Shown here: positions 1 through 64,000 of the stretch, in pieces
How positions within the stretch are numbered: position 1 is the first letter of the stretch
Layout: each line of letters begins with the position of its first letter
Virus record (IMG/VR): IMGVR_UViG_3300038415_000014
Location: 96,001 to 160,000 of that record
Length of the DNA stretch: 64,000 nt
Origin: a virus
Reading direction: 5' to 3' (one strand)
Translations under genes and position numbers: made by a program
Notes under the pieces: generated by a model
The model's database searches: none
What the model was told of the DNA's origin: nothing
What the model saw: the letters and a program-made list of their open reading frames with translations, nothing else

Positions 1-2
1 AC

Positions 3-293
3 ATCCATAACACCCGCCCAACCGATGGTACCCCAAGCGCCGACTGCAACGGAGTAGGTGATTGCAACGGAGTTCGAAACCGAACCACTGGCAATTGTAC
101 CCCAAGTCAGAGCCTGCCGAGCATAGTCACCCGAGGTTGGGACTACTTCACCTGTGATGATCCCAGATACTGTTGGGTCTGTCGTGAAGAGAGCGAGGTA
201 TACAGTGGCTGGCCAAGAATAGCCGAACTGAGCATTGTTCTTCAGAACCCTATCAAGGACCGAGTTTGCCAATGTGGTGGTCTTTGCAGCCAT
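3..293 (-). CDS. Phage tail/virion structural protein, 3' end truncated by the window edge
   Basis: Translated by hand (not in ORF track): ATG at 293 after a GTAGGAG RBS; MAAKTTTLANSVLDRVLKNN...VYLALFTTDP...GEV...DYARQALTW...SNSVAITY...WGTIGWAGVMD, a pattern I recognise from small phage tail proteins. Confidence 0.65.
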   Translation of the reverse strand, partial: MAAKTTTLANSVLDRVLKNNAQFGYSWPATVYLALFTTDPTVSGIITGEVVPTSGDYARQALTWGTIASGSVSNSVAITYSVAVGAWGTIGWAGVMD

Positions 294-396
294 TTCGGTG
301 TCTCCTACCTATTACCCTAGGACAAGTGATCTCTGACCTGCTACCAACAGAAGCATCAATAGATTGTTGGCGGAAGGCCGTGCTCACCCAAACGGC

Positions 397-657
397 TCAA
401 GAAGCGGTCATGTGGCAGATCGACTTTAATGATTTCACGTTGTTCGCGTAAGGTTGGGCAGATACCTTGGCAGTGTTGTTGAACCAACCCACTTTCAACT
501 CCTCGATATTTGCAATCGAGGTGTCGAAGACGAAGAACATCCGATTCCCAGATTCTCGGTCCGTACGCTTCAGCGGAACTCCAGCAGTCTGCAAATAAGC
601 AGCGAAGTACAAGTCCGCGGTACGAAATTCCTTAGAACCATTCTCTTTAGCTGACAT
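397..657 (-). CDS. Small DUF5659-like protein
   Basis: FRTADLYFAAYL...G...RMFFVF pattern; 86 aa. Confidence 0.5.
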   Translation of the reverse strand: MSAKENGSKEFRTADLYFAAYLQTAGVPLKRTDRESGNRMFFVFDTSIANIEELKVGWFNNTAKVSAQPYANNVKSLKSICHMTAS

Positions 658-710
658 TTATGCCTCATTTGGGATCTGAATTTTATGTGAAATCTGGGTA
701 TACATCTAAG

Positions 711-734
711 CAGGCCCGACTCGCGCCGGGCCTG
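711..734 (-). terminator. GC-rich hairpin downstream of the 753..1871 gene
   Basis: CAGGCCCG (711-718) / CGGGCCTG (727-734) perfect 8-bp inverted repeat; no strong U-tract. Confidence 0.4.
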
Positions 735-752
735 AGGAGGACATGAGGACAA

Positions 753-1871
753 TTACAGAGCGTACTTGTTGGAGATCATGTCGTTAACTTCGACAATGAC
801 CCAAGTCTTGCCAGTGGTCGGGACGGTCGGAATGGTTGCCGTCGCGGCAATGAGCGAAGCCGGGACAACAATCGAGGTGTCCGAGATAGTACCACCAGCA
901 GCCAAGATTTGAGCACTAGTGATACGTCGACCACCAAGACCACTGATGATCACGGTTGAGGTATAGAGACCATACCCTAGCAAGCCACCTGAGGCGCCAT
1001 TGATGGTAAGGCTACCTGAGAGGGACAGGCTGGTGATGACCGGAGTCAAGACCGTGTAGAGACTGGTTGATGTCGAGGAGGCATTCACATCTTGAACGAC
1101 CTGGATGGCTTGCCCTGCTGACGCCGGAGGGTGATTGAGGTCACCTCTTGAGTCAGGACAGAAGCTCGAAGACAGATATCCGTGAATAGAACCAGCCAGG
1201 AAGCTCTTCTTGACCGAGTCAGTCTCCACGAAGTGGTAACCGAGCATGTTCTGAAGGGCAACTACCTGAGCGTTGGAGGCGCCAGCTAGCCCTATGATAG
1301 CCTTGATGGCCGTCGCAGAGATGTCTATTGTGGGGACCGGAGTACCCCCGGCGTAACTGGGAACCGTGGCCGTGATCAGAGTAGCTGCAACCTCCACCGC
1401 CACACTGACTGAAATGGTACCATTGAAGTCAGTTGTTGGGGTGACAGCCAGGGTGGCTGTGGTGGAAGCAGCAAATGTAACTGAAGTGGTTCCGGAGATA
1501 GCACCAGTAGTCCCACCACCAAAGGTAGCCGTCACGGTACCAGCAGTACTGCCAGTGATTGTGATGGTTAGGGTGTAGACCTGAAGAGCTACAGCGGCCA
1601 AGGTGTTGGTTAGAGCTGTAGTATTCCCAGTATTGTGGGTAAAGGAGTTGTAAGTCCCTGTCCACCCAGTAGCGGTCCACCCAGTCGACTTGAGGAGCTG
1701 GTTGAGCCCCTGAGCATCCAAGTACTTCTGAATGTTGGTTCGGTTCGGACGAGAGACATACCTGGTCTGTCCCTTAGGAGACTCAGTTGTCGGATTGTTC
1801 TGCGAAGTCGATTCGACGTCCGAAATGAAAAGAGGGTTCTTGATATCGCTTCGGATAACTACTAGAAACAT
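753..1871 (-). CDS. Thr/Ser-rich virion surface protein with C-terminal Ig-like (IPT/TIG-like) domain
   Basis: C-terminal TPVIT...LTING...ITSAQILAAGGTISDTSIVVPASL repeat shared with 2260..3798; similar N-terminal start. Confidence 0.6.
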   Translation of the reverse strand: MFLVVIRSDIKNPLFISDVESTSQNNPTTESPKGQTRYVSRPNRTNIQKYLDAQGLNQLLKSTGWTATGWTGTYNSFTHNTGNTTALTNTLAAVALQVYTLTITITGSTAGTVTATFGGGTTGAISGTTSVTFAASTTATLAVTPTTDFNGTISVSVAVEVAATLITATVPSYAGGTPVPTIDISATAIKAIIGLAGASNAQVVALQNMLGYHFVETDSVKKSFLAGSIHGYLSSSFCPDSRGDLNHPPASAGQAIQVVQDVNASSTSTSLYTVLTPVITSLSLSGSLTINGASGGLLGYGLYTSTVIISGLGGRRITSAQILAAGGTISDTSIVVPASLIAATATIPTVPTTGKTWVIVEVNDMISNKYAL

Positions 1872-1886
1872 TGAGTCCTCCTGAAC

Positions 1887-2252
1887 TTAGACCGGCTGCA
1901 AATGGCCACGAGCTTGATCAATCTTGAGGTAGCGTAGGATGTTGCCGTAAACGGTATAGAAGTCCGCTACCGCTTGGCCAAAGGCAAGCTGATTAGCCAA
2001 GCGAACATACTTTGCACGTCGAAGGATGAACTCAAGATGACGTACACTCTTCAGGTAAAAGGCGGCCCTCTCAAGAGTCTTGAACTCTTCTTCGGAAGCC
2101 TTCACGAGTGAGTAGCGCTGGTTCATATCCTTGACGAGCTTCTGAGTTTGAATAGGTAAAAACAGATGCTTGGGACGCCAAACGTTGTCAATCCTCTGGA
2201 AATCTCCTGTGGTCTCCTGATCCAGGATCTTGATGAGATTTGGCGTCCCCAC
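1887..2252 (-). CDS. Hypothetical protein (121 aa)
   Basis: ORF tightly packed between structural genes. Confidence 0.55.
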   Translation of the reverse strand: MGTPNLIKILDQETTGDFQRIDNVWRPKHLFLPIQTQKLVKDMNQRYSLVKASEEEFKTLERAAFYLKSVRHLEFILRRAKYVRLANQLAFGQAVADFYTVYGNILRYLKIDQARGHLQPV

Positions 2253-2259
2253 TTAGCAC

Positions 2260-3798
2260 TCATGACGAAGTTAGAGCCACAGCGGGAGTTGACGTGTGTG
2301 TGTTCGCTGTAACTGCTGCTGAATCGACGGTTATGGCGATCCCAGACGGAAGGGCCGCAACTGGAATGACAATCGAGGTTGCAGTGAACGTGGTGAAGCT
2401 GGTAGCCGCTACAGTACCCGCATGAGTCCCAGTGATAGCTACTGTGGTCAGATTCGGCAGAACCGAGAGGAACCCTGTACCGGTCAGGGTCAGGATTCCA
2501 GCAGCAAAGACTGCCTTGCTGACCGTAGGAGTTGCTAGGGTTGCAGTCATCGTGTAGGCTGCAGTCGTCATAGCATCAGCTGTAACCGCCACAGTGCTCG
2601 TCCCGATGGTGAGAACCGGTAGTAACGAAGCCGGGACAACAATCGAAGTAGCACCAACGCTTCCACCAGCTGTTGTGATCTGAGAAGAAGTCAGGGTTAC
2701 AGTAGTCGCCCCAACGACGGTCACCGAGGTCACATCCGGAGCCAAGGAGAGGAAATTGGTACCACCGATGGTTAGGTTGCCTGTACCACCGGCATCGACT
2801 ACGCCGGTCGCGATAGTCGGAGTCGCAGAGGTGATCAGAACAGCTGTAGAGGTCGTAGAATCAGCTGTAACCGATACTGTTGTGGTTCCGACTGCAATAG
2901 TCGGGAGCAAACTCGCCGGGATGACAATCGAGGTGTCGGCAAAACTTCCTCCACCTGCAGCAGCAATAGCAGCAGCCGTGAGAACCGTCGATCCTACTGT
3001 CACCGTTGACAGATCCGGAGCCAGCGAAACGAAGTGAGTACCAGTAAGGGTCAAAACTCCGGTACTGACTACAATCACCGCGGTAGTGATGGTCGGAGCC
3101 GCAGAGGTGATCAGAGCCGTAGCTGACTTGTTGTTTGCATTGACCGTCACAGTTGTCGTTCTGACCGCAATGGTTGGAAGTAAACCAACCGGAATGACAA
3201 TCGAGGTTGCAGTAAAAGTTCCTCCTGCCCCTGTGATGGTAGCCGAGGAGAGCGTTGTGGTACCAATCTTCACCGAGGATACATCCGGGGATACCGAGAG
3301 GAATGTAGTACCAGTGATGGTCAGAGCTTCTGGACTAACCACAATAACTGCTGAGCTAATTACCGGAGCTACTGTAAGGGTAGGGTCTATTGTAGTCACG
3401 GTGATGAGGGGATAGGTTGCATGCCCAGCAATTGTACTAGCTAAAGCTGCAATGACTCCATGATCCTGACTCAATAGAACCCTGTCCGAAAGGTTCACAT
3501 CAATGTACCCAGGAACTGTGGTGCTATGAACCCCACCGGGTAGGATCTCCCATAGTGGGATGTAACACTTTTGCTTCGGATAGTTAACTTCAGGGAGAGT
3601 ACTGGAGTCACGCCCTGCAGTACTACCATCTCTTCGATAACTGGCTGGGGCCAACTTACCGCCCGCGACTAGTACAGGGCTGCCATTGACCCTAGCCCTA
3701 ACCAGCCCACATCTTGCAGATTTGTTGGGGAGTCCATCGTCAATATCACTGACGAGGATAGAACCTGAAATAGTCTGGTTATGGATGAGCCTCAGCAT
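2260..3798 (-). CDS. Virion surface protein with four tandem ~90-aa Ig-like repeats
   Basis: Four repeats of P-[TV]-[IV]...L-T-[IL]-[TG]-G-T-x-F-[LV]-S...TSIV[IV]P; nearly uncharged and Thr/Ala/Ser/Val-rich; AGGAG RBS. Confidence 0.7.
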   Translation of the reverse strand: MLRLIHNQTISGSILVSDIDDGLPNKSARCGLVRARVNGSPVLVAGGKLAPASYRRDGSTAGRDSSTLPEVNYPKQKCYIPLWEILPGGVHSTTVPGYIDVNLSDRVLLSQDHGVIAALASTIAGHATYPLITVTTIDPTLTVAPVISSAVIVVSPEALTITGTTFLSVSPDVSSVKIGTTTLSSATITGAGGTFTATSIVIPVGLLPTIAVRTTTVTVNANNKSATALITSAAPTITTAVIVVSTGVLTLTGTHFVSLAPDLSTVTVGSTVLTAAAIAAAGGGSFADTSIVIPASLLPTIAVGTTTVSVTADSTTSTAVLITSATPTIATGVVDAGGTGNLTIGGTNFLSLAPDVTSVTVVGATTVTLTSSQITTAGGSVGATSIVVPASLLPVLTIGTSTVAVTADAMTTAAYTMTATLATPTVSKAVFAAGILTLTGTGFLSVLPNLTTVAITGTHAGTVAATSFTTFTATSIVIPVAALPSGIAITVDSAAVTANTHTSTPAVALTSS

Positions 3799-4092
3799 CT
3801 AACAGCTCCTAGCTAGTGAGTGGACAGGGTTCAATGGGATAAGCCCTATAAGAAGATCAACCGGGGACCAACTCGCCGGAAGGAGTTCAGTCAAGCTGTC
3901 CTTGGTCATACTGCTGTAGGGCATAAAGAAAAACTCAAGCCAACGCTGGGGTGCAATAAGTGACCAGTTTTCACTAGGTCACGGGTCCTCAGATACTCTA
4001 GTGGCCTGTCGGTGTTTGCAGGTCTACGGGCCTATTTAGAAAGATAGCCATCCTTCTAGCTGATAATAGGTGACTTAGGTGTAGGAGTAGCC

Positions 4093-7000
4093 ATGACTAT
4101 TGCTGGCATCAGAGTCCTCACCATCGGAAAGACATTCAGTCTACCCCACAATGTCGCGCATATCGAAGGTACAACCCACCTACTCGAAACAATCGCCACC
4201 TTTAGACCAGATGTCATAGTCACCCCCGAGTATGTACCAGGAGCGCTCACTCAGGCTTGCCACGAGTTGAGGAAACGGTGGATCCATGTTCCGCCTGACG
4301 TGTCCGCTGAGGAGCTTTGTTCACTAGTCGAGGGATGCTACTCGTTCAACCTTTGGACTGAGAATCAATTCGCAAAAGATCACCCGATGGTCTCTGTATA
4401 TACCCCTACTCATGACTCAGGAGACTACCTGCAGGATACATTCCAGTCGCTGCGAGGTCAGACCTATGCCAACTGGGAATGGGTTGTCGTAGATGACCAC
4501 TCCTCAGACAAGACCTGGGCCAGGCTCCAAGAGTTCGCAGCCCAGGATTACCGAGTTCGACCATTCCAAAGTGGTATGCACCTAGGTAAAATAGGTGCAC
4601 TCAAAGACCTGACTACCAGACTCTGCAGGGGAAAGTACCTTGTTGAACTAGACCACGACGATATGCTTACAGAAACAGCTTTGGATGAGGTAAAGAATGC
4701 CTTCGAAGCTCACCCTGATGTTGGTATGGTTTACACAAATAGTGCTTCGTTCTATGAGAACGGGAACCCTCAACGATTCTCAGGATCACCATGGGATGAT
4801 CCCAATAGGTACCGCGAGGTTGAGTACCACGGGCGAAAGTACTTGGAGTGCAGCAACCCGAATATTTATGATCGATTTGGACCACATTTCACTCAGGTAT
4901 TCGGTTGGTTCCTCACAGTAGGCCCCCACCACATCCGGGCGTTTCGAGCAGACACCTTCCGCCAGCTGGGAGGCTACAACCCAGAGCTACCTATCGCGGA
5001 TGACTGGGACCTGTATGCCAGGTTCTTCCTAGAGTCTAAGTGCTTCCACATAGACAAGCTCCTGTACTTGTATCGGTACCGAGATGGTTTTGGCAATGTT
5101 ACCTTCCAACGCCTCCAGTCCATTCAAGACCACTTGGCCCTAGGTCGAAACCACTACGTTGAAAGATTCAGGAGGAAGAACGAGGAGCTACTGGCTAGCC
5201 AAACCCCTGTCTTCGTGGTCAACGACCCAACACCAAAACCTTGCCCAGATGAGAGCCCATCCGCCAGTATCTCATTCGTTGTTCTAGATGCCACTGGCAA
5301 GGATAACGCGGTTGACTGCCTGAAGAGCCTGAAGCTCTATGCCCCTGATGCAGAGATTATCCTAGTCGAGAATGGTTGTGATTCAAAAGCTCGAAAAGAG
5401 GCTCATACTGCTCTGACAAGCTCTCATAACCTTGGGTTCGGAGCTGGATGCAACTTAGGTGCTAGTGCGGCCACCCGTCCGTACTTGTGCTTCATTAATG
5501 ATGATGCAGCCCTCGTGGACGCGGAGACTATCCCAAAGCTCCTAGTTGCTGCCAAGATGAATGCCATTGCTGGGGCCTACTCGGACCGGGCAAAGCCTCC
5601 TCAAGGAGACTGGTCACCTGAGTCAGCACCAAAGGCGGACCAAGTTCTACCCATGGTAGCCGGGCTCTGCATGGTGATGTCCAAGAGCCTGTTTGACTCT
5701 CTCGGAGGGTTTGACCCACGCTTCTTGACCTGGGAGGATGATGACCTCTGTGTCAGGGCTAGACGCCGAGGGGCGAGCTGTGTAGCTGTCGGAGGAACCT
5801 TCGTTCATCACAAGGGTCACCAGACCTTCGAGGCCATGAAGCTCGACCATGTGGCGGTCGAGGACAAGAACCATAGGCTATTCAACCTAAAGCACCCAAA
5901 GATCAAGATCATTGCCATTGCCAAGAATGAGGAGAACTGCATTGTCGAGTTCTTCAAGCAGTTCGAGTCAATCACACACGATTGGTACATGCTCGACACG
6001 GGCTCGACAGACAGAACAATAGAACTGGCTGATTCTATTGGAGTTAGAGTGGAATCTGCTCCGTTCGTGGACTTTGCCACTACCCGCAACCAAGCTTTGA
6101 ATACCTTTGACCCAAAGGAGTGTTGGACTGACTCAGAAGGTAGCTGGGTTATCATGCTCGACCCTGACGAGCGCTTGGACAAGCAAACCATCGCTGCCAT
6201 CCCTGAACTGATCTTCAACAGGCGTATCGTCTCGCAGAGCGCGTTTGATACTTATCTTGCACCCCTGACCGCTGTATACCCAGACGGAAGTAGAAAAGAA
6301 TTTGTAGCCAAGCCATTCCTTTTCAAGAACAACAGCACCTCCAAATGGGTTTTCAAGGTTCATGAGAAGTGGGTAACTGAGGACCATTGCTCGTGTCATG
6401 GTCAATGCGCGATAGTCACCAACGCACTCATCGAGCATCGGATTGAGTTCCACACAGGCAAGCATCGCGATGGGGCCGAAGACCTGTACTCCAGGTTGAT
6501 GTCCGAGGAGCCCTACTTCCAAGACCCAGAGTACAAGGCCAAGATGCGTGAGGATCATCCCATACTCGACTATGATCACACGGATGACCCTCGGATAGCC
6601 AAGATCCAAGCGGGTCCACTGGTCAGCGTGGTAATCCCAACGTACAAGAGAACAGACTTACTAAGAAAAGCCGTACTCTCTGCCCTAACTCAATCGTACA
6701 AGACGCTGGAAGTCATTATTGTTGGGGATCACTGTCCAGAGTTGGATTCGGCTGCGTTCGACGTGAGTCCCTACTCAGAAGAGCCACGAGTCAGGGTCAT
6801 CAATCTGGCAGAGAACCATGGGGCTGGTGGAGCAGAGCCCAGGAACATAGCCATCAACCTAGCTACCGGGCAGTACATCGCCTATCTGGATGATGACAAC
6901 ACCTGGGCGAAAGACCACGTGAGCAACTTGCTGACTACCATCTTGGCGGAGAAGTCTGTCTGGGGTTGGTCGTCGATGATGGTCAATGGGGTCGACCTGA

Positions 7001-8061
7001 ACTTCGATCGGCTTGAGCGTGGTAAGATTGACACCTCGTGTGTCATTCACCACAAGAGCCTAATCCAGAAGCATGGGGTTTGGAAGCCAAGAACCGAGGC
7101 AAACTATTGGCATGACTACGAGTTGTTCTCACGCTGGAGAAAAGAGCCTCAGACGGTAACTGGATACCCGTCAGTCAGCTATAATGCGAGTGCTTCTGGG
7201 CAAGGAGCCTTCCTGGCTAGCCTGACATCTTCAGACCAAGTCACTGACCTACCATTTGAACCTTCTGCTGCGATACCCCCTGAACCAAACCTACTGACCA
7301 TCGGCATCCTGAGTCTGGAATCCCGTGCTGATATGCTCAGCAAGTTGCTACAGGAGCTTGAGCGCCAACAAGCGACTCTACCCTCCTCTAACTCCGTAAA
7401 GATCGTACTTGAGGTGGACAATGGGGATGCCACTGTTGGGGGCAAGCGTCAGAAGATCATAAACGAGTGCAGTACTGAGTACTTGTGTTTTGTAGATGAT
7501 GATGACCTGGTAGAACCAACCTACCTGCAGTCAGTCCTACGGGCTCTCAAGGGCAAACCTGACTGTGTCACATTCAAGGGCATAGTCACCACTGACAACC
7601 ATAACCCCGAGCAGTTCCGCTTGTCCTTGCACTACCCAGCAGGAGCTTGGTCCAAGGATGCTCAGGGGACTCACATGAGGACCCCGAACCATCTGTGTCC
7701 AATGAAGATTGAGATAATGAGGAAAGTGACCTACCGAGACATTACCTCATATGAGGATGCTCTCTGGGGCATGTGGATCCACCCACTCCTGCATAGTCAA
7801 TGCCATATTGACGAGGTCTTGTACCACTACCGATACAGCCCAACCGGGTCAGAAGCAGCCAAGAGAGCACCGAAGCTCATTCCAGGGAAGCTGTTTGAGC
7901 TAGGGGCAGACGGGCTCTTCTATGACTTGAATGGAAAGTCCTACGCCCCCGAGAAGGCTCTTGAGATACTCAACGACCTGATTGGTGCGACCAGACCCCA
8001 GGATGTGACTGCCTTCACACTACGATACCCTGTTCTGTTCAAAGAACTACCAAAGCCCTAG
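4093..8061 (+). CDS. Multidomain glycosyltransferase with five GT2 (GT-A) domains
   Basis: Domain starts near 4387 (VSVYTP..VVVDDHS..ELDHDD), 5269 (ISFVVL..LVENG..FINDDA..WEDDDL), 5902 (IIAIAKNEE..LDTGSTD..MLDPDE), 6619 (VSVVIPTYKR..YLDDDN), 7291 (LTIGILSL..FVDDDD); GTAGGAG RBS. Confidence 0.88.
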   Translation: MTIAGIRVLTIGKTFSLPHNVAHIEGTTHLLETIATFRPDVIVTPEYVPGALTQACHELRKRWIHVPPDVSAEELCSLVEGCYSFNLWTENQFAKDHPMVSVYTPTHDSGDYLQDTFQSLRGQTYANWEWVVVDDHSSDKTWARLQEFAAQDYRVRPFQSGMHLGKIGALKDLTTRLCRGKYLVELDHDDMLTETALDEVKNAFEAHPDVGMVYTNSASFYENGNPQRFSGSPWDDPNRYREVEYHGRKYLECSNPNIYDRFGPHFTQVFGWFLTVGPHHIRAFRADTFRQLGGYNPELPIADDWDLYARFFLESKCFHIDKLLYLYRYRDGFGNVTFQRLQSIQDHLALGRNHYVERFRRKNEELLASQTPVFVVNDPTPKPCPDESPSASISFVVLDATGKDNAVDCLKSLKLYAPDAEIILVENGCDSKARKEAHTALTSSHNLGFGAGCNLGASAATRPYLCFINDDAALVDAETIPKLLVAAKMNAIAGAYSDRAKPPQGDWSPESAPKADQVLPMVAGLCMVMSKSLFDSLGGFDPRFLTWEDDDLCVRARRRGASCVAVGGTFVHHKGHQTFEAMKLDHVAVEDKNHRLFNLKHPKIKIIAIAKNEENCIVEFFKQFESITHDWYMLDTGSTDRTIELADSIGVRVESAPFVDFATTRNQALNTFDPKECWTDSEGSWVIMLDPDERLDKQTIAAIPELIFNRRIVSQSAFDTYLAPLTAVYPDGSRKEFVAKPFLFKNNSTSKWVFKVHEKWVTEDHCSCHGQCAIVTNALIEHRIEFHTGKHRDGAEDLYSRLMSEEPYFQDPEYKAKMREDHPILDYDHTDDPRIAKIQAGPLVSVVIPTYKRTDLLRKAVLSALTQSYKTLEVIIVGDHCPELDSAAFDVSPYSEEPRVRVINLAENHGAGGAEPRNIAINLATGQYIAYLDDDNTWAKDHVSNLLTTILAEKSVWGWSSMMVNGVDLNFDRLERGKIDTSCVIHHKSLIQKHGVWKPRTEANYWHDYELFSRWRKEPQTVTGYPSVSYNASASGQGAFLASLTSSDQVTDLPFEPSAAIPPEPNLLTIGILSLESRADMLSKLLQELERQQATLPSSNSVKIVLEVDNGDATVGGKRQKIINECSTEYLCFVDDDDLVEPTYLQSVLRALKGKPDCVTFKGIVTTDNHNPEQFRLSLHYPAGAWSKDAQGTHMRTPNHLCPMKIEIMRKVTYRDITSYEDALWGMWIHPLLHSQCHIDEVLYHYRYSPTGSEAAKRAPKLIPGKLFELGADGLFYDLNGKSYAPEKALEILNDLIGATRPQDVTAFTLRYPVLFKELPKP

Positions 8062-8732
8062 AAGTCACACCCAAAAAGTACAGAGTTACCTGGTCCAGCA
8101 CCCCCGTACGGAGCTATGGATGCTATTACCTCAGCGGCAAGTGTGAAGTTTGGACTACTGTTCCAACCAGCATTATTAATGCCAGGGGTTGTAGTAGTAG
8201 TTAGACCGCCTGCACCGGCTATGTTGCTTGATGAGGGGTTGGTTAGCATTGAAGTGTAAATAGGTGTCAATGTAGTACCTGGAGTCACACCTACAAAGTC
8301 AAAGAGCCAAGCATTAGCAGCAATAGTGGTGATAGTCGTAGCTATGCTAGCAGCGGAGGCCGCGGTAACTGATTTAGTAACTCCTGGAGCTGTTTGAGCA
8401 GCTCCAAGTAGCGAGATAGAACCCCCTCCAGTATAAGTTGTGGACCCAGACGAAGTTACGATGATGTTATAGGTTCCAGAGGCTGGAAGTTGTGACTCTA
8501 GTGCATAATAGATTGCTACTAGCAGACCAGTGCTACTTAGTACAGAAACAGCTAAGCTTAGGGTTACACTATTATTGTAAGTTACCTGATTCAAGGTTGG
8601 ACCTGAACCAGCCATAACAGTACCAACCAAAAGGATGCGATTGTTGCCAGACGCGCCAATGGTATGACTAAAAGTCACCTGGTTGCTTGTAACAGCAGAA
8701 CCAGCACTAGAATAATCGTAGCTTAGGGCCAA
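8058..8732 (-). CDS. Ser/Thr/Gly-rich probable virion protein
   Basis: Predicted beta-rich, low-charge 224-aa ORF in the fibre operon; TTG start. Confidence 0.55.
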   Translation of the reverse strand: MALSYDYSSAGSAVTSNQVTFSHTIGASGNNRILLVGTVMAGSGPTLNQVTYNNSVTLSLAVSVLSSTGLLVAIYYALESQLPASGTYNIIVTSSGSTTYTGGGSISLLGAAQTAPGVTKSVTAASAASIATTITTIAANAWLFDFVGVTPGTTLTPIYTSMLTNPSSSNIAGAGGLTTTTTPGINNAGWNSSPNFTLAAEVIASIAPYGGAGPGNSVLFGCDF

Positions 8733-8736
8733 AGAA

Positions 8737-9330
8737 TTAACCTATCTTAGCAATGCACAACCTAGCCCGACGACAGTGTACAGTCACGGCCCCGACATTC
8801 TTGTATTGCAATAGTAGGGTTACCGTGGCCCCATCGACCACAGTAAAAGGTACCACTACACTGAATACATGCGGAACCGCTTGTTCCCAAGAGTCTTCAT
8901 ACAAGGCAGAACCATTGTATGATAGCAAAGCATCACTGAAGGTGCTGGCTACGAGTGTATCCAAGAAATGCTCACAATCCAAAGTTCCAAGATAGGTACC
9001 AGCAGGCAAGGGGCCTGCATTGAGGGTTAGTTTAGTCACATAAGCACTACCAGAGGTAGTGGTGTCCGAGGTATCCGTTGCCTGCACCAACGTGGAGCCG
9101 AATACAGCACCTGTATGAGCGGCCACGACCGCATTCAGGGCGGTGATATCAGAAGCCGACAACTCACCAGTAAACGTGAGAACGACTGCGGATCCAGTTA
9201 GCTGAGGTTGGCCTGCTAATGGAACACTCAAACTTGCCGCTACGATCTGAGCAGCTAGAACTGGTGAGTTCACTACGTGATTGGGAAACTCTGTGAGTTG
9301 GTAGGTTTCGGTAGAAGTCAGTGAAGGCAT
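8737..9330 (-). CDS. Probable virion structural protein
   Basis: 197 aa, GGAG RBS, follows the collagen-like gene. Confidence 0.55.
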   Translation of the reverse strand: MPSLTSTETYQLTEFPNHVVNSPVLAAQIVAASLSVPLAGQPQLTGSAVVLTFTGELSASDITALNAVVAAHTGAVFGSTLVQATDTSDTTTSGSAYVTKLTLNAGPLPAGTYLGTLDCEHFLDTLVASTFSDALLSYNGSALYEDSWEQAVPHVFSVVVPFTVVDGATVTLLLQYKNVGAVTVHCRRARLCIAKIG

Positions 9331-9339
9331 GTGATTCTC

Positions 9340-10413
9340 CTAGGGTGCAAATGCTTTAGAGATAACTGCGTAGATCTGGGACCCGTTGTAGTAGATAGCC
9401 ACTATATCCTGAGACCCATTGGGTGTGCTTAAGACTAAATTAGTAGCCTTGCCTCCAGGAGCCCATACAGCTGTTGGCCATGTTAGGATTCGGCTACCTG
9501 TACCGTCTTGTACGACACGCAAAATGTAGTTACCTACCCCGGGGAAGGTGATCCCTGTGATAGTAACGCTCCCTCCGAGCAAGACCATCTGCTTTTGACC
9601 ATTCGAGAAGGAGATGGCAAAGTTAGACGTGACAGCTGTACCACTGTTGATTTGATACTCTGCCGAAAACGCGACATATACCTCACCTGTTGCTGTTGTC
9701 GGGAAGTTGCCTTGGAAGCCTTGGTTGCCTTGCCACCCTTGAGCGCCTTGCCATCCCTGATTGCCTTGGTTACCCTGGTTTCCTTGCCAACCTTGCCAAC
9801 CTTGATTGCCTTGGACGCCCTGGACTCCGGTTGATCCAATAGCGCCCTGGAAGCCTTGGTTGCCTTGATTACCTTGTCGGCCCTGCTGGCCTTGGACGCC
9901 CTGGATCCCTTGGACTCCCTGGGTACCTTGCCATCCTTGGTTGCCTTGATTCCCTTGCCAGCCCTGAGATCCGACAAGGCCCTGGTTGCCTTGCCATCCT
10001 TGAACGCCTTGACCTCCGACGTTCCCTTGGTTGCCCTGCCAGCCCTGGGGGCCCTGCCAACCTTGATTACCTTGGTTGCCTTGCCAGCCCTGAGGGCCCT
10101 GATCCCCCAGCGCACCTTGCCAACCTTGGTTGCCTTGATTACCCTGGTTGCCTTGCCAACCCTGAGGGCCCTGGACTCCCGTCCCCTGCCATCCTTGGTT
10201 GCCTTGGTTGCCTTGATTCCCTTGCCAACCCTGAGCACCCTGAGGGCCCTGGATCCCGGTTCCCTGCCAACCTTGATTACCTTGGTTGCCGGTTGATCCG
10301 ACATCTCCCTGATACCCCTGATTGCCTTGAGTTCCGGTTAATCCGGTGAGACCTTGGTTGCCTTGCCAACCTTGGTTGCCTTGGTCTCCTTTCAGGTTGT
10401 TGACAAGATACAC
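9340..10413 (-). CDS. Collagen-like fibre protein with C-terminal globular domain
   Basis: About 75 Gly-X-Y triplets (GNQ, GWQ, GPQ, GVQ) followed by LRVVQDGTGSRILTW...W...DIVAIYYNG, a common phage fibre C-terminal pattern. Confidence 0.85.
   Translation of the reverse strand: MYLVNNLKGDQGNQGWQGNQGLTGLTGTQGNQGYQGDVGSTGNQGNQGWQGTGIQGPQGAQGWQGNQGNQGNQGWQGTGVQGPQGWQGNQGNQGNQGWQGALGDQGPQGWQGNQGNQGWQGPQGWQGNQGNVGGQGVQGWQGNQGLVGSQGWQGNQGNQGWQGTQGVQGIQGVQGQQGRQGNQGNQGFQGAIGSTGVQGVQGNQGWQGWQGNQGNQGNQGWQGAQGWQGNQGFQGNFPTTATGEVYVAFSAEYQINSGTAVTSNFAISFSNGQKQMVLLGGSVTITGITFPGVGNYILRVVQDGTGSRILTWPTAVWAPGGKATNLVLSTPNGSQDIVAIYYNGSQIYAVISKAFAP
9700..10390 (-). repeat. Imperfect 9-nt tandem repeats encoding G-X-Q
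   Basis: Repeated ccttggttg / ccttgccaa / ccctg units on the + strand. Confidence 0.85.
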
Positions 10414-10446
10414 TCACGCCTCCCGCCAGGTTAAACCGACTGTGAA

Positions 10447-11124
10447 TTAGCGTGGGTTTGCGTATGTGAACTGGCAGGAGAACGCGCAGGTAGCTCCCGA
10501 ACCTCGAATCCAGAAAGAGGAGACAATACCTTCGAATCCGATACTCTCTTGGCTTGATGCTTGACCTGGAACAACAATTTCAGGGCCACCTTCCTGAAAA
10601 GCCACATACAAGTTCACACTAGTACTCAGATTCCTAACTCTGAAGTTAGACATCTGCCGCGGGAGGTCAATCTGTAGCGAATCGGTGATCGAAGATCCAG
10701 ACGGAGCTGTAGAGTTAAACCCAGCTTGTTCATTACCTACAAACGGCGGAAGGACTAGCGTAGGTGCGCTTGGGGCTGGGTTACTAGCAAACTCACTGCC
10801 ACTTGCGTCAACATAGACTAGCTTCAACCAGAAGTGACTTGTATCTGGTATTGGGTGAGCAAGAAGGCTTGACGACGGCTTTAGGAGAAGCTGTACGTTA
10901 TTACCAGGTTGAATAGGGTTCTGAGGTCCGGCGACTGCTGGATCAACAAATCCAGTATTAGTAACGGTAATTATCTCAGCTGGGGCTGTGAAGTTGGGAT
11001 CATCGTCTGTATCAGTATAAAAGCGATACTTCAGTACGCCGGTCTTTTGAAAGTCCAACAAGGGCGTTACTAGATGAATGAAGCCTGGCTTGCGTCGTAG
11101 GATTGAGAAGAGGCGTCCGCTCAT
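10447..11124 (-). CDS. Hypothetical beta-rich protein, probably virion-associated
   Basis: 225-aa ORF; its start overlaps the stop of the upstream gene (ATGA). Confidence 0.5.
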   Translation of the reverse strand: MSGRLFSILRRKPGFIHLVTPLLDFQKTGVLKYRFYTDTDDDPNFTAPAEIITVTNTGFVDPAVAGPQNPIQPGNNVQLLLKPSSSLLAHPIPDTSHFWLKLVYVDASGSEFASNPAPSAPTLVLPPFVGNEQAGFNSTAPSGSSITDSLQIDLPRQMSNFRVRNLSTSVNLYVAFQEGGPEIVVPGQASSQESIGFEGIVSSFWIRGSGATCAFSCQFTYANPR

Positions 11125-11537
11125 GATGTCACCACCTGTGGGCTTTTGACAAGAGGATCATAGGTCGACGCAGAGGCATCACCTTTTTCCTTCCGAGCTA
11201 GTTCTTGAGCCTCTCTCCAAGTACCAGTCTCTTCGCCCTTGTAGTTAGGTTGAAGACTAGCCTTGAACACGTGGTCTTTCTCCTTCTTAGCAACCTCTTC
11301 GCGACGCTTCTTTCGATAAGCGTTTTCTTTGATGGACTTCGTAGCCCACCCACCGGACTCTCCTTCTTTCAGGATGAATCCAAGGTTACCAGGAGCGAAA
11401 CCAATCTTAGCCTCAAGACCACAATTGCTGCAGGTTAGAGTCTTCTCCCCTGCTTGTACTGCATCATAGTCGGCATAGGAGAGCCGTCGGTCTTTGCTAG
11501 TTCCACATTCGAGACAGTCAATTTTGTAGGTGGGCAT
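11121..11537 (-). CDS. FmdB-like zinc-ribbon protein
   Basis: MPTYKIDCLECG...LTCSNCG; start moved to ATG 11537 (GAGGA RBS). Confidence 0.65.
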   Translation of the reverse strand: MPTYKIDCLECGTSKDRRLSYADYDAVQAGEKTLTCSNCGLEAKIGFAPGNLGFILKEGESGGWATKSIKENAYRKKRREEVAKKEKDHVFKASLQPNYKGEETGTWREAQELARKEKGDASASTYDPLVKSPQVVTS

Positions 11538-11552
11538 GACTTCCTCATACAC

Positions 11553-12407
11553 CTACTTGCCCTTTTTCTTGACTGGTATGGACCACCCGCGAACTTTGGA
11601 CATCACAGCTGCAACATGCTTGCAAACCCTATTGATTCGCGCTGGGTCTTTGATATCAGGTGTGGATGCTGTACCCGTGGGTCTTCCATCAAGATACTTC
11701 TCACCCTTGGCGTGGTATTCTGAACCCAACCACCTCCATGCCTTGCACGAACACGAGAAATTAACTTCCATCTTGGCAATGGCAGTCATGTTCCCCTTTC
11801 GGGCCGCCTTGAGCTTGACCATCTTGGGTCCATGACCACAATCCACCGAAAAGATCCACCTGAGGTTAGGAACGTCAGCTCTCTTGGTGACAGCCACACA
11901 AGTGGCTGCCCGTTGAGTCACCTGTGGATTCAAACCCTGTTCAATCTCAGAAAGCTTCGAGGCTATTCGTACCGGGGCTTCGAAGGATACCGGAGCCTCA
12001 TGAGCGCACTTGAGTAGCCAGAGCTGGGCCACATTCTCAACCATCGCAGCGTTATGACGATTGGGAATGCCATCTCGGTATGGATACCTAGTGATGGAAT
12101 CATCATCTACGTGAGGGCCTGGGCGTCGATAGGTAGGCCTAGCGTACTGGTGGTCCCTCTCATCCGGCTTGGTCTGGTCCTTCAGCAAGTCGTCTGCTTT
12201 ATCACGACGATACATCGACTCGTCTTTGATGTCAGGCTTACGCTCATCCTCTTCCGATGGCTTCGAGAAGGTCGAGGTCCCCGGGATGTCAGGGTCCAAT
12301 CCAACTCCCTTCTCGGAAGGACCACCCCCAGGGAGCCCAGACTCAGCCACTGGAGAACCTCCAGCTGCTGGCCCGTACGGGGGTCGAAGAACGAGAGGTT
12401 GGATCAT
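11553..12407 (-). CDS. SWIM zinc-finger protein
   Basis: C-terminal FSCSCKAW...RVCKHVAAV (CxC...CxH). Confidence 0.65.
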   Translation of the reverse strand: MIQPLVLRPPYGPAAGGSPVAESGLPGGGPSEKGVGLDPDIPGTSTFSKPSEEDERKPDIKDESMYRRDKADDLLKDQTKPDERDHQYARPTYRRPGPHVDDDSITRYPYRDGIPNRHNAAMVENVAQLWLLKCAHEAPVSFEAPVRIASKLSEIEQGLNPQVTQRAATCVAVTKRADVPNLRWIFSVDCGHGPKMVKLKAARKGNMTAIAKMEVNFSCSCKAWRWLGSEYHAKGEKYLDGRPTGTASTPDIKDPARINRVCKHVAAVMSKVRGWSIPVKKKGK

Positions 12408-12411
12408 GCGC

Positions 12412-13077
12412 TCACTTCGCGAAGTCGGTTACAGGCCTCAGCATATTTATCTTTTCAGCGGCATGCATCACAGCCTCTGATGCTGGCCAAGGTCCGTTTT
12501 CAGGCTCCAACTGACCTAGAGCCGTAGACATACTGTGGAGCGCTGAGAAGAAGTACCTCTTTGGGTTTTTGGGGTTCTTTCTAGCAAGCTTCAAAGAGGC
12601 AATCGCGGTATCAACCTCTAATTGATACCGTTCGAGCAACTCCTTATCAAGAGCAGCAGACTTGAAGTTGTCCTTGTGCTCGTCGTGCATCTCCTTCCAC
12701 TTCTTGGAGTCTGACTCACCCATATTCTGAGTCGGGTCCGCTGGCTTCCCCTCCTCAAACCGACTCCGACGAGCTTCTTCCGTAGCGAAGATGTTCCAAC
12801 GTGCATTGTTCATGAGCTTACCTTTGAGGGATCGAGGAACACTTTTGGGGATCTTGTGGGATGCTTCGGTGAGTTTACTTGCAACCTCGGTGAGACCAAG
12901 GTTTTGGAACATCATGCCTAGGGTTTGGACCGCGGTTGCCGTGTTCAAGAAGACCATCTGCCAACTATCAGACTTTGCAGAACTAGCAGCATCATCAAGC
13001 ATCCTAATAGCGTGCTTGAGGTTATCTTGGACCAGCTCAGACTTATCTGGGCTGACTGCGGCTTCGACAACGGTCAT
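12412..13077 (-). CDS. Hypothetical, probable internal head protein
   Basis: 221 aa, predicted helical, K/R-x-A motifs, head-module context. Confidence 0.45.
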   Translation of the reverse strand: MTVVEAAVSPDKSELVQDNLKHAIRMLDDAASSAKSDSWQMVFLNTATAVQTLGMMFQNLGLTEVASKLTEASHKIPKSVPRSLKGKLMNNARWNIFATEEARRSRFEEGKPADPTQNMGESDSKKWKEMHDEHKDNFKSAALDKELLERYQLEVDTAIASLKLARKNPKNPKRYFFSALHSMSTALGQLEPENGPWPASEAVMHAAEKINMLRPVTDFAK

Positions 13078-13946
13078 GAGACCCCCAGAGTAGCTTGAGC
13101 CTTTCTGGCTTTCTTTTCAGCTTGGTATCTTCGATTCTGATCACGACGTTTGGCTCGTTGGAGTCGAACTTTGAGTGGTAAACTGGCATCCCTTGCAACA
13201 GCTCTTGCTGATGCAATGGCTCGCCCCTTACGCAGCCCCTCAAGGTTTGCCCTCTGCCATTCAGGGTCTTCATGCTGGATACGAAGTTGTTCTAGGTTAG
13301 CCTTACGCCACTCAGGATCAGATAGCTTTCTCTGAGCTGCTTTTGAACATGCTTCGATGTAATCAAGGTCTTCAGCCCTTCTCCTAGCTCCCTCAGCCAC
13401 GTTCTTGCGCCAGCTCAGGTCTGCAGTTCGTTTATGAACCCCTTCTCTTAGCTTCTCTTGACACTCAGGGTCTTCAGATCTTCTTCTAGCCGCCTCGACC
13501 ACATTCTTATGCCACTCAGGAGTTGCAGAACGCCTACGAGAGCCTTCTGAACATGCCCTATGCCAATTAGGGTCTGCCTTTCTCTTACTGGCTCCTCGCA
13601 TCAACTTATCACGAGCTTCTGGAACAGAAAAGTCAACACCCTCACCACCGTTAGTTAGGTTGTACCCGTTTGGTACAGTACAACTATGAGATGCAATCTG
13701 AGCAACTTCAAACTTCAACATCTCCTCGACTGTAGACGCGGTTTCAAGACACTCAATCTTGAAGTTGCTAGCTCCATACTTTCGAATAGCTCGATGAAGG
13801 GCTAGAGGAGGATTACTTTTCTTTGCTAGACTCAAGTGCTGAGCCCATCGATGCCTAATGGATACCCTGGTACAACCGACATACCTCTTCCCGTTCACGA
13901 GATTCGTGATTAGGTAGACATACCCAGTAAAAGCAGTGGAATCCAT
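13074..13946 (-). CDS. GIY-YIG homing endonuclease (Seg-like) with ~7 x 17-aa C-terminal repeats
   Basis: GYVYLITNLVNGKRYVG...RWAQH...RKYG...E...GYNL; repeats of R/K-R-x-x-D-P-E-W-x-K/R-x-x-x-E-G. Confidence 0.88.
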   Translation of the reverse strand: MDSTAFTGYVYLITNLVNGKRYVGCTRVSIRHRWAQHLSLAKKSNPPLALHRAIRKYGASNFKIECLETASTVEEMLKFEVAQIASHSCTVPNGYNLTNGGEGVDFSVPEARDKLMRGASKRKADPNWHRACSEGSRRRSATPEWHKNVVEAARRRSEDPECQEKLREGVHKRTADLSWRKNVAEGARRRAEDLDYIEACSKAAQRKLSDPEWRKANLEQLRIQHEDPEWQRANLEGLRKGRAIASARAVARDASLPLKVRLQRAKRRDQNRRYQAEKKARKAQATLGVS

Positions 13947-13969
13947 GAAGCTACTACACCAGATCTATA

Positions 13970-14863
13970 TTACTGATGCTTATCTTTTACGACGGACTTA
14001 TTTTTCTCCCACTGGTCTGCTATTTCCTGTAGATCTTCTTCACTGAGTGACGGATTCGCAGACTTAAAACCTTTCATCACTTCCTCCCTGGAGTTAGCCT
14101 GGATGGGTCCCATCGCTTCAAGGGCCTGCTGGGCTGTCTGAGACATGGCCATCAGAACCCGGTGAAGCCTCAATCTAGCAACTTCTGGGGGGATGCGAGC
14201 TGCCTGGACCTCATCAGCGATCCGGCGAAGGGCGGTTGCGATATGACTGGTGGACGCGGCTCTGAACATGGATGCTCTCTTTCCTTTGGGTGGTATCGAA
14301 GAAGGATGCCTGATCTTACTCAGGGCCTTATTAGCGAGTTCCTGAATATCCTTAGCTTTCCCCTGTAGTGGGGCTGGCAAAGAACTCTTGAGGTGAGCTA
14401 CCTCAAGTAAAAGATCCTCTAAACTGTTGGTGATGTCATTGACATCGCGAATGTTCAACTCTGCAGCCATCTTCTGAGCATTTTCAGGTCGAGGCTGAAT
14501 GAATGGAGACCTACGGTCGATCTGACGTAGGCGAGTATTACGAAGCACGTCTTCCAGCTCCTCTACCTTCTCGGGCTTGAGCTGGGACTTCAACTCTTCA
14601 TAGTCCAACCGAGAAGCTGCCAGCGCTGTGGCAGCCAGAGCCTTGTCAAGTTTGAACAATGAGTCTGGTATCCCATAGATGGTATCCCCCGCAATCTCGT
14701 AGAAGTGGTCTCGGCTCGGGGAGGTAGATATCAGGCGGACTGCCTGACTAACGAACTTCTTGAGCTGCTCACAACGAAGGCGGGCGTCAGTGAGCTCTTC
14801 CATTATGTAAATGAGAGCTCCTCCCTCTTTGTGAATGGTACCCGTCTGGTTGTCGTTGTCCAT
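13970..14863 (-). CDS. Hypothetical, probable internal head protein
   Basis: 297 aa, predicted helical; KMA/KRA/RAA motifs. Confidence 0.45.
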   Translation of the reverse strand: MDNDNQTGTIHKEGGALIYIMEELTDARLRCEQLKKFVSQAVRLISTSPSRDHFYEIAGDTIYGIPDSLFKLDKALAATALAASRLDYEELKSQLKPEKVEELEDVLRNTRLRQIDRRSPFIQPRPENAQKMAAELNIRDVNDITNSLEDLLLEVAHLKSSLPAPLQGKAKDIQELANKALSKIRHPSSIPPKGKRASMFRAASTSHIATALRRIADEVQAARIPPEVARLRLHRVLMAMSQTAQQALEAMGPIQANSREEVMKGFKSANPSLSEEDLQEIADQWEKNKSVVKDKHQ

Positions 14864-14940
14864 CGAACAGAAGAAGCTACAAGAGGACTAACGATCACCC
14901 TCTTGTAGCTTCACATTGATGCACTAGATGCGAGAGTAAC

Positions 14941-16236
14941 TCAGCTCTGGAATACCTCTGGGAACTCTTCAATGAGGATCTTCTTGAAGTCATCGCTCTC
15001 AGCAGCGAAGACGGCCCTGATGATGTCAGGGCGAGTTTCATAGTTCAGGCGAATCATTGCCAAACGACGCTTCCAATGGTCGGAGAAGTTGTAGTCCATC
15101 GGGAAGTCCTTGCAGATGGCCTGGGCGACTATCCTACGGTAGTCAGCGGTTCCATCACTTTCGATACGAGACTTTGGCTCGTCACCGGGAAGCATCGACG
15201 TCTGCTGAGGTACGGACTCCGCCTTAGCTTGCTGGTGGAACCCAGTCTTCGGGCCATTGGTGGTCCTGAAGGTGATACCCTCTTGCTCGATGACGGACTC
15301 TCTAGCCGGTCCGTCTGACCCTGAAGCATCGTATACCTCGGTCCCGCCACCAGAGGTGACCCCGACCGAGATCCCCTCAACAGTCTTCGTCTGGGTAGGA
15401 GCAACCTTCCCTACAATGGGTGAACCAGACGCGCTGACCATTCGAGCCTTGGGCTGTGGAGTAGGATCTGACCGTTTCATACCCGGCTGGTTCCTACTCG
15501 CCAGGTTACTGGTAACCGCTGGTGGAGGAACATACCCTGGGGTCCTACTCTGAATGTCATCAAGACGAGCAGCCTTCTCAGCTTTATAGATCGCTTGATC
15601 CTCAGGGCTCATCCTGGCTAATAGCTCCTCCTCAGTGATACCCTCACCAGGTTGGATCTTGACCAGCTCAGCGTCTCGGATGGCTGTACCAACCGTGTTG
15701 GGGGTCACCTGAAGACCGGTCTTAGCCGCAGTCTTGAAGGTTCTAGGGACTTCTTGCCCGAACTCTGCCCCTCCAATGATGTCACTACTAGTACCGCGAG
15801 CAACGTAGGCCCCCGCGCGCCCTTGAGATTGTCGAACCTCGTTGGTCCTCTGTTGGGCTGCATGAGTCCTAGCCGAGCTACTCATTACTACTCGCTCGTC
15901 AGATTCAACAGTAACAATGGCATTCCTCTTTGGCGGAGAGAGTGGGTTTGTACCTAGGTCATTCGCAGCACGAACCCCAATGTTTGCCGAAGGGGCTGCT
16001 TGTGGGGCTGCCTCTGGGTCATAAACCTCAGCTGGGACAATCCAACCCATTCGAATCGCGCCCCTCAGAGTGGGGAGTATGAATCGGTTGCCATCAATCT
16101 CGACATTGGTCCCATCGAACAGGATCTCCATCCCGTCGTACACACTATGATTGGTCCCCCCTAGAGCAAACGACTTCGTCGAGATGAAGCGCTGCATTTT
16201 ACCTGGTACAAATCTGATCTGAGTCTGTAGTTCCAT
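14941..16236 (-). CDS. Hypothetical protein (431 aa)
   Basis: Long ORF with GGAG RBS; low-complexity middle. Confidence 0.55.
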   Translation of the reverse strand: MELQTQIRFVPGKMQRFISTKSFALGGTNHSVYDGMEILFDGTNVEIDGNRFILPTLRGAIRMGWIVPAEVYDPEAAPQAAPSANIGVRAANDLGTNPLSPPKRNAIVTVESDERVVMSSSARTHAAQQRTNEVRQSQGRAGAYVARGTSSDIIGGAEFGQEVPRTFKTAAKTGLQVTPNTVGTAIRDAELVKIQPGEGITEEELLARMSPEDQAIYKAEKAARLDDIQSRTPGYVPPPAVTSNLASRNQPGMKRSDPTPQPKARMVSASGSPIVGKVAPTQTKTVEGISVGVTSGGGTEVYDASGSDGPARESVIEQEGITFRTTNGPKTGFHQQAKAESVPQQTSMLPGDEPKSRIESDGTADYRRIVAQAICKDFPMDYNFSDHWKRRLAMIRLNYETRPDIIRAVFAAESDDFKKILIEEFPEVFQS

Positions 16237-16292
16237 CTTGGTCTCCCATAGGGTAGGTTTACCCAGTTACCTATAGGGGGCCTATAAACGAC

Positions 16293-16793
16293 TTATCGAT
16301 GGTTGACAGATTTGATGCAGAACTCACATGAGGATTTCGGCTTGTTCTTATGCCACCTCAGATGTGTATAGTATCGCCCGCGACTAGAGATTTCTTGCGA
16401 GCTAATACGAGATACACTCTTGCCTCGGAGTACTGATTTTTCCCCAAAGTACTCATATGGTAGTGGCCCTCCAAATTCCCAGAGGAGTATCTCCTCTATC
16501 CTCTGGAAGCCAAGGCTCTCTCGACAACGATTGATCAGGTCAAGCCCATCGCGGGAGATCCTAAAGAACTCTCGACCAAGGGTTATCTGATCTGCTTTCA
16601 GCAACTCATGAACATAGCTCTTGGACGCCTTGGTCCAAGCGAGTAGCGCTACGCTACGGAACGTACCCCTCTTAATGTTGATTAGCCCCTTAGTAATGCA
16701 ACTACTAGACGTGACCTTGACTACATTCGGCTCAACTAGAACGAAGTAGGTTCCCTTACAAGATGGGGCGGGCAGGTCTACAATGATTCCCAT
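16293..16793 (-). CDS. Degenerate T5orf172/GIY-YIG-like endonuclease with C-terminal HxRWH..CxxC motif
   Basis: TYFV...VVKVT...LLAW...GREFF; C-terminal THLRWHKNKPKSSCEFC. Confidence 0.45.
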   Translation of the reverse strand: MGIIVDLPAPSCKGTYFVLVEPNVVKVTSSSCITKGLINIKRGTFRSVALLAWTKASKSYVHELLKADQITLGREFFRISRDGLDLINRCRESLGFQRIEEILLWEFGGPLPYEYFGEKSVLRGKSVSRISSQEISSRGRYYTHLRWHKNKPKSSCEFCIKSVNHR

Positions 16794-16808
16794 CGATGTT
16801 AAGCCACT

Positions 16809-16850
16809 AGGTGTCGTGGGTTAACCGAGAAGGCAAGACCCACGACACCT
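16809..16850 (-). terminator. Hairpin downstream of HU
   Basis: AGGTGTCGTGGGT / ACCCACGACACCT 13-bp perfect inverted repeat. Confidence 0.6.
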
Positions 16851-16862
16851 ACCGATGAAAGA

Positions 16863-17216
16863 TCACTTCTTGGCGGTCTTCTTTGCCTTGGGGGCAGCCG
16901 GTGTCTTCGGGGTTGCAGCAACCACGCCGACTTCCACCTTGATGGCCTTGAGGAAACGCGCCTTCAGCTTCTTGGACGGTGGCTTGGCAGCAACGAGCAT
17001 CTCTTTGCCCGTGGACGGGTTACGAGCTTTGCGCTCTGCCTTGGCCGGTACATTCACAAGAGCGAACTTTACGACGCCTGGGAGTACGAACTTCTTGTCC
17101 TTCTTCAGGCTCCTGGCGGCAACGGTGTTAAGGGCAGTCAAGAACCCCTTAACATGGGACTTGGTGGTACCTTCCATCTCAGCAGCAACAGCCGCAATCA
17201 GTTCCGTCTTAGTCAT
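16863..17216 (-). CDS. hup: HU family histone-like DNA-binding protein with Lys/Ala/Pro tail
   Basis: MTKTELIAAVAAE...FVLPGVVKF...ERKARNPSTGKEM; start moved to ATG 17216. Confidence 0.9.
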   Translation of the reverse strand: MTKTELIAAVAAEMEGTTKSHVKGFLTALNTVAARSLKKDKKFVLPGVVKFALVNVPAKAERKARNPSTGKEMLVAAKPPSKKLKARFLKAIKVEVGVVAATPKTPAAPKAKKTAKK

Positions 17217-17329
17217 ATCTAATATTCCTTCTGATTTGGGTTTTTCGCGGAAGGAACACTCTCCACTCCGTCTACTGGGGATAACTACACCGCCAATGAG
17301 TGATTCATCGGGGTGGTAGAGAAATAAAT

Positions 17330-17788
17330 CTAGGACCCCTCTGCGAGCCCTTCGGCAGGTGGATCTGAGCCTGCCCACAAGTCGGTTAGTTCTACTTGTG
17401 GGTGGGATGTGATAGTCAACATAGCCTGTTGAGCAAAAGCGGTATCCTCCTCGCGAGACCTAAGGAAACATTCTACTCTGGCCTGGACTTCATCATAGGC
17501 TGCTGCCAAAGCCAGTTCCTCAGTGTGGGCCTCTCCTTTGAACTCCTGACTAAACACGTTCTCGAAGACATTAGGAGCGGCGTCACTTTCGGTACCCTGA
17601 TCAAGGATACTCAAGTCACCGGTGTATCGGTCCCCCGATAACTTGACGGTTACTTCCCAAGTAGAGCCAGCTGGAAGCTCCTCGACAGGGCTACTTTTGA
17701 AAGTGAAGGTAACTGTTGTCAGAGCATTGCGATTGATCGCCTTACCATAGATGTGAAGGGCCTCGGAAATGGTAGCTAGGATGCTCAT
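17330..17788 (-). CDS. Hypothetical acidic protein
   Basis: Start moved to MSILATISE (17788) because the longer start lies inside the upstream hairpin. Confidence 0.5.
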   Translation of the reverse strand: MSILATISEALHIYGKAINRNALTTVTFTFKSSPVEELPAGSTWEVTVKLSGDRYTGDLSILDQGTESDAAPNVFENVFSQEFKGEAHTEELALAAAYDEVQARVECFLRSREEDTAFAQQAMLTITSHPQVELTDLWAGSDPPAEGLAEGS

Positions 17789-17819
17789 GCACCCTGAGTA
17801 CACCGGAAGTAAGAGGCGA

Positions 17820-17856
17820 CAGGACCCAAGGGGATAGAAATCCACCCTTGGGTCCT
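17820..17856 (-). terminator. Hairpin downstream of the LAGLIDADG gene
   Basis: AGGACCCAAGGG / CCCTTGGGTCCT 12-bp inverted repeat. Confidence 0.55.
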
Positions 17857-17869
17857 GTCTCAGCTGTGG

Positions 17870-18850
17870 TCATGGTTCTTTATCGCGCGAGGGGCGCCCA
17901 ACCACCCGCTCATGCTCGATACCGTGCTTCTTCAGGTGACGGTTGATAGTGGATGCACCTACCCCAGTTAGTTTGGCCATCCTTCGAATCGGTACTCCTT
18001 GGGAAGCCATCTGACGAAGAGGCTCCTCAGGAGCCTTCTCACGAACTTGATAGTGTGGACCTTGAAAACCGAAGTTCAACTTGTAGTGCATGAACTCAGG
18101 CATGTGAGGCTTGACCAAGGAAATGAAGAGATGGGCTTGGTCCTCGCCCTCGAAGATGAACTGACCTGTACTGCCTTGACCAGGAGCCCATCGAGGTTTG
18201 AGGCTGAACTTACGAAAAGTGGTCTGTGCAACCTCTCTACTTTCTGGCTTCATACCGAAAGTGATGACGGGCCACCATGCGGCTGATCCGTCATCCATGA
18301 ACCAAATAGCGAGGGCGATGGCATCAACCAAGTCAACCACCTGAGATTGAAGCTGCTTGGGTCCGGGTTCTGGGTAAAACAACTCATGCCATGGGAGCAT
18401 GGTTGCGTGCGAAACGGTCTCAAATCGCCACCCCTCGTACTCTTCATCCTGAAGAGTCCAAGTTACAGGACGCAACCCTAACTGAACCCAAGGTCCCCAC
18501 TCCTTGCTCTTCCACTCCAAGTACTCTCTCTGATCCTCAGCGTGGTTCTCCATGTAGCGAGCGACATGAGTGCTCTTTGAGATCCTGCCGTCCCCAAGCA
18601 TTGAACCAACAAGAACAGATCGAAGCCGACCTTCAATAGGTAACACATCGTGTCGCTCGGTTCGACATAGAGTCTCGATCCCCCAACGATGCCTCCATCG
18701 ACGGATATGCTTCAGTGGACACCCTACCTGAGCAGCAATCTCAGAGTCCGTAAGCTTGGTCTCCAAATACAGAGTTCGTAATTCAGCTTCAGAGATGGGG
18801 CATGGTACAAGCTTCATGCTGTACAGTACCACTAAGCTTTGAGGTGTCAA
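17870..18850 (-). CDS. Free-standing LAGLIDADG homing endonuclease with flanking HTH domains
   Basis: LVGSMLGDGRI and LAIWFMDDGS motifs; HTH-like N- and C-termini. Confidence 0.88.
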   Translation of the reverse strand: MTPQSLVVLYSMKLVPCPISEAELRTLYLETKLTDSEIAAQVGCPLKHIRRWRHRWGIETLCRTERHDVLPIEGRLRSVLVGSMLGDGRISKSTHVARYMENHAEDQREYLEWKSKEWGPWVQLGLRPVTWTLQDEEYEGWRFETVSHATMLPWHELFYPEPGPKQLQSQVVDLVDAIALAIWFMDDGSAAWWPVITFGMKPESREVAQTTFRKFSLKPRWAPGQGSTGQFIFEGEDQAHLFISLVKPHMPEFMHYKLNFGFQGPHYQVREKAPEEPLRQMASQGVPIRRMAKLTGVGASTINRHLKKHGIEHERVVGRPSRDKEP

Positions 18851-18875
18851 TGATTAGGCTCAATATGGAGCATTA

Positions 18876-18911
18876 AAGAGGAAGGCCGGGAGTCCTTTCG
18901 GAAACCCGGCC
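18876..18911 (-). terminator. Rho-independent terminator after the major capsid gene
   Basis: Minus strand GGCCGGG-tt-TCC-GAAA-GGA-ct-CCCGGCC followed by TTCCTCTTT. Confidence 0.65.
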
Positions 18912-18935
18912 TACACTCAATTCAGCCTATTAGGC

Positions 18936-19808
18936 TCAGACTCGTGTTACCACTAGCCTGGTGAGGCCCCGGGGGTTGAAGGCCCCAATGCCCACGTTCT
19001 CAAAACAAGAGAAACCGATTGTCCGGGCTTTCGGGTCGTCAGCCGACAGAACCGTCAGCTCAGTTCGAACCGGGAACCTGCCGAAGTTCTCGGGCTCCGA
19101 AGCGATGTAAACGAATCCGGCGGGGACCAACCTGCTCGTGATGATCTGGGCTCCCCATAGGGTTGCCTGGAGACCAGTCTTGAGTAGGACAGCCTGGCTC
19201 TCGATGTCTAGGATGTCACGACCGAACTTGCGGATGTCCGCGTAGTCCGTCGCGTTCATGTAGATACGAGCGACCCTAAGGTCGTGACGCTCTACCTCAG
19301 CAAAGGCATCCGCGAGGATGCTTTGGCTGATTGGAGCCACGACGTTGAGGTCGGGGTTCGTCTGACCTGGGAGGGTGTCGAAGCCGGAAACCGCGATCGA
19401 GTCAAGGACTGCGAACACGCGCTCATCTTCAGCGGCCTGGATCTGGGCTTTCGCCAAGTCCTGAGCGCGTTCGATGAGATCGAATCGGCGTTCCTTGATC
19501 TGAGTGAGGGGGATCTCGGGGTTCGAGGCAAGCTCGAACAACGGGAAAATTACGCGACGAGGTTTCTGTATGGCAAGTATGTTCTCACCCTCTTCACCAA
19601 CCACGTAGGCGGTGACGTCGGGATCCTTGTCATAGATGGGGAGAGCCCCGTCTGGGAGTTGTTCAACTAAGAAGGTCTTGCGACCCACAGCTGTGTAGTC
19701 CCTGCGGAGACGCAGAGGCTGAATCATCGAGGCGGCAAGCTTGGCTCGGCCAGCTGCGGTCTTGATGTACTCGGAGATGATCTGCTGCTTGATGTCGTTG
19801 CTAACCAC
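18936..19808 (-). CDS. Major capsid protein, HK97 fold (short, no delta domain)
   Basis: IQAAEDERVFAVLD, LADAFAEVERHDLRVARIYMN, LWGAQIITSRLVPAG pattern; follows scaffold and decoration genes and precedes a terminator. Confidence 0.8.
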   Translation of the reverse strand: MVSNDIKQQIISEYIKTAAGRAKLAASMIQPLRLRRDYTAVGRKTFLVEQLPDGALPIYDKDPDVTAYVVGEEGENILAIQKPRRVIFPLFELASNPEIPLTQIKERRFDLIERAQDLAKAQIQAAEDERVFAVLDSIAVSGFDTLPGQTNPDLNVVAPISQSILADAFAEVERHDLRVARIYMNATDYADIRKFGRDILDIESQAVLLKTGLQATLWGAQIITSRLVPAGFVYIASEPENFGRFPVRTELTVLSADDPKARTIGFSCFENVGIGAFNPRGLTRLVVTRV

Positions 19809-19837
19809 GGTAGTCTACCTTTCTAAGGGTTTTAGCC

Positions 19838-20473
19838 TCAGATCCTCATATCCAGGATCAACATGGGGGTGGTGGCATCGACAGCTGCCTTGAGAACACC
19901 AACGACCGTGGCAGTACCACTAAAGCCGTTTACTGTTTCCATGGCGTCAGCGAGGACGTTAGTGATCAACCCATTTACAGAAGCGTAAAGGAGATCACCA
20001 GGTGTATAGGTGATGAGGTTTCCCTTGGAAGCACCTAGTTGGACCTGAGTTTCGTAGACAGTCAGACCTACGCAAGACCCAGAGCCACAAACGTACGGGC
20101 CACGACCTGATGCTGGACCAGGTGTATTCTCGTAGGCATTTCCTGCTGCATCATTCAAGAAGATGCCAAGAGGGCGAAGGCCAGTTCCATAGCCTGAGGG
20201 AGGATCTCCTGGGCTGCTGGCGACGGGTCCACCAACCACGTTGTTGCCAGCGGCAGGACGTGTGAAGGCGATTGACCCTCCCAAAACACCAGTCTTCGTG
20301 ATGCCTGAGAGTGTAGTGCTTTTTTCTGACGAGCCCGTTACGACTGGAGGATTCAGTTGAGTGAAGGAGTCGCCCGTGAGGACACCCACGCTGTTGCGGG
20401 TGACGACATGGAACAACTGAACTCGACTACTGGTTTCCTTAAAGTCGCCCGAGCTTTGACCGTTCATGGACAT
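19838..20473 (-). CDS. Capsid decoration/cement-like protein
   Basis: Directly upstream of MCP; PLGIFLNDA and YTPGDLLYASVNGLITN motifs. Confidence 0.6.
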   Translation of the reverse strand: MSMNGQSSGDFKETSSRVQLFHVVTRNSVGVLTGDSFTQLNPPVVTGSSEKSTTLSGITKTGVLGGSIAFTRPAAGNNVVGGPVASSPGDPPSGYGTGLRPLGIFLNDAAGNAYENTPGPASGRGPYVCGSGSCVGLTVYETQVQLGASKGNLITYTPGDLLYASVNGLITNVLADAMETVNGFSGTATVVGVLKAAVDATTPMLILDMRI

Positions 20474-20559
20474 ATTTGAAATATTCCTGTTGGGTTAAAG
20501 GAGAGCTAACTTCATTCATCTACATCTAGGCAGTCACTGAAGACTGAGAGTTCTCTAGG

Positions 20560-20585
20560 AGGGGGGTCACTTGCGTAACCCCCTT
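20560..20585 (-). terminator. GNRA-capped hairpin after the scaffold gene
   Basis: Minus strand GGGGG-T-TAC-GCAA-GTG-A-CCCCC; no U-tract. Confidence 0.4.
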
Positions 20586-20597
20586 ACCTATGAGGAC

Positions 20598-22154
20598 TCA
20601 TTGATCCGTTCGCATACCGAACGCTTCACGTACGTCTGGAGCTGAGTTCCAGAGACTGGAGAGATCGGCGCCTTGTGAGGAAGCAGTTCGGTTTGATCCA
20701 CCAATCTGACTAACGCCAGCTGTTGGACGAGTTCCGACGGTCCTCATTGAAGCAGTTCGAGTGACGTGAGCTTGCTTCTGTTGCTGCTGCCCTTGATCCT
20801 GGTCTTGCTGACCAGCGGCTTCCTGAGCATTCTTGTATTCAGGGTTGCTTGCAAACAACTGACGAAGGGTGTCGTCTTCCTCTGGAGAGAGTTGGACTTC
20901 GCCAACATCCATACTTGGGGTGTCCAACTGGATGTCCATGTCAGCCACTGGCTCGATCTGACCCTGCTCGGCGAGCATCTGGTCGATCTCACTATTGCCC
21001 TGCTGCTGATACTGAGCTTGTTGCTGCTGCATCTGAGCCAAGCACTGTTGCGCAGCCTGAATCGGGTCCTGACCCTGTTGCATGGCTTGCTGAACCGCTT
21101 GCGCGACCTGCTGAGCCTGCGACTGTTGCTGCATCTGAGCCTGTTGCTGTTGCTGACCGGCTTGCTGTTGCTGACCGGCTTGCTGCTGCTGAGTCTGAGC
21201 CTGTTGCTGCTGCTGACCAGCCTGTTGCTGCTGCTGAGATTGAGCCAACTGCTGTTGAATCTGCTGAGCCTGCTGAAGCAACTGAGCGAGCTGTTGCTGC
21301 ATACCTTGCTGCTGCATCTCGGCTTGCTTCTGCTGACCCTGATCCTGTTGCTGCTGGTCTTGTTGAGCTTGCTTCTGCTGTTGCTGGCCCTGGTCCTGCT
21401 GACCCTGGTCTTGCTGAGCTTGCTTCTGCTGTTGCTGACCCTGATCCTGCTGACCCTGATCCTGCTGAGCTGACTTCTGCTGACCCTTGTCATCGTCCTT
21501 CTTGCCAGCTGCCTCGTCCTTCTTCTTCTGAATGTTCTCAAGGAACTGAGGTGGGATCTTACCAGCTTGTACCTGCTGACCCTGTTGCTGCTGATCCTGC
21601 TGGGCAGCTTGTACCTGTTGCTGCTGATCCTGCTGATCCTGCTGGGCTGCCTGTACCTGCTGCTGCTGATCCTGCTGATCCTGATCCTGAGCTGCGAGGC
21701 GAGTGTAGGTAGCCATCACCTCAGTATCGGGTAGATACATGAGGGAGAACCCCTGGTCCTCGATTTCGACTGGAGAAGCGGTCTTGGGTAGCATCTTGCG
21801 GGCGATTGCCACGCAAAGAGCTGCCTTCTTCGTAATGACTTCTTCAGTAGCCGTTTTCTCGGCGTGGTTGAAAGTATCTCCCCTCATCTCAGGCATGCCG
21901 ATCTCGTTCCGTCGCACCTGGCCATTGGCATACTCGGCTTCCCAAGTACCAGCGGCTGGGTGAACATCTTCAGCAAAATCCGAAGGGTTACCAATGACAT
22001 AATCATCGGCAGCGGGCTGCTGATTGACGTGATCTTGATTCATCAGATAGGGGTCGGCAACTTTCAAACCAGCCCTCTTGGCGATTGCATTTACGTTCCA
22101 AGTTGAGCGCTCACGAGGCATGGAGGAGATCCTTTCCTTAGTTCGAGAAGCCAT
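20598..22154 (-). CDS. Probable capsid scaffolding protein with Gln-rich core
   Basis: Between protease and decoration/MCP genes; about 230-aa poly-Q/QD region. Confidence 0.65.
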   Translation of the reverse strand: MASRTKERISSMPRERSTWNVNAIAKRAGLKVADPYLMNQDHVNQQPAADDYVIGNPSDFAEDVHPAAGTWEAEYANGQVRRNEIGMPEMRGDTFNHAEKTATEEVITKKAALCVAIARKMLPKTASPVEIEDQGFSLMYLPDTEVMATYTRLAAQDQDQQDQQQQVQAAQQDQQDQQQQVQAAQQDQQQQGQQVQAGKIPPQFLENIQKKKDEAAGKKDDDKGQQKSAQQDQGQQDQGQQQQKQAQQDQGQQDQGQQQQKQAQQDQQQQDQGQQKQAEMQQQGMQQQLAQLLQQAQQIQQQLAQSQQQQQAGQQQQQAQTQQQQAGQQQQAGQQQQQAQMQQQSQAQQVAQAVQQAMQQGQDPIQAAQQCLAQMQQQQAQYQQQGNSEIDQMLAEQGQIEPVADMDIQLDTPSMDVGEVQLSPEEDDTLRQLFASNPEYKNAQEAAGQQDQDQGQQQQKQAHVTRTASMRTVGTRPTAGVSQIGGSNRTASSQGADLSSLWNSAPDVREAFGMRTDQ

Positions 22155-22163
22155 ATAAGAACT

Positions 22164-25088
22164 TCATCGAAGTCCGAGAGAGAACAATTTACCTTTGGTG
22201 ACCAATTGAACCATCTCAGAGTTAGTGAGGGTTCGGCCCAGTACCTCACGACAAGCCGCAAGGTAACTATCTACATCTGGATATGAGGCCGTCCCGCCTA
22301 GAGCGATCACGGTCCTATAAATTCGAGCATCGCCCGCCATTGAGGATTTCTTTTCGGTCCTCTCTATGAGGCGATTCATGACGAGAATTTCTCGCCCTGA
22401 GAATCTATTTGCTTTGCCTACAGCTTCCCACCCACCCATGTCATGCAGGATCAACCCTGCTAGAACACTTCTAGCTTTGGATGGGTCTTTAACGTTGGCT
22501 AGTACCATTTTAGATCGCTCACGCCACTTGGCGTAACGTAGAGCTGACTTGATAAGAGATTCATTGGACCTATTCTCGTCCAAGGTACTCTCCTCTCCCT
22601 TGTCGGAGTCGGAGATGTCTTTCTTGACCTTGTTAGTGACCTCGTCGACCAGAGAATGGTACAAATCATTGATGACTTGTTTGAAGGGTCGTGTTGAATC
22701 CTCAGTAGATGGAGTAGAGGAAGGTGAGCCCCCCATTTCAGATTGACCAGGGAAATCCTGCTGAGCAGAATTGATCCGAGCCCTGGGTGCGTCTTTAATC
22801 TGTTGTAGACGCGACCTGTGAGCCTCAGCAGCCCGAGCGGTACCCGAGAATGGTGGGGGTACGCGAAGGGCTCCTAGCGATGGACCGTCGTGCAGATACG
22901 CTAGGTAGTCAGCAGGCTTGGCTACAGCTCCAACCCCAATGGGGGCGAGGCGAGCGGCCTTCTGCATGAGGTTAGGGTCGAAGACCTCTGTGGGTCGCAT
23001 GTACGCGACCTGAATCTTGTGGCGGGCGGCCTCAGCCAACTCGGCTGTCTTCGGGTCGAGGATGGACCTTAATACAGCTCCGGAGAATGCCGGGTGTGCT
23101 ACCCATGAGCCCTCTATGAACTTGACGGACCCGGGTTCCTTGGTGATGTGCCCGCAAAGCTCAGCTATCTTGCGACGCTGACCCTTGGCATCGAGGAACC
23201 AGTTGCCTTTCTCATACTTGATGTGACGGCATAACTGGGTTTCATCCTCGGCTACGTTGCCACACTTGGTACAGATGGTGAAGCTGACGTGGCAATTCCC
23301 AACAGCTACCCCACCAACCTGGTAGGAATGATCCTCTTCCACCTCTATGTTGTAAACGGCCCCTTCATACTGGAAGGGTTCAATACCAGTGATGGGGAAG
23401 ATCACAATATCATCAAGAACACGTAAATGGCGATCGTGTACCTGAGTCGGAGCCTTTGCGCAAACCCCAAGCAATGGATCTGAGGCTGACTTTGAGAACA
23501 TCAGATTGAAATGAGCTAGTTTCCCAGTATCTGGGTGACGAATAGACTCACCATTAACAACGGCCACCTCAATCGTAGAAGCCCCACCCCCAAAAAAACA
23601 CTCAATTCTAGCTGGCAGGTCACATTGGATTGCTAGAAGATGAAGCTGACAAATCAGGTCGTAAGAGGTCGTAGTACCAGCTACTGAACCACTTACCTGG
23701 AGACCGCCATCACCATTCAACCAAGCCCCTAGTATATTTCTGTGGGACTCCGCTGACCACTGCATAGCCTCTGAACTCAGATGCTTCCGATGACTATACT
23801 CACCACCATGCTTTTTGAACCAGGATACTAGATTCTTCCCAGTGACATGAACAACACAGGTACATCGATCAACTCTGTCCTGAACCCATGGGATACAGCC
23901 AGGGAAAGATTCTTTGAGTAGCTGAACTGTCTCTTCAACTAGGGTCAACCTCTCAGTCAGGGAGAAGTTGAACTGAACCTCTACAGGATTACCTCTCTTC
24001 TTTAGAAAAGAACCCTCAGCCAAAAAGTACCCGAGAAGTCTCGCCCGAGCTACCCCAGGGTCCCCAACCACCTCTGTAGAGAGCTTTGGGAATACAACGT
24101 AATCCCCAACCTGGAGTTCATCTGATCTAAGCTTTTCAATCTTTAGCGAGGATATCTCTTCAAGCTGACGTTTTCGATCCCTGGCCTCTTCAATAGAGTA
24201 GCTACCGTTAGGATTCAGGACACGAAGCTGATGCCCAACCCTAAACCTCTTAGTCATTCTACGAACTGGGTCACGGTCACTCACTTCCAAAGTCTGACCA
24301 CAACCACAAGCACAAGTCCTAGATGGACGTACTACGTAGAACGGGTGGTTATCTGTAGTGGGTATTGCATCTGGTATCCCAACTACTTTGATACGACGCA
24401 TCCCCCACTTACCGATGTGTATCTGCTGATTCAGGACTTCACGGGATCTACCCTTGTGAGTCAGAACCATCTCCCCAGGCATAACATCTTTGATTGAAAC
24501 CCGCCGACCATCTGCCAAAGTAACGGGGGCTTCTGGTAAGAAGCAACCCATACTCAAAGTACTGAGCTGGCCACTCGTGATAGCTTCAATGAGAGACTTG
24601 TGCTTGCGGTCGGTCGCAATGAGAATGTCAACGTAGACGGACTCCCCGATGTCCCGAGCGGCGGCGTCAATGATCTTGCCCTTGGACAGCTCTGGGATCT
24701 GGATGTGCTCGACGTAGTTCTCACCACCTATGAAGGTACGGAAGGACGCGAGTAGTAGCTTGCGCTCCCAACAGTCCTGGTTGTTGTTAACATACTTGGC
24801 TGTACCCGTAGTTACATAGAAATCCGGGAACTGCCTATTAATCTGAAGTCCATCAAACATCTGGTTACCAGTAGGCAACCCAGGCTTCTCGGTATCCACC
24901 GAGGCAATGATGGTACAATGACTTAGGAGGTACTGGGCAGGGTCATACTGTTGAAGTATGATCTGAGACGCTCTCCGTACCTCGAAGGTAGGGGCAGGGG
25001 CGAAAGCCTTCGAACGAACATCGTCCCACCCAGCTTGAGTGATAACTGGGTTCGTAAATGTAGCTTTGGCGTACTTGGAGAAACCCAT
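22164..25088 (-). CDS. Prohead maturation protease precursor interrupted by an intein
   Basis: Exteins NNNQD...YVEH...LSMG|CHVSFTICTKCG...FIEGSWVAHPAF; start at ATG 25088 (TAATG overlap with upstream gene). Confidence 0.72.
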   Translation of the reverse strand: MGFSKYAKATFTNPVITQAGWDDVRSKAFAPAPTFEVRRASQIILQQYDPAQYLLSHCTIIASVDTEKPGLPTGNQMFDGLQINRQFPDFYVTTGTAKYVNNNQDCWERKLLLASFRTFIGGENYVEHIQIPELSKGKIIDAAARDIGESVYVDILIATDRKHKSLIEAITSGQLSTLSMGCFLPEAPVTLADGRRVSIKDVMPGEMVLTHKGRSREVLNQQIHIGKWGMRRIKVVGIPDAIPTTDNHPFYVVRPSRTCACGCGQTLEVSDRDPVRRMTKRFRVGHQLRVLNPNGSYSIEEARDRKRQLEEISSLKIEKLRSDELQVGDYVVFPKLSTEVVGDPGVARARLLGYFLAEGSFLKKRGNPVEVQFNFSLTERLTLVEETVQLLKESFPGCIPWVQDRVDRCTCVVHVTGKNLVSWFKKHGGEYSHRKHLSSEAMQWSAESHRNILGAWLNGDGGLQVSGSVAGTTTSYDLICQLHLLAIQCDLPARIECFFGGGASTIEVAVVNGESIRHPDTGKLAHFNLMFSKSASDPLLGVCAKAPTQVHDRHLRVLDDIVIFPITGIEPFQYEGAVYNIEVEEDHSYQVGGVAVGNCHVSFTICTKCGNVAEDETQLCRHIKYEKGNWFLDAKGQRRKIAELCGHITKEPGSVKFIEGSWVAHPAFSGAVLRSILDPKTAELAEAARHKIQVAYMRPTEVFDPNLMQKAARLAPIGVGAVAKPADYLAYLHDGPSLGALRVPPPFSGTARAAEAHRSRLQQIKDAPRARINSAQQDFPGQSEMGGSPSSTPSTEDSTRPFKQVINDLYHSLVDEVTNKVKKDISDSDKGEESTLDENRSNESLIKSALRYAKWRERSKMVLANVKDPSKARSVLAGLILHDMGGWEAVGKANRFSGREILVMNRLIERTEKKSSMAGDARIYRTVIALGGTASYPDVDSYLAACREVLGRTLTNSEMVQLVTKGKLFSLGLR
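23295..24545 (-). mobile_element. Intein (417 aa) with LAGLIDADG endonuclease
   Basis: Block A CFLPEAPVTLADG, block B TTDNHPFYV, LLGYFLAEG and LGAWLNGDG, block F VYNIEVEEDHSY, terminal GN followed by Cys+1. Confidence 0.92.
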
Positions 25089-25819
25089 TAGGTGGCCCCT
25101 ACTCCAAACCATTGATGAGGTTCACCACTGGGTCCCAGCACAGAGACAGGATCAATGATGTACAAGCATTTGGGACAAGCGAAGACCTTATGGCGAGCGC
25201 CCTCCTGCATTCTGTAGGTAGAACGTCTCATCCGGTTCGAGCACTTGGGACATGAGGGGCGACCCGCCTTGATGTCCTGAGTCGTAGCTCGATACTGCCT
25301 GTTCTGGGATATCCAGTAAGCGGCAGACTTCTGAAGGTGACCTTGGATTCGAAGCTCACCCGCATTATGTGCAAACGAATAGAACTTGGCTACCTCTGTT
25401 CGGAGGGCATCATCATCCACGTTGGGGTAAAGAGCGCGATAGAGGTTATCATATGCGATGACCTCGCTCGCGCCCTTATGCCAATGTTTGGCCAGATCTA
25501 CATAGATCGAGGGCTGGAACTGCTTACTCCAGAGGGAATTTGAGGAAGCTTCCTTCCTAGCCCTCTCGATTTCTACAGTCATGTAGCTTTGATCAAACTG
25601 AGGAGGCAAGTACTTGATGAACTTAGGTGACACCCTAACAATGTCATCCGGAAACACGCGCTCGTTACCGAATGGCCATTGGACATCGAGTACGCCAAGA
25701 CCCTTGTGGACGGCGGTGACCGTACCAACATAGGGAGAGAGATCCCCATCGATGACGTCGATCTTTTGGACCACATCACCTTGGTTGAACTCTTTTGTTA
25801 GCTTCCAATAGTCGATCAT
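25088..25819 (-). CDS. SH3-like plus C-terminal zinc-ribbon protein
   Basis: GDVVQK...VGTVTAV...VQWP; CPKC...FACPKC; start at ATG 25819 (ATGA overlap). Confidence 0.55.
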   Translation of the reverse strand: MIDYWKLTKEFNQGDVVQKIDVIDGDLSPYVGTVTAVHKGLGVLDVQWPFGNERVFPDDIVRVSPKFIKYLPPQFDQSYMTVEIERARKEASSNSLWSKQFQPSIYVDLAKHWHKGASEVIAYDNLYRALYPNVDDDALRTEVAKFYSFAHNAGELRIQGHLQKSAAYWISQNRQYRATTQDIKAGRPSCPKCSNRMRRSTYRMQEGARHKVFACPKCLYIIDPVSVLGPSGEPHQWFGVGAT

Positions 25820-26295
25820 TGAAACCCGTCCCGCCACCTATTCAAGTAGGTGATAGCTGAGGTCAACAGCTCAACATCATCCTTGGCGTTACCAAGCACT
25901 CGATTACAACGGTTATGAATCAATCCTCTAACGCACTTCCCGCAAGACCCGTATCCAGGGCAACAGTTCTGATCATGGTCAATAGTGACGGACATCGGCT
26001 TCTGACCCCTTGGAAGCATTGGTTTTCCGCACATAAGGCATAAACCACCTTGTTTCTCCCAAAGGGCATTGAAGTCGACATTGTAGTTAGTATTGCGCTT
26101 GATCCGTAGATACTTGGTAGGGTCTGCCGACTGCCAATTACAAACACGCTTGGACTCACACGATTTGCAGGCGGCTACTAAACCATCCTTGTTCCTGGAG
26201 TCCCTTGTGAAGTCATCCGGGACGACCTTATCCAAACCACAGACGGAACACGCCTTGGTTGGTTTCTGGTCTGCTCCAAGATGGGTATCCATCAC
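25816..26295 (-). CDS. Endonuclease VII-like homing endonuclease
   Basis: CSVC...CKSC, QGGLCLMC, IDHDQ, VRGLIHNRCNRVLG...AITYL. Confidence 0.8.
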   Translation of the reverse strand: MMDTHLGADQKPTKACSVCGLDKVVPDDFTRDSRNKDGLVAACKSCESKRVCNWQSADPTKYLRIKRNTNYNVDFNALWEKQGGLCLMCGKPMLPRGQKPMSVTIDHDQNCCPGYGSCGKCVRGLIHNRCNRVLGNAKDDVELLTSAITYLNRWRDGFQ

Positions 26296-26303
26296 TTAGG
26301 TCC

Positions 26304-27383
26304 TTACGGAGCGAGAGGGCGACCGGTGGTGGACTTGCCAGTTTCTACCGCCTGGCTCTGATCATCCTTGAACAAGCTCATGTACTGGTTCTCGTCGGCA
26401 TCCGTCTGGATGGGAGCCATCGGAGCATTGAAGGTATCCATGTAGCTCTCATCTGAGTCCTTCTGGAGAACCTTGGCTTGCTTGAGAACATGGACCTGGC
26501 GCTTGAACATACTTTCGGGTCCGTAAGCATGGAACTCGACCTCGTCAGCAACCTTGTCGATCTCATTGACGACAGCTCGGGCCGCTTCAAAGTTCATCCC
26601 CCACTTTTCATGGTTATCCTGGATGACCTGAGCAATACGGTCTAGACGAGCAAGAACTTTGCTGGCTTCTTCCTGAGCAAACTTAGCAGTCATGTCATTT
26701 CCCTCTGGGGTTCTAGTTGAGGATTCGTGTACCGTTAGTAGGGGATTTGTTTGAGTTTCCCCCGCTAACTTAGCTAAAAGCATGTTGTATAGGTCTGCAT
26801 TCACTACAGCGCTGTAACGACCGTCCCCTGCAGATCGAATGGCTAGATCTAAGGCAGCTCGAAATCGAGCATCGGGGACCATTCCCTCAATCGCCTTTGA
26901 TAGGACTGATTGCTTTAGCCACTCTCGCGCGGAGGCAAGAAGAAGATCATAGTCCTTTGCAGTCAAGTCCCGAACAGCACCTTGTTCCCACCCAACATAA
27001 GGTGCGAACCCTTCATGACCTGCGGGATATGGCTCAATACCGTGATACATTGAGGTCCTTTGGGGTTGTTGGTCAGAGTCGTTTATCAGCATGGATGCAT
27101 CCACCTGTGCTTTGACCAAGGGATAAGAAGAATAGGGGTTGGTTTCCTGAGCCCTGACGGCTTGCTGAACCAGCCTACGAAAGTTCTTCGCTGACCCACC
27201 AATTTCCCTTCGATTCTTTGATAGATCCTTGTCGCTCTTGCTCAAGTCTGGATCTCGTTCAGCATCCATCTGCTCTCGACGTCGGTCGTGACGAGGAGGC
27301 TTGTCCTTTGGCAAGGGATGGACGAGGCGTTCAACCTCTTCATCCTCACGCTCGTGGAGCTCCTTGGTGCTTGTAACTTCCAT
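26304..27383 (-). CDS. Hypothetical, probable head-associated protein
   Basis: 359 aa between portal and protease. Confidence 0.5.
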   Translation of the reverse strand: MEVTSTKELHEREDEEVERLVHPLPKDKPPRHDRRREQMDAERDPDLSKSDKDLSKNRREIGGSAKNFRRLVQQAVRAQETNPYSSYPLVKAQVDASMLINDSDQQPQRTSMYHGIEPYPAGHEGFAPYVGWEQGAVRDLTAKDYDLLLASAREWLKQSVLSKAIEGMVPDARFRAALDLAIRSAGDGRYSAVVNADLYNMLLAKLAGETQTNPLLTVHESSTRTPEGNDMTAKFAQEEASKVLARLDRIAQVIQDNHEKWGMNFEAARAVVNEIDKVADEVEFHAYGPESMFKRQVHVLKQAKVLQKDSDESYMDTFNAPMAPIQTDADENQYMSLFKDDQSQAVETGKSTTGRPLAP

Positions 27384-27436
27384 AACCTGTTTTGGTCAGA
27401 CCCTATCTAGTCCGAACCCAAAAGGACTATTGGAGG

Positions 27437-29242
27437 TTAGAACCTAGACTCAGGTTCCTGAGGTGCTTCAGTCTTCTTCAGGTGAAGGTAATCAGCAATC
27501 TTCTTTGATACGTCAGTTTCTTCTACCAGTTTACGACCTACCTCACCGTAGATGCCTCTCATCACCTCATTGAACGTTGCATCGTTCACGGTGAACATGT
27601 CCCTCTCAAGCTTTTCCTTGGTATCCATTGGATCAATATTGAAAAGCTCAAGGATCACATCAATACTGATGCTCCCCTTCTGATAGAGATTGAACAGAGC
27701 ATCAAAGGTATCCTGCGAATCACGGAGAGCCAATCGAGTGAAGCTGAGACGTGGGTATAAGACAACCTCGTTGCCCCATTCATCCTCTTCAACGAAACCC
27801 TTTCTACGGGCGACTGGTTTGAATAGGTACTTCTCAACATATTCCTGAATCATCTCTCTGAAGAGCAAGTACCTAGTGTTGAGAACTTCGAGTTTTACAC
27901 GGTCACCAGAGAACGTTGACTCACCATTGAGTAGTGACTCTGTCACCCCAAGACCAGCAAACATTTGCTTGTCTGTGATCTCGTATTCGGTAGACAAGTC
28001 CAAAAGACGGTCACGCGCTCCGATATCCTCCCAGTGGACCTCGTAGTTCGTGATGATGCTGTAGTCAGGATCAACCAGAGACAAGTCAACTTGCTCACGT
28101 AGGTCCTCGACGTCCAACTCAGACAACCCCTCACCCCAGATGAGGCGCTTGGGGGTCATTGCACGGGTAGCAATAAGAGTCTGGGCCTGACGGAGCTTCT
28201 CTCTATAGTAGAGGGTCCGGAGACACCTATCGAGGATGCTGGCGCCCAAGTCCTCCCCAGCACCCCTTCGAGCTGCTAGGTGGTAACAGAATGAACCCTC
28301 ATCAGGGTCAGTACCTAAGGGGATCAACTTGCCGGATTCGATGTATTCACGTACCTCGGCCGGTATCTCTTCGACCATCTCCTGGGCGCGCTCATCACCG
28401 GCCTTGGCCTGAGTGAATAGAACCTTGTCCCGGTCACTAGGGATCAACTCGATTCGAGTCTTGTCCGTGAACGAGAAAGTTGTAAGCTTTACCTGGTCAA
28501 CGGGGAGGATGACCAGCTTGGACCACCCCTTGTAGTGCTTCTGGTAGTAAGCCAGGTCGCGCTCTTCATGGTCATCATAGGGCGAGACAACCTCTTCATC
28601 GGTTTCCGTACCTGAGCCGTCCTCATTAAGGACAGCCTTCGGGCGCCTCTCAACTCGGTTCCCGATATCGACCGGGATGTCAACGGATGAATCCTCAGCG
28701 AACAAGAACACGTTACCATCCAGCCAATAGTGGTGAACAGCCGTGATTAGTCGCTTGAAAAGATCAACCTTGTCACACATCCGCTCGAAGTAATCGAGGA
28801 TGTATTTTCCGTAGTTGTCCGCGCTCTTGAAACCCTGCGGACAAGTCCGAGGACGGGGGGTTGCCAACCTGACCTTTGATAGCGGCAACTCAGTGTGAAT
28901 GTCGATAGCTTGACCAACAAGTGGATCTGAGTTGTAAAAGTGGCGGTAAATCTCCCTCTTCTCTCGGAGGGACTGGGGTAGCTCAAGAAAGTCAGTGGAT
29001 AGCTGAGGAGAGAAGAACGAGCTTACTCCAGAGAGAGCAGTATTGGTTCCGGCGCCCGTGGGTACTGGGCCTCCATAGTTGCCCATCCCGCTCATATTCG
29101 AGGTACGAATACGCCGAGCTAGACGTTCCTTCTCGGTCAAGTTGGTGAACTTACCCTTTGCGGCGTAGGGGGCATACTGCCTACTGGTAGAGCTCCACGG
29201 AGGGGTGAACCCGCTCGGAGGAACATTGGTAAATCTAGCCAT
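27437..29242 (-). CDS. Portal protein
   Basis: 601 aa; YRHFYNSDPLVGQAIDIHTELPL and helical C-terminal half; near terminase and protease. Confidence 0.72.
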   Translation of the reverse strand: MARFTNVPPSGFTPPWSSTSRQYAPYAAKGKFTNLTEKERLARRIRTSNMSGMGNYGGPVPTGAGTNTALSGVSSFFSPQLSTDFLELPQSLREKREIYRHFYNSDPLVGQAIDIHTELPLSKVRLATPRPRTCPQGFKSADNYGKYILDYFERMCDKVDLFKRLITAVHHYWLDGNVFLFAEDSSVDIPVDIGNRVERRPKAVLNEDGSGTETDEEVVSPYDDHEERDLAYYQKHYKGWSKLVILPVDQVKLTTFSFTDKTRIELIPSDRDKVLFTQAKAGDERAQEMVEEIPAEVREYIESGKLIPLGTDPDEGSFCYHLAARRGAGEDLGASILDRCLRTLYYREKLRQAQTLIATRAMTPKRLIWGEGLSELDVEDLREQVDLSLVDPDYSIITNYEVHWEDIGARDRLLDLSTEYEITDKQMFAGLGVTESLLNGESTFSGDRVKLEVLNTRYLLFREMIQEYVEKYLFKPVARRKGFVEEDEWGNEVVLYPRLSFTRLALRDSQDTFDALFNLYQKGSISIDVILELFNIDPMDTKEKLERDMFTVNDATFNEVMRGIYGEVGRKLVEETDVSKKIADYLHLKKTEAPQEPESRF

Positions 29243-29736
29243 TAGGGTAACTCCTCGCCATACAAGTCATCAATATCCGAAGTCGTTGTCTCCACTAGGC
29301 CCTGACTCACTAGGTCAACTTCCTCACTAGACATTGGTGGTATCCCATAAAGGGCTTCCAAAGGGTCTTTTCTGGCTTCGTGGGCTTTCTGCTTATCAGC
29401 CTCAACTCTAGCCAAACGTTGACTTTCTAACTGCCTTTGTCGGTTCCTATCCTCTGCATCACGAGAGACCACTGTCAGGATTCTATTTTCAACCCCAGCA
29501 GTTCGACGAGCAGCCTGGAATACCATCCCGGAGAAGCGCTTTCCTGAGTTGGCAATCGAGATGTACGAATAAGACGACTCATCCGCCATCCGCCTAGCCT
29601 TAGCGTAAAGGGTGGCATAGACCTCATTCAACTGTGCAGAATGATCCACCATCAGGTCACGAATACTGACAGCCTCTTCGCAAAGCTCTTCGATGCTCAT
29701 CTGAGCTGCTGGTTTTGAGGGCTGGTTAGAGGGCAT
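29242..29736 (-). CDS. Hypothetical helical protein
   Basis: 164-aa ORF; its stop overlaps the portal start (TAATG). Confidence 0.5.
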   Translation of the reverse strand: MPSNQPSKPAAQMSIEELCEEAVSIRDLMVDHSAQLNEVYATLYAKARRMADESSYSYISIANSGKRFSGMVFQAARRTAGVENRILTVVSRDAEDRNRQRQLESQRLARVEADKQKAHEARKDPLEALYGIPPMSSEEVDLVSQGLVETTTSDIDDLYGEELP

Positions 29737-29739
29737 GGT

Positions 29740-30258
29740 CTAGATTGACGTTTGAAGACCTAAGTAATAACTGTTCAATACCTTGGGGATCTGAGCTACA
29801 AAGCCAACGAAGAAACCTGGTGCTAAAGGGTCATGAGTAATGGTCAATTCGTCTTCGTTAGTGAAGAAACCTCTCTTCGAGAAGTAAACAAGATCACCGC
29901 AGTGGTAAACTATAGGGACTAGAGGTCCTCCACCAGTACGTGACGCATAAGTATATTGTTCATAGGTGCTAGTGGACATGAGAGCCCTACCGCTCATCAT
30001 AACCCCGTACTTGTAAGTCGTAGGTTGGTTAGTCATGGAAGTATACTGATCTGCAGACTCATCACTCCCCCAAAGCATGAATCCGCCGTACAATCCAGTT
30101 GAGAACGTTACGACGTTGTACTGAAGCGATGAGGATACCCATTGAACCCCTTGTCCTCCAGGCCATCCCAGGTCCACCATAGCCTGGTCCACGATAACAG
30201 TCTGTCGATCCCCAGCTATGAAGATGACGACGTCACGATTCCTAACGATCTCAGTCAT
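29740..30258 (-). CDS. Tandem paralog 3, decoration-like
   Basis: Shares GW.GGQGV.W, GF.LWGS.ES.DQ.T, PLVP..Y and S.RG..T motifs with the two upstream genes. Confidence 0.65.
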   Translation of the reverse strand: MTEIVRNRDVVIFIAGDRQTVIVDQAMVDLGWPGGQGVQWVSSSLQYNVVTFSTGLYGGFMLWGSDESADQYTSMTNQPTTYKYGVMMSGRALMSTSTYEQYTYASRTGGGPLVPIVYHCGDLVYFSKRGFFTNEDELTITHDPLAPGFFVGFVAQIPKVLNSYYLGLQTSI

Positions 30259-30264
30259 AGGTGC

Positions 30265-30792
30265 TCAGATTGAGGTTTGGAGGACTATGTAGTTGTTATT
30301 CTCAGAAGAGGGGGTCTGAACAATATTCCCAATATAATAAGTGTTCGGAGCCCTTGGGTCCCCAGAAGGAGTCCATTCATCTTCTGTAGTAAAAAGACCT
30401 CTAAGGGAAAAGAGAACCCTAGCCCCTACTGGATAGACCAAGGGTACCAATGGCCCTACTTGGCGTGATTCCCAAGTGTATACCTCGAAGGTCCTTGTGG
30501 CGATCAACCAACTACCTCCGCAAAATACTGCATTCCCATAGGCCTGTTGATTGCCAGTTATTGCAGTGAATTGGTCAGAAGACTCATTACTCCCCCAAAG
30601 GAGAAAACCACCGTAGGTACCATCTGAATAGTCAACAAGAAACTCATCAATATCCGAATCTATCCAGCGTACGCCTTGCCCGCCTTGCCAACCCTTATTG
30701 ATCATGTTCTGAGAGATCGAAGTTGGATAGGCATCTCCCTTCTCTAAGACATAGACGTCTCTATCACGTGGGAATTCAAGGGTAAATGTCAT
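30265..30792 (-). CDS. Tandem paralog 2, decoration-like
   Basis: Same motif set. Confidence 0.65.
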   Translation of the reverse strand: MTFTLEFPRDRDVYVLEKGDAYPTSISQNMINKGWQGGQGVRWIDSDIDEFLVDYSDGTYGGFLLWGSNESSDQFTAITGNQQAYGNAVFCGGSWLIATRTFEVYTWESRQVGPLVPLVYPVGARVLFSLRGLFTTEDEWTPSGDPRAPNTYYIGNIVQTPSSENNNYIVLQTSI

Positions 30793-31325
30793 ATACTCAC
30801 CTGGATCCCCATGTAATACTCAGTAGTTGCAGTTGGAACCTGAGATACATACCCAAGGTAGTATGTGTTCAACCCTCTGGCAATGAGCGCTGGATCTCCA
30901 GAGTCAACCCACTCGGTAATCTCTTTGGTCCAGTAACCCCTGGTTGAGAACACTAATCTGTCACTCGCGTTGTAGACAAGAGGTACGAGTGGCCCTCCAG
31001 ACTTCCTAGAGAGGTAGGTGTATTGCTCGTAGGTCCTAGTCAGGATCATCCACCCACCACAACCAACCGTAGCGAACTTGTAGTAGGGCTGGTTCTCAGT
31101 CATCGCAGTGAATTGGTCTGCTGACTCATTACTCCCCCACAACATGAATCCAGCATAGTAACCGTCTGATGTAGTTACCAGGAACTCATCCGTAGTAGAG
31201 GGTGTCCACATAACCCCCTGACCCCCAACCCATCCGGTAAGAACCAAGGACTCAGAAACTGTAACTGGAAACGCTGAACCCTTCTTCTGGATGATACAGT
31301 CTCGGTCATAGAGCACTTGGGTCAT
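30789..31325 (-). CDS. Tandem paralog 1, decoration-like
   Basis: Same motif set. Confidence 0.65.
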   Translation of the reverse strand: MTQVLYDRDCIIQKKGSAFPVTVSESLVLTGWVGGQGVMWTPSTTDEFLVTTSDGYYAGFMLWGSNESADQFTAMTENQPYYKFATVGCGGWMILTRTYEQYTYLSRKSGGPLVPLVYNASDRLVFSTRGYWTKEITEWVDSGDPALIARGLNTYYLGYVSQVPTATTEYYMGIQVSI

Positions 31326-32374
31326 TAGAGGGTCTCCTGCTTCTTCTTACGCCCAGGTAGCTGAGCCCAAGCAGAGACGATGTCCTCAAGCAGCTGGTTC
31401 TGTTTGATGTCACCGTTCATAAATCCCTCCCAAGAACCACCCTTTTGCCTAAACACCAAACGGATTGACTCGAAGTCTAGGTCCTCTGTAACGAAATCCT
31501 CACCTAACAAGTGGTCCACTAACTGTCGGATGATTCGATGAGAGAAAATCAGAGGTGGATTTACCTCAGGGTCTAACCCAGCCGCCTTCTCATTGAACTT
31601 CTCGATTACAGTACCATCCTTCAAGTAGGCATCCTCAAGAGCTGGAACCAAGTATTGGCTCCTCAGCGTGGAAGCTTCGTGGCCCACAGCTTCAGCAGCT
31701 CCCTCAAGCGCCTTCTTGAACTCAGACTTCAGAATCTTGTCTTTCCCAGATCTGTCGCTAGGAAGCTTGGGACCCTTGGATCTGATAGCCCGAAGCCTCT
31801 CTTGCATCTCCCGATTAGCGTGTAGCCCTCGAAGGTCCTTCGCTGTAATATTGAATGAGCTCAAGTACTCATTGACTTCCTTTGAGCCAACGCCTTCGAA
31901 GAGCCCTCCAGTATCCTTCTCGACAGAGTCATAGGCAGCTTTGAGGGCGGGTAGGATCTTGGCATCGTCAACTACCTTCTCATGCTTGACACCGGACTTG
32001 CCCGTGTACTTGATGGTAGCCCTTCCCTTACCCAGCGACACATGCTGCTTCTGCCAACCTGTGACCCCGAAGTGTCCACGTTCTTCGGCTGAGTCGTCGT
32101 TGCCAACCCTCTCGTAAGTGTGATCAATCAAGGCTACCACAAGAGCGGTCAACTTGGTCTTAGTGTCCTTGGACTTAAGATCCTTCTCGACTTTACTGCG
32201 CAGTTTCCCAAGAGAGGTCCTGAACTTCTCGATTCGATCCGCCTTTTCGTTGTTGCGACGAGCCACCTGACGAGGACTATAGACATATACCGTGTTCCCG
32301 CTCTCCAACTTCTTCTTTTCCTGGTATCTAGCGGCGATACGAAGTGACATCTCATCGAGGATCGCGTGTTTCAA
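31325..32374 (-). CDS. DNA topoisomerase IB (bacterial/poxvirus-type catalytic domain)
   Basis: Catalytic pentad: ERVGN (R), YTGKSG (K), KDLRGLHAN (R), AVGH (H), LRSQY (Y). Confidence 0.85.
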   Translation of the reverse strand: MKHAILDEMSLRIAARYQEKKKLESGNTVYVYSPRQVARRNNEKADRIEKFRTSLGKLRSKVEKDLKSKDTKTKLTALVVALIDHTYERVGNDDSAEERGHFGVTGWQKQHVSLGKGRATIKYTGKSGVKHEKVVDDAKILPALKAAYDSVEKDTGGLFEGVGSKEVNEYLSSFNITAKDLRGLHANREMQERLRAIRSKGPKLPSDRSGKDKILKSEFKKALEGAAEAVGHEASTLRSQYLVPALEDAYLKDGTVIEKFNEKAAGLDPEVNPPLIFSHRIIRQLVDHLLGEDFVTEDLDFESIRLVFRQKGGSWEGFMNGDIKQNQLLEDIVSAWAQLPGRKKKQETL

Positions 32375-34365
32375 GGTACCCTCCTAGACATAGATCTTGG
32401 AACCATGCGGTCCAAAACGACCCCATGCTTACGCATACGCGCCATTCTGTAGTTATGAGGGGTGGTCTCCCTTTGAAGTGGGCTACGGTCGTTGTCGAGG
32501 CTATTCTTGGATACCAACTTGATGTTAGCTATCCTCGACAGGGTCAACCATGCAGCTCTAACGAAGGCATCTGATACATCATCGTGGAACCCCTTGACCT
32601 TCGGGGCCTCAACGAGGATCTGATTCTTTGCTCGTTGGGTTGCTTGGAGCGCCAGCACCTCATTAATGAAGGGTGAGTGCTTGCCACCCTCAGCCGACGT
32701 GGGTATCGGGTAGTCGTACAGATCAAGCTTTCTATCGAACATTAAGAGCTTGACCGCTTGGAACATGCGGCTTTTCTCGTCTTGAGTGAAGAACTCACTC
32801 CTAAATTGCTTCAACCCTTTCTTGTGGAGGGACTGCTCTAAGGGCAATCCATTCCATCGGTCAAATAGACCCTCAGTGATATAGAACTTCTTGCAGAGTG
32901 CGTAGATCCAATCCGCAATCATGTCGAAGTCCAATCGCTCAACGGTCTCAAGAACCTTCGCGTAGTCAATAAACGGATTGACTAAGTGCGGATTGGACTC
33001 CTTCCACGGGATACCTGCATACCAAGACTCATGGTAGTCTTGAACAATCCGGTCACCCTCAGCATGCGTGATGAAGACGGAAGTACCGTCACCAATGAGG
33101 CCAACGTCGATCCCCATCTGATGTGGGCTCCTAGGGCGGCCAGCAAAGATTGGTCTGCGCGCGGGTTGGATACAAGCCAAGAGGTCTTCCTCTCGCTCAA
33201 CCCAACCACGTACACGATCCGAGAATTGAGCCCCATACTCCGTCATGAAGACAGTTGGGTCCTCGTGGAACTTCTCCCTCAAGAAAGTGGGCTCTACGTC
33301 CTTGTAGACTTCCCAGGTCGGAGCTTGAATCGCGAGCATGTTCTCGGAGCCTTCAGCCTTTGACATGGCGAAGTAGAACAATTCGTAGAACTTGCCTCCT
33401 CGATTCAAGGGTGACGAGATTGAGATGATTCGACTCTCGACAGGCCCAACAGGGTCATTTGTATCTGGGTTTTTCGGGGAGAAGGCCAAGGCTGACGGAG
33501 TGATGGCGTCATATATGTCCTTGGCTGAACTGACACCCTTGTCCTGAAAGTGAGCCAACTCGTCCAAGATGATGACGATGTTACCCGAGCCACGAAGGCC
33601 TTTGGACACAGACGCTTTGAAAGTGACCCTCAGCGAGGCCTTACCATTAAAGGAGGTGAACTTTCCGTTCTCATGCCTGACCGTGGGTCCAAACCTTTCG
33701 ATGTCGTAGGGGGTTCGAAACTGGACATAACTAAGTGTGTTGTTCGCGATATATGGCTGAAAGAACTCACACTTTGACATGTGAGAAGTCACATCACTGA
33801 AGAGGAGTCCCGCTTGGTCCTTGTCGGTAGCAACCGAGATGATCTGAATCCTATTACCATTCGGGAGCCCGTAGTACTCTTGGGGGTTGCCCAGAGAGAT
33901 CAGACGGTAGAGCTCGTAGCTGGCAAAGATAGCCGATAGAGTAGTCTTGCCCGAACGACGCCCGATAGCTAGGATCAACTGCCTTCGAACATGATCCTGC
34001 TCACCAATGTTACAACGTCCCTCACTGAAGAGGTAGTGCAAGTACTCAACCTCAGTGAATCGATAGAGGACCTTCGTCTTGAACATGTCATGGATGACAA
34101 TGGTCTTCTCAGTATCATCCAGAGGGATGTGGTAGTACATCTTGACGATGAACCGCTGTACTGGGTACAGCTTCATCCCGAGACCCCAAGAGGACTCTGC
34201 ATACTGCAAGACGTTGAAGATCTTGACCCGACGCCCATCAGTAGCGGTCTCACAAAGAGTCCCGTCTAGGGCTTGATTGGTGTTTTCTAGGATGCTCTTA
34301 GCCTGGTGTCCGGCGCTACGGATCAGGTGTGAGATACCTAAAGATTTGGTATCCTTGGTAGCCAC
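32371..34365 (-). CDS. terL: Terminase large subunit
   Basis: IGRRSGKTT Walker A, IIILDELAHF-type Walker B, MGIDVG and HDDVSD nuclease motifs. Confidence 0.9.
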   Translation of the reverse strand: MATKDTKSLGISHLIRSAGHQAKSILENTNQALDGTLCETATDGRRVKIFNVLQYAESSWGLGMKLYPVQRFIVKMYYHIPLDDTEKTIVIHDMFKTKVLYRFTEVEYLHYLFSEGRCNIGEQDHVRRQLILAIGRRSGKTTLSAIFASYELYRLISLGNPQEYYGLPNGNRIQIISVATDKDQAGLLFSDVTSHMSKCEFFQPYIANNTLSYVQFRTPYDIERFGPTVRHENGKFTSFNGKASLRVTFKASVSKGLRGSGNIVIILDELAHFQDKGVSSAKDIYDAITPSALAFSPKNPDTNDPVGPVESRIISISSPLNRGGKFYELFYFAMSKAEGSENMLAIQAPTWEVYKDVEPTFLREKFHEDPTVFMTEYGAQFSDRVRGWVEREEDLLACIQPARRPIFAGRPRSPHQMGIDVGLIGDGTSVFITHAEGDRIVQDYHESWYAGIPWKESNPHLVNPFIDYAKVLETVERLDFDMIADWIYALCKKFYITEGLFDRWNGLPLEQSLHKKGLKQFRSEFFTQDEKSRMFQAVKLLMFDRKLDLYDYPIPTSAEGGKHSPFINEVLALQATQRAKNQILVEAPKVKGFHDDVSDAFVRAAWLTLSRIANIKLVSKNSLDNDRSPLQRETTPHNYRMARMRKHGVVLDRMVPRSMSRRVP

Positions 34366-34368
34366 AAT

Positions 34369-34986
34369 TTACCTCAAACTGTTCTGAGCACTCTCTTCCC
34401 AGTCCTGCATCTCGGTAGCAAACCGATTGAAGAACATGGTCAGGATCTCTGAGGGTAATACTTCTAGGGCTACCTCACGCATTTTCTCTACCCACATCGA
34501 GAAGAGCTTCTGCATCTTTTCGCTGTGGAGGTTGATTGAGTCTTGATCCACCTGTCGAAGTTTGAGTTCAATCTTGGCAATTTCTTCTAGGGCCTTGACC
34601 CTCTTAGTAGAGATCGCTGATGTATCCTTACCGTACTTCTCGGTTTCAATTCTCTGGAATTGAAGGGATGCTGCCTCGCGAGCTACTTCTAGTTTAATCC
34701 GATGTAGCAACGCCATCGTGTCATTGGGGTTGCTTCCTATAAGGCCAACAAGCGGATCAGTATCAATGAACTTCTGTCTTTCGACAGACATCTTGGCGTG
34801 GTATTCAAGATCCAAACGCCCTGGACGTTTTTCAATCTTCTTGGGCCTACCTGGCCCCCTCTTAACGATCCCAGTCTCCTCTTCGAACGGACCCACATCA
34901 TGCAACGGAAGGATAGAAGTAGCAGCTTCTAGTATCTCCTCGTGCGAAAGGTTCTCTACATTCAGGTCTAGTTCTTCATCTGGCAT
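34369..34986 (-). CDS. Probable terminase small subunit
   Basis: Directly upstream of TerL; helical; AT-hook-like KRGPGRPKK. Confidence 0.45.
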   Translation of the reverse strand: MPDEELDLNVENLSHEEILEAATSILPLHDVGPFEEETGIVKRGPGRPKKIEKRPGRLDLEYHAKMSVERQKFIDTDPLVGLIGSNPNDTMALLHRIKLEVAREAASLQFQRIETEKYGKDTSAISTKRVKALEEIAKIELKLRQVDQDSINLHSEKMQKLFSMWVEKMREVALEVLPSEILTMFFNRFATEMQDWEESAQNSLR

Positions 34987-34999
34987 AGAAGTACCCTAT

Positions 35000-35407
35000 T
35001 TATTGGACCGACTTGGCCCCGCCGCCGCCATCAGTTCTAACGAGGTATTGGGACAGGTTGTGAACAACATCGTATCCCTTATCCTTTGGGACCTGAGTTC
35101 GTATGGCCTTACTCATATCCTTCCCGGTCTCAGCTACGTTCAAAACCCCAATCTGGTCTGGCTTGGGGTGAAAGACATCCTCTGGTCGAATGTCCTTACG
35201 TTGAGGCTTGACCGTATCATCACTACCTGGGTCCATTGCCTCCCCGTGCTCACGAGCGAGCTGCCGGTCAATACCCTTGAGACGGTTGACAGGTTCAGTC
35301 ATCTCTTTGACATCTCTGCGCATACCAGGGGCTTGGTCAGCTCGAATAAAACGAGCAGCCACCCGTAGGGTCAGGGTATCAATGGTGGTTTGGTCTTGGC
35401 TGGTCAT
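35000..35407 (-). CDS. Hypothetical, probable head protein
   Basis: N-terminal LRVAARFIRA motif. Confidence 0.45.
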   Translation of the reverse strand: MTSQDQTTIDTLTLRVAARFIRADQAPGMRRDVKEMTEPVNRLKGIDRQLAREHGEAMDPGSDDTVKPQRKDIRPEDVFHPKPDQIGVLNVAETGKDMSKAIRTQVPKDKGYDVVHNLSQYLVRTDGGGGAKSVQ

Positions 35408-37434
35408 AGGTCAATAGTAGCCCCACCCAACTCCACAGAAATCGTTGCCGACTTCTCAGGAAGTGGGTTCAAATTGATCTTCATCCCAGACTTGAGTTGC
35501 ACCAGGTCTGCAACTGACGATGGGTTGCTGATCATGAGGCTCCCCAATGAGATCTCATCAGCTGGGCCAGAAGCAAGGATCTCCCTCTGTTGAGCTGCCT
35601 TGTCCGTGTAGGGCGGATCAATCACAAGGTGCTTAGCATACTTCGAGCAGAACCCTGGATGGGGCTGTAGGACGCAAGTAGCACACTTGGACCCTTGCTT
35701 TATGTAGGGAACCTGTCGAGCACGATGAAGTCTTGCCCCTTCATCACAACCCTTGGCATAGTCGTTGTATATTGTTGGGTCAACATAGTAGATACCTTGC
35801 AGACCTTGCTCAGCCATGGCCGTCTTGAGCTCCTCTTGGGAAGCCAAGATATCCCGAGCATCAAATCGAACCTGCAGGGCTTGAAGTAACCGAGACCCGT
35901 ACAAACCCTCATTCAAGTAACGAGAAGCTGTCTTAACTACCTCACGCTTGGTCAAGCCCGAGGTAGTGTATCCGGTGACTTCACCGCGGAATGCTTGCTC
36001 AACATAAGCACGCATCGGGATGTGAGCCTGAGGGTTCGAGATTGAGGCGGTTCGGTAGATTGCCTTGAGTGACTCAGCCGGGGTCGTACCCCAAGCAAAG
36101 GATTCAGCACCTGATCCCAAGCGGCCTGCTTGCTTGTTGTCCCACAATGACTGCTTGACAGTCTCTTCTGTGTATAGGTCCTCTGCTTTGGCCACAAGTG
36201 GCTTGCCGTAGACCAAACAACGGCTCAACTTGCTGTAAATGCAAGTTGCACACTTCTGACTAGCGACAATACCTTTGATCTGGTGGTTGTGCTTGGCAAT
36301 GAAGTCGGCTCCCTCGTGACAATTGTCAAACGATTCCTGGGTTGAGAACACAGTACCATACAACCCGGCTTCCTTGTAGAGGGGCTCCCAAGAGTTACGA
36401 GTCGCGCGCAGCTCATCCAATGAGAATGATAGCCTCAGGGCGTGAAGCAGTTCCTTCTCGCTACGACCCTTGAGCATCTCACGCTGGAGGAACGAGCAAA
36501 CATCAAACGCCTTTTTGCTAGAGGCGTCCTTGGACATTGAGGCAACCTTGCCGGAGGTCGGTGGGACCCAGGCAAGTTGTTCAGCCAAGTTCTGTTGAGC
36601 TTGAGTAGCAAGAACCGGTAAGTGGACCTTGGTTGGATCCACAGTGGCCTTGAGTTGATGCACTGGGTTTACGACAGGCTTGGGTGTCTCGACATGACTA
36701 GTTACCTGCACGTTCCTAGCTAGATAGGCCGCCTTGATCCTCTCACGCGGGTCTTGAATCGAGGCCTGGACCGCTTGTTTCCCACAAGCGCACTGACTTC
36801 GTTCTACAGCACCAGCTAGTTCAGGCGAGTACGGAACCTCAAGTACTAGTTCCTTGTGAAATACTGAGCAAGTGGCCTTCGCATTGTGAACACAGTCAAC
36901 ACATTGGTCCTTGGCCAGAAGAAACCGTGCACTACCGGCGTTCTTCTTTACAAACTCGACCTCACTCCTACTGGCTTTCTTGGAACAGCTAGGGAAGTCG
37001 TTGGCATCAATGTAGTAGCGACCTAAAAGTCCACGTTCTTGTACTATGCTGGTAATCAATGGTCGAGCTGCTTGAAGGGTCCACGGATCAAATCGAGTCT
37101 TCAGGGCGTCAACAAACTTACCAGAGTCAGTTGATTGCATGAGAGCCAATCGAGCTACCTTGGCTACTCGCTGAAGAATCTCGTCAGAAGCCAACTTACC
37201 GTGGACTTCACTCAGATCCCCCATCGTCCTTGGTACATCCTTGTTGGGTATCAAGTAAGTCGACGGAGCTTGATCCTTGTGATCCCAAGCAGCTTCCAAG
37301 TCAGGAGCAAAGTCTAGGTTCTGCTTCGGGAGGTCAGCCAACTCTCGATAGGCCTTGTCATCCACGTCGAGCCAATCAAGATTGTTGACTGCGCATTCCT
37401 TGAGAAAACCAGTGAGATCGCCTAAATCAGCCAT
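35404..37434 (-). CDS. Protein with three repeats of a helical plus 4-Cys domain
   Basis: Three GL.G..[YF]...C-x20-27-CxxC-x7-8-C units. Confidence 0.6.
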   Translation of the reverse strand: MADLGDLTGFLKECAVNNLDWLDVDDKAYRELADLPKQNLDFAPDLEAAWDHKDQAPSTYLIPNKDVPRTMGDLSEVHGKLASDEILQRVAKVARLALMQSTDSGKFVDALKTRFDPWTLQAARPLITSIVQERGLLGRYYIDANDFPSCSKKASRSEVEFVKKNAGSARFLLAKDQCVDCVHNAKATCSVFHKELVLEVPYSPELAGAVERSQCACGKQAVQASIQDPRERIKAAYLARNVQVTSHVETPKPVVNPVHQLKATVDPTKVHLPVLATQAQQNLAEQLAWVPPTSGKVASMSKDASSKKAFDVCSFLQREMLKGRSEKELLHALRLSFSLDELRATRNSWEPLYKEAGLYGTVFSTQESFDNCHEGADFIAKHNHQIKGIVASQKCATCIYSKLSRCLVYGKPLVAKAEDLYTEETVKQSLWDNKQAGRLGSGAESFAWGTTPAESLKAIYRTASISNPQAHIPMRAYVEQAFRGEVTGYTTSGLTKREVVKTASRYLNEGLYGSRLLQALQVRFDARDILASQEELKTAMAEQGLQGIYYVDPTIYNDYAKGCDEGARLHRARQVPYIKQGSKCATCVLQPHPGFCSKYAKHLVIDPPYTDKAAQQREILASGPADEISLGSLMISNPSSVADLVQLKSGMKINLNPLPEKSATISVELGGATIDL

Positions 37435-37445
37435 TTCGATATCCT

Positions 37446-38942
37446 TCAGTGATAGTCTTCTCGGTACAAGTCTTGTTGGTCGTTGCGATAGTCGTGAGCA
37501 TCAGATTTCCACTTGACGTATGGTACATCTTGCTGTTCGAAGTTCTGACCCACGTTAGGAGTCACATCCCTATCATGGTCAAAAGTCACCCCACCCCCAT
37601 TGTCTCCGGGCAACTCAGAGTCAGCAAACATGTGCTCCTGGTTGTGTGAGGGCCTGGGTGTTATAGGGGCTTGAGGAGATGGAAAGTTCATCTCCGGGAG
37701 GCCAGAGGTACCGTGGTGGTGCACGTTGAATTGATTGCCCTTATTGCCATCGTAGTAATCGCTACGGGCAGCAGGGTCGGGGCCGTCAAAAGGGAGGCCA
37801 GACTCCGCTATTGATGCCCACACATCACTCGGGGACAACCTGTCATCGAAGGGGGTTGATCCGCTCTCGGGGTCATGCATGACTCCCTTTGGATCACTAG
37901 GTAGCCCACTCTGAGGGCCATAGACTCCACGCCCATCAGGCGCTGTAGTCCCATAGCCCTCTGAGCCCTCACCCTTGGCGCCATACCCGAGACCAAAGTC
38001 GTTGGCCTCTCCGTGGGTATCATCATCCGAGGGGAGAGATGAACCGCCCCAAACAAGGGACGACCCTGCAGATCGACTTGTGTCGTTCTCCCAGGGGGTT
38101 GTATAGATGTACTCGTCGCCTACGCCTTCAGACTTGCCCCACTCATCATCGACGGTTGGCTCATCCTTGTTGTAGGACCCCTCTGGACCCGTCTGCTCCC
38201 CGCGGTCAAGATGGTCAACACGTGGACCAGGCAGGGTATTTACAGGTAGGGATGAGTTGGCTACTCTCTGGATGAAAGGCGCCTTCCAGTCCCTTGCTTG
38301 CTTTACTTTGAATACATCACCCGCGGGGGTTGGCTCGCTTGTCTCTTGCGCTCCCCCACCAGGCATCTTTGAGGCATCAGAATCCTTGGACTTCTCATCC
38401 CGAATACGATCAACCATATTCTTGGTTTTAGGAGACTTCTCAACCTCTTCGACTTCCTTGTCGCCAAAGTCCTCTGGATTCTGTAGTACCTCGTCTGACT
38501 CCTCGATGAGGCCCTCAATTTCTCCGGCCTCTTCAGGGTCAAGGATAGAGACCTCTGGTTGCCAATGCGGGGCATGGATCTCGTCGTGTAGGGTATCAGT
38601 GATCGCTGACAGTAGCTCACAGGCTTGCTGCAGCTGATTACGAACCTCCTTAACCTTGAGTACATAACCCTTGCCGCCAAGCATCCCATCAGGGGAGATA
38701 CTCGCAGACTTGATGCGTGCAAACTCTCTATACGCTGTTAGTGAGTGACCGAGAGCAACCGAGGCTGCAAACAAGGTGCGAGCCAGAGGCTTCAAAGCGG
38801 TCTGGTCATACTGATGCCCTTTGGGGATATCTCGCTTGCCACCCTCACCAAAACCATCAGGTTTTTGATTTGGTTGGGGCGGGGGAAGAGGTAAACCCTC
38901 TTCCCTAGCAATGATTACCCTGACCTTTTCACGATTGTTCAA
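37446..38942 (-). CDS. Hypothetical acidic low-complexity head-module protein
   Basis: 498 aa; repeated S-x-L-P motifs; GGAGGA RBS. Confidence 0.55.
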   Translation of the reverse strand: MNNREKVRVIIAREEGLPLPPPQPNQKPDGFGEGGKRDIPKGHQYDQTALKPLARTLFAASVALGHSLTAYREFARIKSASISPDGMLGGKGYVLKVKEVRNQLQQACELLSAITDTLHDEIHAPHWQPEVSILDPEEAGEIEGLIEESDEVLQNPEDFGDKEVEEVEKSPKTKNMVDRIRDEKSKDSDASKMPGGGAQETSEPTPAGDVFKVKQARDWKAPFIQRVANSSLPVNTLPGPRVDHLDRGEQTGPEGSYNKDEPTVDDEWGKSEGVGDEYIYTTPWENDTSRSAGSSLVWGGSSLPSDDDTHGEANDFGLGYGAKGEGSEGYGTTAPDGRGVYGPQSGLPSDPKGVMHDPESGSTPFDDRLSPSDVWASIAESGLPFDGPDPAARSDYYDGNKGNQFNVHHHGTSGLPEMNFPSPQAPITPRPSHNQEHMFADSELPGDNGGGVTFDHDRDVTPNVGQNFEQQDVPYVKWKSDAHDYRNDQQDLYREDYH

Positions 38943-38953
38943 GGTTCCTCCAA

Positions 38954-39220
38954 TTAGGCCTTAAGAGGCGCCCCGGTATCGTCAAAGGTTCTTTCAACAA
39001 ATAAGCCGCCGTCACCTTGCCTCCGAATAGTCCACAAGTCCCGAGTAGACTTGTGAATTAGCTCGTCAGCAGAGAGACGAATGAATGAACTGAGGTCTTG
39101 AATGGATGCCACCCTCTGTCGAAAAGGGGTCACCATATGGGCATTGCGCGCCAGGAAGCAATCCAATCCGGTTGAGGGCTGCACCTCGAAACTGCTAATA
39201 TCAAAATCTCGGTCTGACAT
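38954..39220 (-). CDS. Hypothetical small protein
   Basis: Start moved to MSDRDF (39220), GAGGG RBS. Confidence 0.5.
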   Translation of the reverse strand: MSDRDFDISSFEVQPSTGLDCFLARNAHMVTPFRQRVASIQDLSSFIRLSADELIHKSTRDLWTIRRQGDGGLFVERTFDDTGAPLKA

Positions 39221-39227
39221 TCTACCC

Positions 39228-40133
39228 TCACGTAATAACAAGTTGAATCTCAACGTCTACATAGTTGTTGGAGCTATAGCCAATAATGCGCAGCTTTTCT
39301 GAGTAAGTCCCCTGCAACATCCCATTAGGAGGTTGGACGGAGACTGTGATAGCCTCGCTTTCACCTGACTGAAGGGTACCCTCAGATGGTAGCCAGCTAC
39401 GTAACCAGTTCCCACAGAGGCCTGTGAGAGCCCTGATGTCATAGCCTAGAACTGAGCCCAATGGGCCTGCGTTGCTGACATTGAAGGTCTGAGTTGGGAT
39501 TGCTGGGTATTGCCCATTGAGGGGGCGAACCACATTGAAGGTGACCAGAGCTATACTTGATGCAATGACCGCCTTTGGACGAACGTTGACAAGGACTGGG
39601 ATTGTCTGCGGGTTGTTCGTGGCCATTGGGTCCTGAACCACCACTGACTCAGGGTATGGGCTGCTGGCTGCCAACAACCCAGTAGAGTCCACCTCAACTA
39701 TGAAGTCACCACTCTCATTGACAGCCAACCCGCCAACCGTGGAGGGGCTGACCTTGACGAAGGCGGCCGATGAGGTGAGGCTAGCGCCAAGGATTGATCC
39801 AAAGACCCCACTGTTAGTGACGATGACTGACTGAGGGTCTGAGTACCCACGACCTTCGTCGACCTCGAACACGAGCGAGTTTGGAGGTCCAATGAGTATA
39901 GCCGGAGAAAAGTTGGACTTCAGCTCTACGATGCTATCAGACATCGCCTGAACGACCTCACCCGGGATCGGAATCGAGTCCCTCAAAAGGCCATAAGGCG
40001 ACTTGATATCCCGAACCTGATAGGCAGGGATTGATTGAGAGACGTCCATTCGAGTAGTCCAGAACCACTTTCCAGCTGGAACTAGATACTCAAATTGGTA
40101 GTCGTGAAATCGGAGGTTCTGTACGAGTGGCAA
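39228..40133 (-). CDS. Protein with two BACON/Ig-like domains, probable virion protein
   Basis: FVKVSPST...IVEVDSTGL...ATNNPQTIPVLVNV and a second WLRSW...ITVSVQP unit. Confidence 0.55.
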   Translation of the reverse strand: MPLVQNLRFHDYQFEYLVPAGKWFWTTRMDVSQSIPAYQVRDIKSPYGLLRDSIPIPGEVVQAMSDSIVELKSNFSPAILIGPPNSLVFEVDEGRGYSDPQSVIVTNSGVFGSILGASLTSSAAFVKVSPSTVGGLAVNESGDFIVEVDSTGLLAASSPYPESVVVQDPMATNNPQTIPVLVNVRPKAVIASSIALVTFNVVRPLNGQYPAIPTQTFNVSNAGPLGSVLGYDIRALTGLCGNWLRSWLPSEGTLQSGESEAITVSVQPPNGMLQGTYSEKLRIIGYSSNNYVDVEIQLVIT

Positions 40134-40178
40134 GGCAGTCCTCTAACTGCCTGGCGTACAAGTAAAAGCTCAACAGGG

Positions 40179-40820
40179 TCACATCCCTGACAACTCGTCA
40201 CCACCACGATTTTCCCATTGAGGAAGTTTAACGGCTCGGAGGATGTTGAAGTTCTTGCTGGCTATAGAGGAAAACACCTTGAAAAGTGGTTCAAAGCTTA
40301 TGTCCTCAGTGGCTTTCTTCTCAAGTAGCTTTACTGCCCCGAAGAATCGATGTCTCACCCGACCCTGAGTGAGCCCTAGCTGCATTGCTACCTCACTTTG
40401 GCAAGTGGTCTTCCACATACCAACAAGTATATCAACGTCAATCTGTTTCAGAGGTACGAAAGGCAGGTTGTACCGCATCTCTACTTCGGTAATCTGTGGT
40501 ATGGACAATAAGAACTTGATCCTCTGAAGTCCACGATCCAATCGATAGCTTATTGCCGCCTGTGTGACATCGAAGATCTCAGCTATGTCAGCTTGGCGCT
40601 TCTTTTGGATGTAGTACAGCTCGATAAGGTCAGCTTCTCTCTCAGGTATCCTGTCTAGTAGTGGCTTGACCTGAGTTTCAAAGTGCATCGAGGAGAGGAT
40701 TGACGCAACTCGCTCTTCGTCCACCTCTTCAATGGGCTCGTCAAATAGTGGCTCTGGAGATGCGAAGCGGTTTGCCAACTCTGCCGGGTCAACCGAGATC
40801 GTAAAACCAGTGCTACCCAT
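40179..40820 (-). CDS. Transcription factor with two sigma70 region-4-like HTH domains
   Basis: IPEREADLIELYY...RQADIAEIFDVTQAAISYRL and CQSEVAMQLGLTQGRVRHR. Confidence 0.65.
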   Translation of the reverse strand: MGSTGFTISVDPAELANRFASPEPLFDEPIEEVDEERVASILSSMHFETQVKPLLDRIPEREADLIELYYIQKKRQADIAEIFDVTQAAISYRLDRGLQRIKFLLSIPQITEVEMRYNLPFVPLKQIDVDILVGMWKTTCQSEVAMQLGLTQGRVRHRFFGAVKLLEKKATEDISFEPLFKVFSSIASKNFNILRAVKLPQWENRGGDELSGM

Positions 40821-40826
40821 AATACC

Positions 40827-42680
40827 TCAACTAGTCTTAGTGAATCCAGCCCCCGCGGGGGTATTGAAGAAAGTGGAGATCAAGGTCTCAGGTTGAATAG
40901 AACACTGCTTTAGAGCTTCAAAAGCACCATCAAAGTCAAGAGCTGCCTCCGTAGTTTGGTAGTCCAGGTCCGATCGAAGAGCCATTAGGTCCACGTTTAA
41001 CCGAGCTTGTTTCTCGAAGCTTCTAATTTTCTCGTATTGTGTCTTGGTAACCCCAGCTAAGCTTGAAGAGTAGACGCCGCTAATAGACCCGTGGGTCATC
41101 AATAGAGCTGCAAGGATCTTCCGGGGTACCCTTGGTACCCCTGGCAGGTTATCTGAGGTGTCCCCCGAGAGAGCTCGAAGGTGAACCATCAACCTAGGTG
41201 GGACCCCGTACTCTGACACAACTCTATCGGGGTCGTAAAGGGTCTCAGGTCGACTTCCTTGCTTGGGTACCAAAAGTAAGTCAGTATAGGTAACCAACTG
41301 TAAGAAGTCTCGGTCTGTAGAGACTATGATGTTGTGTCTACCTTCTAGCTTATTCTTCAGTAGACAAGCTATTATGTCGTCTGTTTCCTCATCAGGGTTA
41401 TGGACTTGTGTGATTCCAAACATTGGAAGTATTGACTGTAGTCGAGACATCTCATCATGAGTACTCTGGCTATGCTCTGGTCTACCAGCCTTGTACTCCG
41501 GGTACATGACAACCCTACGTTGCTTTGAGCCGTCCCACACCACATATAGGTTGGCCCTATCAAAACGCTTCTTGAAGGCGGCTAGGCTGCGCAAAAAGCC
41601 AAATACAAGAGCAGTCGAGCGACCCTCACTATCAGTTAGTTGGTCAGGAATGTTTCTGAGTGCGTTGATAACCCTGTACGCTAGATTGTGGCCGTCGAAT
41701 ACGATGTTGTTAGCCATATCTGGATTCCAATCTGGTATGTATCTCTCAAGCCTGTCGCACTCAGCTTGGATCTGAGAGAATCTGGATAGAAAGCTATCAA
41801 GCAACCCTAATGAAGCTGATTTCCCAGTCAGCAACCTCACATCGGGTACTCGAATCAGGGGTAAGTAAAAGAAGAACCCTGATCTGTCTATATACGAGTT
41901 CATTTGCTGAACTCTGGTGAACTTGCCTAGTATGGACTCACCATCGTGATTGCAGAAAACTCCTGGTGATTGTGGGTCCACCAACAACTTCTTGCCCCTC
42001 CGGAAGACCCCGAGCCATGAGTTGATCAGACCGTACTTGTGATGCAGCCCTCTAATAGGTTCAATTGGATCAAGTAGGTGCTGGGACGGAATCCGAGCCC
42101 GATCAATGTATTGACGAATACGGTTCAATTTAGTGAGGAACGGTGAGTTGTATTGTTGGTCCTCGCTCACAGTGGACACGTACTTCAGAAAACTCCTGGG
42201 TAGAGTGATCAGGGCCTGCTTTGATCTGAGCTTGATGTATACCTGGACGGCATTGTTCTCCGGGATATTCTCGACTACCTTACCGACAATCCCACTATAG
42301 GCGCCACTCATCACCAATACATCATCGTCAACTTCGATCCCTTGTTCAGTCTCCACATGAAGCTGAAGGCGCATCTGATCGATAGAGTTGTCAGGTACAG
42401 CTGATATTTTGCGCACCCTATGGTCAAAGACAGTTAGAACCGATGCAATGTACTTCGATCCCTCCAACTTGAAGTACACTTGGTCTGACTGAGTGCGACG
42501 AACGAAGATGTAGTTCTCGATTAGCTTGTAGACTGACCGAGTATGGCCGCGCGTAATGATAGAAGCCGGAACGAACACGTCCTTCAAGCTCTTGATGGAC
42601 TTCCCAATGGACTTTCTCAGTACCTCTGGGTCTTCATCCTCACCTTGAGGGCTAAGTTCTAGTACAACCCACTCAGCCAT
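40827..42680 (-). CDS. NusG-like (NGN+KOW) fused to a 5'-3' exonuclease/flap endonuclease
   Basis: N-terminal EWVVLEL...VFVP...NYIFV...V.VMSGAYSGIVGKV...V.IKL; C-terminal IVFDGHNLAYR, VVWDG, YPEYKAGR, ETDDII, STDRDFLQL, LSGDTSDNLPGV; start 42680 (GAGGGGG RBS). Confidence 0.8.
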   Translation of the reverse strand: MAEWVVLELSPQGEDEDPEVLRKSIGKSIKSLKDVFVPASIITRGHTRSVYKLIENYIFVRRTQSDQVYFKLEGSKYIASVLTVFDHRVRKISAVPDNSIDQMRLQLHVETEQGIEVDDDVLVMSGAYSGIVGKVVENIPENNAVQVYIKLRSKQALITLPRSFLKYVSTVSEDQQYNSPFLTKLNRIRQYIDRARIPSQHLLDPIEPIRGLHHKYGLINSWLGVFRRGKKLLVDPQSPGVFCNHDGESILGKFTRVQQMNSYIDRSGFFFYLPLIRVPDVRLLTGKSASLGLLDSFLSRFSQIQAECDRLERYIPDWNPDMANNIVFDGHNLAYRVINALRNIPDQLTDSEGRSTALVFGFLRSLAAFKKRFDRANLYVVWDGSKQRRVVMYPEYKAGRPEHSQSTHDEMSRLQSILPMFGITQVHNPDEETDDIIACLLKNKLEGRHNIIVSTDRDFLQLVTYTDLLLVPKQGSRPETLYDPDRVVSEYGVPPRLMVHLRALSGDTSDNLPGVPRVPRKILAALLMTHGSISGVYSSSLAGVTKTQYEKIRSFEKQARLNVDLMALRSDLDYQTTEAALDFDGAFEALKQCSIQPETLISTFFNTPAGAGFTKTS

Positions 42681-44085
42681 TTCCCCCTCTACTCCAGAGT
42701 TCTGCAAACCCTCGTCGCCAAGCTTCGTGAGTTATCAGTTCTCTTTCATTCGAGGTGGATCCATTGTGTATGAGGCTAAACTTCTTCCTTTTACCAGGGT
42801 TAGCCTCTGATATGACATGGGTATCATAGATGGTCATCGCCCGCGGGTCGTCCGAGCCTAAGTTACCAATAGCTAGGCTGTCACTACTGGGAGGCTCCTC
42901 AGTCTCGACTACCGGAGATGGTTTGACTTCCACGGGCTTGCTAGGGGGCGAGGGTGAGGCAGCCAACGGTACCTGAGCTGCCACCGGTGCAGGTGATACC
43001 TGCGGGACCGAAGCTAGAACTACCGGTTGATGAGCAACAGTTGGTACCCTAACCCCAGAAAAAGCCAGGGTGGTTAGGTCACAAATCAAGCTGACCTGAG
43101 TGACGTACCTAGATCTTAGAAAATAGCCGGAAATCTCAATGAGCTTCAACCCATGCAGCTCGTAGGCCTTCTTCGCTAGCTCCCTATCAGTAAACGAAAA
43201 GTCTACCCCTAGCCCATTAGCCAGCCTGAATGCATTCATCGCGGCTTCAGATAGCCCCGAGGCTACCTCTTCGGCAGTAACCCGCTCACAGGCTTGGTCA
43301 GTAAGCTGCAAGGCATTCTTGAGGTCAGTCGACAGACTGATGAGGATTTGATAGTAAGTAGAAACAACCGACAGATTGAGGTGCTCCCGGACATTGTCCA
43401 AGGTAACTGGACCAATCTGAGCGATCATCTCAAGCCGACTCACTACGTCTCGGACATGACCCCCAGCGTAGTCGATGATCGTTAGAACCCCATCATCTTC
43501 GTATTCAACCTTCTCAGCTTCAAGGATGTGTTTCATCCTTACCAGAATGTCATCACGGGTGACCTTCCGGATACCATACTCCTCGCACCGGGATCTGATG
43601 GCCCCACGGACCTTCTCGGGCTCCGTAGTGCAAAACATTCCGATCATCTTGCGCTCTTCCAGAGGCTTTAGTAGGACGTCCTGAGCATCCTTGCTCATCC
43701 GATGGCATTCATCGAACAAGAATATCCGCTTGTCCGCCCCCACAATAGTGAAAGGAAGACTGTCCACAATCCTTCGAATCTGGTCGATACCACCTTGGCT
43801 AGCAGCATCCTTCTCGGAGAAGGCCACTGAAGAGTCATTCAGGATGGATCTGCAACTCTCACACTGGTTGCAGGGCTCCGGATTGCTCTTGTCCAGATTC
43901 TCGCAAAGCATCGCCCGAGCATAGATTCGAGCTAAGGTAGTCTTACCCTGACCACTACCACCGCTGAAAATGTAGCTGGTGTCAAGCGCAGTCCCATTCC
44001 TGAGCCGAGCTTTCAGTAGTTGAACAGTACCCTCTTGACCTAGGACATCAGCGAAGGTCAATGGACGATAAGTGGTATCCCACAC
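42673..44085 (-). CDS. dnaX: DNA polymerase III gamma/tau (clamp loader)
   Basis: YRPLTFADVLGQ, GGSGQGKTT, Cys cluster LC...PCNQCESC, FDECH, SRC motif. Confidence 0.92.
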   Translation of the reverse strand: MWDTTYRPLTFADVLGQEGTVQLLKARLRNGTALDTSYIFSGGSGQGKTTLARIYARAMLCENLDKSNPEPCNQCESCRSILNDSSVAFSEKDAASQGGIDQIRRIVDSLPFTIVGADKRIFLFDECHRMSKDAQDVLLKPLEERKMIGMFCTTEPEKVRGAIRSRCEEYGIRKVTRDDILVRMKHILEAEKVEYEDDGVLTIIDYAGGHVRDVVSRLEMIAQIGPVTLDNVREHLNLSVVSTYYQILISLSTDLKNALQLTDQACERVTAEEVASGLSEAAMNAFRLANGLGVDFSFTDRELAKKAYELHGLKLIEISGYFLRSRYVTQVSLICDLTTLAFSGVRVPTVAHQPVVLASVPQVSPAPVAAQVPLAASPSPPSKPVEVKPSPVVETEEPPSSDSLAIGNLGSDDPRAMTIYDTHVISEANPGKRKKFSLIHNGSTSNERELITHEAWRRGFAELWSRGGNG

Positions 44086-44097
44086 TTTTACGACCTT

Positions 44098-44589
44098 TTA
44101 TTCGTTGGCTGCCGCTTGAAGCTCGTTCTCTTCGGTTTCGTCAGTCATGAAGCTCAGGTCCAGAGATTGCGCAACATGCGTGAAGTTGGAGAGGTCCTCT
44201 GTCCAAGCACCATGGCGCCGAAGTATCGAGCTGAATTCGTACACATCAGGCTCTCGGGTCTTCCACTTCATCTCCGCCGTCTGTTCATCCTCTTCACCAG
44301 TGCAGCGTTCGAGCAAGTGATCAACTAGGGCTGTCCTACGAGGGGCATCCAGCTCGTTCCAGATGTCGAGTGGGATGTCCATCAAGAAGTCCGGGTTGCC
44401 CTCCATGAGGAACTTCTGAAGATCACTCATCTTTTTCACGGTACCCAGTACCGACTTGCCACCACGTTTGGTGTGTTGTTCCCTGAAGATGTATCGGAAC
44501 TTGGCCTCAGCCAACTCCGGATGATGGGTACCAATAAGGCTGTTGGCGATCGTCTCAACAGCCTGAGCTTCTTCATAGGTCTGCGCCAT
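44098..44589 (-). CDS. Phage metallopeptidase-like fold, apparently inactive
   Basis: Family-like HHPEL...VLG...PDF...W...ALVDH; HExxH replaced by HLLER. Confidence 0.55.
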   Translation of the reverse strand: MAQTYEEAQAVETIANSLIGTHHPELAEAKFRYIFREQHTKRGGKSVLGTVKKMSDLQKFLMEGNPDFLMDIPLDIWNELDAPRRTALVDHLLERCTGEEDEQTAEMKWKTREPDVYEFSSILRRHGAWTEDLSNFTHVAQSLDLSFMTDETEENELQAAANE

Positions 44590-44591
44590 AG

Positions 44592-45299
44592 CTACTCCCT
44601 AATCTGATTCATGAGATACAACTTGAGTTGGTCATCACCCCAAGCTTCCCAAAGGTTACCTGGGTCTTTCACAGGCTTCCCATTGGGTAGGATGACACCA
44701 CGCGGGTAGTCCAAAGTTTGAAGGTGTTCGAAGTCCGAACGATACTCTCCGGTGAATTCTCTGCAGGCAGATCTTCCAGTTGAATCCGCATCGTAGAACA
44801 AGTACACCTTATGGACAAGTCTGAACAACCAGCGTAATAAAGACTCAGTAATTCTAGCGGTCATTGTACTAATTGTGTATGGGAATACCCTTTGAACTGG
44901 GAACAAGTCAAAAGCACCTTCCACAATACACACAGATCCCGTACTCCACAGATGAGGGATGGCTTGGCTCAACCCAAAAAGTACTGGCTCGTCCCGTACC
45001 AAGAAGTAATCCAAGTACCCCTTGTTGGACTGGTCAACAGACCTAAATTGGAAACCCATGACCATCCCGAGCGGGTTGGTCAACGGGAGTACAAATGAGT
45101 CCTTCAGCTTCTTCCCACCATGCGCCCAGTCGCTAAAGGCAGGGTCAACCCCAGCCGGCAAAGTACCGTTCAAGTACCCAAGCTTGAACTCTTTGATTTG
45201 ATCTGGTTCGGAAGAAACACCTCGGGACCAAAGAGCCTCGTACACCCTGTCGTCGAGGTTACCCTGCGCATACGAAACTAGATCATCAGCCCAACTCAT
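44592..45299 (-). CDS. dnaG: DnaG-like primase core (TOPRIM) lacking the zinc-binding domain
   Basis: SRG...LGY, VLPL...G...FQFR, LFGL, IVEGAFD, FYDAD, KDP. Confidence 0.72.
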   Translation of the reverse strand: MSWADDLVSYAQGNLDDRVYEALWSRGVSSEPDQIKEFKLGYLNGTLPAGVDPAFSDWAHGGKKLKDSFVLPLTNPLGMVMGFQFRSVDQSNKGYLDYFLVRDEPVLFGLSQAIPHLWSTGSVCIVEGAFDLFPVQRVFPYTISTMTARITESLLRWLFRLVHKVYLFYDADSTGRSACREFTGEYRSDFEHLQTLDYPRGVILPNGKPVKDPGNLWEAWGDDQLKLYLMNQIRE

Positions 45300-45867
45300 G
45301 TGACTCGATTACCGCTAAAGTCTTGTCTACGTTGTAAAGTTGGAGGCCAACATAGTCTCCAACCCTTACATAGACACCTAAAGCCGGTGCATCGGTAACT
45401 AAGATCGCACATTTATCTGGCAGGTCAGTTGACATGAGTTGCAAGCCTTCGACCCTGCCATGTTGAACCCCCTCTTCATCTGTGAACCGACTGATGACTC
45501 CCCTTGGGAGAACCAAGCTCCTCGGCTTGAATCGAGAGGCTCTCATGGATTCAATAGCATCCCCTACAGAATCAAACCGATTACCCCACCCGCGTTCGAT
45601 AGTTAAAATCAAGGTCTGACGAACCAAGGTAGTCAGTAAGGATGGCTCCTCCTCCAAGGTGCAAGGAGAAAAACCGAATCTAGCCATCCCCTCCTTGTTC
45701 TTGTGAGTCGTAACAAACTGACCGCGCGCATTGGTAACAAGGATTGGATCAAGTCCGTCAGCTACCCCTCGCTCTGACATCGCCGGGACAGAAAATCCTG
45801 CCCCAGGGTTGCTCCTGGGACGAATCCGTTCCGTGGCTAATAGGTACGGGAATATCGAGAAGTTCAT
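45286..45867 (-). CDS. Hypothetical; C-terminal half resembles the capsid A-domain
   Basis: GLQLMSTDLP...LVTDAPALGVYVR vs MCP GAQIITSRLVP...IASEPENFGRFPVR. Confidence 0.45.
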   Translation of the reverse strand: MNFSIFPYLLATERIRPRSNPGAGFSVPAMSERGVADGLDPILVTNARGQFVTTHKNKEGMARFGFSPCTLEEEPSLLTTLVRQTLILTIERGWGNRFDSVGDAIESMRASRFKPRSLVLPRGVISRFTDEEGVQHGRVEGLQLMSTDLPDKCAILVTDAPALGVYVRVGDYVGLQLYNVDKTLAVIESHELG

Positions 45868-46406
45868 GGCTCTGTTGAAGGTGGGAGCAACTTCGAGGTA
45901 TCAATCTTTGGGGCAACTGGTTCCAGATCAATTCTCCGAACCCAAAACCAAATCAATTTCCACCACGGGAGTTTGAACTCCGGAACTACCCCGAGAACCC
46001 ATAGAAGGGAGAACAACTCGGGGTGGTTCTCATTCACCCAAGCAGAGCTCTTCAGGTCCTGTGAGAGCTCGGGGAGAATGTCCGCCTTGGTCTTCATCGG
46101 TTTGAAGTCAGCACACTTCCTGGCGTCAATAGGCTCTTCGCAGATGGTACCTTCCCAGTTCTCTGGATCGTTGCACCCGAGCATGCAGAAGCCAATCGTC
46201 TGAATAACTGGTAATCCAAGCTTGTTCGTGATTCGGTTGTACTCTGGGTTTGACTCGCCTTCGAGCTGCTTTCGGGTATCCAATGGGTGGCGGTAGTTGT
46301 TGACACATCGAGTAGGGAGCCGCTCAGAAGCCATGGCCACCCTACGGTCAAGCTCCGCACAGACCAACTCATTGACCCGCGCCTGTATCTCAGACTTGGT
46401 TTTCAT
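45864..46406 (-). CDS. Hypothetical Cys-containing protein with Trp/basic amphipathic tail
   Basis: Several Cys; LPWWKLIWFWVRR. Confidence 0.5.
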   Translation of the reverse strand: MKTKSEIQARVNELVCAELDRRVAMASERLPTRCVNNYRHPLDTRKQLEGESNPEYNRITNKLGLPVIQTIGFCMLGCNDPENWEGTICEEPIDARKCADFKPMKTKADILPELSQDLKSSAWVNENHPELFSLLWVLGVVPEFKLPWWKLIWFWVRRIDLEPVAPKIDTSKLLPPSTEP

Positions 46407-47097
46407 GTTTGGAACCTCTAGCGCGCCGTAAAGTCAAGTGCTTACGACCCCCATCAATCTTTGTATCAGCTTGATAGGCCGTTGGCGCGTAATCGACGTA
46501 GGACAGGTGCTGAGTAACCAAGAATATGTCCAGACCCATAGTCTCGGCCAGACCTTTGAGGAACAAGCTGGTGTTTTCCACATATACATCTGACACCGCA
46601 GAAAGAGTCTCGTCGAGCAGAAGGAACTTTCGGCGCTTGAGCCGCAGAAGGGTCAGAATCCTCAGTACTAAACTTGCAATAGTCGCCGGACCTCCCCCAT
46701 AAGACTCCATGGGGCTCCCACGCGTCCCACCATTCTCGGGGTCGCCATCACACACGAGGAACTCTGCGCTGACTCGATTGTACTTCGAGGACAACTCAGT
46801 CTCAAACCTGAGGTCCTGATCAAAAAAGATGGTCTGGAACCCATGCGTGATCACCTCATCAATGGCTTTGACCTGGCTCTTCACCATCCGGTCCAGTAGC
46901 ATCAAGTAGAGCTCAGAGACCTTGGCCAAGATAGCGAGACGAGAAGAGAGGGACTCTAATTCCCTCTCCTTCTCACTCAGTTCTGAGGTCAACTGATCCC
47001 GAAGCGCCGTAACCTTAGTGGATCTAAGTCGAAGCGCATCGAGTCTCTGTTTTCCTACTTCTTTTTCTGAGAGGGTGTGAATCTCGTCACTCGACAC
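46390..47097 (-). CDS. sbcC: SbcC/Rad50 C-terminal half
   Basis: Short coil, signature-like ESYGGG, Walker B LLLDE, H-loop LVTQH. Confidence 0.8.
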   Translation of the reverse strand: MSSDEIHTLSEKEVGKQRLDALRLRSTKVTALRDQLTSELSEKERELESLSSRLAILAKVSELYLMLLDRMVKSQVKAIDEVITHGFQTIFFDQDLRFETELSSKYNRVSAEFLVCDGDPENGGTRGSPMESYGGGPATIASLVLRILTLLRLKRRKFLLLDETLSAVSDVYVENTSLFLKGLAETMGLDIFLVTQHLSYVDYAPTAYQADTKIDGGRKHLTLRRARGSKHENQV

Positions 47098-48311
47098 TGG
47101 ATGCCGTCCTCTGCAGAGGGGTCTGGCTTACCAGACTTTTTGTTCAACTTTACATCATCAATGGTCCTGAATAAGCAGGTGGCTAGGGTACCATCATCCT
47201 TGGGCTTGCCCAAGTAACCTCGGAAGGTGACATCGTAGCCTCTCATGGTCTGGAATAGCTCAGTGAACTGCTTGGCGCTCACTGGGACCGAGAAGCTATC
47301 TGCCTTGGATTGTTTGGTCCCTTCCTCTTCTTCTACCACCGGAGTAGCCTCGACCTTGATGGACTTAGCTTTAGCCGCCGGGACATCAAACCAGATCTTA
47401 GCGATCTTGGCATCATAGTTGAATATGAGGGTGTCATCTTCTTTTTTCAGAGCTCCCTTTGCACAGTCCAGAGCATTCAGTAGGCGACTTCTACTGACCC
47501 GGACCACCAAGGAGTCCATCTTGAGAGAGTGGTAGTTGAACTTGTCATGCAGTTCCCCTAACTTGCTCCAACCAAAGACGTCGCCCCTCTCACTCAAGGC
47601 GAAAGTCTTATCACTGCCAATCCTGAGAGTAACTGTAGCGTCACACTTTGATAGGAAACTCAAGAAAGCTGAGATGAACCTATCGCTGATGGCCAACCTT
47701 TTACCAGAGAAGTGCTCGCTCTTGAAGAAGCAAGCCATATACTTGTCACTGGCGAATAGGTAGCCGTCACCTTTCTCGAATCGGCCCTTATCCATCACCT
47801 CGATCCCGCGGTACGCTTCTGAGTCGCTCTCAGCCTTGTCAGCCATAAATGGTCGAGCCAGGCTGATTGCCTCTCGAAGAACCCCAGCACTGAACTCGTA
47901 GGTTTCAGTAGCCGCCTCAAGGTCTTCATCATATCGGGAGACACTGTCCGGAGATATGGTTCCGAACTCCGCCTTGGCTCCATCAGGACTAGTAACATAC
48001 CTCACCACATGGCTTCCCTCTTCAGAGGTTGCCTCGATGATGCAAGTATCCTCCTCTTTCGCCAGAGGGCGCAATGAATTACTCAGGTTCTGGGCAGGGA
48101 ACACGAAGGCCCCATCTCCACTTGACTCAATCAAATCAAACTTAGCCCGTGCTATGCAGTCAAGGCCACTGGAGTAGAGGTGACACTCCTTGCCCTTCAC
48201 AGAGAAAAGATACCCTGCTGTACCATTTTCAGTCGCGTTGGGGTTCACAGCGGAGACCACATCAAGGGCCTCAATGATATCAGACAGGTTGAAATTTATG
48301 GTGATCTTCAT
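47055..48311 (-). CDS. dnaN: DNA polymerase III beta sliding clamp-like protein
   Basis: 418 aa with a repeating clamp-like pattern (L.EA...V, LREAISLA...F, FASD, VSRSRLLNALD); dnaX and holA in the same module. Confidence 0.65.
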   Translation of the reverse strand: MKITINFNLSDIIEALDVVSAVNPNATENGTAGYLFSVKGKECHLYSSGLDCIARAKFDLIESSGDGAFVFPAQNLSNSLRPLAKEEDTCIIEATSEEGSHVVRYVTSPDGAKAEFGTISPDSVSRYDEDLEAATETYEFSAGVLREAISLARPFMADKAESDSEAYRGIEVMDKGRFEKGDGYLFASDKYMACFFKSEHFSGKRLAISDRFISAFLSFLSKCDATVTLRIGSDKTFALSERGDVFGWSKLGELHDKFNYHSLKMDSLVVRVSRSRLLNALDCAKGALKKEDDTLIFNYDAKIAKIWFDVPAAKAKSIKVEATPVVEEEEGTKQSKADSFSVPVSAKQFTELFQTMRGYDVTFRGYLGKPKDDGTLATCLFRTIDDVKLNKKSGKPDPSAEDGIQCRVTRFTPSQKKK

Positions 48312-48319
48312 CTAATTCC

Positions 48320-48604
48320 TCATTTCCGGTCATACTCTGCGAAGGTACTCTCTACCTCTGTTAGCTGCTTTTCGTAAGTTTCAATCAAGTCCTCAAGTTC
48401 CCTTTGAGTTTTGTTCCTCTCTTCGACAAGGGTCTTGGGGTTGTACCCAGAATCGCTGATCTCCCTCACTAGGGCAGCTAGCTCCTCCTTCTTGGACTTC
48501 AACTCCCCAGACAACTCGGACTTCCGACGAAGTATCCGAGAGTGGCGCTGAACTATACTGGCCACCTTCTCCTGTAATTTATCTGGTGTTAAAAGCTGAG
48601 ACAT
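48320..48604 (-). CDS. Small coiled-coil protein
   Basis: 94 aa with heptads on both sides of SGYNP. Confidence 0.55.
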   Translation of the reverse strand: MSQLLTPDKLQEKVASIVQRHSRILRRKSELSGELKSKKEELAALVREISDSGYNPKTLVEERNKTQRELEDLIETYEKQLTEVESTFAEYDRK

Positions 48605-48626
48605 CTAACCACCTCTCCATGAAGCT

Positions 48627-49592
48627 TCAATCGTCAATACCGAGGGCAAGTTCTGTTACACCTTCCGGTAGGTTTAGCCGGGGACGAGGGCGAGATTTCT
48701 GTACTTGTTTCTTACCATCTTCGCACACCGACGCGAATGCACACAAGTTACACCCATAACTGGGCTGAGATGGGAAAAGCTCTTGCCTCAGGTCATTATA
48801 GGCTTGAGAGCCCCTTCCAGCCTTGTCTAGACGGTCAGTTGCGACGTCTATACGAGTGAGTACTGATAGAACCTCGACTCTCAGATTGTAGAAATCAGTT
48901 TCAGAGAACTCCACCCACTCAATCGCTCTCTCACCTTCGAACCTCCAGAAAATGAAGCCGAGACCATCTGGCATCTTCCCCGTGTGAGTCTTGTACAGCA
49001 GCCCATACCACTTCAACTGGGTACCTTCGATTTTATGCCCCTTGGCAAGCCTATGGCCATCAACATAGGTCTCCCGATGCGCGGATCCCTTGCCATCAAG
49101 GATGACGGTATCATTGAGTGGTTTTACTCGTTGGATGATGAAATCCGAGCGGCCACCCATGATGTACTTACCGAACTTGAAGTCGAGCTTGAACTCGGTA
49201 TCCATGCGAGGACCGACTAAGCGATTTTCTCGAATGGTCTGTACTCCAATAGGAATCGTCTTCTCTAAGTCGACAAGAATCTCCGCCCTATTATGGTAGT
49301 TGGCCTTCTCATCAGACCAATCAACGGCTCGTCCTTTCTCCTTGGACTCCTTGATGGCAGCAGCCAAGTGCAACGGAGCAAGAGATAGTAGGCGACCCGT
49401 GATATCTTGGTCACGCCAGATCTTCTGCTTGTAGAAGGTCTCGAAGATGGTACCAATGGTGGTACCATAGAGGGAGTTGACACTGTTCTCAAGTAACTTG
49501 AGCTTGGTTTTAACAACATACTTATGCCAGTAGGCATAGGGACACTTCTCGTATTCCTTGTACCCAGAGTACGAGATGTAATTTACGCTCAT
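48627..49592 (-). CDS. PD-(D/E)XK nuclease, Cas4/AddB-like with putative Fe-S cysteines
   Basis: ISYS...CP, GRSDF, ILDGKG, QLKWY, CNLCAFASVC. Confidence 0.8.
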   Translation of the reverse strand: MSVNYISYSGYKEYEKCPYAYWHKYVVKTKLKLLENSVNSLYGTTIGTIFETFYKQKIWRDQDITGRLLSLAPLHLAAAIKESKEKGRAVDWSDEKANYHNRAEILVDLEKTIPIGVQTIRENRLVGPRMDTEFKLDFKFGKYIMGGRSDFIIQRVKPLNDTVILDGKGSAHRETYVDGHRLAKGHKIEGTQLKWYGLLYKTHTGKMPDGLGFIFWRFEGERAIEWVEFSETDFYNLRVEVLSVLTRIDVATDRLDKAGRGSQAYNDLRQELFPSQPSYGCNLCAFASVCEDGKKQVQKSRPRPRLNLPEGVTELALGIDD

Positions 49593-50563
49593 CCTACTTC
49601 AGCCATTTCTAGGTACCTGAGAGCTTCGCTACGAACATCATCGGCAAAGTCTAGATTCCTGATGTTTGCCTCGATGGTCTGATCCGGGTCCACTTCACCT
49701 TCAGACACCAAGCGTTGGATGAACTGGTTGATGTCTTGGCGCTCGCGTTCTTGTACCTCTTTCTTCTCAAGATCGAAGACATCCTCAGCTGGGGCAACCT
49801 CCAACTTGAAGGTTTCCACCCGTACCTCACTACCATCAAACTCGACCAAAGCAACCTTGGGTACGCGTTCGAGATTCTCCCTAACTAAGGACCCACGAGA
49901 TAGAGCCCCTTGATTAATGAAGTGTTTACCACCTACGACTTCAACACCTTGGTCTTTATGCCAATGACCAAACATGAAAACGTCAGGTCCATTGCGGCTG
50001 ACAAGTGATTCATAGGAGAATACTGGCTCGTTCCAGAAGTCCTCCACAGAGGGAGGAGGCTTCAACGCGGCGAGGGCATGAATAACCGCTATCAGGTGGG
50101 TGTCCCCTTTTTTCTTCTGAATACCCATGAGTTCGTTGAGTGTCAGATTTGGGTTGTAGGGGACGCCAACAACACGTACCCGAAGGTCACCATCCTCAAA
50201 GACCCGCTCACCTAGCTGCTCGAACACCTTGCTAGTGTAGAGCGTCCCAAGGGGTTGTCGCTCCAGGGTATCCATGTTATTGTACCGAACATCATGATTA
50301 CCGGTTGCAAACAAGATAGGGCATGGGTAACCCAAGTGGATTGAGGCAGTCTTTTGTACCAAGTAGTGTGAGTTCTTGGTGGGCGCCTTCACATGGAAGT
50401 AGTCGCCCCCGTCGAGCACAGCATTGACCTCATGCCTACGAGCCAGAGTCCCAACTTGCTCCAAGCTATTCCAGATCTCTTCAGTATAATCAGCTTTCCA
50501 AGAGACCGGGCTGTTGTCAGATTGGTGGATATCGGTCCGAAAAAGGAATGATAGTCTAGGCAT
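49589..50563 (-). CDS. sbcD: SbcD/Mre11 nuclease
   Basis: DIH, GGDYFH, GNHD, H, FGHWH phosphoesterase motifs. Confidence 0.88.
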   Translation of the reverse strand: MPRLSFLFRTDIHQSDNSPVSWKADYTEEIWNSLEQVGTLARRHEVNAVLDGGDYFHVKAPTKNSHYLVQKTASIHLGYPCPILFATGNHDVRYNNMDTLERQPLGTLYTSKVFEQLGERVFEDGDLRVRVVGVPYNPNLTLNELMGIQKKKGDTHLIAVIHALAALKPPPSVEDFWNEPVFSYESLVSRNGPDVFMFGHWHKDQGVEVVGGKHFINQGALSRGSLVRENLERVPKVALVEFDGSEVRVETFKLEVAPAEDVFDLEKKEVQERERQDINQFIQRLVSEGEVDPDQTIEANIRNLDFADDVRSEALRYLEMAEVG

Positions 50564-51908
50564 GAGAGTGATCCAACGTTAGGGGGCGTACACACGTTGG
50601 ACAGACCCCAAGGGTGCTAATCTCTCCTTCGAGATTGGTCTCCTCGCTATCGACCTGCGCCAACTCACTTTCGAGAGAACTGATCGAACCCTGTAAGGAT
50701 TTGGACTTACTGAGGAGTCGATCTAGGGTGACCAACTTACCTTGCAGCTGTTGCAGAACTTCTAGATCCGGGACTGGGGCTTTAGTTGCCTTGTCAACAG
50801 CCAGGTACTTCTCTTTGATCAGCATCAATCGAGTGATCCAAGAACTTAAGAGAGTGAGGGTGGCTGAAGAGTCCTTCAAACCCTTGATATCTGGTACCTT
50901 GTCCTCTAAGCCCTCAATCCACTCAAGCTTGGTAACCTCGACGAGGCGCCGAGCATGTTCGGTGGAGAACCTAGACAAGGTCCTGAGCTTGGAACTCAAG
51001 CTTGAAACAGGATCTATCTCAGGAACCTTGTCCTCTAAGCCCTCAATCCACTTCAACCCAGCCACACTAGCTTCTCGGCGGGAGTACTCCTCCGAGAACT
51101 TGGATAACTGATCTACCTTAGGGCCGAGCCGGTCAATCGCATCTATGGTAGGTACCTCGACAGCCTCTACACTCTTCAGATCTCGAACCAGTACCACCAG
51201 AGAGTGCAACTTGGAAATGTACCCTTTGATGGTACCTAGCTTGCCCTCCTTAGCCTCGATAGCCTCGAACTGATGCCCAACATCATCAACCCTCTGAAGG
51301 GCGGTATCGAGCCCGTCGTAGCTGCAAAGACGGATCCGAAGCTTGTCTACGTCAACCTCCCTGAGCTTCTTGGTGGCCTGAACATCACGACGGTCCTTCT
51401 CGACCAGCTTCGTCGCCTTGTTGATTCGCTCCAGCCTAGAGACATCGGAGATTGTTTCAGCTACAATCCCCCCAGACTGATCCAAGAGGAAGATTGGGTA
51501 AAACTGGTCAGCGATCTGGATGCTCTTGAGCGAGTCCCCTACCTTGACCGGGGCCAATCCGTTAGTGGTTAAAAACTCGGGGAGCCCCTTGCCAGGATGG
51601 TCATACTTTTCCCCATTGAGTAAGTAGAGGTTTACAGCATCCCCTTTCTGCCAAAGCAAATCAAACCCCTCAGTAACAATGTGTACTGAGGTGAAACACT
51701 TACAAGTTTTCAACCCACGAAGGGTGCGAGCACAATCGGGACCATGCCGGACAAAGCTCACCCCCTCAGCATTGGTGAGAGCGCACTTAAGCGCCCTCAC
51801 CAATGCACTCTTTCCGATGTTGCTTCGGCCAACAATAGCTGTGAACCCGTCGATAGAGAACTTGAGGTCCTCGGCGGATTGAAAGCCCTTGACCTCAATA
51901 TTGATCAT
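50556..51908 (-). CDS. sbcC: SbcC/Rad50 N-terminal half ending at the zinc hook
   Basis: IEVKGFQS, GRSNIGKS, IADQ Q-loop, terminal GVCPTCVRP. Confidence 0.82.
   Translation of the reverse strand: MINIEVKGFQSAEDLKFSIDGFTAIVGRSNIGKSALVRALKCALTNAEGVSFVRHGPDCARTLRGLKTCKCFTSVHIVTEGFDLLWQKGDAVNLYLLNGEKYDHPGKGLPEFLTTNGLAPVKVGDSLKSIQIADQFYPIFLLDQSGGIVAETISDVSRLERINKATKLVEKDRRDVQATKKLREVDVDKLRIRLCSYDGLDTALQRVDDVGHQFEAIEAKEGKLGTIKGYISKLHSLVVLVRDLKSVEAVEVPTIDAIDRLGPKVDQLSKFSEEYSRREASVAGLKWIEGLEDKVPEIDPVSSLSSKLRTLSRFSTEHARRLVEVTKLEWIEGLEDKVPDIKGLKDSSATLTLLSSWITRLMLIKEKYLAVDKATKAPVPDLEVLQQLQGKLVTLDRLLSKSKSLQGSISSLESELAQVDSEETNLEGEISTLGVCPTCVRPLTLDHSHA
50896..51052. repeat. 28-nt direct repeat at 129-nt spacing (43-aa duplication) inside sbcC-N
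   Basis: accttgtcctctaagccctcaatccact at 50896 and 51025; protein WIEGLEDKVP twice. Confidence 0.85.
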
Positions 51909-53131
51909 GACCCCTCTGAGACTACTTCTTCCGGAACCGGATCAGCTGACTCGTCAAATAGGGTGTCATCATCGAGTTCTTGTCTCATATCAGAGACGAT
52001 ATCGTCGTCATTGACCTCGGCCACTGCAGTCGGGGACTCGGATAAGAGAGCTTGCATGACAGTGTCGCGCAACTTTTCGAATGCCTTTGGGTTGTTAACA
52101 AGGAAGCTGCGGAGCTTGTCCCTACCCTTGAATGACTCGCCTTCGAAATCATATGCAGAACCTCTCTTAGTCACAAGCTTTCGTGGGACAGCAGCTTCGA
52201 CCAGGGATAGGTACTCGTCAACACCAGAGCCGTATCGAATGAAGATCTCACAAGTATGACCTTGTTTTCCATCCATTCGGTTCTTTACTGCTTTGACTTG
52301 TACTACGTTCCCGAACGGGATCTTCTTCTTTTGAAGGGTGATAGGGTCTACCTTCTCAATGAACTCAGACTTTATCCTTGTCAACTTGAGACGTAGGCTT
52401 GCATAGAACTTCACGGCCTTACCGCCAGCCGTGTTATCATCACCAGGACCATAGCTCGACTTCGAGATGTTGGCGCGTACCTGATTGATGAAGATGACGA
52501 CCGCGGGTTGTTCTTTGAGCCACTGAGTCATCTTTGGTAGGACTGAACTCATAGCCCTCGCTAGGAACCCAATAGCAGCTGGGTCGTTGAGGTTCTTTTC
52601 CAACTCGGCTTTGGGTAGCATTGCAGCAACCGAGTCGATCACAACTAAGCCGATACCCTGCCTAATGGCGAGGTACATCATCTTCATGCCCTCTTCCAGA
52701 GTGGTGGGGGAGTATAAGCTCAGGTAAGACTCCTCGAAGTTCACACCAATGGACCTGGCATACCCGTGGTGAATGGCATTTTCATAGTCCAGGTACAACA
52801 CCCCTTGGCGGGCGCGCTGAGCCTGGACCGCAGCAGCCAGAGCCAGAGTGGTCTTCCCGCTAGACTCAGCTCCGTAGATCTCCACGAGCCTCCCTCTAGG
52901 ATACCCTGGACAGACTAGCCCACCACCATCGATCAATGGGGTACCACCGATCAGACTATCAACCGCGATAGCCCCAGAAGGTAGATGAGGCCATGACCCA
53001 GACCTATTTCCAACAGGGTCCTGATCCGTAGCCTTCTTGATGAAGGCTCTCGTCTGAGCCATCATCTCTTTGCGCTTGGCGTCAACTTCATCAACAGGGG
53101 GTTGAGCATGTTTCTTTGCAGCCATAATCAC
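51905..53131 (-). CDS. recA: RecA recombinase
   Basis: GRLVEIYGAESSGKTT, VVIDSVAA, IFINQVR, GGKAVKFYASLR. Confidence 0.95.
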   Translation of the reverse strand: MIMAAKKHAQPPVDEVDAKRKEMMAQTRAFIKKATDQDPVGNRSGSWPHLPSGAIAVDSLIGGTPLIDGGGLVCPGYPRGRLVEIYGAESSGKTTLALAAAVQAQRARQGVLYLDYENAIHHGYARSIGVNFEESYLSLYSPTTLEEGMKMMYLAIRQGIGLVVIDSVAAMLPKAELEKNLNDPAAIGFLARAMSSVLPKMTQWLKEQPAVVIFINQVRANISKSSYGPGDDNTAGGKAVKFYASLRLKLTRIKSEFIEKVDPITLQKKKIPFGNVVQVKAVKNRMDGKQGHTCEIFIRYGSGVDEYLSLVEAAVPRKLVTKRGSAYDFEGESFKGRDKLRSFLVNNPKAFEKLRDTVMQALLSESPTAVAEVNDDDIVSDMRQELDDDTLFDESADPVPEEVVSEGS

Positions 53132-53769
53132 TCCAATTTAGAAAACCTGAAAAAGCGGTCGTCTTCCCTGAACAATGTTCCATACTTGTTGGTCTCTCCC
53201 GAGCGAGCCCCTTTGGAAAACGTGTGCTCACCAAGGAACGTGTGTTTCTCGGAAGGGATCAGTACATCTTCATCTATCTCACCCTCTAGCAGCAGCCAAA
53301 ACCTGGCAGCAAATCTCGCAACGTTATAGGCATCCGCCTCGTCATTGTTCCAATGAGAGATGCCGGTATCCGCTTTGGCCATCGTAACCATGTCGGCTTT
53401 GAACATCTTACCCTTACGTATGGAGGGGTCCTCCTTGGTAAGGGACTTCACTGTCAGGGGATCGAAGTACACCACATCCTTCCGGTGAGTATAAATCGCC
53501 TCATTTATATAGGTAAACAGTGCATAGAGCCCCTCAGACCAACCCTCACCAAAGGGAGGAGACTCTACTCCTACTATTCTCACCTCAGGAAAATCATCGA
53601 GTAAGTTGTTAACACACGAACGCAAACCCATGTACCGGGCCACGAACACCATATCGGGAGGGCTGGAAAACCTACCCTTTTCTATCACACGCGCCTTGCC
53701 TCTTGCCCATGGATCATGTACACACCAACCCATGTCAGACAATGACGGATCTAACCCAAGAGAGTACAT
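53128..53769 (-). CDS. RuvC-like Holliday junction resolvase
   Basis: LGLDPS, VGVE, K.DM, DEADAY. Confidence 0.72.
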   Translation of the reverse strand: MYSLGLDPSLSDMGWCVHDPWARGKARVIEKGRFSSPPDMVFVARYMGLRSCVNNLLDDFPEVRIVGVESPPFGEGWSEGLYALFTYINEAIYTHRKDVVYFDPLTVKSLTKEDPSIRKGKMFKADMVTMAKADTGISHWNNDEADAYNVARFAARFWLLLEGEIDEDVLIPSEKHTFLGEHTFSKGARSGETNKYGTLFREDDRFFRFSKLE

Positions 53770-53782
53770 TGGGGGCTCCCCA

Positions 53783-53817
53783 AAAAAGTTAAGTAGGGGC
53801 GCATAAGCGCCCCTACT
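53783..53817 (-). terminator. Rho-independent terminator
   Basis: AGTAGGGGCGC / GCGCCCCTACT 11-bp stem with 4-nt loop, then a T6 run on the minus strand. Confidence 0.75.
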
Positions 53818-53832
53818 CCAAACTATGACAGG

Positions 53833-54702
53833 TTAGACGTTACCTAGGACTCCAGTGAAGTCCTCTTCGGTGATATCTGCACCTGAGTTGCCACCACCGC
53901 CGCTACCAGGCATACCGAGCTTCTCACGAAGCTCATCCGTCGTGATTAGGCGGAATGGAGTCAACTTCGAATACAAGGTGTAGGCCTTCTCCAGAACCAT
54001 CTTCTTGAAGTTTTCGTTCTTCAGGTAAATGGCGGTACCTGCCTGGGTGACAGTGTTCTTCTGGAAGTTGGTATCGCTGCAGGTCAGGTTCAGGTCAACC
54101 TGAGAGATCGATGACCCGTCGGCAACGAGACCCTTGTTCATCCGCTTGAAGGTGTTGTACATCTCGGGAGTCGTACGCCAGGGGAGGACCCTCCAATGCT
54201 TGGACAGACGGTCTCGATCAACGTCACCCTCACGGTCAGTCGGGTACCACAGGACCACTGTGAGAGCATAGTCCTTGCGGTCACCAACCTTGGCCCACAC
54301 TTTCTCTTCAGCCGCAGTGAGCCCCTTGGGATAGGCAAAGTATCCGAGCCCCTCCTTGTATACTGCTGAGGCCGGCTTGAACCGAGCCTCTCTGAGGTCT
54401 AGGAGGTCGACAGGCTCTAGTTGATCCACAGACTTACCTAGCTTACCAGCTAGGCTGGAGCGGACCTTCTTGATGATTGCCCTCTGCTGATCCGTAGTCA
54501 GCTCGGGTTTCTCTTTGAGAGCGTTACGCAGCTGGATGGTCTCGTAGTTGTTGAAGTACACAAGAGCTATGCGATCAGTTCGACCCTTCTCGCCCTTATA
54601 CCAGTCCAACTTGTTGGACTGGATTCTGCCCTTGTCCTCATCCCCAAGACCGATATCTTCGTTAACGTCAGGAACCTCAATATCCAGATCTTCTTCACTC
54701 AT
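53833..54702 (-). CDS. Putative single-stranded DNA-binding protein (gp32-like)
   Basis: Recombination cluster; aromatic/basic core; Gly linker plus acidic tail. Confidence 0.45.
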   Translation of the reverse strand: MSEEDLDIEVPDVNEDIGLGDEDKGRIQSNKLDWYKGEKGRTDRIALVYFNNYETIQLRNALKEKPELTTDQQRAIIKKVRSSLAGKLGKSVDQLEPVDLLDLREARFKPASAVYKEGLGYFAYPKGLTAAEEKVWAKVGDRKDYALTVVLWYPTDREGDVDRDRLSKHWRVLPWRTTPEMYNTFKRMNKGLVADGSSISQVDLNLTCSDTNFQKNTVTQAGTAIYLKNENFKKMVLEKAYTLYSKLTPFRLITTDELREKLGMPGSGGGGNSGADITEEDFTGVLGNV

Positions 54703-54820
54703 GATTGTGTGTTTTCCTTTAGCGCAAATGACATGGCCCCAGATACAAATTTGGTGGGTAGAGCTGGGTAACCTGGTCGGTGCAGTTAGATCAGTACACC
54801 AATAGAAGTTGCACCCTGCC

Positions 54821-55735
54821 TCAGATGTTGTTCAGGATGTCACCGAAGTCGAAATCCATATCAGATGACGATACCTTTGAAGATGAGTCCTCTGTAGTCT
54901 TGGGTTTCTTCGATGCTGCCTTACCAGACGCTGGTTTATCCTCTAAGAAGCTAGCAAAGTCCTCTTCCCCTTCGACCTGAGAGTTGCCTATCGGCTCCGC
55001 CTCCTGAGGTACCACGCCCAAAACACTAGTAGTCTCGGGTGACTTTTCAGAAGTAGGCTCAGACTTTATGACTGCGACTTCAGAGGGTGACTCTTCATCC
55101 TGAATACCAGCCAAGGCCGCTATAAGATCAGGGTCTTCATCCTCCGGCGTAGTAACAGGGACAAGGGGGACAGAACCCTTCATCAAGTTTTCGAGTTCAT
55201 TCTCGTTGATGTCAGCGTGCTCTTGGGCGGGTGGAGCACTGCTACTGGTGGGTGATTCATCCCCATAACCAGAGCCAGAGATACGATCTGAGAACAATAA
55301 GCTCCTCTGAACTTTGATCTCGGTAGCGGTTCGGATCAACTCGTCGTGTACTAGCTTGACAGCCTTGTCCACAGTCTCAACATCGAGCAGGTCCCTCTTC
55401 TTATTAGCTATACTCTGGACCTGCGCACGAAGCATTGTGTTGACAACAGCCTCACGGTCACGAATGTTGGGCTGACGCTGTACCGTGTCATTCTCAGCCA
55501 GCAGATGGTCCTTCTCAATCGAGAGAGCGGTCTCTTCGCCAGCGATCTTAACCATCAGGTCTCGTCGTATCTTGCTCAGCAGCACTCGATGCTGCGATAC
55601 CTTATTCAAGTAGTTACGACACTTTGAGGTTACCTGTTGGATGTACCTGGCCCCCATCACCGTTGGATCAGGCTCCAACTCAACTCGAAGCGTACCAATC
55701 TCACGATATAGCTCGTCAACGTACTTTTGTTCCAC
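54821..55735 (-). CDS. Hypothetical helical protein with acidic disordered tail
   Basis: 304 aa between recD2 and the SSB-like gene; possibly a recombination mediator. Confidence 0.45.
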   Translation of the reverse strand: MEQKYVDELYREIGTLRVELEPDPTVMGARYIQQVTSKCRNYLNKVSQHRVLLSKIRRDLMVKIAGEETALSIEKDHLLAENDTVQRQPNIRDREAVVNTMLRAQVQSIANKKRDLLDVETVDKAVKLVHDELIRTATEIKVQRSLLFSDRISGSGYGDESPTSSSAPPAQEHADINENELENLMKGSVPLVPVTTPEDEDPDLIAALAGIQDEESPSEVAVIKSEPTSEKSPETTSVLGVVPQEAEPIGNSQVEGEEDFASFLEDKPASGKAASKKPKTTEDSSSKVSSSDMDFDFGDILNNI

Positions 55736-57922
55736 TCACTCAGTTACACCAGACTTGATTGCTTCCAGAATAGCTTTTCCAAATCCAGTGTTTCTAGCCA
55801 CAACCTTGTCATTATCGATTGCCCGTTGAACAGCTCCGCGATCCCCAAGAACCCAAACCCTCTTCTTTGCGCGAGTAACAGCAGTATAGAACAAGTTTCT
55901 CTGAAGCATGCGTCCATGCTCCCTCACCATAGGCAGTATTATGATGTCAAATTCGCTACCCTGACACTTGTGGACGGTTATCGCGTAGGCCAAACGAAGC
56001 TTCTGGATTACTTCATTGCGAGGGATCTCGACTATGGCATCGAGCCCATCCTCACCCAAACCATGGATTCTAATCTTCAGGTGGTCGGAACGAATGTCCG
56101 CAAGCTTACCCATATCCCCGTTGTAGATCCCACGCTTGTAGTCGTTCTTGACCACCATCAAGCGATCACCAACCCTGAACTGAAGCTTACCAAAAGCCAC
56201 CTCCATCTTGCCAGGACCAGGTGGATTTAGTACCTCGCGCAAGCGCTCATTCAAGTTCGTAACCCCCACGATACCATCGTACTTGGGGGACAAGATCTGG
56301 AAGTTAGCGTCCCGCCCCTTGAGCTTCACAGCCATCTTTAGGACCAGATCTATTATTCTAGCGTCATCGAGAGAGACGAACCTGAAGTCTGAGTTATCAT
56401 CTCCAGTCAGGATGCTCTCACCACGATTGATCCTGTGCGAGTTGACTACAATTTCACTCTTCTGAGCTTGCCGGAAGATCTGAGTCAACCTAACTGTAGG
56501 GATTGCCGGACACCGTACAAGGTCGCGCAGAACACTACCGGGGCCGACGGACGGGAGCTGCGCGTCGTCACCTACGAGAACCAGAATGGTACCCTCCTGC
56601 AGAGAGCTAACTACCCGGAAGAACAATTCCTGGTCCACCATCGACATTTCATCAATGATTACCGCGCCTACCGGGTACTTGTTCCACTCGTTGTAACCCC
56701 ACTCCTCACCATTGTATTTGAAGGTACGATGGATTGTAGCAGCCTCCTGCCCGGTAACCATAGCTACTCGCTTAGCGGCGATCCCCGTCGGCGCCATCAA
56801 GCTGAAACCAACCCCAGCTCTTTGAAACAACTCGACGAACGTCTTGATTACAGTGGTCTTTCCAGTACCTGGTCCTCCCGTTAGGACCAGAACTCGATTG
56901 CTGATCAGTTCATTGACAGCATTCTGCTGGGCTTCGGATAGCTTGATTTGATGAGTGTTTTCGTAGGTATCCAAGAACTCTTTGATATCAACGTCGATGG
57001 CGATAGGAGTCTTGAACCGAACCAGGTACTCTGCAGACCGGCGTTCGTAGTTATACAGGTCTGGGAGATAGACCCCAACATCAGGGTCGACGACCACTTT
57101 CCCTTTGGCCTCCAACCTAGCCGTTGCATCCATCAGATCCTTCGATAGGTCCAAACTCTCGAAGGTATCAACCTCAGACTTGAGTGACTCTCGAAGACTC
57201 ATCGAGAGGTCACCTCTGCGAACACACAAGTGACCGGACTGGGACGCCTCCCGCAGAACCCACAAAACAGCCCCTTCAAACCGACGAGGATCATTCTTCG
57301 GAATCCCACGGGATTCAGCGATCTCGTCAACCTTGTCGAACTCAAAACCCTCAATCTCCATGAGGCTATAGGGGTTGTTAGAGATGATCTTGCGCGCCTC
57401 TGAGCCAAAAGCATTGAATAGTGCTTTCATTTGCTCCGATGACACATCGTGATCAGCGAGGAGGGAAGACAACTCAGAACTGGTGACGGCTTCGGTCCAA
57501 GAGCTGAGTAGTGATGAGGCCGCCTCTTGATCAAACCCCTCGACCTCCAACAAGCGATTCGGATCCTCTGAGAGGATCCGAAAGGCGTCCTTTCCAAAGG
57601 CATCCACCAAAGCACAGATCTTAGATTCTTCTAGGATACCGAGACTATAGCGAAGAAAGTTCTCGACACCGACGTCAGAACTAGCCCACGGCCCCCACCC
57701 ATTGAAGTCGAATTGCTTGCCAAACTTCGGATGAGATACCCACTTTCCAAACAACTCAAGCGGAACCCCGGCCACCACCCCTTGAATTCCAAAGAACCTC
57801 CCCTTGCAGACTACCTTGCGGTCATGCGAATAAGGGTCGGCCGTCGAAGGCTCTACAGTGAGGATGTAAAAGTCATCAGCTTTATGGATGATACCAGTTA
57901 CCAGAACTTTGAGTGAAATCAT
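55736..57922 (-). CDS. recD2: RecD2-like SF1B helicase
   Basis: GGPGTGKTT, APTGIAA, IIDEMSM, VGDDAQLPSV, YAITVHKCQGSE, YTAVTRAK. Confidence 0.92.
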   Translation of the reverse strand: MISLKVLVTGIIHKADDFYILTVEPSTADPYSHDRKVVCKGRFFGIQGVVAGVPLELFGKWVSHPKFGKQFDFNGWGPWASSDVGVENFLRYSLGILEESKICALVDAFGKDAFRILSEDPNRLLEVEGFDQEAASSLLSSWTEAVTSSELSSLLADHDVSSEQMKALFNAFGSEARKIISNNPYSLMEIEGFEFDKVDEIAESRGIPKNDPRRFEGAVLWVLREASQSGHLCVRRGDLSMSLRESLKSEVDTFESLDLSKDLMDATARLEAKGKVVVDPDVGVYLPDLYNYERRSAEYLVRFKTPIAIDVDIKEFLDTYENTHQIKLSEAQQNAVNELISNRVLVLTGGPGTGKTTVIKTFVELFQRAGVGFSLMAPTGIAAKRVAMVTGQEAATIHRTFKYNGEEWGYNEWNKYPVGAVIIDEMSMVDQELFFRVVSSLQEGTILVLVGDDAQLPSVGPGSVLRDLVRCPAIPTVRLTQIFRQAQKSEIVVNSHRINRGESILTGDDNSDFRFVSLDDARIIDLVLKMAVKLKGRDANFQILSPKYDGIVGVTNLNERLREVLNPPGPGKMEVAFGKLQFRVGDRLMVVKNDYKRGIYNGDMGKLADIRSDHLKIRIHGLGEDGLDAIVEIPRNEVIQKLRLAYAITVHKCQGSEFDIIILPMVREHGRMLQRNLFYTAVTRAKKRVWVLGDRGAVQRAIDNDKVVARNTGFGKAILEAIKSGVTE

Positions 57923-59808
57923 GAACTTATGAGAGAGATGAACTCCTCCTCAGAGATGCACTTGGTTCCGTACTTGCGCGCCGTAGCAGCCTTGGTCGTA
58001 CCCGTATCTGCTAGGACTAGATAGGTTAGTTTCCTGGTGACAGAGTTCTTCACCTCCCCACCACGGTCCTTGACCATCTGCTCCAAGTCACCTCTCTTGT
58101 GTTCCATCTCCCCGGTAAAACAGAAGTACATCCCGGAGAACTTACCTCGAACTGGCTCCTGTACTCGGACTCCGATCTTGTCCAACTCGTCTACGACTTG
58201 GCTGTTTTCCCTGATCCACTTGCAGAGCACGGAGGCCTTAACCGGCCCTATGCCCTTGACTTTACTCAAGGTTTCTATACTCAACCCTCGCAACTTGTAG
58301 ATGTCATCGTACCCGGAGTCCATCAAGAGCCGAATCGTGGACTGGGCGATCCCAGGGATACAGAAGGACCCCAACATCAGGTCGAGGGGTAGGATCTTCT
58401 TCTCGTGGAGCAATCCCAGGACCTTGGCTGCAGAGGTTGACCCCATGCGCTCAAGGCCCGCTACCTGGTCCTCGGTGAGCCGGTACAGGTCGATAATCGA
58501 CTTGACCAACCCTGTCGAAGTCAGCTTCTCCAACAGGACATCACCCCACTCCAGGATACCAAGATTGGTGAGCCACTGAGACAGCCTACCGACGACTTGA
58601 GCCGAACAAACATCCCTATTGGGACAGATGTGGAACTCACCTTCCTGGACGACCCCAGCCCCACACGAAGGGCAAGTGGCTGGGGCGGCCGCGATAGTCC
58701 CAACCCCTTCTGTTACAGAGACCACGCGCGGAATCACATCGTTGGCCCGAGCTACTAGAATCTTTGATCCCACGTCAAGCTTCAGAGTGTTGATGTATCT
58801 CCAGTTGTAGAGGCTAGCATTCACAACCTGAGCACCTAGTAGATTGACGGTGTCAAAGTTGGCTACTGGAGTGATCCTACCGGTACCGCCCGTCTGCCAA
58901 GTGATACTACGAAGAACACTTTCACGAGTGACCGGTGCAAACTTGAAGGCTACTGCCCCGACGGGACGCATATCCTTCACACCCAAACCCTCTTGTTTGT
59001 CCAGGTTGTTGATGGATATTACCAAACCGTCAATATCATAGTTCAATTGGTCGCGCTTGGATTGGTGGTATTCAACCCAAACATCGAGGGGTGTCCGAGA
59101 TCCAGGCATCTTCGATAAGCCCCACCCAGGTGTGTGCAAGCCCATGGAATCGATGAACTTGAACTGGTCAGCTTCAGTTTCGAGCTTAGGGCCTCCCAGA
59201 ACCTTGTAGAATAGCACTGTGAGGTGCTCGCAACTCTGACCATCGTAGCGCTTTGCTATGCCACTGGCGGCATTTCGAGTGTTGGCATAGTTAGCCTTGA
59301 AGTACATCTCGAAGTCAGTCTTTCGAATGATGATCTCGCCACGTACTAGACAGGTGGTTCTTCTTGGAATCTTGTCTGGAACCCCTTGCATCCTGGCCAC
59401 ATTGACCGTTATATCCTCCCCGATCTTCCCGTCACCCCGCGTCAGTGCTTGGGTGAGTTTACCATTGACATAACGTACTGAGACCGAGATACCATCAAGC
59501 TTCTCGGACCAAAGAAGCTCCTCACCCGGAGCGTAAGCAGTAACCCACTCAGACATCTCCTCAAGAGTGTTGACCTTGTCCAGAGATCCCATCTGGACGG
59601 TATGTTTGACCTTGACCCACTCAGAAACAGGAGGAGAGCCCACCAGCTTCAAGTAGTGGCTTACTGCATTCAAGTCTGACAGCTCGTCTACCCAAGCATC
59701 ATAGACCTCATCTTGGACTGTCGGAGTCTTGTTGTAGTAGTCATCTCGCGCTTTGGAGATCAACCCCTCAAGCTCCTTGATCCGATCTTCCTCTTGATAG
59801 GTAGTCAT
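57919..59808 (-). CDS. ligA: NAD-dependent DNA ligase
   Basis: EKLDG, TRGDG, VRGE, DGLV, AFKF, Cys zinc finger, HhH, BRCT; start moved to 59808. Confidence 0.94.
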   Translation of the reverse strand: MTTYQEEDRIKELEGLISKARDDYYNKTPTVQDEVYDAWVDELSDLNAVSHYLKLVGSPPVSEWVKVKHTVQMGSLDKVNTLEEMSEWVTAYAPGEELLWSEKLDGISVSVRYVNGKLTQALTRGDGKIGEDITVNVARMQGVPDKIPRRTTCLVRGEIIIRKTDFEMYFKANYANTRNAASGIAKRYDGQSCEHLTVLFYKVLGGPKLETEADQFKFIDSMGLHTPGWGLSKMPGSRTPLDVWVEYHQSKRDQLNYDIDGLVISINNLDKQEGLGVKDMRPVGAVAFKFAPVTRESVLRSITWQTGGTGRITPVANFDTVNLLGAQVVNASLYNWRYINTLKLDVGSKILVARANDVIPRVVSVTEGVGTIAAAPATCPSCGAGVVQEGEFHICPNRDVCSAQVVGRLSQWLTNLGILEWGDVLLEKLTSTGLVKSIIDLYRLTEDQVAGLERMGSTSAAKVLGLLHEKKILPLDLMLGSFCIPGIAQSTIRLLMDSGYDDIYKLRGLSIETLSKVKGIGPVKASVLCKWIRENSQVVDELDKIGVRVQEPVRGKFSGMYFCFTGEMEHKRGDLEQMVKDRGGEVKNSVTRKLTYLVLADTGTTKAATARKYGTKCISEEEFISLISS

Positions 59809-59818
59809 AGGCGAACCC

Positions 59819-60103
59819 TTAGTTCGAACCTGGCTCTTCCGGGGTGTTACCTTCAAGGGCCTTCTTGTGCAATTCCTCAATGATTGAGACAGAGGCCATA
59901 GGAGTCAGAATGAATCGGACTTCTTTACCGTCCAATAGAGCCAGGGGAGGGATCGGGTCAAAAGAAAGAGGGTTGCCCGTCTTCGGATGCACTGTCCGAA
60001 TGGTTACGTGCCCGTTCAACGGGTCGACCTCGACGGTCCCTTCAACAATGTAGATCCCCAATTTTTCTGCATCGATTGGGGTACCTGGATTCGAGTCACT
60101 CAT
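59819..60103 (-). CDS. Hypothetical protein (94 aa)
   Basis: ORF fills the gap upstream of ligA. Confidence 0.5.
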   Translation of the reverse strand: MSDSNPGTPIDAEKLGIYIVEGTVEVDPLNGHVTIRTVHPKTGNPLSFDPIPPLALLDGKEVRFILTPMASVSIIEELHKKALEGNTPEEPGSN

Positions 60104-60318
60104 GCGGACTGTTTACACCGAATGAACAGCAGGATGAACAAGGTCCGGACCTTGAGCAGTCTCCTTACATTGAGCAGCCTGAATAGCCTCGTCAAGGTAA
60201 TCTCTTCAATGAAGAGATTGAGCAGACTCGTGACGGTCACTGAGTGATCTTCTTATAGGACCTTAAAGTAGTAAGAGCCGACAGTGTCCAACTACCGGCT
60301 CTTGGGTTAGGGTTTTAG

Positions 60319-60435
60319 TCAGCGTTGAATACTAACCAAAACAGTCGTGTGAATGTTGATGGTGTGACTAGCCGAGTCCTGCGAAGACAAAGCTAGCCAC
60401 CCCACCAACGCCAAGACGATAAATAATCGTCTCAC
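60319..60435 (-). CDS. 38-aa small hydrophobic peptide
   Basis: Translated by hand: MRRLFIVLALVGWLALSSQDSASHTINIHTTVLVSIQR; strong TAGGAGGT RBS before a GTG start. Confidence 0.55.
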   Translation of the reverse strand: MRRLFIVLALVGWLALSSQDSASHTINIHTTVLVSIQR

Positions 60436-60525
60436 GGGTGCTACCTCCTATGAGGTGCTAGATTACTGGGGGCATCCCCAGAAGAGCAGCACTATGCGCT
60501 CTCACATATAGCGACCAGACAAGTG

Positions 60526-61461
60526 CTATATTCTGTTTTGCTGGGGTACAACTACTTTTGATCCCTTCTTAGAATTACACGACCTGCAAGCTGGTTTAAC
60601 GTTGGAGGCGGTATGTAACCCACCGTTTTTGAGTGATACAACGTGATCCATAGTCTTGGCATCTGGAACCCCACAGTACGCGCACTGATGGTCGTACTTT
60701 TCCAAGATCTCTTGCCACTGCTCGAACGTAAGGTCATCCCCTGGGCCGCGGAGGAGATGCTTGTAGTACATGTTGAAAGTCGACCTAGTTAGATTTCCAG
60801 GAACAAAAACCCCTTCTCTAGGTTTGCTCGTTCTTTTACCCATGGGAGTAGTGAAAGCTCTCTCCACAGACCACCCTTTATTGAGGCGTTTACCAAGAGC
60901 GGTTCTAGGCTTTCCAAGCCTACGAGCCCACTCAGCCAGGATGAGTGTCTAACCCATGTAAGTAATAAATTTGTTACTACCACGATTTCTAGCCTGTTCC
61001 AAGCTAGTAACCCAACGACAATTACCAGGTTTGTATCCTTCAAAGGATCTAGCCCTATCCAATGAGTAGCCAGGGGGCCTCTCACCCATATCTTTTAGAA
61101 ACTCCTCGAAAGAGTTCCTCCACTTAGGGTCCATTGTGATACCCAGCGCTCCATACTTACGATAGGAAACATGCTTTGGATCTTCACAACGAGCTATAGC
61201 ACCCTTCCAAACTTTATAGGTCGGGGACTCCTTACCACCACGCAGATGACCGTGTTTGGCCGCTGCTATACTCCTAGATACCAGTCGCTCCTTGTGTAAA
61301 CACCCACAAGAACGAGTATAGCCCATACTAAGGTTGGTCCCACTCACTTCAACCATTGTTCCGCAAGAGCAAAGGCAAAGCCAAACTTTGCTGTGGGACC
61401 GTCTCTTAGGAGTCAACTCAATCACGGTCAGTCGCCCAATAACCTGCCCAAGCACTATCAT
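60526..61461 (-). pseudogene. Two-domain HNH homing endonuclease interrupted by an in-frame TAG (60949-60951)
   Basis: ORFs 60949..61461 and 60526..60867 are in the same frame; ITYMG*TLILAEWARRLG...RLNKGWSVERAFTTP continues the family motif; C-terminal CAYC...DH...N...CxxCN. Confidence 0.75.
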
Positions 61462-61487
61462 GGCTATGAGCAGGTTCTATAGCAGCA

Positions 61488-63434
61488 TCACCGGATGGGG
61501 CAACTTCCGGTCGAGCATTCTTCAACTTCGAAATCTCCGCCACGAACCAAAGGATGCTTGTGATCAATCATCGCGTAGAGTCGTTCGTACTCGTCCTTTG
61601 AGCACTGTTCGTATGGAGCTTGGGCATAACCATGCGCTTTCGGAAGAGTAGAAGTACTTTTGAGAAACGGTACATACTCTTTCAGGCAGTCGGCCAGTTC
61701 CCCACGCTCACTCTCATCGAAGGACAGGGTAGCGGAGACAGCATTGTCGGCCCATGAACCCTGAACAGCCTTCTGCCGATCGAACTGATCACGAATAGCC
61801 TCGTTTTGAACAGTGACATGAGAGTTGAGGGACTTCGTCGGGAAGGCAAACACCCAGGTATGCCCACTCTCATCGTAGACATCGTCTTCAAATGGGACCC
61901 CAGCTTCAGCCATGGCCAACGCCATGGGGTCGTTCTTGGCGATCCTGGTACGTCGTAGGTAGTAATCAGCATAGGGAGCATGGATGCCTGGGCTTGACCC
62001 GTTGAGCAAGGAGATAGTCCCCGAGGGCTTGACCGTTGTTACCGCGATCGGGTCAGCTACCCCTAGCTCTCTTGAGTAAGAACTAGCTTCAGCGCGACAC
62101 AAGTTATACCACCGGCTTAGCTGGGGCTGAGTCCAATCGAAGTCACAGAGGCCCCCAAGGCCTACTCCAACTCGCATGTTCTGCTTCTGGACATTGTCAG
62201 CTCGTTCGTCGAGGAGTGGTGTCAGCCTCTGACGCAAGCAGTAGCGAGTGATGAGCTTAAAGACCAAATCTGGGTCAGTGTTGGACTCAAACTTGGCCGG
62301 GAACACCTCAGCCAAGTTGCATGCCTCACGGTCATGGAGTGGTACCTCACCGCAAGGATTGACCCCTTTGGCTCCGGCATCCGTCTTCCACACTAGTGGT
62401 AGGTTGAGGATTCCTGGCTCCCCACTACCATTCTCGGCCATGTCTTGCACGAGAGAGTCCCAGTCGAAGTTCTGGAGTTGCTCCCATGAACGGAACGCAA
62501 TTGTATTGTTGGACGTATGGCGGTGAGAGACCACTTTGTCCATGTCCTTCTTTGCATCCCGGAAGGCTTGGTCATAGGCATCGCCGATAGCAATCAGAGC
62601 TGAACGACGTACGTTACCCGCCTTAACGCATAGACCGATGTAGTTGGTGATATCTAGAGCCTCAACTGAGCTGAGACGACGACCAGCAGCTCCACGAACT
62701 ATCAACCAGGAGTTGCGCAGTAGGTTGGTGAGGGGACCCGGGCCACAGGCAATACCCCCAAAGGTTCGAATCGGCATACCTCGGGCGCGAACCTCAGAGA
62801 CATCGACAATCAGGTCTTTGGCATAGAAGGCTGAAGTGAGTACGATACGAAGCGCCTCTACCCAACCCTCACGTGAGTCAGGAACCTTGAAGATCGGAGT
62901 CTGCCCGTTGAGGTAGCTCTTGGCATTCGGATTGACGTCATTGACATCAGGATGAATCTCAGAGCACAGAACTGAGAATCTAGCCTGAGGCTCTCGCTGC
63001 ACCACTGGAAGAGTATCAAGCTCCCCTAAACCAACTCCCACACCACCACCGAGCATGAGCTGGTTGGCAGTCCAACACCAATCATCAATGCTATAGAGAG
63101 TAGTGTACCAGCAGTTGTAGCGAGCATCAGCCGGGATCCCCTCTACCCCACCCGTCCAGAGGCCTCGACCTGGAGGGAGTGCTTGACCTGTCCAAAACAG
63201 ATGGAACAAGATCTTGGCTTCTTGCTCGTTGATTGACGCAGCCATAGATAAGTTGGCCTCGACTACACGACGTATGGTATCAGTCCAAGTTTCCCTATCC
63301 CTGCAATACTTGTTGAGGTAAGTAGACCTCGCCAGCAAACTCTGAAAAGGATCGCCTTCTTTGTAGTATGGGGTTAAAAAGTCCTCAGAGAATCGAAAGC
63401 GCTTTGGTTTCAGAGTAGCATTGATGATCAACAT
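61488..63434 (-). CDS. nrdJ: Class II (adenosylcobalamin) ribonucleotide reductase, monomeric RTPR-like
   Basis: PPGRGLW, YNC, NPCGE, KPSGT, C-terminal CSTGSC. Confidence 0.9.
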   Translation of the reverse strand: MLIINATLKPKRFRFSEDFLTPYYKEGDPFQSLLARSTYLNKYCRDRETWTDTIRRVVEANLSMAASINEQEAKILFHLFWTGQALPPGRGLWTGGVEGIPADARYNCWYTTLYSIDDWCWTANQLMLGGGVGVGLGELDTLPVVQREPQARFSVLCSEIHPDVNDVNPNAKSYLNGQTPIFKVPDSREGWVEALRIVLTSAFYAKDLIVDVSEVRARGMPIRTFGGIACGPGPLTNLLRNSWLIVRGAAGRRLSSVEALDITNYIGLCVKAGNVRRSALIAIGDAYDQAFRDAKKDMDKVVSHRHTSNNTIAFRSWEQLQNFDWDSLVQDMAENGSGEPGILNLPLVWKTDAGAKGVNPCGEVPLHDREACNLAEVFPAKFESNTDPDLVFKLITRYCLRQRLTPLLDERADNVQKQNMRVGVGLGGLCDFDWTQPQLSRWYNLCRAEASSYSRELGVADPIAVTTVKPSGTISLLNGSSPGIHAPYADYYLRRTRIAKNDPMALAMAEAGVPFEDDVYDESGHTWVFAFPTKSLNSHVTVQNEAIRDQFDRQKAVQGSWADNAVSATLSFDESERGELADCLKEYVPFLKSTSTLPKAHGYAQAPYEQCSKDEYERLYAMIDHKHPLVRGGDFEVEECSTGSCPIR

Positions 63435-63449
63435 TTGAGGCCAACTCCT

Positions 63450-64000
63450 TTAGGTCGCAAGTTCGTACACAGCCAATTCAACGAGGGTTCTTCGGTGGCT
63501 AGTACGTTTCAGCTCTACATCTAATCTGGATAGCATCTTCATATTGCTGATTAGACCTGCGGTTGTCTGCCTCTCAGCTTGAGGCAGAACGGTCTTGCTG
63601 AAGCGATACGGGTGCATCCCCAAACGACCAGCTATCTCGTCGTTAGGGACCCCCTTGTCCAGCATCGAACGGGCTACGAATAGCCTCTCTACACCTTTGA
63701 TCAAAGCACCCAAAATCATGAGAGATGGGTCCTCTGGAGCATATTTGAAGACCTTGGCTACTTGGTTCAAGGCCCTCTTCCAATTCTTCAAAAATACTGA
63801 GTCAGCTATGTCCCAGGACGCTGTGTTGTCTGAGGGGGCCATGACTAGATCCAAGTGCTTTCGCGTGACTTCCCCGTTATTCACTAGTAGCTTGAGCTTG
63901 TGAAGCTCACTCGACAGACGATACAGGTCATCCCCCGCTACCTGGAACATGATCAGAGCGATGGATCGATCAACCTTCAATCCAATTCTAGCTGATTCAC
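63450..64000 (-). CDS. holA: DNA polymerase III delta subunit, 5' end beyond the window
   Basis: DLYRLSSELHKL, W.IADSV...ALNQ, LGMHPY, LSRLDVELK; frame stays open to the window edge. Confidence 0.8.
   Translation of the reverse strand, partial: ESARIGLKVDRSIALIMFQVAGDDLYRLSSELHKLKLLVNNGEVTRKHLDLVMAPSDNTASWDIADSVFLKNWKRALNQVAKVFKYAPEDPSLMILGALIKGVERLFVARSMLDKGVPNDEIAGRLGMHPYRFSKTVLPQAERQTTAGLISNMKMLSRLDVELKRTSHRRTLVELAVYELAT

Follow-up and report, generated by a model that had tools for sequence, protein, structure and literature searches.

Which molecule does a phage decorate when it encodes five glycosyltransferase domains in one polypeptide? The question is raised by P0001, a gene in a 64,000-nucleotide stretch of DNA (here called the window) from an uncultured phage whose genome is roughly half a megabase. 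A preliminary description of the window had proposed that the five domains glycosylate virion surface proteins or, alternatively, that they modify the host surface or hypermodified DNA. We compared the gene and its surroundings in a 183-kb record (G000, where P0001 gives a 100% self-match) with those in a complete relative of 512,571 bp (G001) and in more distant homologues.

Five conserved GT-A domains in one polypeptide

The reading frame of P0001 is uninterrupted over 1322 aa and encodes a conserved 97-aa N-terminal domain followed by five GT-A domains of the GT2 type, divergent from one another, and by a short tail:

4093–8061, plus strand: GT2 glycosyltransferase gene P0001, 1322 aa, five modules, stop codon within the span
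4093–4383, plus strand: N domain (aa 1–97), a small alpha/beta domain without Pfam match
4384–5202, plus strand: D1 (aa 98–370), GT-A, DHDD at 187–190, SpsA/K4CP/WrtF-like
5203–5250, plus strand: D1–D2 linker (aa 371–386), disordered, pLDDT <50
5251–5886, plus strand: D2 (aa 387–598), GT-A, N469-D-D471 and EDDD at 548–551, polypeptide GalNAc-transferase-like
5887–6597, plus strand: D3 (aa 599–835), GT-A, DPDER at 690–694 and VHEK at 756–759, GmaR/ThuS-like
6598–7257, plus strand: D4 (aa 836–1055), GT-A, DDD at 933–935 and DTS at 980–982, SpsA/WrtF/PglI-like
7258–7887, plus strand: D5 (aa 1056–1265), fifth, movable GT-A module, DDDD at 1135–1138, related to actinophage glycosyltransferases
7888–8058, plus strand: C-terminal tail (aa 1266–1322), limited to the three closest homologues

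Among plus-strand frames of at least 150 aa in the window, P0001 is the only one not lying within or across a longer minus-strand frame, with the exception of 34718–35368; with this qualification it is indeed the only substantial plus-strand gene.

The Pfam family PF00535 matched the whole protein in five separate stretches (219 bits in total). When segments were scanned singly (D1 98–385, D2 386–598, D3 599–835, D4 836–1055, D5 1056–1322), D1, D2, D4 and D5 scored 80.4, 29.9, 77.9 and 29.2 bits, above the gathering cut-off of 23.3, and D3 scored 19.8, under it. We nevertheless accepted D3 as a GT-A domain because it matched phrog_13126, ‘beta-1,4-glycosyltransferase’ (3.8e-14), aligned with GmaR across the DxDE and HE motifs (E 2.8e-5), was modelled with block-mean pLDDT of 96–98 over its first ~70 residues (some later loops at 60–79), and superposed on ThuS (Z 17.7, 206 aligned). 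D5 matched phrog_14775 (4.6e-47) and, in tblastn, annotated glycosyltransferases of Mycobacterium and Gordonia phages at 28–33% identity.

AlphaFold models, built in two parts, were confident (pLDDT 89.8 and, for the part with D3, 87.8), with a strand-helix pattern in the N domain (pLDDT 87–95) and helices in the C-terminal tail (model residues 688–718). The structural comparison resolved matches singly for D1 to D4: D1 matched K4CP (Z 24.4) and WrtF (Z 22), and D4 matched WrtF (Z 23.8) and SpsA (Z 23.3). The best solved folds for D2 were ppGalNAc-T2/T4/PGANT9A (Z 19–21); residues 388–600 of the model superposed on the catalytic domain of ppGalNAc-T2, a member of the GT27 polypeptide GalNAc-transferases, with Z 20.9 and rmsd 2.8 over 205 aligned residues at 21–22% identity. 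These matches, like that of D3 to ThuS, cover whole GT-A folds and do not by themselves set the type of acceptor. D2 also matched PF02709 (23.0 bits, exactly at the cut-off of 23; E 6.3e-5). Membership of D2 in GT27 was rejected, since the Pfam scan of P0001 revealed no lectin domain, including the ricin-type one, beside the PF02709 match and the catalytic fold.

The modules share only 18–30% identity with one another, and the DXD-type motifs noted in all five are real. D187-H188-D189-D190 of D1, N469, D471 and D549 of D2 (where Asn replaces the first Asp of DXD), D690/D692-E693-R694 of D3 and D933-D934-D935 of D4 are invariant in 83 sequences, and D1135, D1136, D1138, E1221 and D1222 in all 12 homologues that contain D5. 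Such invariance of metal-binding and acceptor-side acidic residues indicates selection on all five active sites. The count of five intact GT-A folds given in the preliminary description thus stands. No membrane segment was found (Kyte–Doolittle mean at most 1.44 in every 20-residue window), and P0001 is predicted to be a soluble protein; a Pfam scan at E up to 1 revealed no TPR families.

Family architecture and linkage to collagen-like genes

Homologues of P0001 share 41–85% identity with it. Judged from their sequences, the family is mostly viral. N-D1-D2-D3-D4 forms its constant core, and a fifth module changes position, being C-terminal in P0001 and following D1 in many relatives. The D1–D2 linker is, in homologues, the site of insertion of a D5-like module, a methyltransferase or a PF13712 domain. 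The N domain lies upstream of D1 in every case, single-GT relatives included, and tblastn matches to relatives begin within it, at query residues 14–60. A literature search found no paper on this four- or five-module family, in line with the earlier impression that such a fusion is undescribed; it is, however, not unique, since metagenomes hold dozens of four- and five-module homologues, and other proteins there have up to 11 GT2 stretches.

P0001 is flanked by the following minus-strand genes, confirming by composition and PF01391 match its placement between Thr/Ser-rich proteins and collagen-like fibre genes:

753–3798, minus strand: Thr-rich operon directed away from the glycosyltransferase gene, with frames 2260–3798, 1887–2252 and 753–1871
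1887–2252, minus strand: 121-aa frame in the middle of this operon
3799–4092, no strand: 294-bp intergenic region separating the divergent Thr-rich operon and glycosyltransferase gene
8058–9330, minus strand: two small Thr/Ser-rich frames (8737–9330 and 8058–8732), in one operon with the collagen gene, which lies upstream
9340–10413, minus strand: collagen-like fibre protein, 357 aa, PF01391 (1.2e-34) and tail-fibre PHROGs, globular C-terminal domain

The collagen-like protein has 74 G-X-Y triplets, with mostly Asn or Trp at X and 84% Gln and 5% Thr at Y; in fibres of many relatives Thr makes up 20–40% of Y. The small frames have no Pfam or PHROG match and no tblastn match in L004, an 82%-identical relative; they are possibly variable distal fibre parts and acceptors (8058–8732 is 14% Thr and 14% Ser). 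In the Thr-rich operon, the 512-aa product of 2260–3798 (19% Thr, 10% Ser, four ~92-aa repeats recognized by eye) resembles the 372-aa product of 753–1871 (16% Thr); neither has a match in Pfam or the protein Atlas that would back the putative Ig-like fold noted earlier. The intergenic region presumably contains promoters of both flanking units, and no sigma-70-like site was found in it.

Collagen is the only neighbour family common to the 15 multi-module loci. In G001, every PF00535 match falls in one gene, the P0001 homologue, and every PF01391 match in one reading frame ~1 kb from it; in G000 the sole collagen gene is 1.3 kb from P0001. The distance is 0.8–6.7 kb in the window and in L015, L006, L008, L016, L017, L019, L020, L021/22 and L089, with varying gene order and strand, and one multi-module relative (L018) is an exception, its collagen gene being 51 kb distant. 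Among wider relatives, flanks were scored for a run of at least 8 G-X-Y triplets. Such runs occurred at 45 of the 85 viral loci and at 12 of the 20 top genome loci, as against 1 of 56 loci around weak GT2 relatives (Fisher 4e-13; these control loci are cellular, not viral). After clustering of the enzymes at 50% identity, 12 of 20 clusters retained a run (p 5e-8), and PF01391 was present in 18/18 other viral records tested. In T4-like phages, single-GT relatives of N+D1 (29–38% identity) immediately follow collagen-like genes; among single-GT relatives, half lack collagen within 10 kb. In Chloroflexia chromosomes, a divergent 538-aa enzyme resembling D1+D4 and a D3-like neighbour accompany a collagen-like gene. 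The linkage can also be explained by both genes belonging to a variable fibre module.

Synteny with the Thr-rich operon is confined to the closest relatives (L002, L004/L015). Co-occurrence across related phages therefore holds for collagen, family-wide, and not for the Thr-rich proteins, which had been suggested as partners; they are candidate acceptors within the clade of P0001 only, whereas the collagen-like protein is a conserved partner and candidate acceptor. The inverted orientation noted earlier is likewise a trait of this small clade, most relatives sharing the strand of their collagen genes.

Comparison with known systems and alternative acceptors

Several described systems combine parts of this arrangement. 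In Clostridioides difficile, the GT-A enzyme SgtA is encoded beside bclA3 and attaches O-GlcNAc to Thr of the BclA3 collagen repeats; it is cytoplasmic, uses a UDP-sugar and a divalent metal, and adds the first sugar to the fibre protein (PMC7157674). Likened by description, both loci place a GT-A/GT2-type gene next to a collagen-like surface-fibre gene, but SgtA combines a single GT domain with TPR repeats and acts on Thr in Gly-X-Thr, while P0001 has five GT domains, no TPR, and a phage fibre of Gly-X-Gln repeats with little Thr, so that SgtA-type acceptors are scarce. The BclA glycosylation loci of Bacillus are comparable to SgtA–BclA3.

Viral proteins with several GT domains are exemplified by A111/114R of PBCV-1, with three such domains for capsid glycans, and A064R, with two and a methyltransferase (PMC7826918). 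Again by description, they are, like P0001, soluble multi-domain proteins of a virus; in them every domain contributes a single sugar to a glycan on a virion protein, without recourse to the host glycosylation machinery. Like A064R, some P0001 homologues contain a methyltransferase. However, PBCV-1 is a eukaryotic virus that places N-linked glycans on its major capsid protein with three modules, whereas P0001 and its relatives are bacteriophage enzymes with four or five GT2 modules and a likely fibre target. According to a published summary (PMC12363180), mycobacteriophages (Che8 gp110, Corndog gp38, Myrna) use enzymes of their own to glycosylate the capsid and the tail tube, a parallel for phage-encoded glycosyltransferases acting on virion proteins; as described there, these enzymes come from separate single-domain genes and modify capsid and tail-tube subunits at their C-termini. 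The actinophage proteins matched by D5 (Omega, LittleE, Sixama) are other proteins than those demonstrated to act.

The nearest characterised relatives of D3, GmaR and ThuS, are polypeptide-directed (for GmaR, PMC3150276) and alike in fold and motif; P0001 lacks the TPR or anti-repressor domain. Other phages carry cassettes of collagen, DUF6445, a glycosyltransferase and a 2OG-oxygenase, analogous to animal LH3/COLGALT1 and mimivirus L230, in which the glycosyltransferase is a single-GT relative of N+D1. Their DUF6445 and PF13640 oxygenases and Lys-rich triplets point to hydroxylysine-type chemistry; neither oxygenase family is present in G000 or G001, and the triplets of their collagen-like proteins contain no Lys.

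Glycosyltransferases in phage fibre regions are usually read as changing the host surface, a view published for genes of this kind in pelagimyophages and in huge phages (PMC7029224; 10.64898/2026.10.24.761521). P0001 would then act on the infected cell, extending or altering its LPS O-chain, capsule, teichoic acid or S-layer glycan, for instance as a block to superinfection. By sequence, its domains do reach their highest scores with polysaccharide enzymes (TuaG, WcaA, PglI, EpsE, K4CP and PmHS2 in NCBIfam/PDB). The search for linked sugar-nucleotide or DNA base-modification genes suggested in the preliminary description returned neither sugar-nucleotide nor DNA-hydroxymethylation genes in G000 or the complete G001, and for want of the former the phage would depend on host sugar-nucleotide pools. 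Yet P0001 has no membrane segment, its gene lies within a structural module, the only neighbour that is conserved, in phages and Chloroflexia chromosomes alike, encodes a collagen-like fibre, D2 and D3 resemble protein-directed enzymes, and the neighbours scanned (Pfam and PHROGs, flanks partly annotated) include no priming transferase, flippase or polymerase. We regard this explanation as unlikely.

Still less probable is that module pairs act like K4CP, PmHS2 and LARGE1 and make a repeating polysaccharide, either as a free product or with a fibre protein as primer, the latter giving a proteoglycan-like fibre. These two-domain polymerases, which likewise carry tandem GT-A domains in a single polypeptide, gave the best structural matches overall and the top Foldseek matches of both half-models (PmHS2, E 2e-18; K4CP, E 3e-16; LARGE1), but the similarity reflects two adjacent GT-A domains (rmsd 18–24 Å over the pair), export machinery is absent nearby, and four or five divergent modules better suit a defined hetero-oligosaccharide than a disaccharide repeat. 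Glycosylation of hydroxymethylated bases of the phage DNA is very improbable, although DNA glycosylation is well known in phages (Pyle et al. 2024, as cited in PMC12619734) and D4 weakly matches the TET-associated glycosyltransferases (PF20691, E 0.0096). At 16.3 bits this match is far under the cut-off of 27.5, the ThyA-family hydroxymethylase (PF00303) is found in neither G000 nor G001, and the gene stands among structural, not replication, genes; assignment of P0001 to the TET-associated enzymes was rejected. A search for Tet/JBP (PF12851) gave no match but, run without a positive control, is uninformative. The host-surface and DNA alternatives thus emerge weakened.

A proposed model for fibre glycosylation

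Glycosylation of the virion surface, as proposed earlier, is the best-supported reading, with the collagen-like fibre in place of the Thr/Ser-rich proteins as the main partner. Five conserved GT-A domains, the lack of a membrane anchor, the family architecture and the linkage to collagen genes are direct observations, and the position of P0001 relatives beside collagen-like genes in many phages and some bacteria suggests that the enzyme most likely sugar-coats the phage's own fibres. P0001 probably acts in the cytoplasm, where its five active sites would draw on host-made nucleotide sugars and assemble a short hetero-oligosaccharide on the phage's fibre proteins, either ahead of virion assembly or while it proceeds. 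The likeliest acceptors would be the collagen-like fibre (9340–10413) and the adjacent Thr/Ser-rich proteins. The first sugar may be attached by the polypeptide GalNAc-transferase-like D2 and/or the GmaR/ThuS-like D3, and extended by D1, D4 and D5 (SpsA/WrtF/K4CP-like). The four-module core N-D1-D2-D3-D4 would produce a conserved core glycan, to which the movable module or, in other phages, a methyltransferase would add lineage-specific decoration. We infer the acceptor, the starting module, the sugars and their order from these comparisons; the benefit to the phage could be fibre stability, protection, shielding or adhesion.

More tentatively, P0001 may represent a ‘glyco-collagen’ system of huge phages and, with unfused modules, some bacteria, in which one modular assembly-line enzyme carries out every step, from the first sugar to the last, in the synthesis of a defined oligosaccharide on proline-free Gly-X-Gln collagen-like fibres. 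The first sugar might be placed at Asn or Gln, which are not known to be glycosylated in collagens, or at the sparse Thr, and swaps of the fifth module at the flexible D1–D2 linker or the C-terminus would diversify the glycan. If so, the sugar coats of fibres would act in host recognition or protection as a layer that can evolve.

Gene setting and domain structure of P0001

The record that holds the window at bases 96,001-160,000 (G000, 183.5 kb, IMG/VR) is rated 38% complete by CheckV. Since its close relative G001 is complete (512,571 bp, direct terminal repeats, rated 100% complete), we take G000 to be part of a phage genome some 0.5 Mb in size. Phage genes in the window, nearly all on the minus strand, include portal, large terminase and clamp loader; a megablast search of deposited phages gave no match. 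The glycosyltransferase (GT) gene and its neighbours are:

753-1871, minus strand: Thr-rich ORF
2260-3798, minus strand: Thr-rich ORF
4093-8061, plus strand: GT gene encoding P0001, 1322 aa
8058-8732, minus strand: Thr/Ser-rich ORF
8737-9330: Thr/Ser-rich ORF
9340-10413, minus strand: collagen-like ORF

Composition rules out a recent foreign acquisition of the GT gene (GC 0.516-0.518 vs 0.50-0.52 in the flanks). A sigma-70 and terminator scan revealed no signal exceeding shuffled expectation. The palindrome CTAG at 8058-8061 holds both the GT stop (TAG, 8059-8061, plus strand) and the overlapping stop of the convergent ORF 8058-8732 (TAG, 8058-8060, minus strand), with no terminator space between the two genes.

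The preliminary description had assigned to this polypeptide five GT-A domains with DXD-type motifs, an assignment confirmed by Pfam, structural half-models and invariant residues. Pfam finds five separate PF00535 stretches (D1-D5). With each part scanned alone, D1, D2, D4 and D5 pass the curated PF00535 cut-off, while D3 scores 19.8 bits, under the cut-off of 23.3. D3 nevertheless is a GT-A domain, because it matches phrog_13126 ('beta-1,4-glycosyltransferase', 3.8e-14), aligns with the solved GmaR N-terminal domain (E 2.8e-5) across the DxDE and the later HE, has a confident model and superposes on ThuS (Z 17.7, rmsd 3.1, 206 residues). The D3 model has the classic strand-helix alternation, with the DPD motif immediately after the fourth strand; its block-mean pLDDT is 96-98 in the first ~70 residues and 60-79 in some later loops.

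P0001 was modelled as two halves, with mean pLDDT of 89.8 and 87.8. In an alignment of 83 sequences D187-H-D-D190, N469/D471, D690/D692-E-R694 and D933-D-D935 are invariant, as are the acceptor-side acidic residues D303-D304, D549, H757-E758 and D980; D1135, D1136, D1138 and E1221-D1222 are invariant in the 12 homologues having D5. Pairwise identity among the five domains is only 18-30%, and a recent internal duplication is therefore ruled out. The N domain (residues 1-97) is a small alpha/beta fold, modelled with confidence, that has no Pfam match. No membrane helix was found in P0001, where the highest hydrophobicity of a 20-residue window, 1.44, is below the typical membrane-helix level.

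The multi-module family

A word-indexed protein search with P0001 yielded 285 matches. Dozens of these have lengths of 1000-1700 aa and align with most of the query, and many are on contigs of 160-512 kb. Query domains were mapped onto 120 of these matches. The architecture N-D1-D2-D3-D4 is present in 62 of the 120 and a D5-like module inserted after D1 in 38; a C-terminal D5, as in P0001, was seen in 13. In a few other homologues the D1-D2 junction holds a methyltransferase or PF13712; this insertion point coincides with residues 371-386, the sole disordered linker in the P0001 model. In a 76%-identical relative, L002, the 1335-aa GT ORF is directly followed by a 423-aa ORF (14008-15279) also matching the query, which may be a separately encoded extra module or a frameshifted extension.

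Searching 1.84 billion representatives at 50% identity with a profile of the four-module core gave about 20 with a full-core match. The profile also picks up unrelated proteins of very large size (2000-4400 aa), in which as many as 11 GT2 stretches occur; four such metagenomic proteins (P0189, P0177, P0157 and P0195) are 2800-4400 aa long with 8-11 separate GT2-like stretches. Among 185,579 species genomes, a multi-module homologue is present on only three contigs of metagenome-assembled genomes (MAGs), whose labels, Promethearchaeota, Vampirovibrionaceae and Casimicrobiaceae, are mutually inconsistent; collagen runs adjoin the gene on all three. These loci (L089, WJMJ01000101.1; L090, JBGUGD010000004.1; L091) include two contigs, 121 kb and 152 kb in length, that had been assigned to the MAGs 'Promethearchaeota archaeon' and 'Vampirovibrionaceae bacterium'. 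They look like huge-phage contigs mis-binned into cellular MAGs. One family member has been deposited as 'Glyco_tranf_GTA_type domain containing protein [uncultured Caudovirales phage]', and no published description of the multi-module family was found in the literature searched.

Linkage to collagen-like fibre genes

A divergent operon upstream of the GT gene encodes two Thr-rich proteins (T 16-19%). Four ~92-aa repeats in the larger (512 aa), seen by eye only, were unreported by protein self-BLAST, and this protein has no usable match in the protein Atlas. For the Ig-like fold of the Thr-rich proteins, suggested in the preliminary description, Pfam, the Atlas and self-BLAST gave no support. 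On the downstream side, the convergent genes encode the collagen-like protein, which matches PF01391 and tail-fibre PHROGs, and the two small ORFs rich in Thr/Ser. Pfam and PHROGs gave no match for 8 of the 10 neighbouring ORFs scanned.

Of the neighbour families, only the collagen gene is common to 15 multi-module loci. In G000 it is the only collagen gene of the record; in G001 a single ORF, ~1 kb away from the GT gene, accounts for all seven PF01391 matches, and the GT gene for all five PF00535 matches. At other multi-module loci the collagen gene, in some cases encoding 1700-2200 aa, lies 0.8-6.7 kb from the GT, up- or downstream and on either strand; the exception is L018 (51 kb). Runs of 8 or more G-X-Y triplets were detected in the flanks of 45/85 viral loci and 12/20 top genome loci, versus 1/56 loci of weak GT2 relatives (Fisher 4e-13), the latter being cellular rather than viral, a weakness of the comparison that is partly offset by what was seen within single genomes (G000, G001 and G006). 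The linkage persists after clustering of the enzymes at 50% identity (12/20 clusters, p 5e-8). GT-collagen distances are mostly <3 kb, though flanks extend to 10 kb, and PF01391 is present in 18/18 further viral records searched whole.

The earlier proposal of virion-protein glycosylation near Thr/Ser-rich proteins is partly supported: the collagen neighbour is conserved, whereas synteny of the Thr-rich genes is limited to the closest relatives, L002 and L004/L015.

Collagen repeats in the window are of the type Gly-Asn/Trp-Gln, with few hydroxyl residues and no Lys in the triplets. Fibres beside related enzymes (L019:17103-23687, L020:2815-8979) contain for the most part little proline, and Gln fills 40-95% of Y positions; several such ORFs exceed 1600 aa; one sub-group (L068, L076-L080, L086; L076:3-3650) is almost pure Gly-Ser-Ser. 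In T4-like phages, collagen genes form a cassette with DUF6445, a single-GT relative of N+D1 and a PF13640 oxygenase, and the fibres are Lys-rich. These loci (L009:1-4773, L011:1-11536, L012; neighbour-family clusters 2 and 3) hold one to four collagen-like genes with Lys/Thr/Gln at Y and a GT2 of 610-626 aa. DUF6445 was found in 19 loci and the PF13640 2OG-Fe(II) oxygenase in 16, the median distance to the GT being ~350 bp for each. At L044:3296-4483 and 11 other T4-like phage loci an N+D1-type GT has, ~1.3 kb away, a flavin amine-oxidase-like protein (PF01593/PF13450), together with a second GT2.

Hydroxylysine-type collagen glycosylation was rejected for the phage of the window: its triplets lack Lys, and a genome profile search detected neither PF13640 nor PF20043 in G000 and G001, the PF13640 absences calling for caution as this search can give false negatives. 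It missed G004, the record of L012, while the near-identical L011:10946-11536 has a clear match (E 6.7e-14); either the gene is truly absent from L012's record or it escapes the first-look filter.

On Chloroflexia chromosomes a collagen-like gene is divergent from the gene of a 538-aa enzyme resembling D1+D4, behind which lies a D3-like ORF. Modules of this kind thus sit beside collagen-like genes in cells as well, and P0001 looks like their fusion. The Chloroflexia/Thermomicrobiales pairs (L100:9019-12749, L110:9121-12757, L104:9395-12724), with a short collagen-like gene, are on contigs of 0.4-3.6 Mb; in L104 the D1+D4-like and D3-like parts are fused into a 1109-aa protein. The arrangement would seem to be the phage system's counterpart in cells.

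Possible acceptors and sugar supply

The best superpositions of D1 and D4 are K4CP, WrtF, SpsA and TarP (Z 21-24), sugar-to-sugar or sugar-to-polyol transferases which the two modules resemble in fold. All structural matches listed for D2 are polypeptide GalNAc-transferases or B4GALNT1 (Z 19-21, 20-22% identity), in agreement with its PF02709 match, which scores exactly at the family cut-off. Among characterised proteins, D3 is closest to the Listeria flagellin O-GlcNAc transferase GmaR (PMC3150276, PMC9638930) and to the peptide glycosyltransferase ThuS. For D5 the matches are proteins of Mycobacterium and Gordonia phages that are annotated as glycosyltransferases. By analogy, we infer from these resemblances that D2 and/or D3 may act on protein, with D1, D4 and D5 extending the glycan.

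Linked sugar-nucleotide or DNA base-modification genes, a search for which the preliminary description had suggested, did not emerge: genome profile searches of G000 and complete G001 gave no match to PF01370, PF00483 or PF00534, and no ThyA-family enzyme. A Tet/JBP (PF12851) search also gave no match but, having no positive control, carries no weight. Since the three sugar-related families are missing, P0001 must, as far as gene content indicates, use host nucleotide sugars. The P0001-type gene is the only GT2/GT1-type transferase detected in G001 (PF00535 and PF00534 searches).

The lack of a ThyA-family enzyme, together with a TAGT match of D4 far under cut-off, makes glycosylation of DNA by P0001 unlikely. 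The main rival is modification of the host envelope, the customary reading in the literature, where phage glycosyltransferases of fibre regions are usually dismissed as host LPS modifiers; it gives no account of the linkage to collagen, of why P0001 has no membrane anchor, or of the resemblance of D2 and D3 to protein-directed enzymes. Within glycosylation of virion proteins, the Thr/Ser-rich neighbours are, in the window's clade, as plausible acceptors as the collagen-like fibre.

Precedents in kind are known for both elements, viral multi-domain glycosyltransferases and the pairing of a GT2 enzyme with a collagen-like fibre; bench proof of phage virion glycosylation, in the literature searched, comes from a few mycobacteriophages only. 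The P0001 system is compact, predicted to be soluble and encoded by a single gene, and two or three genes suffice to put the hypothesis to the test, the lone GT detected in G001 being beside its only collagen-like fibre gene. Should fibre glycosylation prove wrong, the strong collagen linkage would still want explanation. If it is right, huge phages sugar-coat their own fibres, the chemistry by which Gly-X-Gln collagens of bacterial type accept sugars would be defined, and the family would offer glyco-engineering a natural multi-enzyme scaffold with exchangeable modules.

What the first reader, a model, noticed from the sequence alone, without database searches (positions are those of the whole stretch)
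40827..42680. NusG transcription factor fused to a 5'-3' flap exonuclease
Seen: one uninterrupted ORF with NGN+KOW (about 42680-42180), a ~150-aa helical linker, and a FEN/PolA-N nuclease with intact acidic motifs (41717-40827). Established: NusG/Spt5 binds the RNAP clamp, and FEN-family nucleases remove RNA primers and flaps and degrade RNA in hybrids. I know of no described fusion of the two. Inference: a nuclease tethered to elongating RNAP that resolves R-loops and replication-transcription conflicts, degrades host transcripts (torpedo-like termination), or couples replication to late transcription. An internal start at MANN (41717) could also yield the free nuclease.
Basis: partly seen in the sequence, partly recalled or inferred. 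Interest (0 to 1): 0.75.

Follow-up and report, generated by a model that had tools for sequence, protein, structure and literature searches.

The report
Huge-phage NusG fused to flap nuclease
An uncultured huge phage from peat joins a copy of NusG, the factor that rides on RNA polymerase, to its only DNA flap nuclease in one 617-residue protein. This suggests a physical link between phage transcription and DNA replication that can be tested and that I found in no paper.

Summary
Window 40827-42680 (-) is one open frame of 617 aa with a strong Shine-Dalgarno site. It holds NGN (1-108), KOW (113-168), a four-helix linker (about 170-321) and an intact Pol I-type 5' nuclease (322-617).

- **N-terminal half:** sequence profile and predicted fold both say NusG/RfaH/Spt5.
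- **Not an artefact:** more than 100 full-length homologues, down to 36% identity, lie on phage contigs of up to 529 kb. An independent contig crosses the junction without indels.
- **Other forms:** relatives also carry NusG and FEN as coupled neighbouring genes, NusG+linker and FEN split at the conserved Met, or NusG alone.
- **Genome setting:** five complete relatives have no RNA polymerase beta subunit, exactly one FEN (this one) and a family A DNA polymerase without a 5' nuclease.

Best reading (0.5): a specialised NusG paralogue places the phage's replicative flap/RNA-primer nuclease on host RNA polymerase, where transcription meets replication. RNA polymerase binding is inferred, not shown.

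The main rival is two functions that are merely co-expressed. A torpedo role is unlikely. No paper describes the fusion; JGI's automatic names list both parts. This scan has found the same family in at least six other genomes.

The parts
42357..42680 (-). NGN domain (residues 1-108) of the NusG-like half. Invariant W4, P38, Y57 and F59 (GYxFV strand).
   Evidence: Pfam NusG 3-104 over the full profile. Profile vs PDB, NusG best. VIA: RfaH NGN 8pen_P Z 9.7, rmsd 3.1, 97 aa; E. coli NusG NGN 6vz7_AB Z 8.8. Invariant columns.
42177..42344 (-). KOW domain (residues 113-168). The loop L151-R152-S153-K154 is invariant in every architecture.
   Evidence: Pfam KOW 117-147. VIA: T. maritima NusG KOW Z 10.8, rmsd 1.3, 56 aa. 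LRSK aligns with T. maritima NusG 'IFGR'. Invariant columns.
41718..42176 (-). Variable helical linker (residues 169-321): four long helices with large indels between relatives. It is absent from the deep two-gene clade.
   Evidence: AF2 helices 180-202, 207-234, 250-266 and 281-314, pLDDT 50-85. Alignment indels. No fold or feature match.
41715..41717 (-). Internal ATG (Met322), 7 residues before the catalytic Asp329. It sits where the FEN start codon lies in split relatives.
   Evidence: Met at -7 in 31 of 41 distinct fused proteins. SD-like score of 4 or more upstream in 10 of 32, against 36 of 386 other internal Mets and 103 of 148 gene starts. Weak in this window (TTGGAATCCAGAT-ATG).
40932..41705 (-). 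Pol I-type 5' nuclease / flap endonuclease core (residues 326-583: N-terminal resolvase-like domain plus H3TH/SAM fold), with all metal-binding acids present.
   Evidence: Pfam PF02739 E 1.4e-30 and PF01367 E 1.6e-14, both above cut-off. PDB sequences: M. smegmatis Pol I 5' domain E 1.2e-28, Taq E 1.9e-24. Foldseek: FenA 6c33 E 8e-18, ExoIX, T5 D15. Invariant acids.
40830..40931 (-). C-terminal tail (residues 584-617) with the conserved [IL][LIV]xxFF motif (L600-F605; window 40866-40883) and a GFxK end.
   Evidence: Alignment of C-termini. Function untested.
42673..44085 (-). Upstream gene: DnaX-like clamp-loader ATPase. Its stop overlaps the fusion's start codon.
   Evidence: Pfam DNA_pol3_delta2 E 1.5e-25. 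Sequence. Same position in all related loci.
40179..40820 (-). Downstream gene, 6 nt after the fusion's stop: a 213-aa protein with two sigma-70 region-4 HTH domains and no region 2. It lies next to the NusG-like gene in every architecture.
   Evidence: Pfam Sigma70_r4, 2 stretches, E 1.9e-13. PHROG sigma factor families. Synteny. 47 invariant columns.

Best explanation
The gene encodes a bifunctional protein of an uncultured huge phage. The record is 183.5 kb and CheckV puts it at 38% complete; complete relatives are 393-529 kb. A specialised NusG paralogue (NGN plus KOW) is joined through a helical linker of about 150 aa to the phage's only Pol I-type 5' nuclease (FEN).

Shown:
- both halves are bona fide members of their families, and the nuclease keeps every catalytic acid;
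- the fusion is conserved across a large clade;
- the two parts also occur as translationally coupled neighbouring genes;
- five complete relatives have no RNA polymerase beta subunit, no other FEN, and a family A DNA polymerase that lacks its 5' nuclease.

Inferred mechanism:
- The NGN domain docks on the beta' clamp helices of host RNA polymerase transcribing phage DNA, in place of host NusG.
- The KOW loop that in NusG contacts Rho and S10 (IFGR) is replaced by an invariant LRSK, so the factor probably does not recruit Rho. It would then favour processive transcription of the long same-strand gene arrays.
- The tethered FEN, which must also be the primer- and flap-removing nuclease of replication, is thereby held where transcription and replication meet. 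There it could remove RNA from RNA:DNA hybrids (R-loops, or transcripts used as primers after co-directional collisions) and the 5' flaps left behind.
- A free FEN form may also be made from the conserved internal Met, or arise by gene fission in some lineages, to serve at Okazaki fragments.
For: - Single ORF with a strong SD and no indels in independent contigs.
- NusG membership: profile vs PDB 7.6e-9. The top 30 Foldseek matches are all NusG/RfaH/Spt5. VIA gives Z 9.7-10.8 for NGN and KOW separately. The Pfam NusG model is over its cut-off in 3 of 5 relatives.
- FEN membership and intact acids.
- More than 100 full-length homologues at 36-96% identity, 69 viral loci on contigs of up to 529 kb, and 884 relatives of the NusG-like half among 1.84 billion representatives.
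- Two-gene forms with ATGA/TAATG coupling, and NusG+linker / FEN splits.
- The tree shows a monophyletic two-gene clade and two independent secondary fissions inside the fused clade.
- No RNAP beta subunit in 5 complete relatives. One FEN per genome, one NusG, a family A polymerase without 5' nuclease, and no Pol III alpha.
- Operon with the clamp loader and the sigma-4-like gene, inside a replication module of Toprim, beta clamp, RecA, RecD2-like helicase and LigA.
- 170 of 175 ORFs lie on one strand.
- Precedent for a phage FEN-family RNase H serving both replication and late transcription: Rhc of Chimalliviridae (PMC13648698).
Against: - No direct evidence that the NGN binds RNA polymerase. 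The host is unknown.
- The parts are separable: NusG occurs alone between the clamp loader and the sigma-4-like gene in LR745208.1. There is a deep two-gene clade and two later fissions. Covalent tethering is therefore not essential, and the functions could be independent.
- The whole 10-gene block is collinear in all relatives, so adjacency by itself says little.
- Window-level Pfam scores for NGN and KOW are just under the cut-offs.
- The domain arrangement in the model is uncertain (pTM 0.50).
Confidence: 0.5

Rival explanations
1. Fusion of convenience. The NusG-like half is a phage antitermination or processivity factor, perhaps working with the neighbouring sigma-4-like protein. The FEN is simply the Okazaki-fragment nuclease. 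Joining them only fixes co-expression and stoichiometry, and the nuclease does not act on or at RNA polymerase.
For: - NusG-like alone sits in the same genomic slot in LR745208.1.
- There is a deep two-gene clade without a linker and two independent re-splits at the domain border.
- The conserved internal Met could give free FEN.
- Stand-alone phage NusG/RfaH-like proteins are common.
- The FEN is the only one in the genome, so it must serve replication anyway.
Against: - The fused state is kept in most lineages, across divergence down to 36% identity.
- Where the genes are separate, they stay adjacent and translationally coupled.
- The linker is retained with the NusG half after fission, which is unexpected for a passive tether.
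Confidence: 0.25
2. Replication-coupled late transcription, functionally like T4 gp55/gp33/gp45. NGN occupies the beta' clamp helices (the sigma region-2 site). The tandem sigma-4-like neighbour occupies the beta flap and promoter DNA. The FEN, directly or through the sliding clamp, recognises nicks and flaps of replicating DNA, so that late genes are read only from replicating templates.
For: - The order clamp loader, NusG-FEN, sigma-4-like is universal and lies at the border between replication genes and the downstream same-strand genes.
- One complete relative has no sigma region-2 protein at all, yet keeps the sigma-4-like gene.
- A singleton ORF joins a sigma-70-type factor to the same NusG-like module.
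- From memory, unchecked here: T5 late gene expression requires its D15 5' exonuclease, and T4 late transcription requires the clamp loaded at nicks.
Against: - No tested contact between any of these proteins.
- NGN domains are elongation factors and are not known to act in initiation.
- Other relatives encode complete sigma factors elsewhere.
- The sigma-NusG ORF is a singleton and may be two merged genes.
Confidence: 0.12
3. Torpedo or transcript-degrading factor. The RNA polymerase-bound 5'-3' nuclease digests nascent or host RNA from its 5' end and dislodges the polymerase, as Xrn2/Rat1 does with Spt5 and FttA does with archaeal Spt5.
For: - Nuclease partnerships with NusG-family factors exist: FttA with Spt4/5 (PMC11616081) and Xrn2 stimulated by Spt5 (PMC11695829), both from the abstracts.
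- From memory: Xrn enzymes share the FEN-like acidic active site.
Against: - The nuclease is closest to Pol I 5' domains, FenA and ExoIX. These are structure-specific enzymes that act on flaps, nicks and hybrids, not processive single-strand RNases.
- It is the phage's only primer-removal nuclease.
- A phage gains little by terminating its own long operons.
Confidence: 0.05
4. The NGN-KOW module has been repurposed to bind something other than RNA polymerase, such as the replisome, single-stranded nucleic acid or the ribosome. It would then be merely an accessory domain of a replication nuclease.
For: - The KOW loop is invariant but unlike NusG's (LRSK vs IFGR).
- The gene lies inside a replication operon.
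Against: - The NGN strands and hydrophobic residues typical of the family (W4, GYxFV) are invariant.
- All NGN domains studied bind the same RNA polymerase elements (review PMC7819879).
- The constant neighbour is a sigma-4-like transcription protein.
Confidence: 0.08

Closest known systems
Specialised NusG paralogues (RfaH, LoaP, UpxY, ActX/TaA) and housekeeping NusG/Spt5
   Same: NGN plus KOW in the same order and with the same folds. Encoded by a mobile element next to very long same-strand gene arrays, as specialised paralogues typically are. Expected to ride on RNA polymerase at the beta' clamp helices (PMC7819879).
   Different: It carries a linker of about 150 aa and a 300-aa nuclease after the KOW. 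The KOW loop is LRSK rather than the NusG IFGR. There is no evidence of an RfaH-type alpha-helical autoinhibited KOW, since AF2 gives a beta barrel. No recruitment (ops-like) site is known.
Pol I 5' nuclease domain and stand-alone bacterial or phage FENs (M. smegmatis FenA, E. coli ExoIX, T5 D15)
   Same: Same fold, same two Pfam domains, all catalytic acids. It pairs with a family A polymerase that lacks this domain, as D15 does in T5 (PMC3632103).
   Different: It is fused N-terminally to a transcription factor. The C-terminal [IL][LIV]xxFF tail is specific to this family.
Rhc (RNase H-clamp) of Chimalliviridae jumbo phages (PMC13648698)
   Same: A jumbo-phage RNase H-type nuclease joined to a second domain that positions it on a nucleic-acid machine. 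It is needed both for replication and, separately, for transcription of long late units, probably by removing R-loops.
   Different: Rhc's partner domain is clamp-derived and binds the phage DNA polymerase; here it is NusG-like. Rhc phages have their own RNA polymerases and a phage nucleus. No sequence relation to Rhc was tested here.
Non-covalent nuclease partners of NusG-family factors: archaeal FttA with Spt4/5, and Xrn2/Rat1 with Spt5
   Same: A NusG-family factor on RNA polymerase works together with a nuclease (abstracts of PMC11616081 and PMC11695829).
   Different: Those nucleases are beta-CASP or Xrn RNases acting on free nascent RNA for termination, and they are separate proteins. 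Here a Pol I-type structure-specific nuclease is covalently fused.

Membership tests
NusG/Spt5 family | NGN domain fold (alpha/beta sandwich) | tested here: met
   VIA: residues 1-108 vs RfaH NGN 8pen_P Z 9.7, rmsd 3.1, 97 of 101 aa; E. coli NusG NGN Z 8.8; Spt5 NGN 3lpe Z 8.8. The top 30 Foldseek matches are all NusG/RfaH/Spt5, best E 3.5e-9.
NusG/Spt5 family | KOW beta-barrel C-terminal to the NGN | tested here: met
   Residues 113-168 vs T. maritima NusG KOW Z 10.8, rmsd 1.3. Pfam KOW 1-31 of 32, E 2e-4.
NusG/Spt5 family | Significant sequence match to family models | tested here: met
   Window protein alone: Pfam NusG 19.0 bits vs cut-off 22.2, and KOW 21.4 vs 22.3, both just under. Family profile A3 vs PDB: NusG chains at 7.6e-9 to 1e-3 and nothing unrelated above them. 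Over the Pfam cut-off in 3 of 5 relatives.
NusG/Spt5 family | Binding of NGN to the RNA polymerase clamp helices and gate loop | not testable with these tools
W4 and the GYxFV strand (Y57, F59) are invariant. Their role at the RNA polymerase interface is recalled from RfaH/NusG work, not tested here.
Housekeeping bacterial NusG (Rho and S10 coupling) | KOW loop with the conserved aromatic (E. coli I164-F165-G166-R167, from memory) that contacts Rho and S10 | tested here: not met
   In the HMMER alignment to T. maritima NusG, the loop 'IFGR' is matched by an invariant L151-R152-S153-K154.
RfaH-type specialised paralogue | Autoinhibited alpha-helical KOW and recruitment at an ops-like DNA element | tested here: inconclusive
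   AF2 models the KOW as a beta barrel with pLDDT about 85, which does not exclude fold switching. No search for recruitment sites was made.
Pol I-type 5'-3' exonuclease / FEN (PF02739 + PF01367) | Both domains above the curated cut-offs, and the fold | tested here: met
   106.6 bits vs 34.3, and 54.6 vs 40. Foldseek: FenA 6c33 E 8e-18, TM to target 0.77. M. smegmatis Pol I 5' domain E 1.2e-28.
Pol I-type 5'-3' exonuclease / FEN (PF02739 + PF01367) | Complete set of metal-binding acidic residues | tested here: met
   D329, D383, E432, D434, D456, D458, D507 and D510 invariant, and D435 nearly so, in 38 homologues. They align with the DG, DxS, EADD, DRD and GDxSD motifs of M. smegmatis Pol I.
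Pol I-type 5'-3' exonuclease / FEN (PF02739 + PF01367) | Flap, nick or hybrid nuclease activity | not testable with these tools
   Needs a biochemical assay.
Chimalliviridae Rhc (RNase H-clamp) | RNase H domain fused to a clamp-derived DNA-binding domain that binds the phage DNA polymerase | not tested
   The architecture differs by inspection: the partner domain here is NGN-KOW at the N-terminus. Rhc is treated only as a functional analogue.

The most novel reading that the evidence does not exclude
The NusG-like half, the invariant tandem sigma-4-like neighbour and the FEN together form a replication-coupled transcription apparatus for host RNA polymerase. NGN would take the sigma region-2 site on the beta' clamp helices, the sigma-4-like protein the beta flap, and the FEN (with or without the sliding clamp) would read nicks and flaps of replicating DNA. 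Late genes would then fire only on replicating templates. This would be a convergent counterpart of T4 gp55/gp33/gp45, built from a NusG.
Probability: 0.12. Interest if true: 0.85.

Novelty: new variant of a known kind. Interest (0 to 1): 0.62.

Why it matters
NusG/Spt5 is the only transcription factor conserved in all life. It normally recruits its partners (Rho, ribosome, RNases) non-covalently through its KOW domain. Here a widespread clade of huge phages has hard-wired an enzyme to it, and that enzyme is the phage's sole replication flap/primer nuclease.

If the protein does ride on host RNA polymerase, it is a natural handle on an old question: how transcription and replication are coordinated on one heavily used template. 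That covers R-loop removal, restart after co-directional collisions, and replication-dependent late transcription.

Nature also supplies the controls. Fused, split-with-linker, two-gene and NusG-only versions all exist, and they can be compared directly at the bench.

Tried and rejected
- **Complex prediction:** FEN domain (320-617, alignment A1) against the phage beta clamp (A5) gave no verdict (ipSAE 0.01, controls not run). This is no evidence either way about clamp binding by the C-terminal FF motif.
- **RNA runs:** no RNA holder was listed for the stretch, so nothing can be said on expression.
- **Linker:** no fold match in PDB by Foldseek or VIA and no feature hit in the ESM Atlas. It remains unassigned.
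- **Cultured phages (INPHARED):** only the FEN part matches. The NusG part matches one uncultured 485-kb record. No cultured phage with this architecture was found.
- **Literature:** six searches and three papers searched for terms turned up no description of a NusG-nuclease fusion. I could not confirm the T5 D15 requirement for late gene expression in the held library, so it is cited from memory only.
- **Promoter and terminator scan, 36-47 kb:** no more sites than chance.
- **Assembly artefact:** rejected on conservation and on independent contigs.
- **Sigma-NusG ORF P0209:** considered as a second Rosetta stone, but it is a singleton and is kept only as a passing note.
- **Tree root:** unresolved because the outgroup branch is long, so I do not claim which of fusion or fission came first between the deep clades.
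Full report
**1.
Window 40827..42680 on the minus strand is one open frame of 617 codons plus stop.
- The ATG at 42680 is preceded by GAGGGGG and overlaps the stop of the upstream clamp-loader gene (ATGGCTGA). The next gene starts 6 nt after the stop, so the three genes form a tight operon.
- Pfam finds the two domains of a Pol I-type 5' nuclease far above their cut-offs (326-492, E 1.4e-30; 493-583, E 1.6e-14). It also finds, just under the cut-offs, a full-length NGN match (3-104) and a KOW (117-147).

**2. The N-terminal half is a real NusG.**
- A profile of 35 N-terminal halves (A3) searched against all PDB sequences returns only NusG and Spt5 at the top. T. maritima NusG scores E 7.6e-9 across both domains, followed by Aquifex, M. 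tuberculosis and E. coli NusG. Ribosomal uL24 KOWs appear only near E 0.01-0.3.
- An AlphaFold2 model of residues 1-325 (pLDDT 75; NGN and KOW about 85) gives NusG, RfaH or Spt5 for all of the top 30 Foldseek matches in the PDB (best 3.5e-9).
- In an exhaustive VIA search the KOW superposes on T. maritima NusG KOW at Z 10.8, rmsd 1.3 Å. The NGN superposes on RfaH at Z 9.7 (97 residues) and on E. coli NusG at Z 8.8.
- W4 and the GYxFV strand (Y57, F59) are invariant. From memory these correspond to the RfaH/NusG residues that line the pocket for the beta' clamp helices. That correspondence is a lead, not a test.
- One feature departs from housekeeping NusG. The KOW loop that aligns with 'IFGR' of T. 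maritima NusG is an invariant LRSK. From memory, the E. coli equivalent of 'IFGR' is the Rho- and S10-binding loop around F165.

**3. The C-terminal half is an intact FEN.**
- Its closest solved relatives by sequence are the 5' nuclease domains of M. smegmatis Pol I (1.2e-28) and Taq polymerase (1.9e-24).
- By fold the closest are FenA, a plastid exonuclease, E. coli ExoIX, Taq and T5 D15.
- All metal-binding acids are invariant in 38 homologues.

**4. The linker (about 170-321)** is four long helices. It varies in sequence and length and has no match anywhere I looked.

**5. It is not an artefact, and it is widespread.**
- More than 100 clusters of full-length homologues (98-100% coverage, 36-96% identity) exist in the metagenomic protein collection. 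JGI's pipeline names many of them '5'-3' exonuclease/transcription antitermination factor NusG'.
- IMG/VR gives 69 loci, on contigs of up to 529 kb, several with terminal repeats and rated 100% complete.
- The window's own record is a 183.5-kb linear fragment rated 38% complete.
- Contigs from public runs agree. The likely source sample is identical, two other peat samples give identical pieces, and a viral-metagenome contig from another study crosses NGN, KOW, linker and the FEN junction with 137 substitutions and no gap.
- An exhaustive profile search with the NusG-like half finds 884 representatives, in three length classes: about 540-690 aa (fused), 280-390 aa and 160-250 aa (stand-alone).

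**6. Four architectures exist.**
In all loci a block of ten genes is collinear. It runs: two unknowns, Toprim, metallopeptidase-like, clamp loader, [NusG-FEN], sigma-4-like, then three more. Within that slot there are four forms:
- (a) Fused with linker. This is the majority, including the window.
- (b) A deep clade (L064-L069, 28-31% identity). The NusG-like ORF ends right after the KOW, and the FEN ORF starts 8-15 residues before the catalytic Asp. The two have ATGA/TAATG-type coupling and no linker.
- (c) NusG+linker and FEN as separate genes split at the border: L063, and L055 with its relatives P0134-P0137 from three data sources. L053 has a frameshift at the same place.
- (d) NusG-like alone, directly between clamp loader and sigma-4-like gene, in the 485-kb record LR745208.1.

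A maximum-likelihood tree of NGN-KOW plus sigma-4-like sequences makes (b) one clade (SH-aLRT 100). It nests the (c) cases at two separate places inside the fused clade (99 and 98), so the gene was re-split at least twice. The root is unresolved.

**7. The internal start is plausible but unproven.**
- A Met lies exactly 7 residues before the catalytic Asp in 31 of 41 distinct fused proteins, and most of the rest have Val there. This is the position of the FEN start codon in L063.
- A Shine-Dalgarno-like motif at the right distance is present in 10 of 32. The comparison figures are 36 of 386 for other internal Mets and 103 of 148 for real gene starts. The sequences are related, so this is suggestive only. 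In this window the context is weak.

**8. What the phage lacks and has.**
- Five complete relatives have no RNA polymerase beta subunit.
- Each has exactly one PF02739 nuclease, the NusG-linked one, and one NusG.
- Each has a family A DNA polymerase of about 1,000 aa without a 5' nuclease, and no Pol III alpha.
- The window also carries a very divergent beta clamp (profile vs DnaN structures, 9e-8), plus RecA, a RecD2-like helicase, NAD-dependent ligase, Mre11/Rad50 parts and a class II ribonucleotide reductase.
- 170 of 175 ORFs lie on one strand.
- So the fused FEN must be the replicative primer/flap nuclease, transcription depends on host RNA polymerase, and transcription and replication share very long co-directional units.

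**9. Mechanism.**
The best-supported reading is that the NGN places this nuclease on host RNA polymerase.
- As a NusG paralogue it would displace host NusG. With its altered KOW loop it would probably not recruit Rho, which favours processive transcription.
- The FEN would then be at hand for RNA:DNA hybrids and flaps where transcription and replication meet.
- The closest experimental precedent is Rhc of Chimalliviridae. It is an RNase H fused to a positioning domain, required for replication and, separately, for transcription of long late units, probably through R-loop removal (PMC13648698).
- Steps shown: architecture, family membership, intact active site, conservation, gene context, absence of other FENs and of an RNA polymerase beta subunit.
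- Steps inferred: RNA polymerase binding, loss of Rho coupling, the substrates, and any benefit of tethering.
- I give this reading 0.5.

The rivals:
- The main rival (0.25) is that the two functions are independent and the fusion is one of convenience. The separable architectures support it. The persistence of fusion, the strict coupling of the split genes, and the retention of the linker after fission argue against it.
- A T4-like coupling of late transcription to replication, together with the sigma-4-like neighbour, is the most novel reading still open (0.12).
- A torpedo role is unlikely for a Pol I-type structure-specific nuclease (0.05).
- A partner other than RNA polymerase gets 0.08.

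**10. Novelty.**
- Both halves are known families. Stand-alone phage NusG/RfaH-like proteins are already in PHROGs and BFVD.
- I found no paper that describes the fusion with a nuclease. Six full-text searches, the NusG review PMC7819879 and the huge-phage paper PMC7162821 gave nothing.
- I class it as a new variant of a known kind.
- This scan has already reported the same family from at least six other genomes, with the same conclusions. My results were obtained before I read those notes, and they agree.

Noticed in passing
L072:3612-5237 (protein P0209): One 541-aa ORF on an 18-kb metagenome contig joins a sigma-70-type factor (region 2 at 51-113, region 4 at 215-263) to the same phage NusG-like NGN-KOW (326-491, 41-47% identical to the NusG-FEN N-termini). 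It is a singleton in the protein collection and may be two merged genes.
   Followed up: partly
window 40179-40820 (-): The downstream neighbour has two sigma region-4 HTH domains and no region 2. Its N-terminal GY[VI]IxVDPxELANRF and C-terminal KFNILREVKLPQWxxRGGD peptides are almost invariant in all clades (47 invariant columns). It is more conserved than the fusion itself, and its partner is unknown.
   Followed up: partly
window 47055-48311 (-): A 418-aa protein with no Pfam or PHROG hit is a very divergent beta sliding clamp. Only a family profile finds DnaN structures (1vpk_A 9e-8; 8dt6_A 3e-6 over 361 positions).
   Followed up: yes
L071:4161-6047 (LR745208.1): The clamp-loader gene of this 485-kb phage is 628 aa, with an intein-like insert right after the Walker B 'LFDEC'. 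Clamp-loader ORFs of 904-924 aa in L026 and L044 may carry inserts too.
   Followed up: no
L064-L069, FEN ORF ends; window 40866-40883: FEN C-terminal tails differ by architecture. Two-gene forms end in an acidic-hydrophobic D[WFL]LxxI-stop. Fused forms carry [IL][LIV]xxFF, often followed by GFxK. Both look like short docking motifs.
   Followed up: partly
G000:C1:17231-18463 (outside the window): A family A DNA polymerase in a 1,029-aa frame, without a 5' nuclease domain. One complete relative (G001) has the polymerase match in two pieces inside a 1,422-aa frame, which may mean an insert.
   Followed up: no
whole record G000 (183,533 bp): 170 of 175 ORFs are on one strand and coding density is about 95%. 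The source is a peat metagenome, and close relatives occur in pond, wetland and viral-fraction metagenomes.
   Followed up: partly
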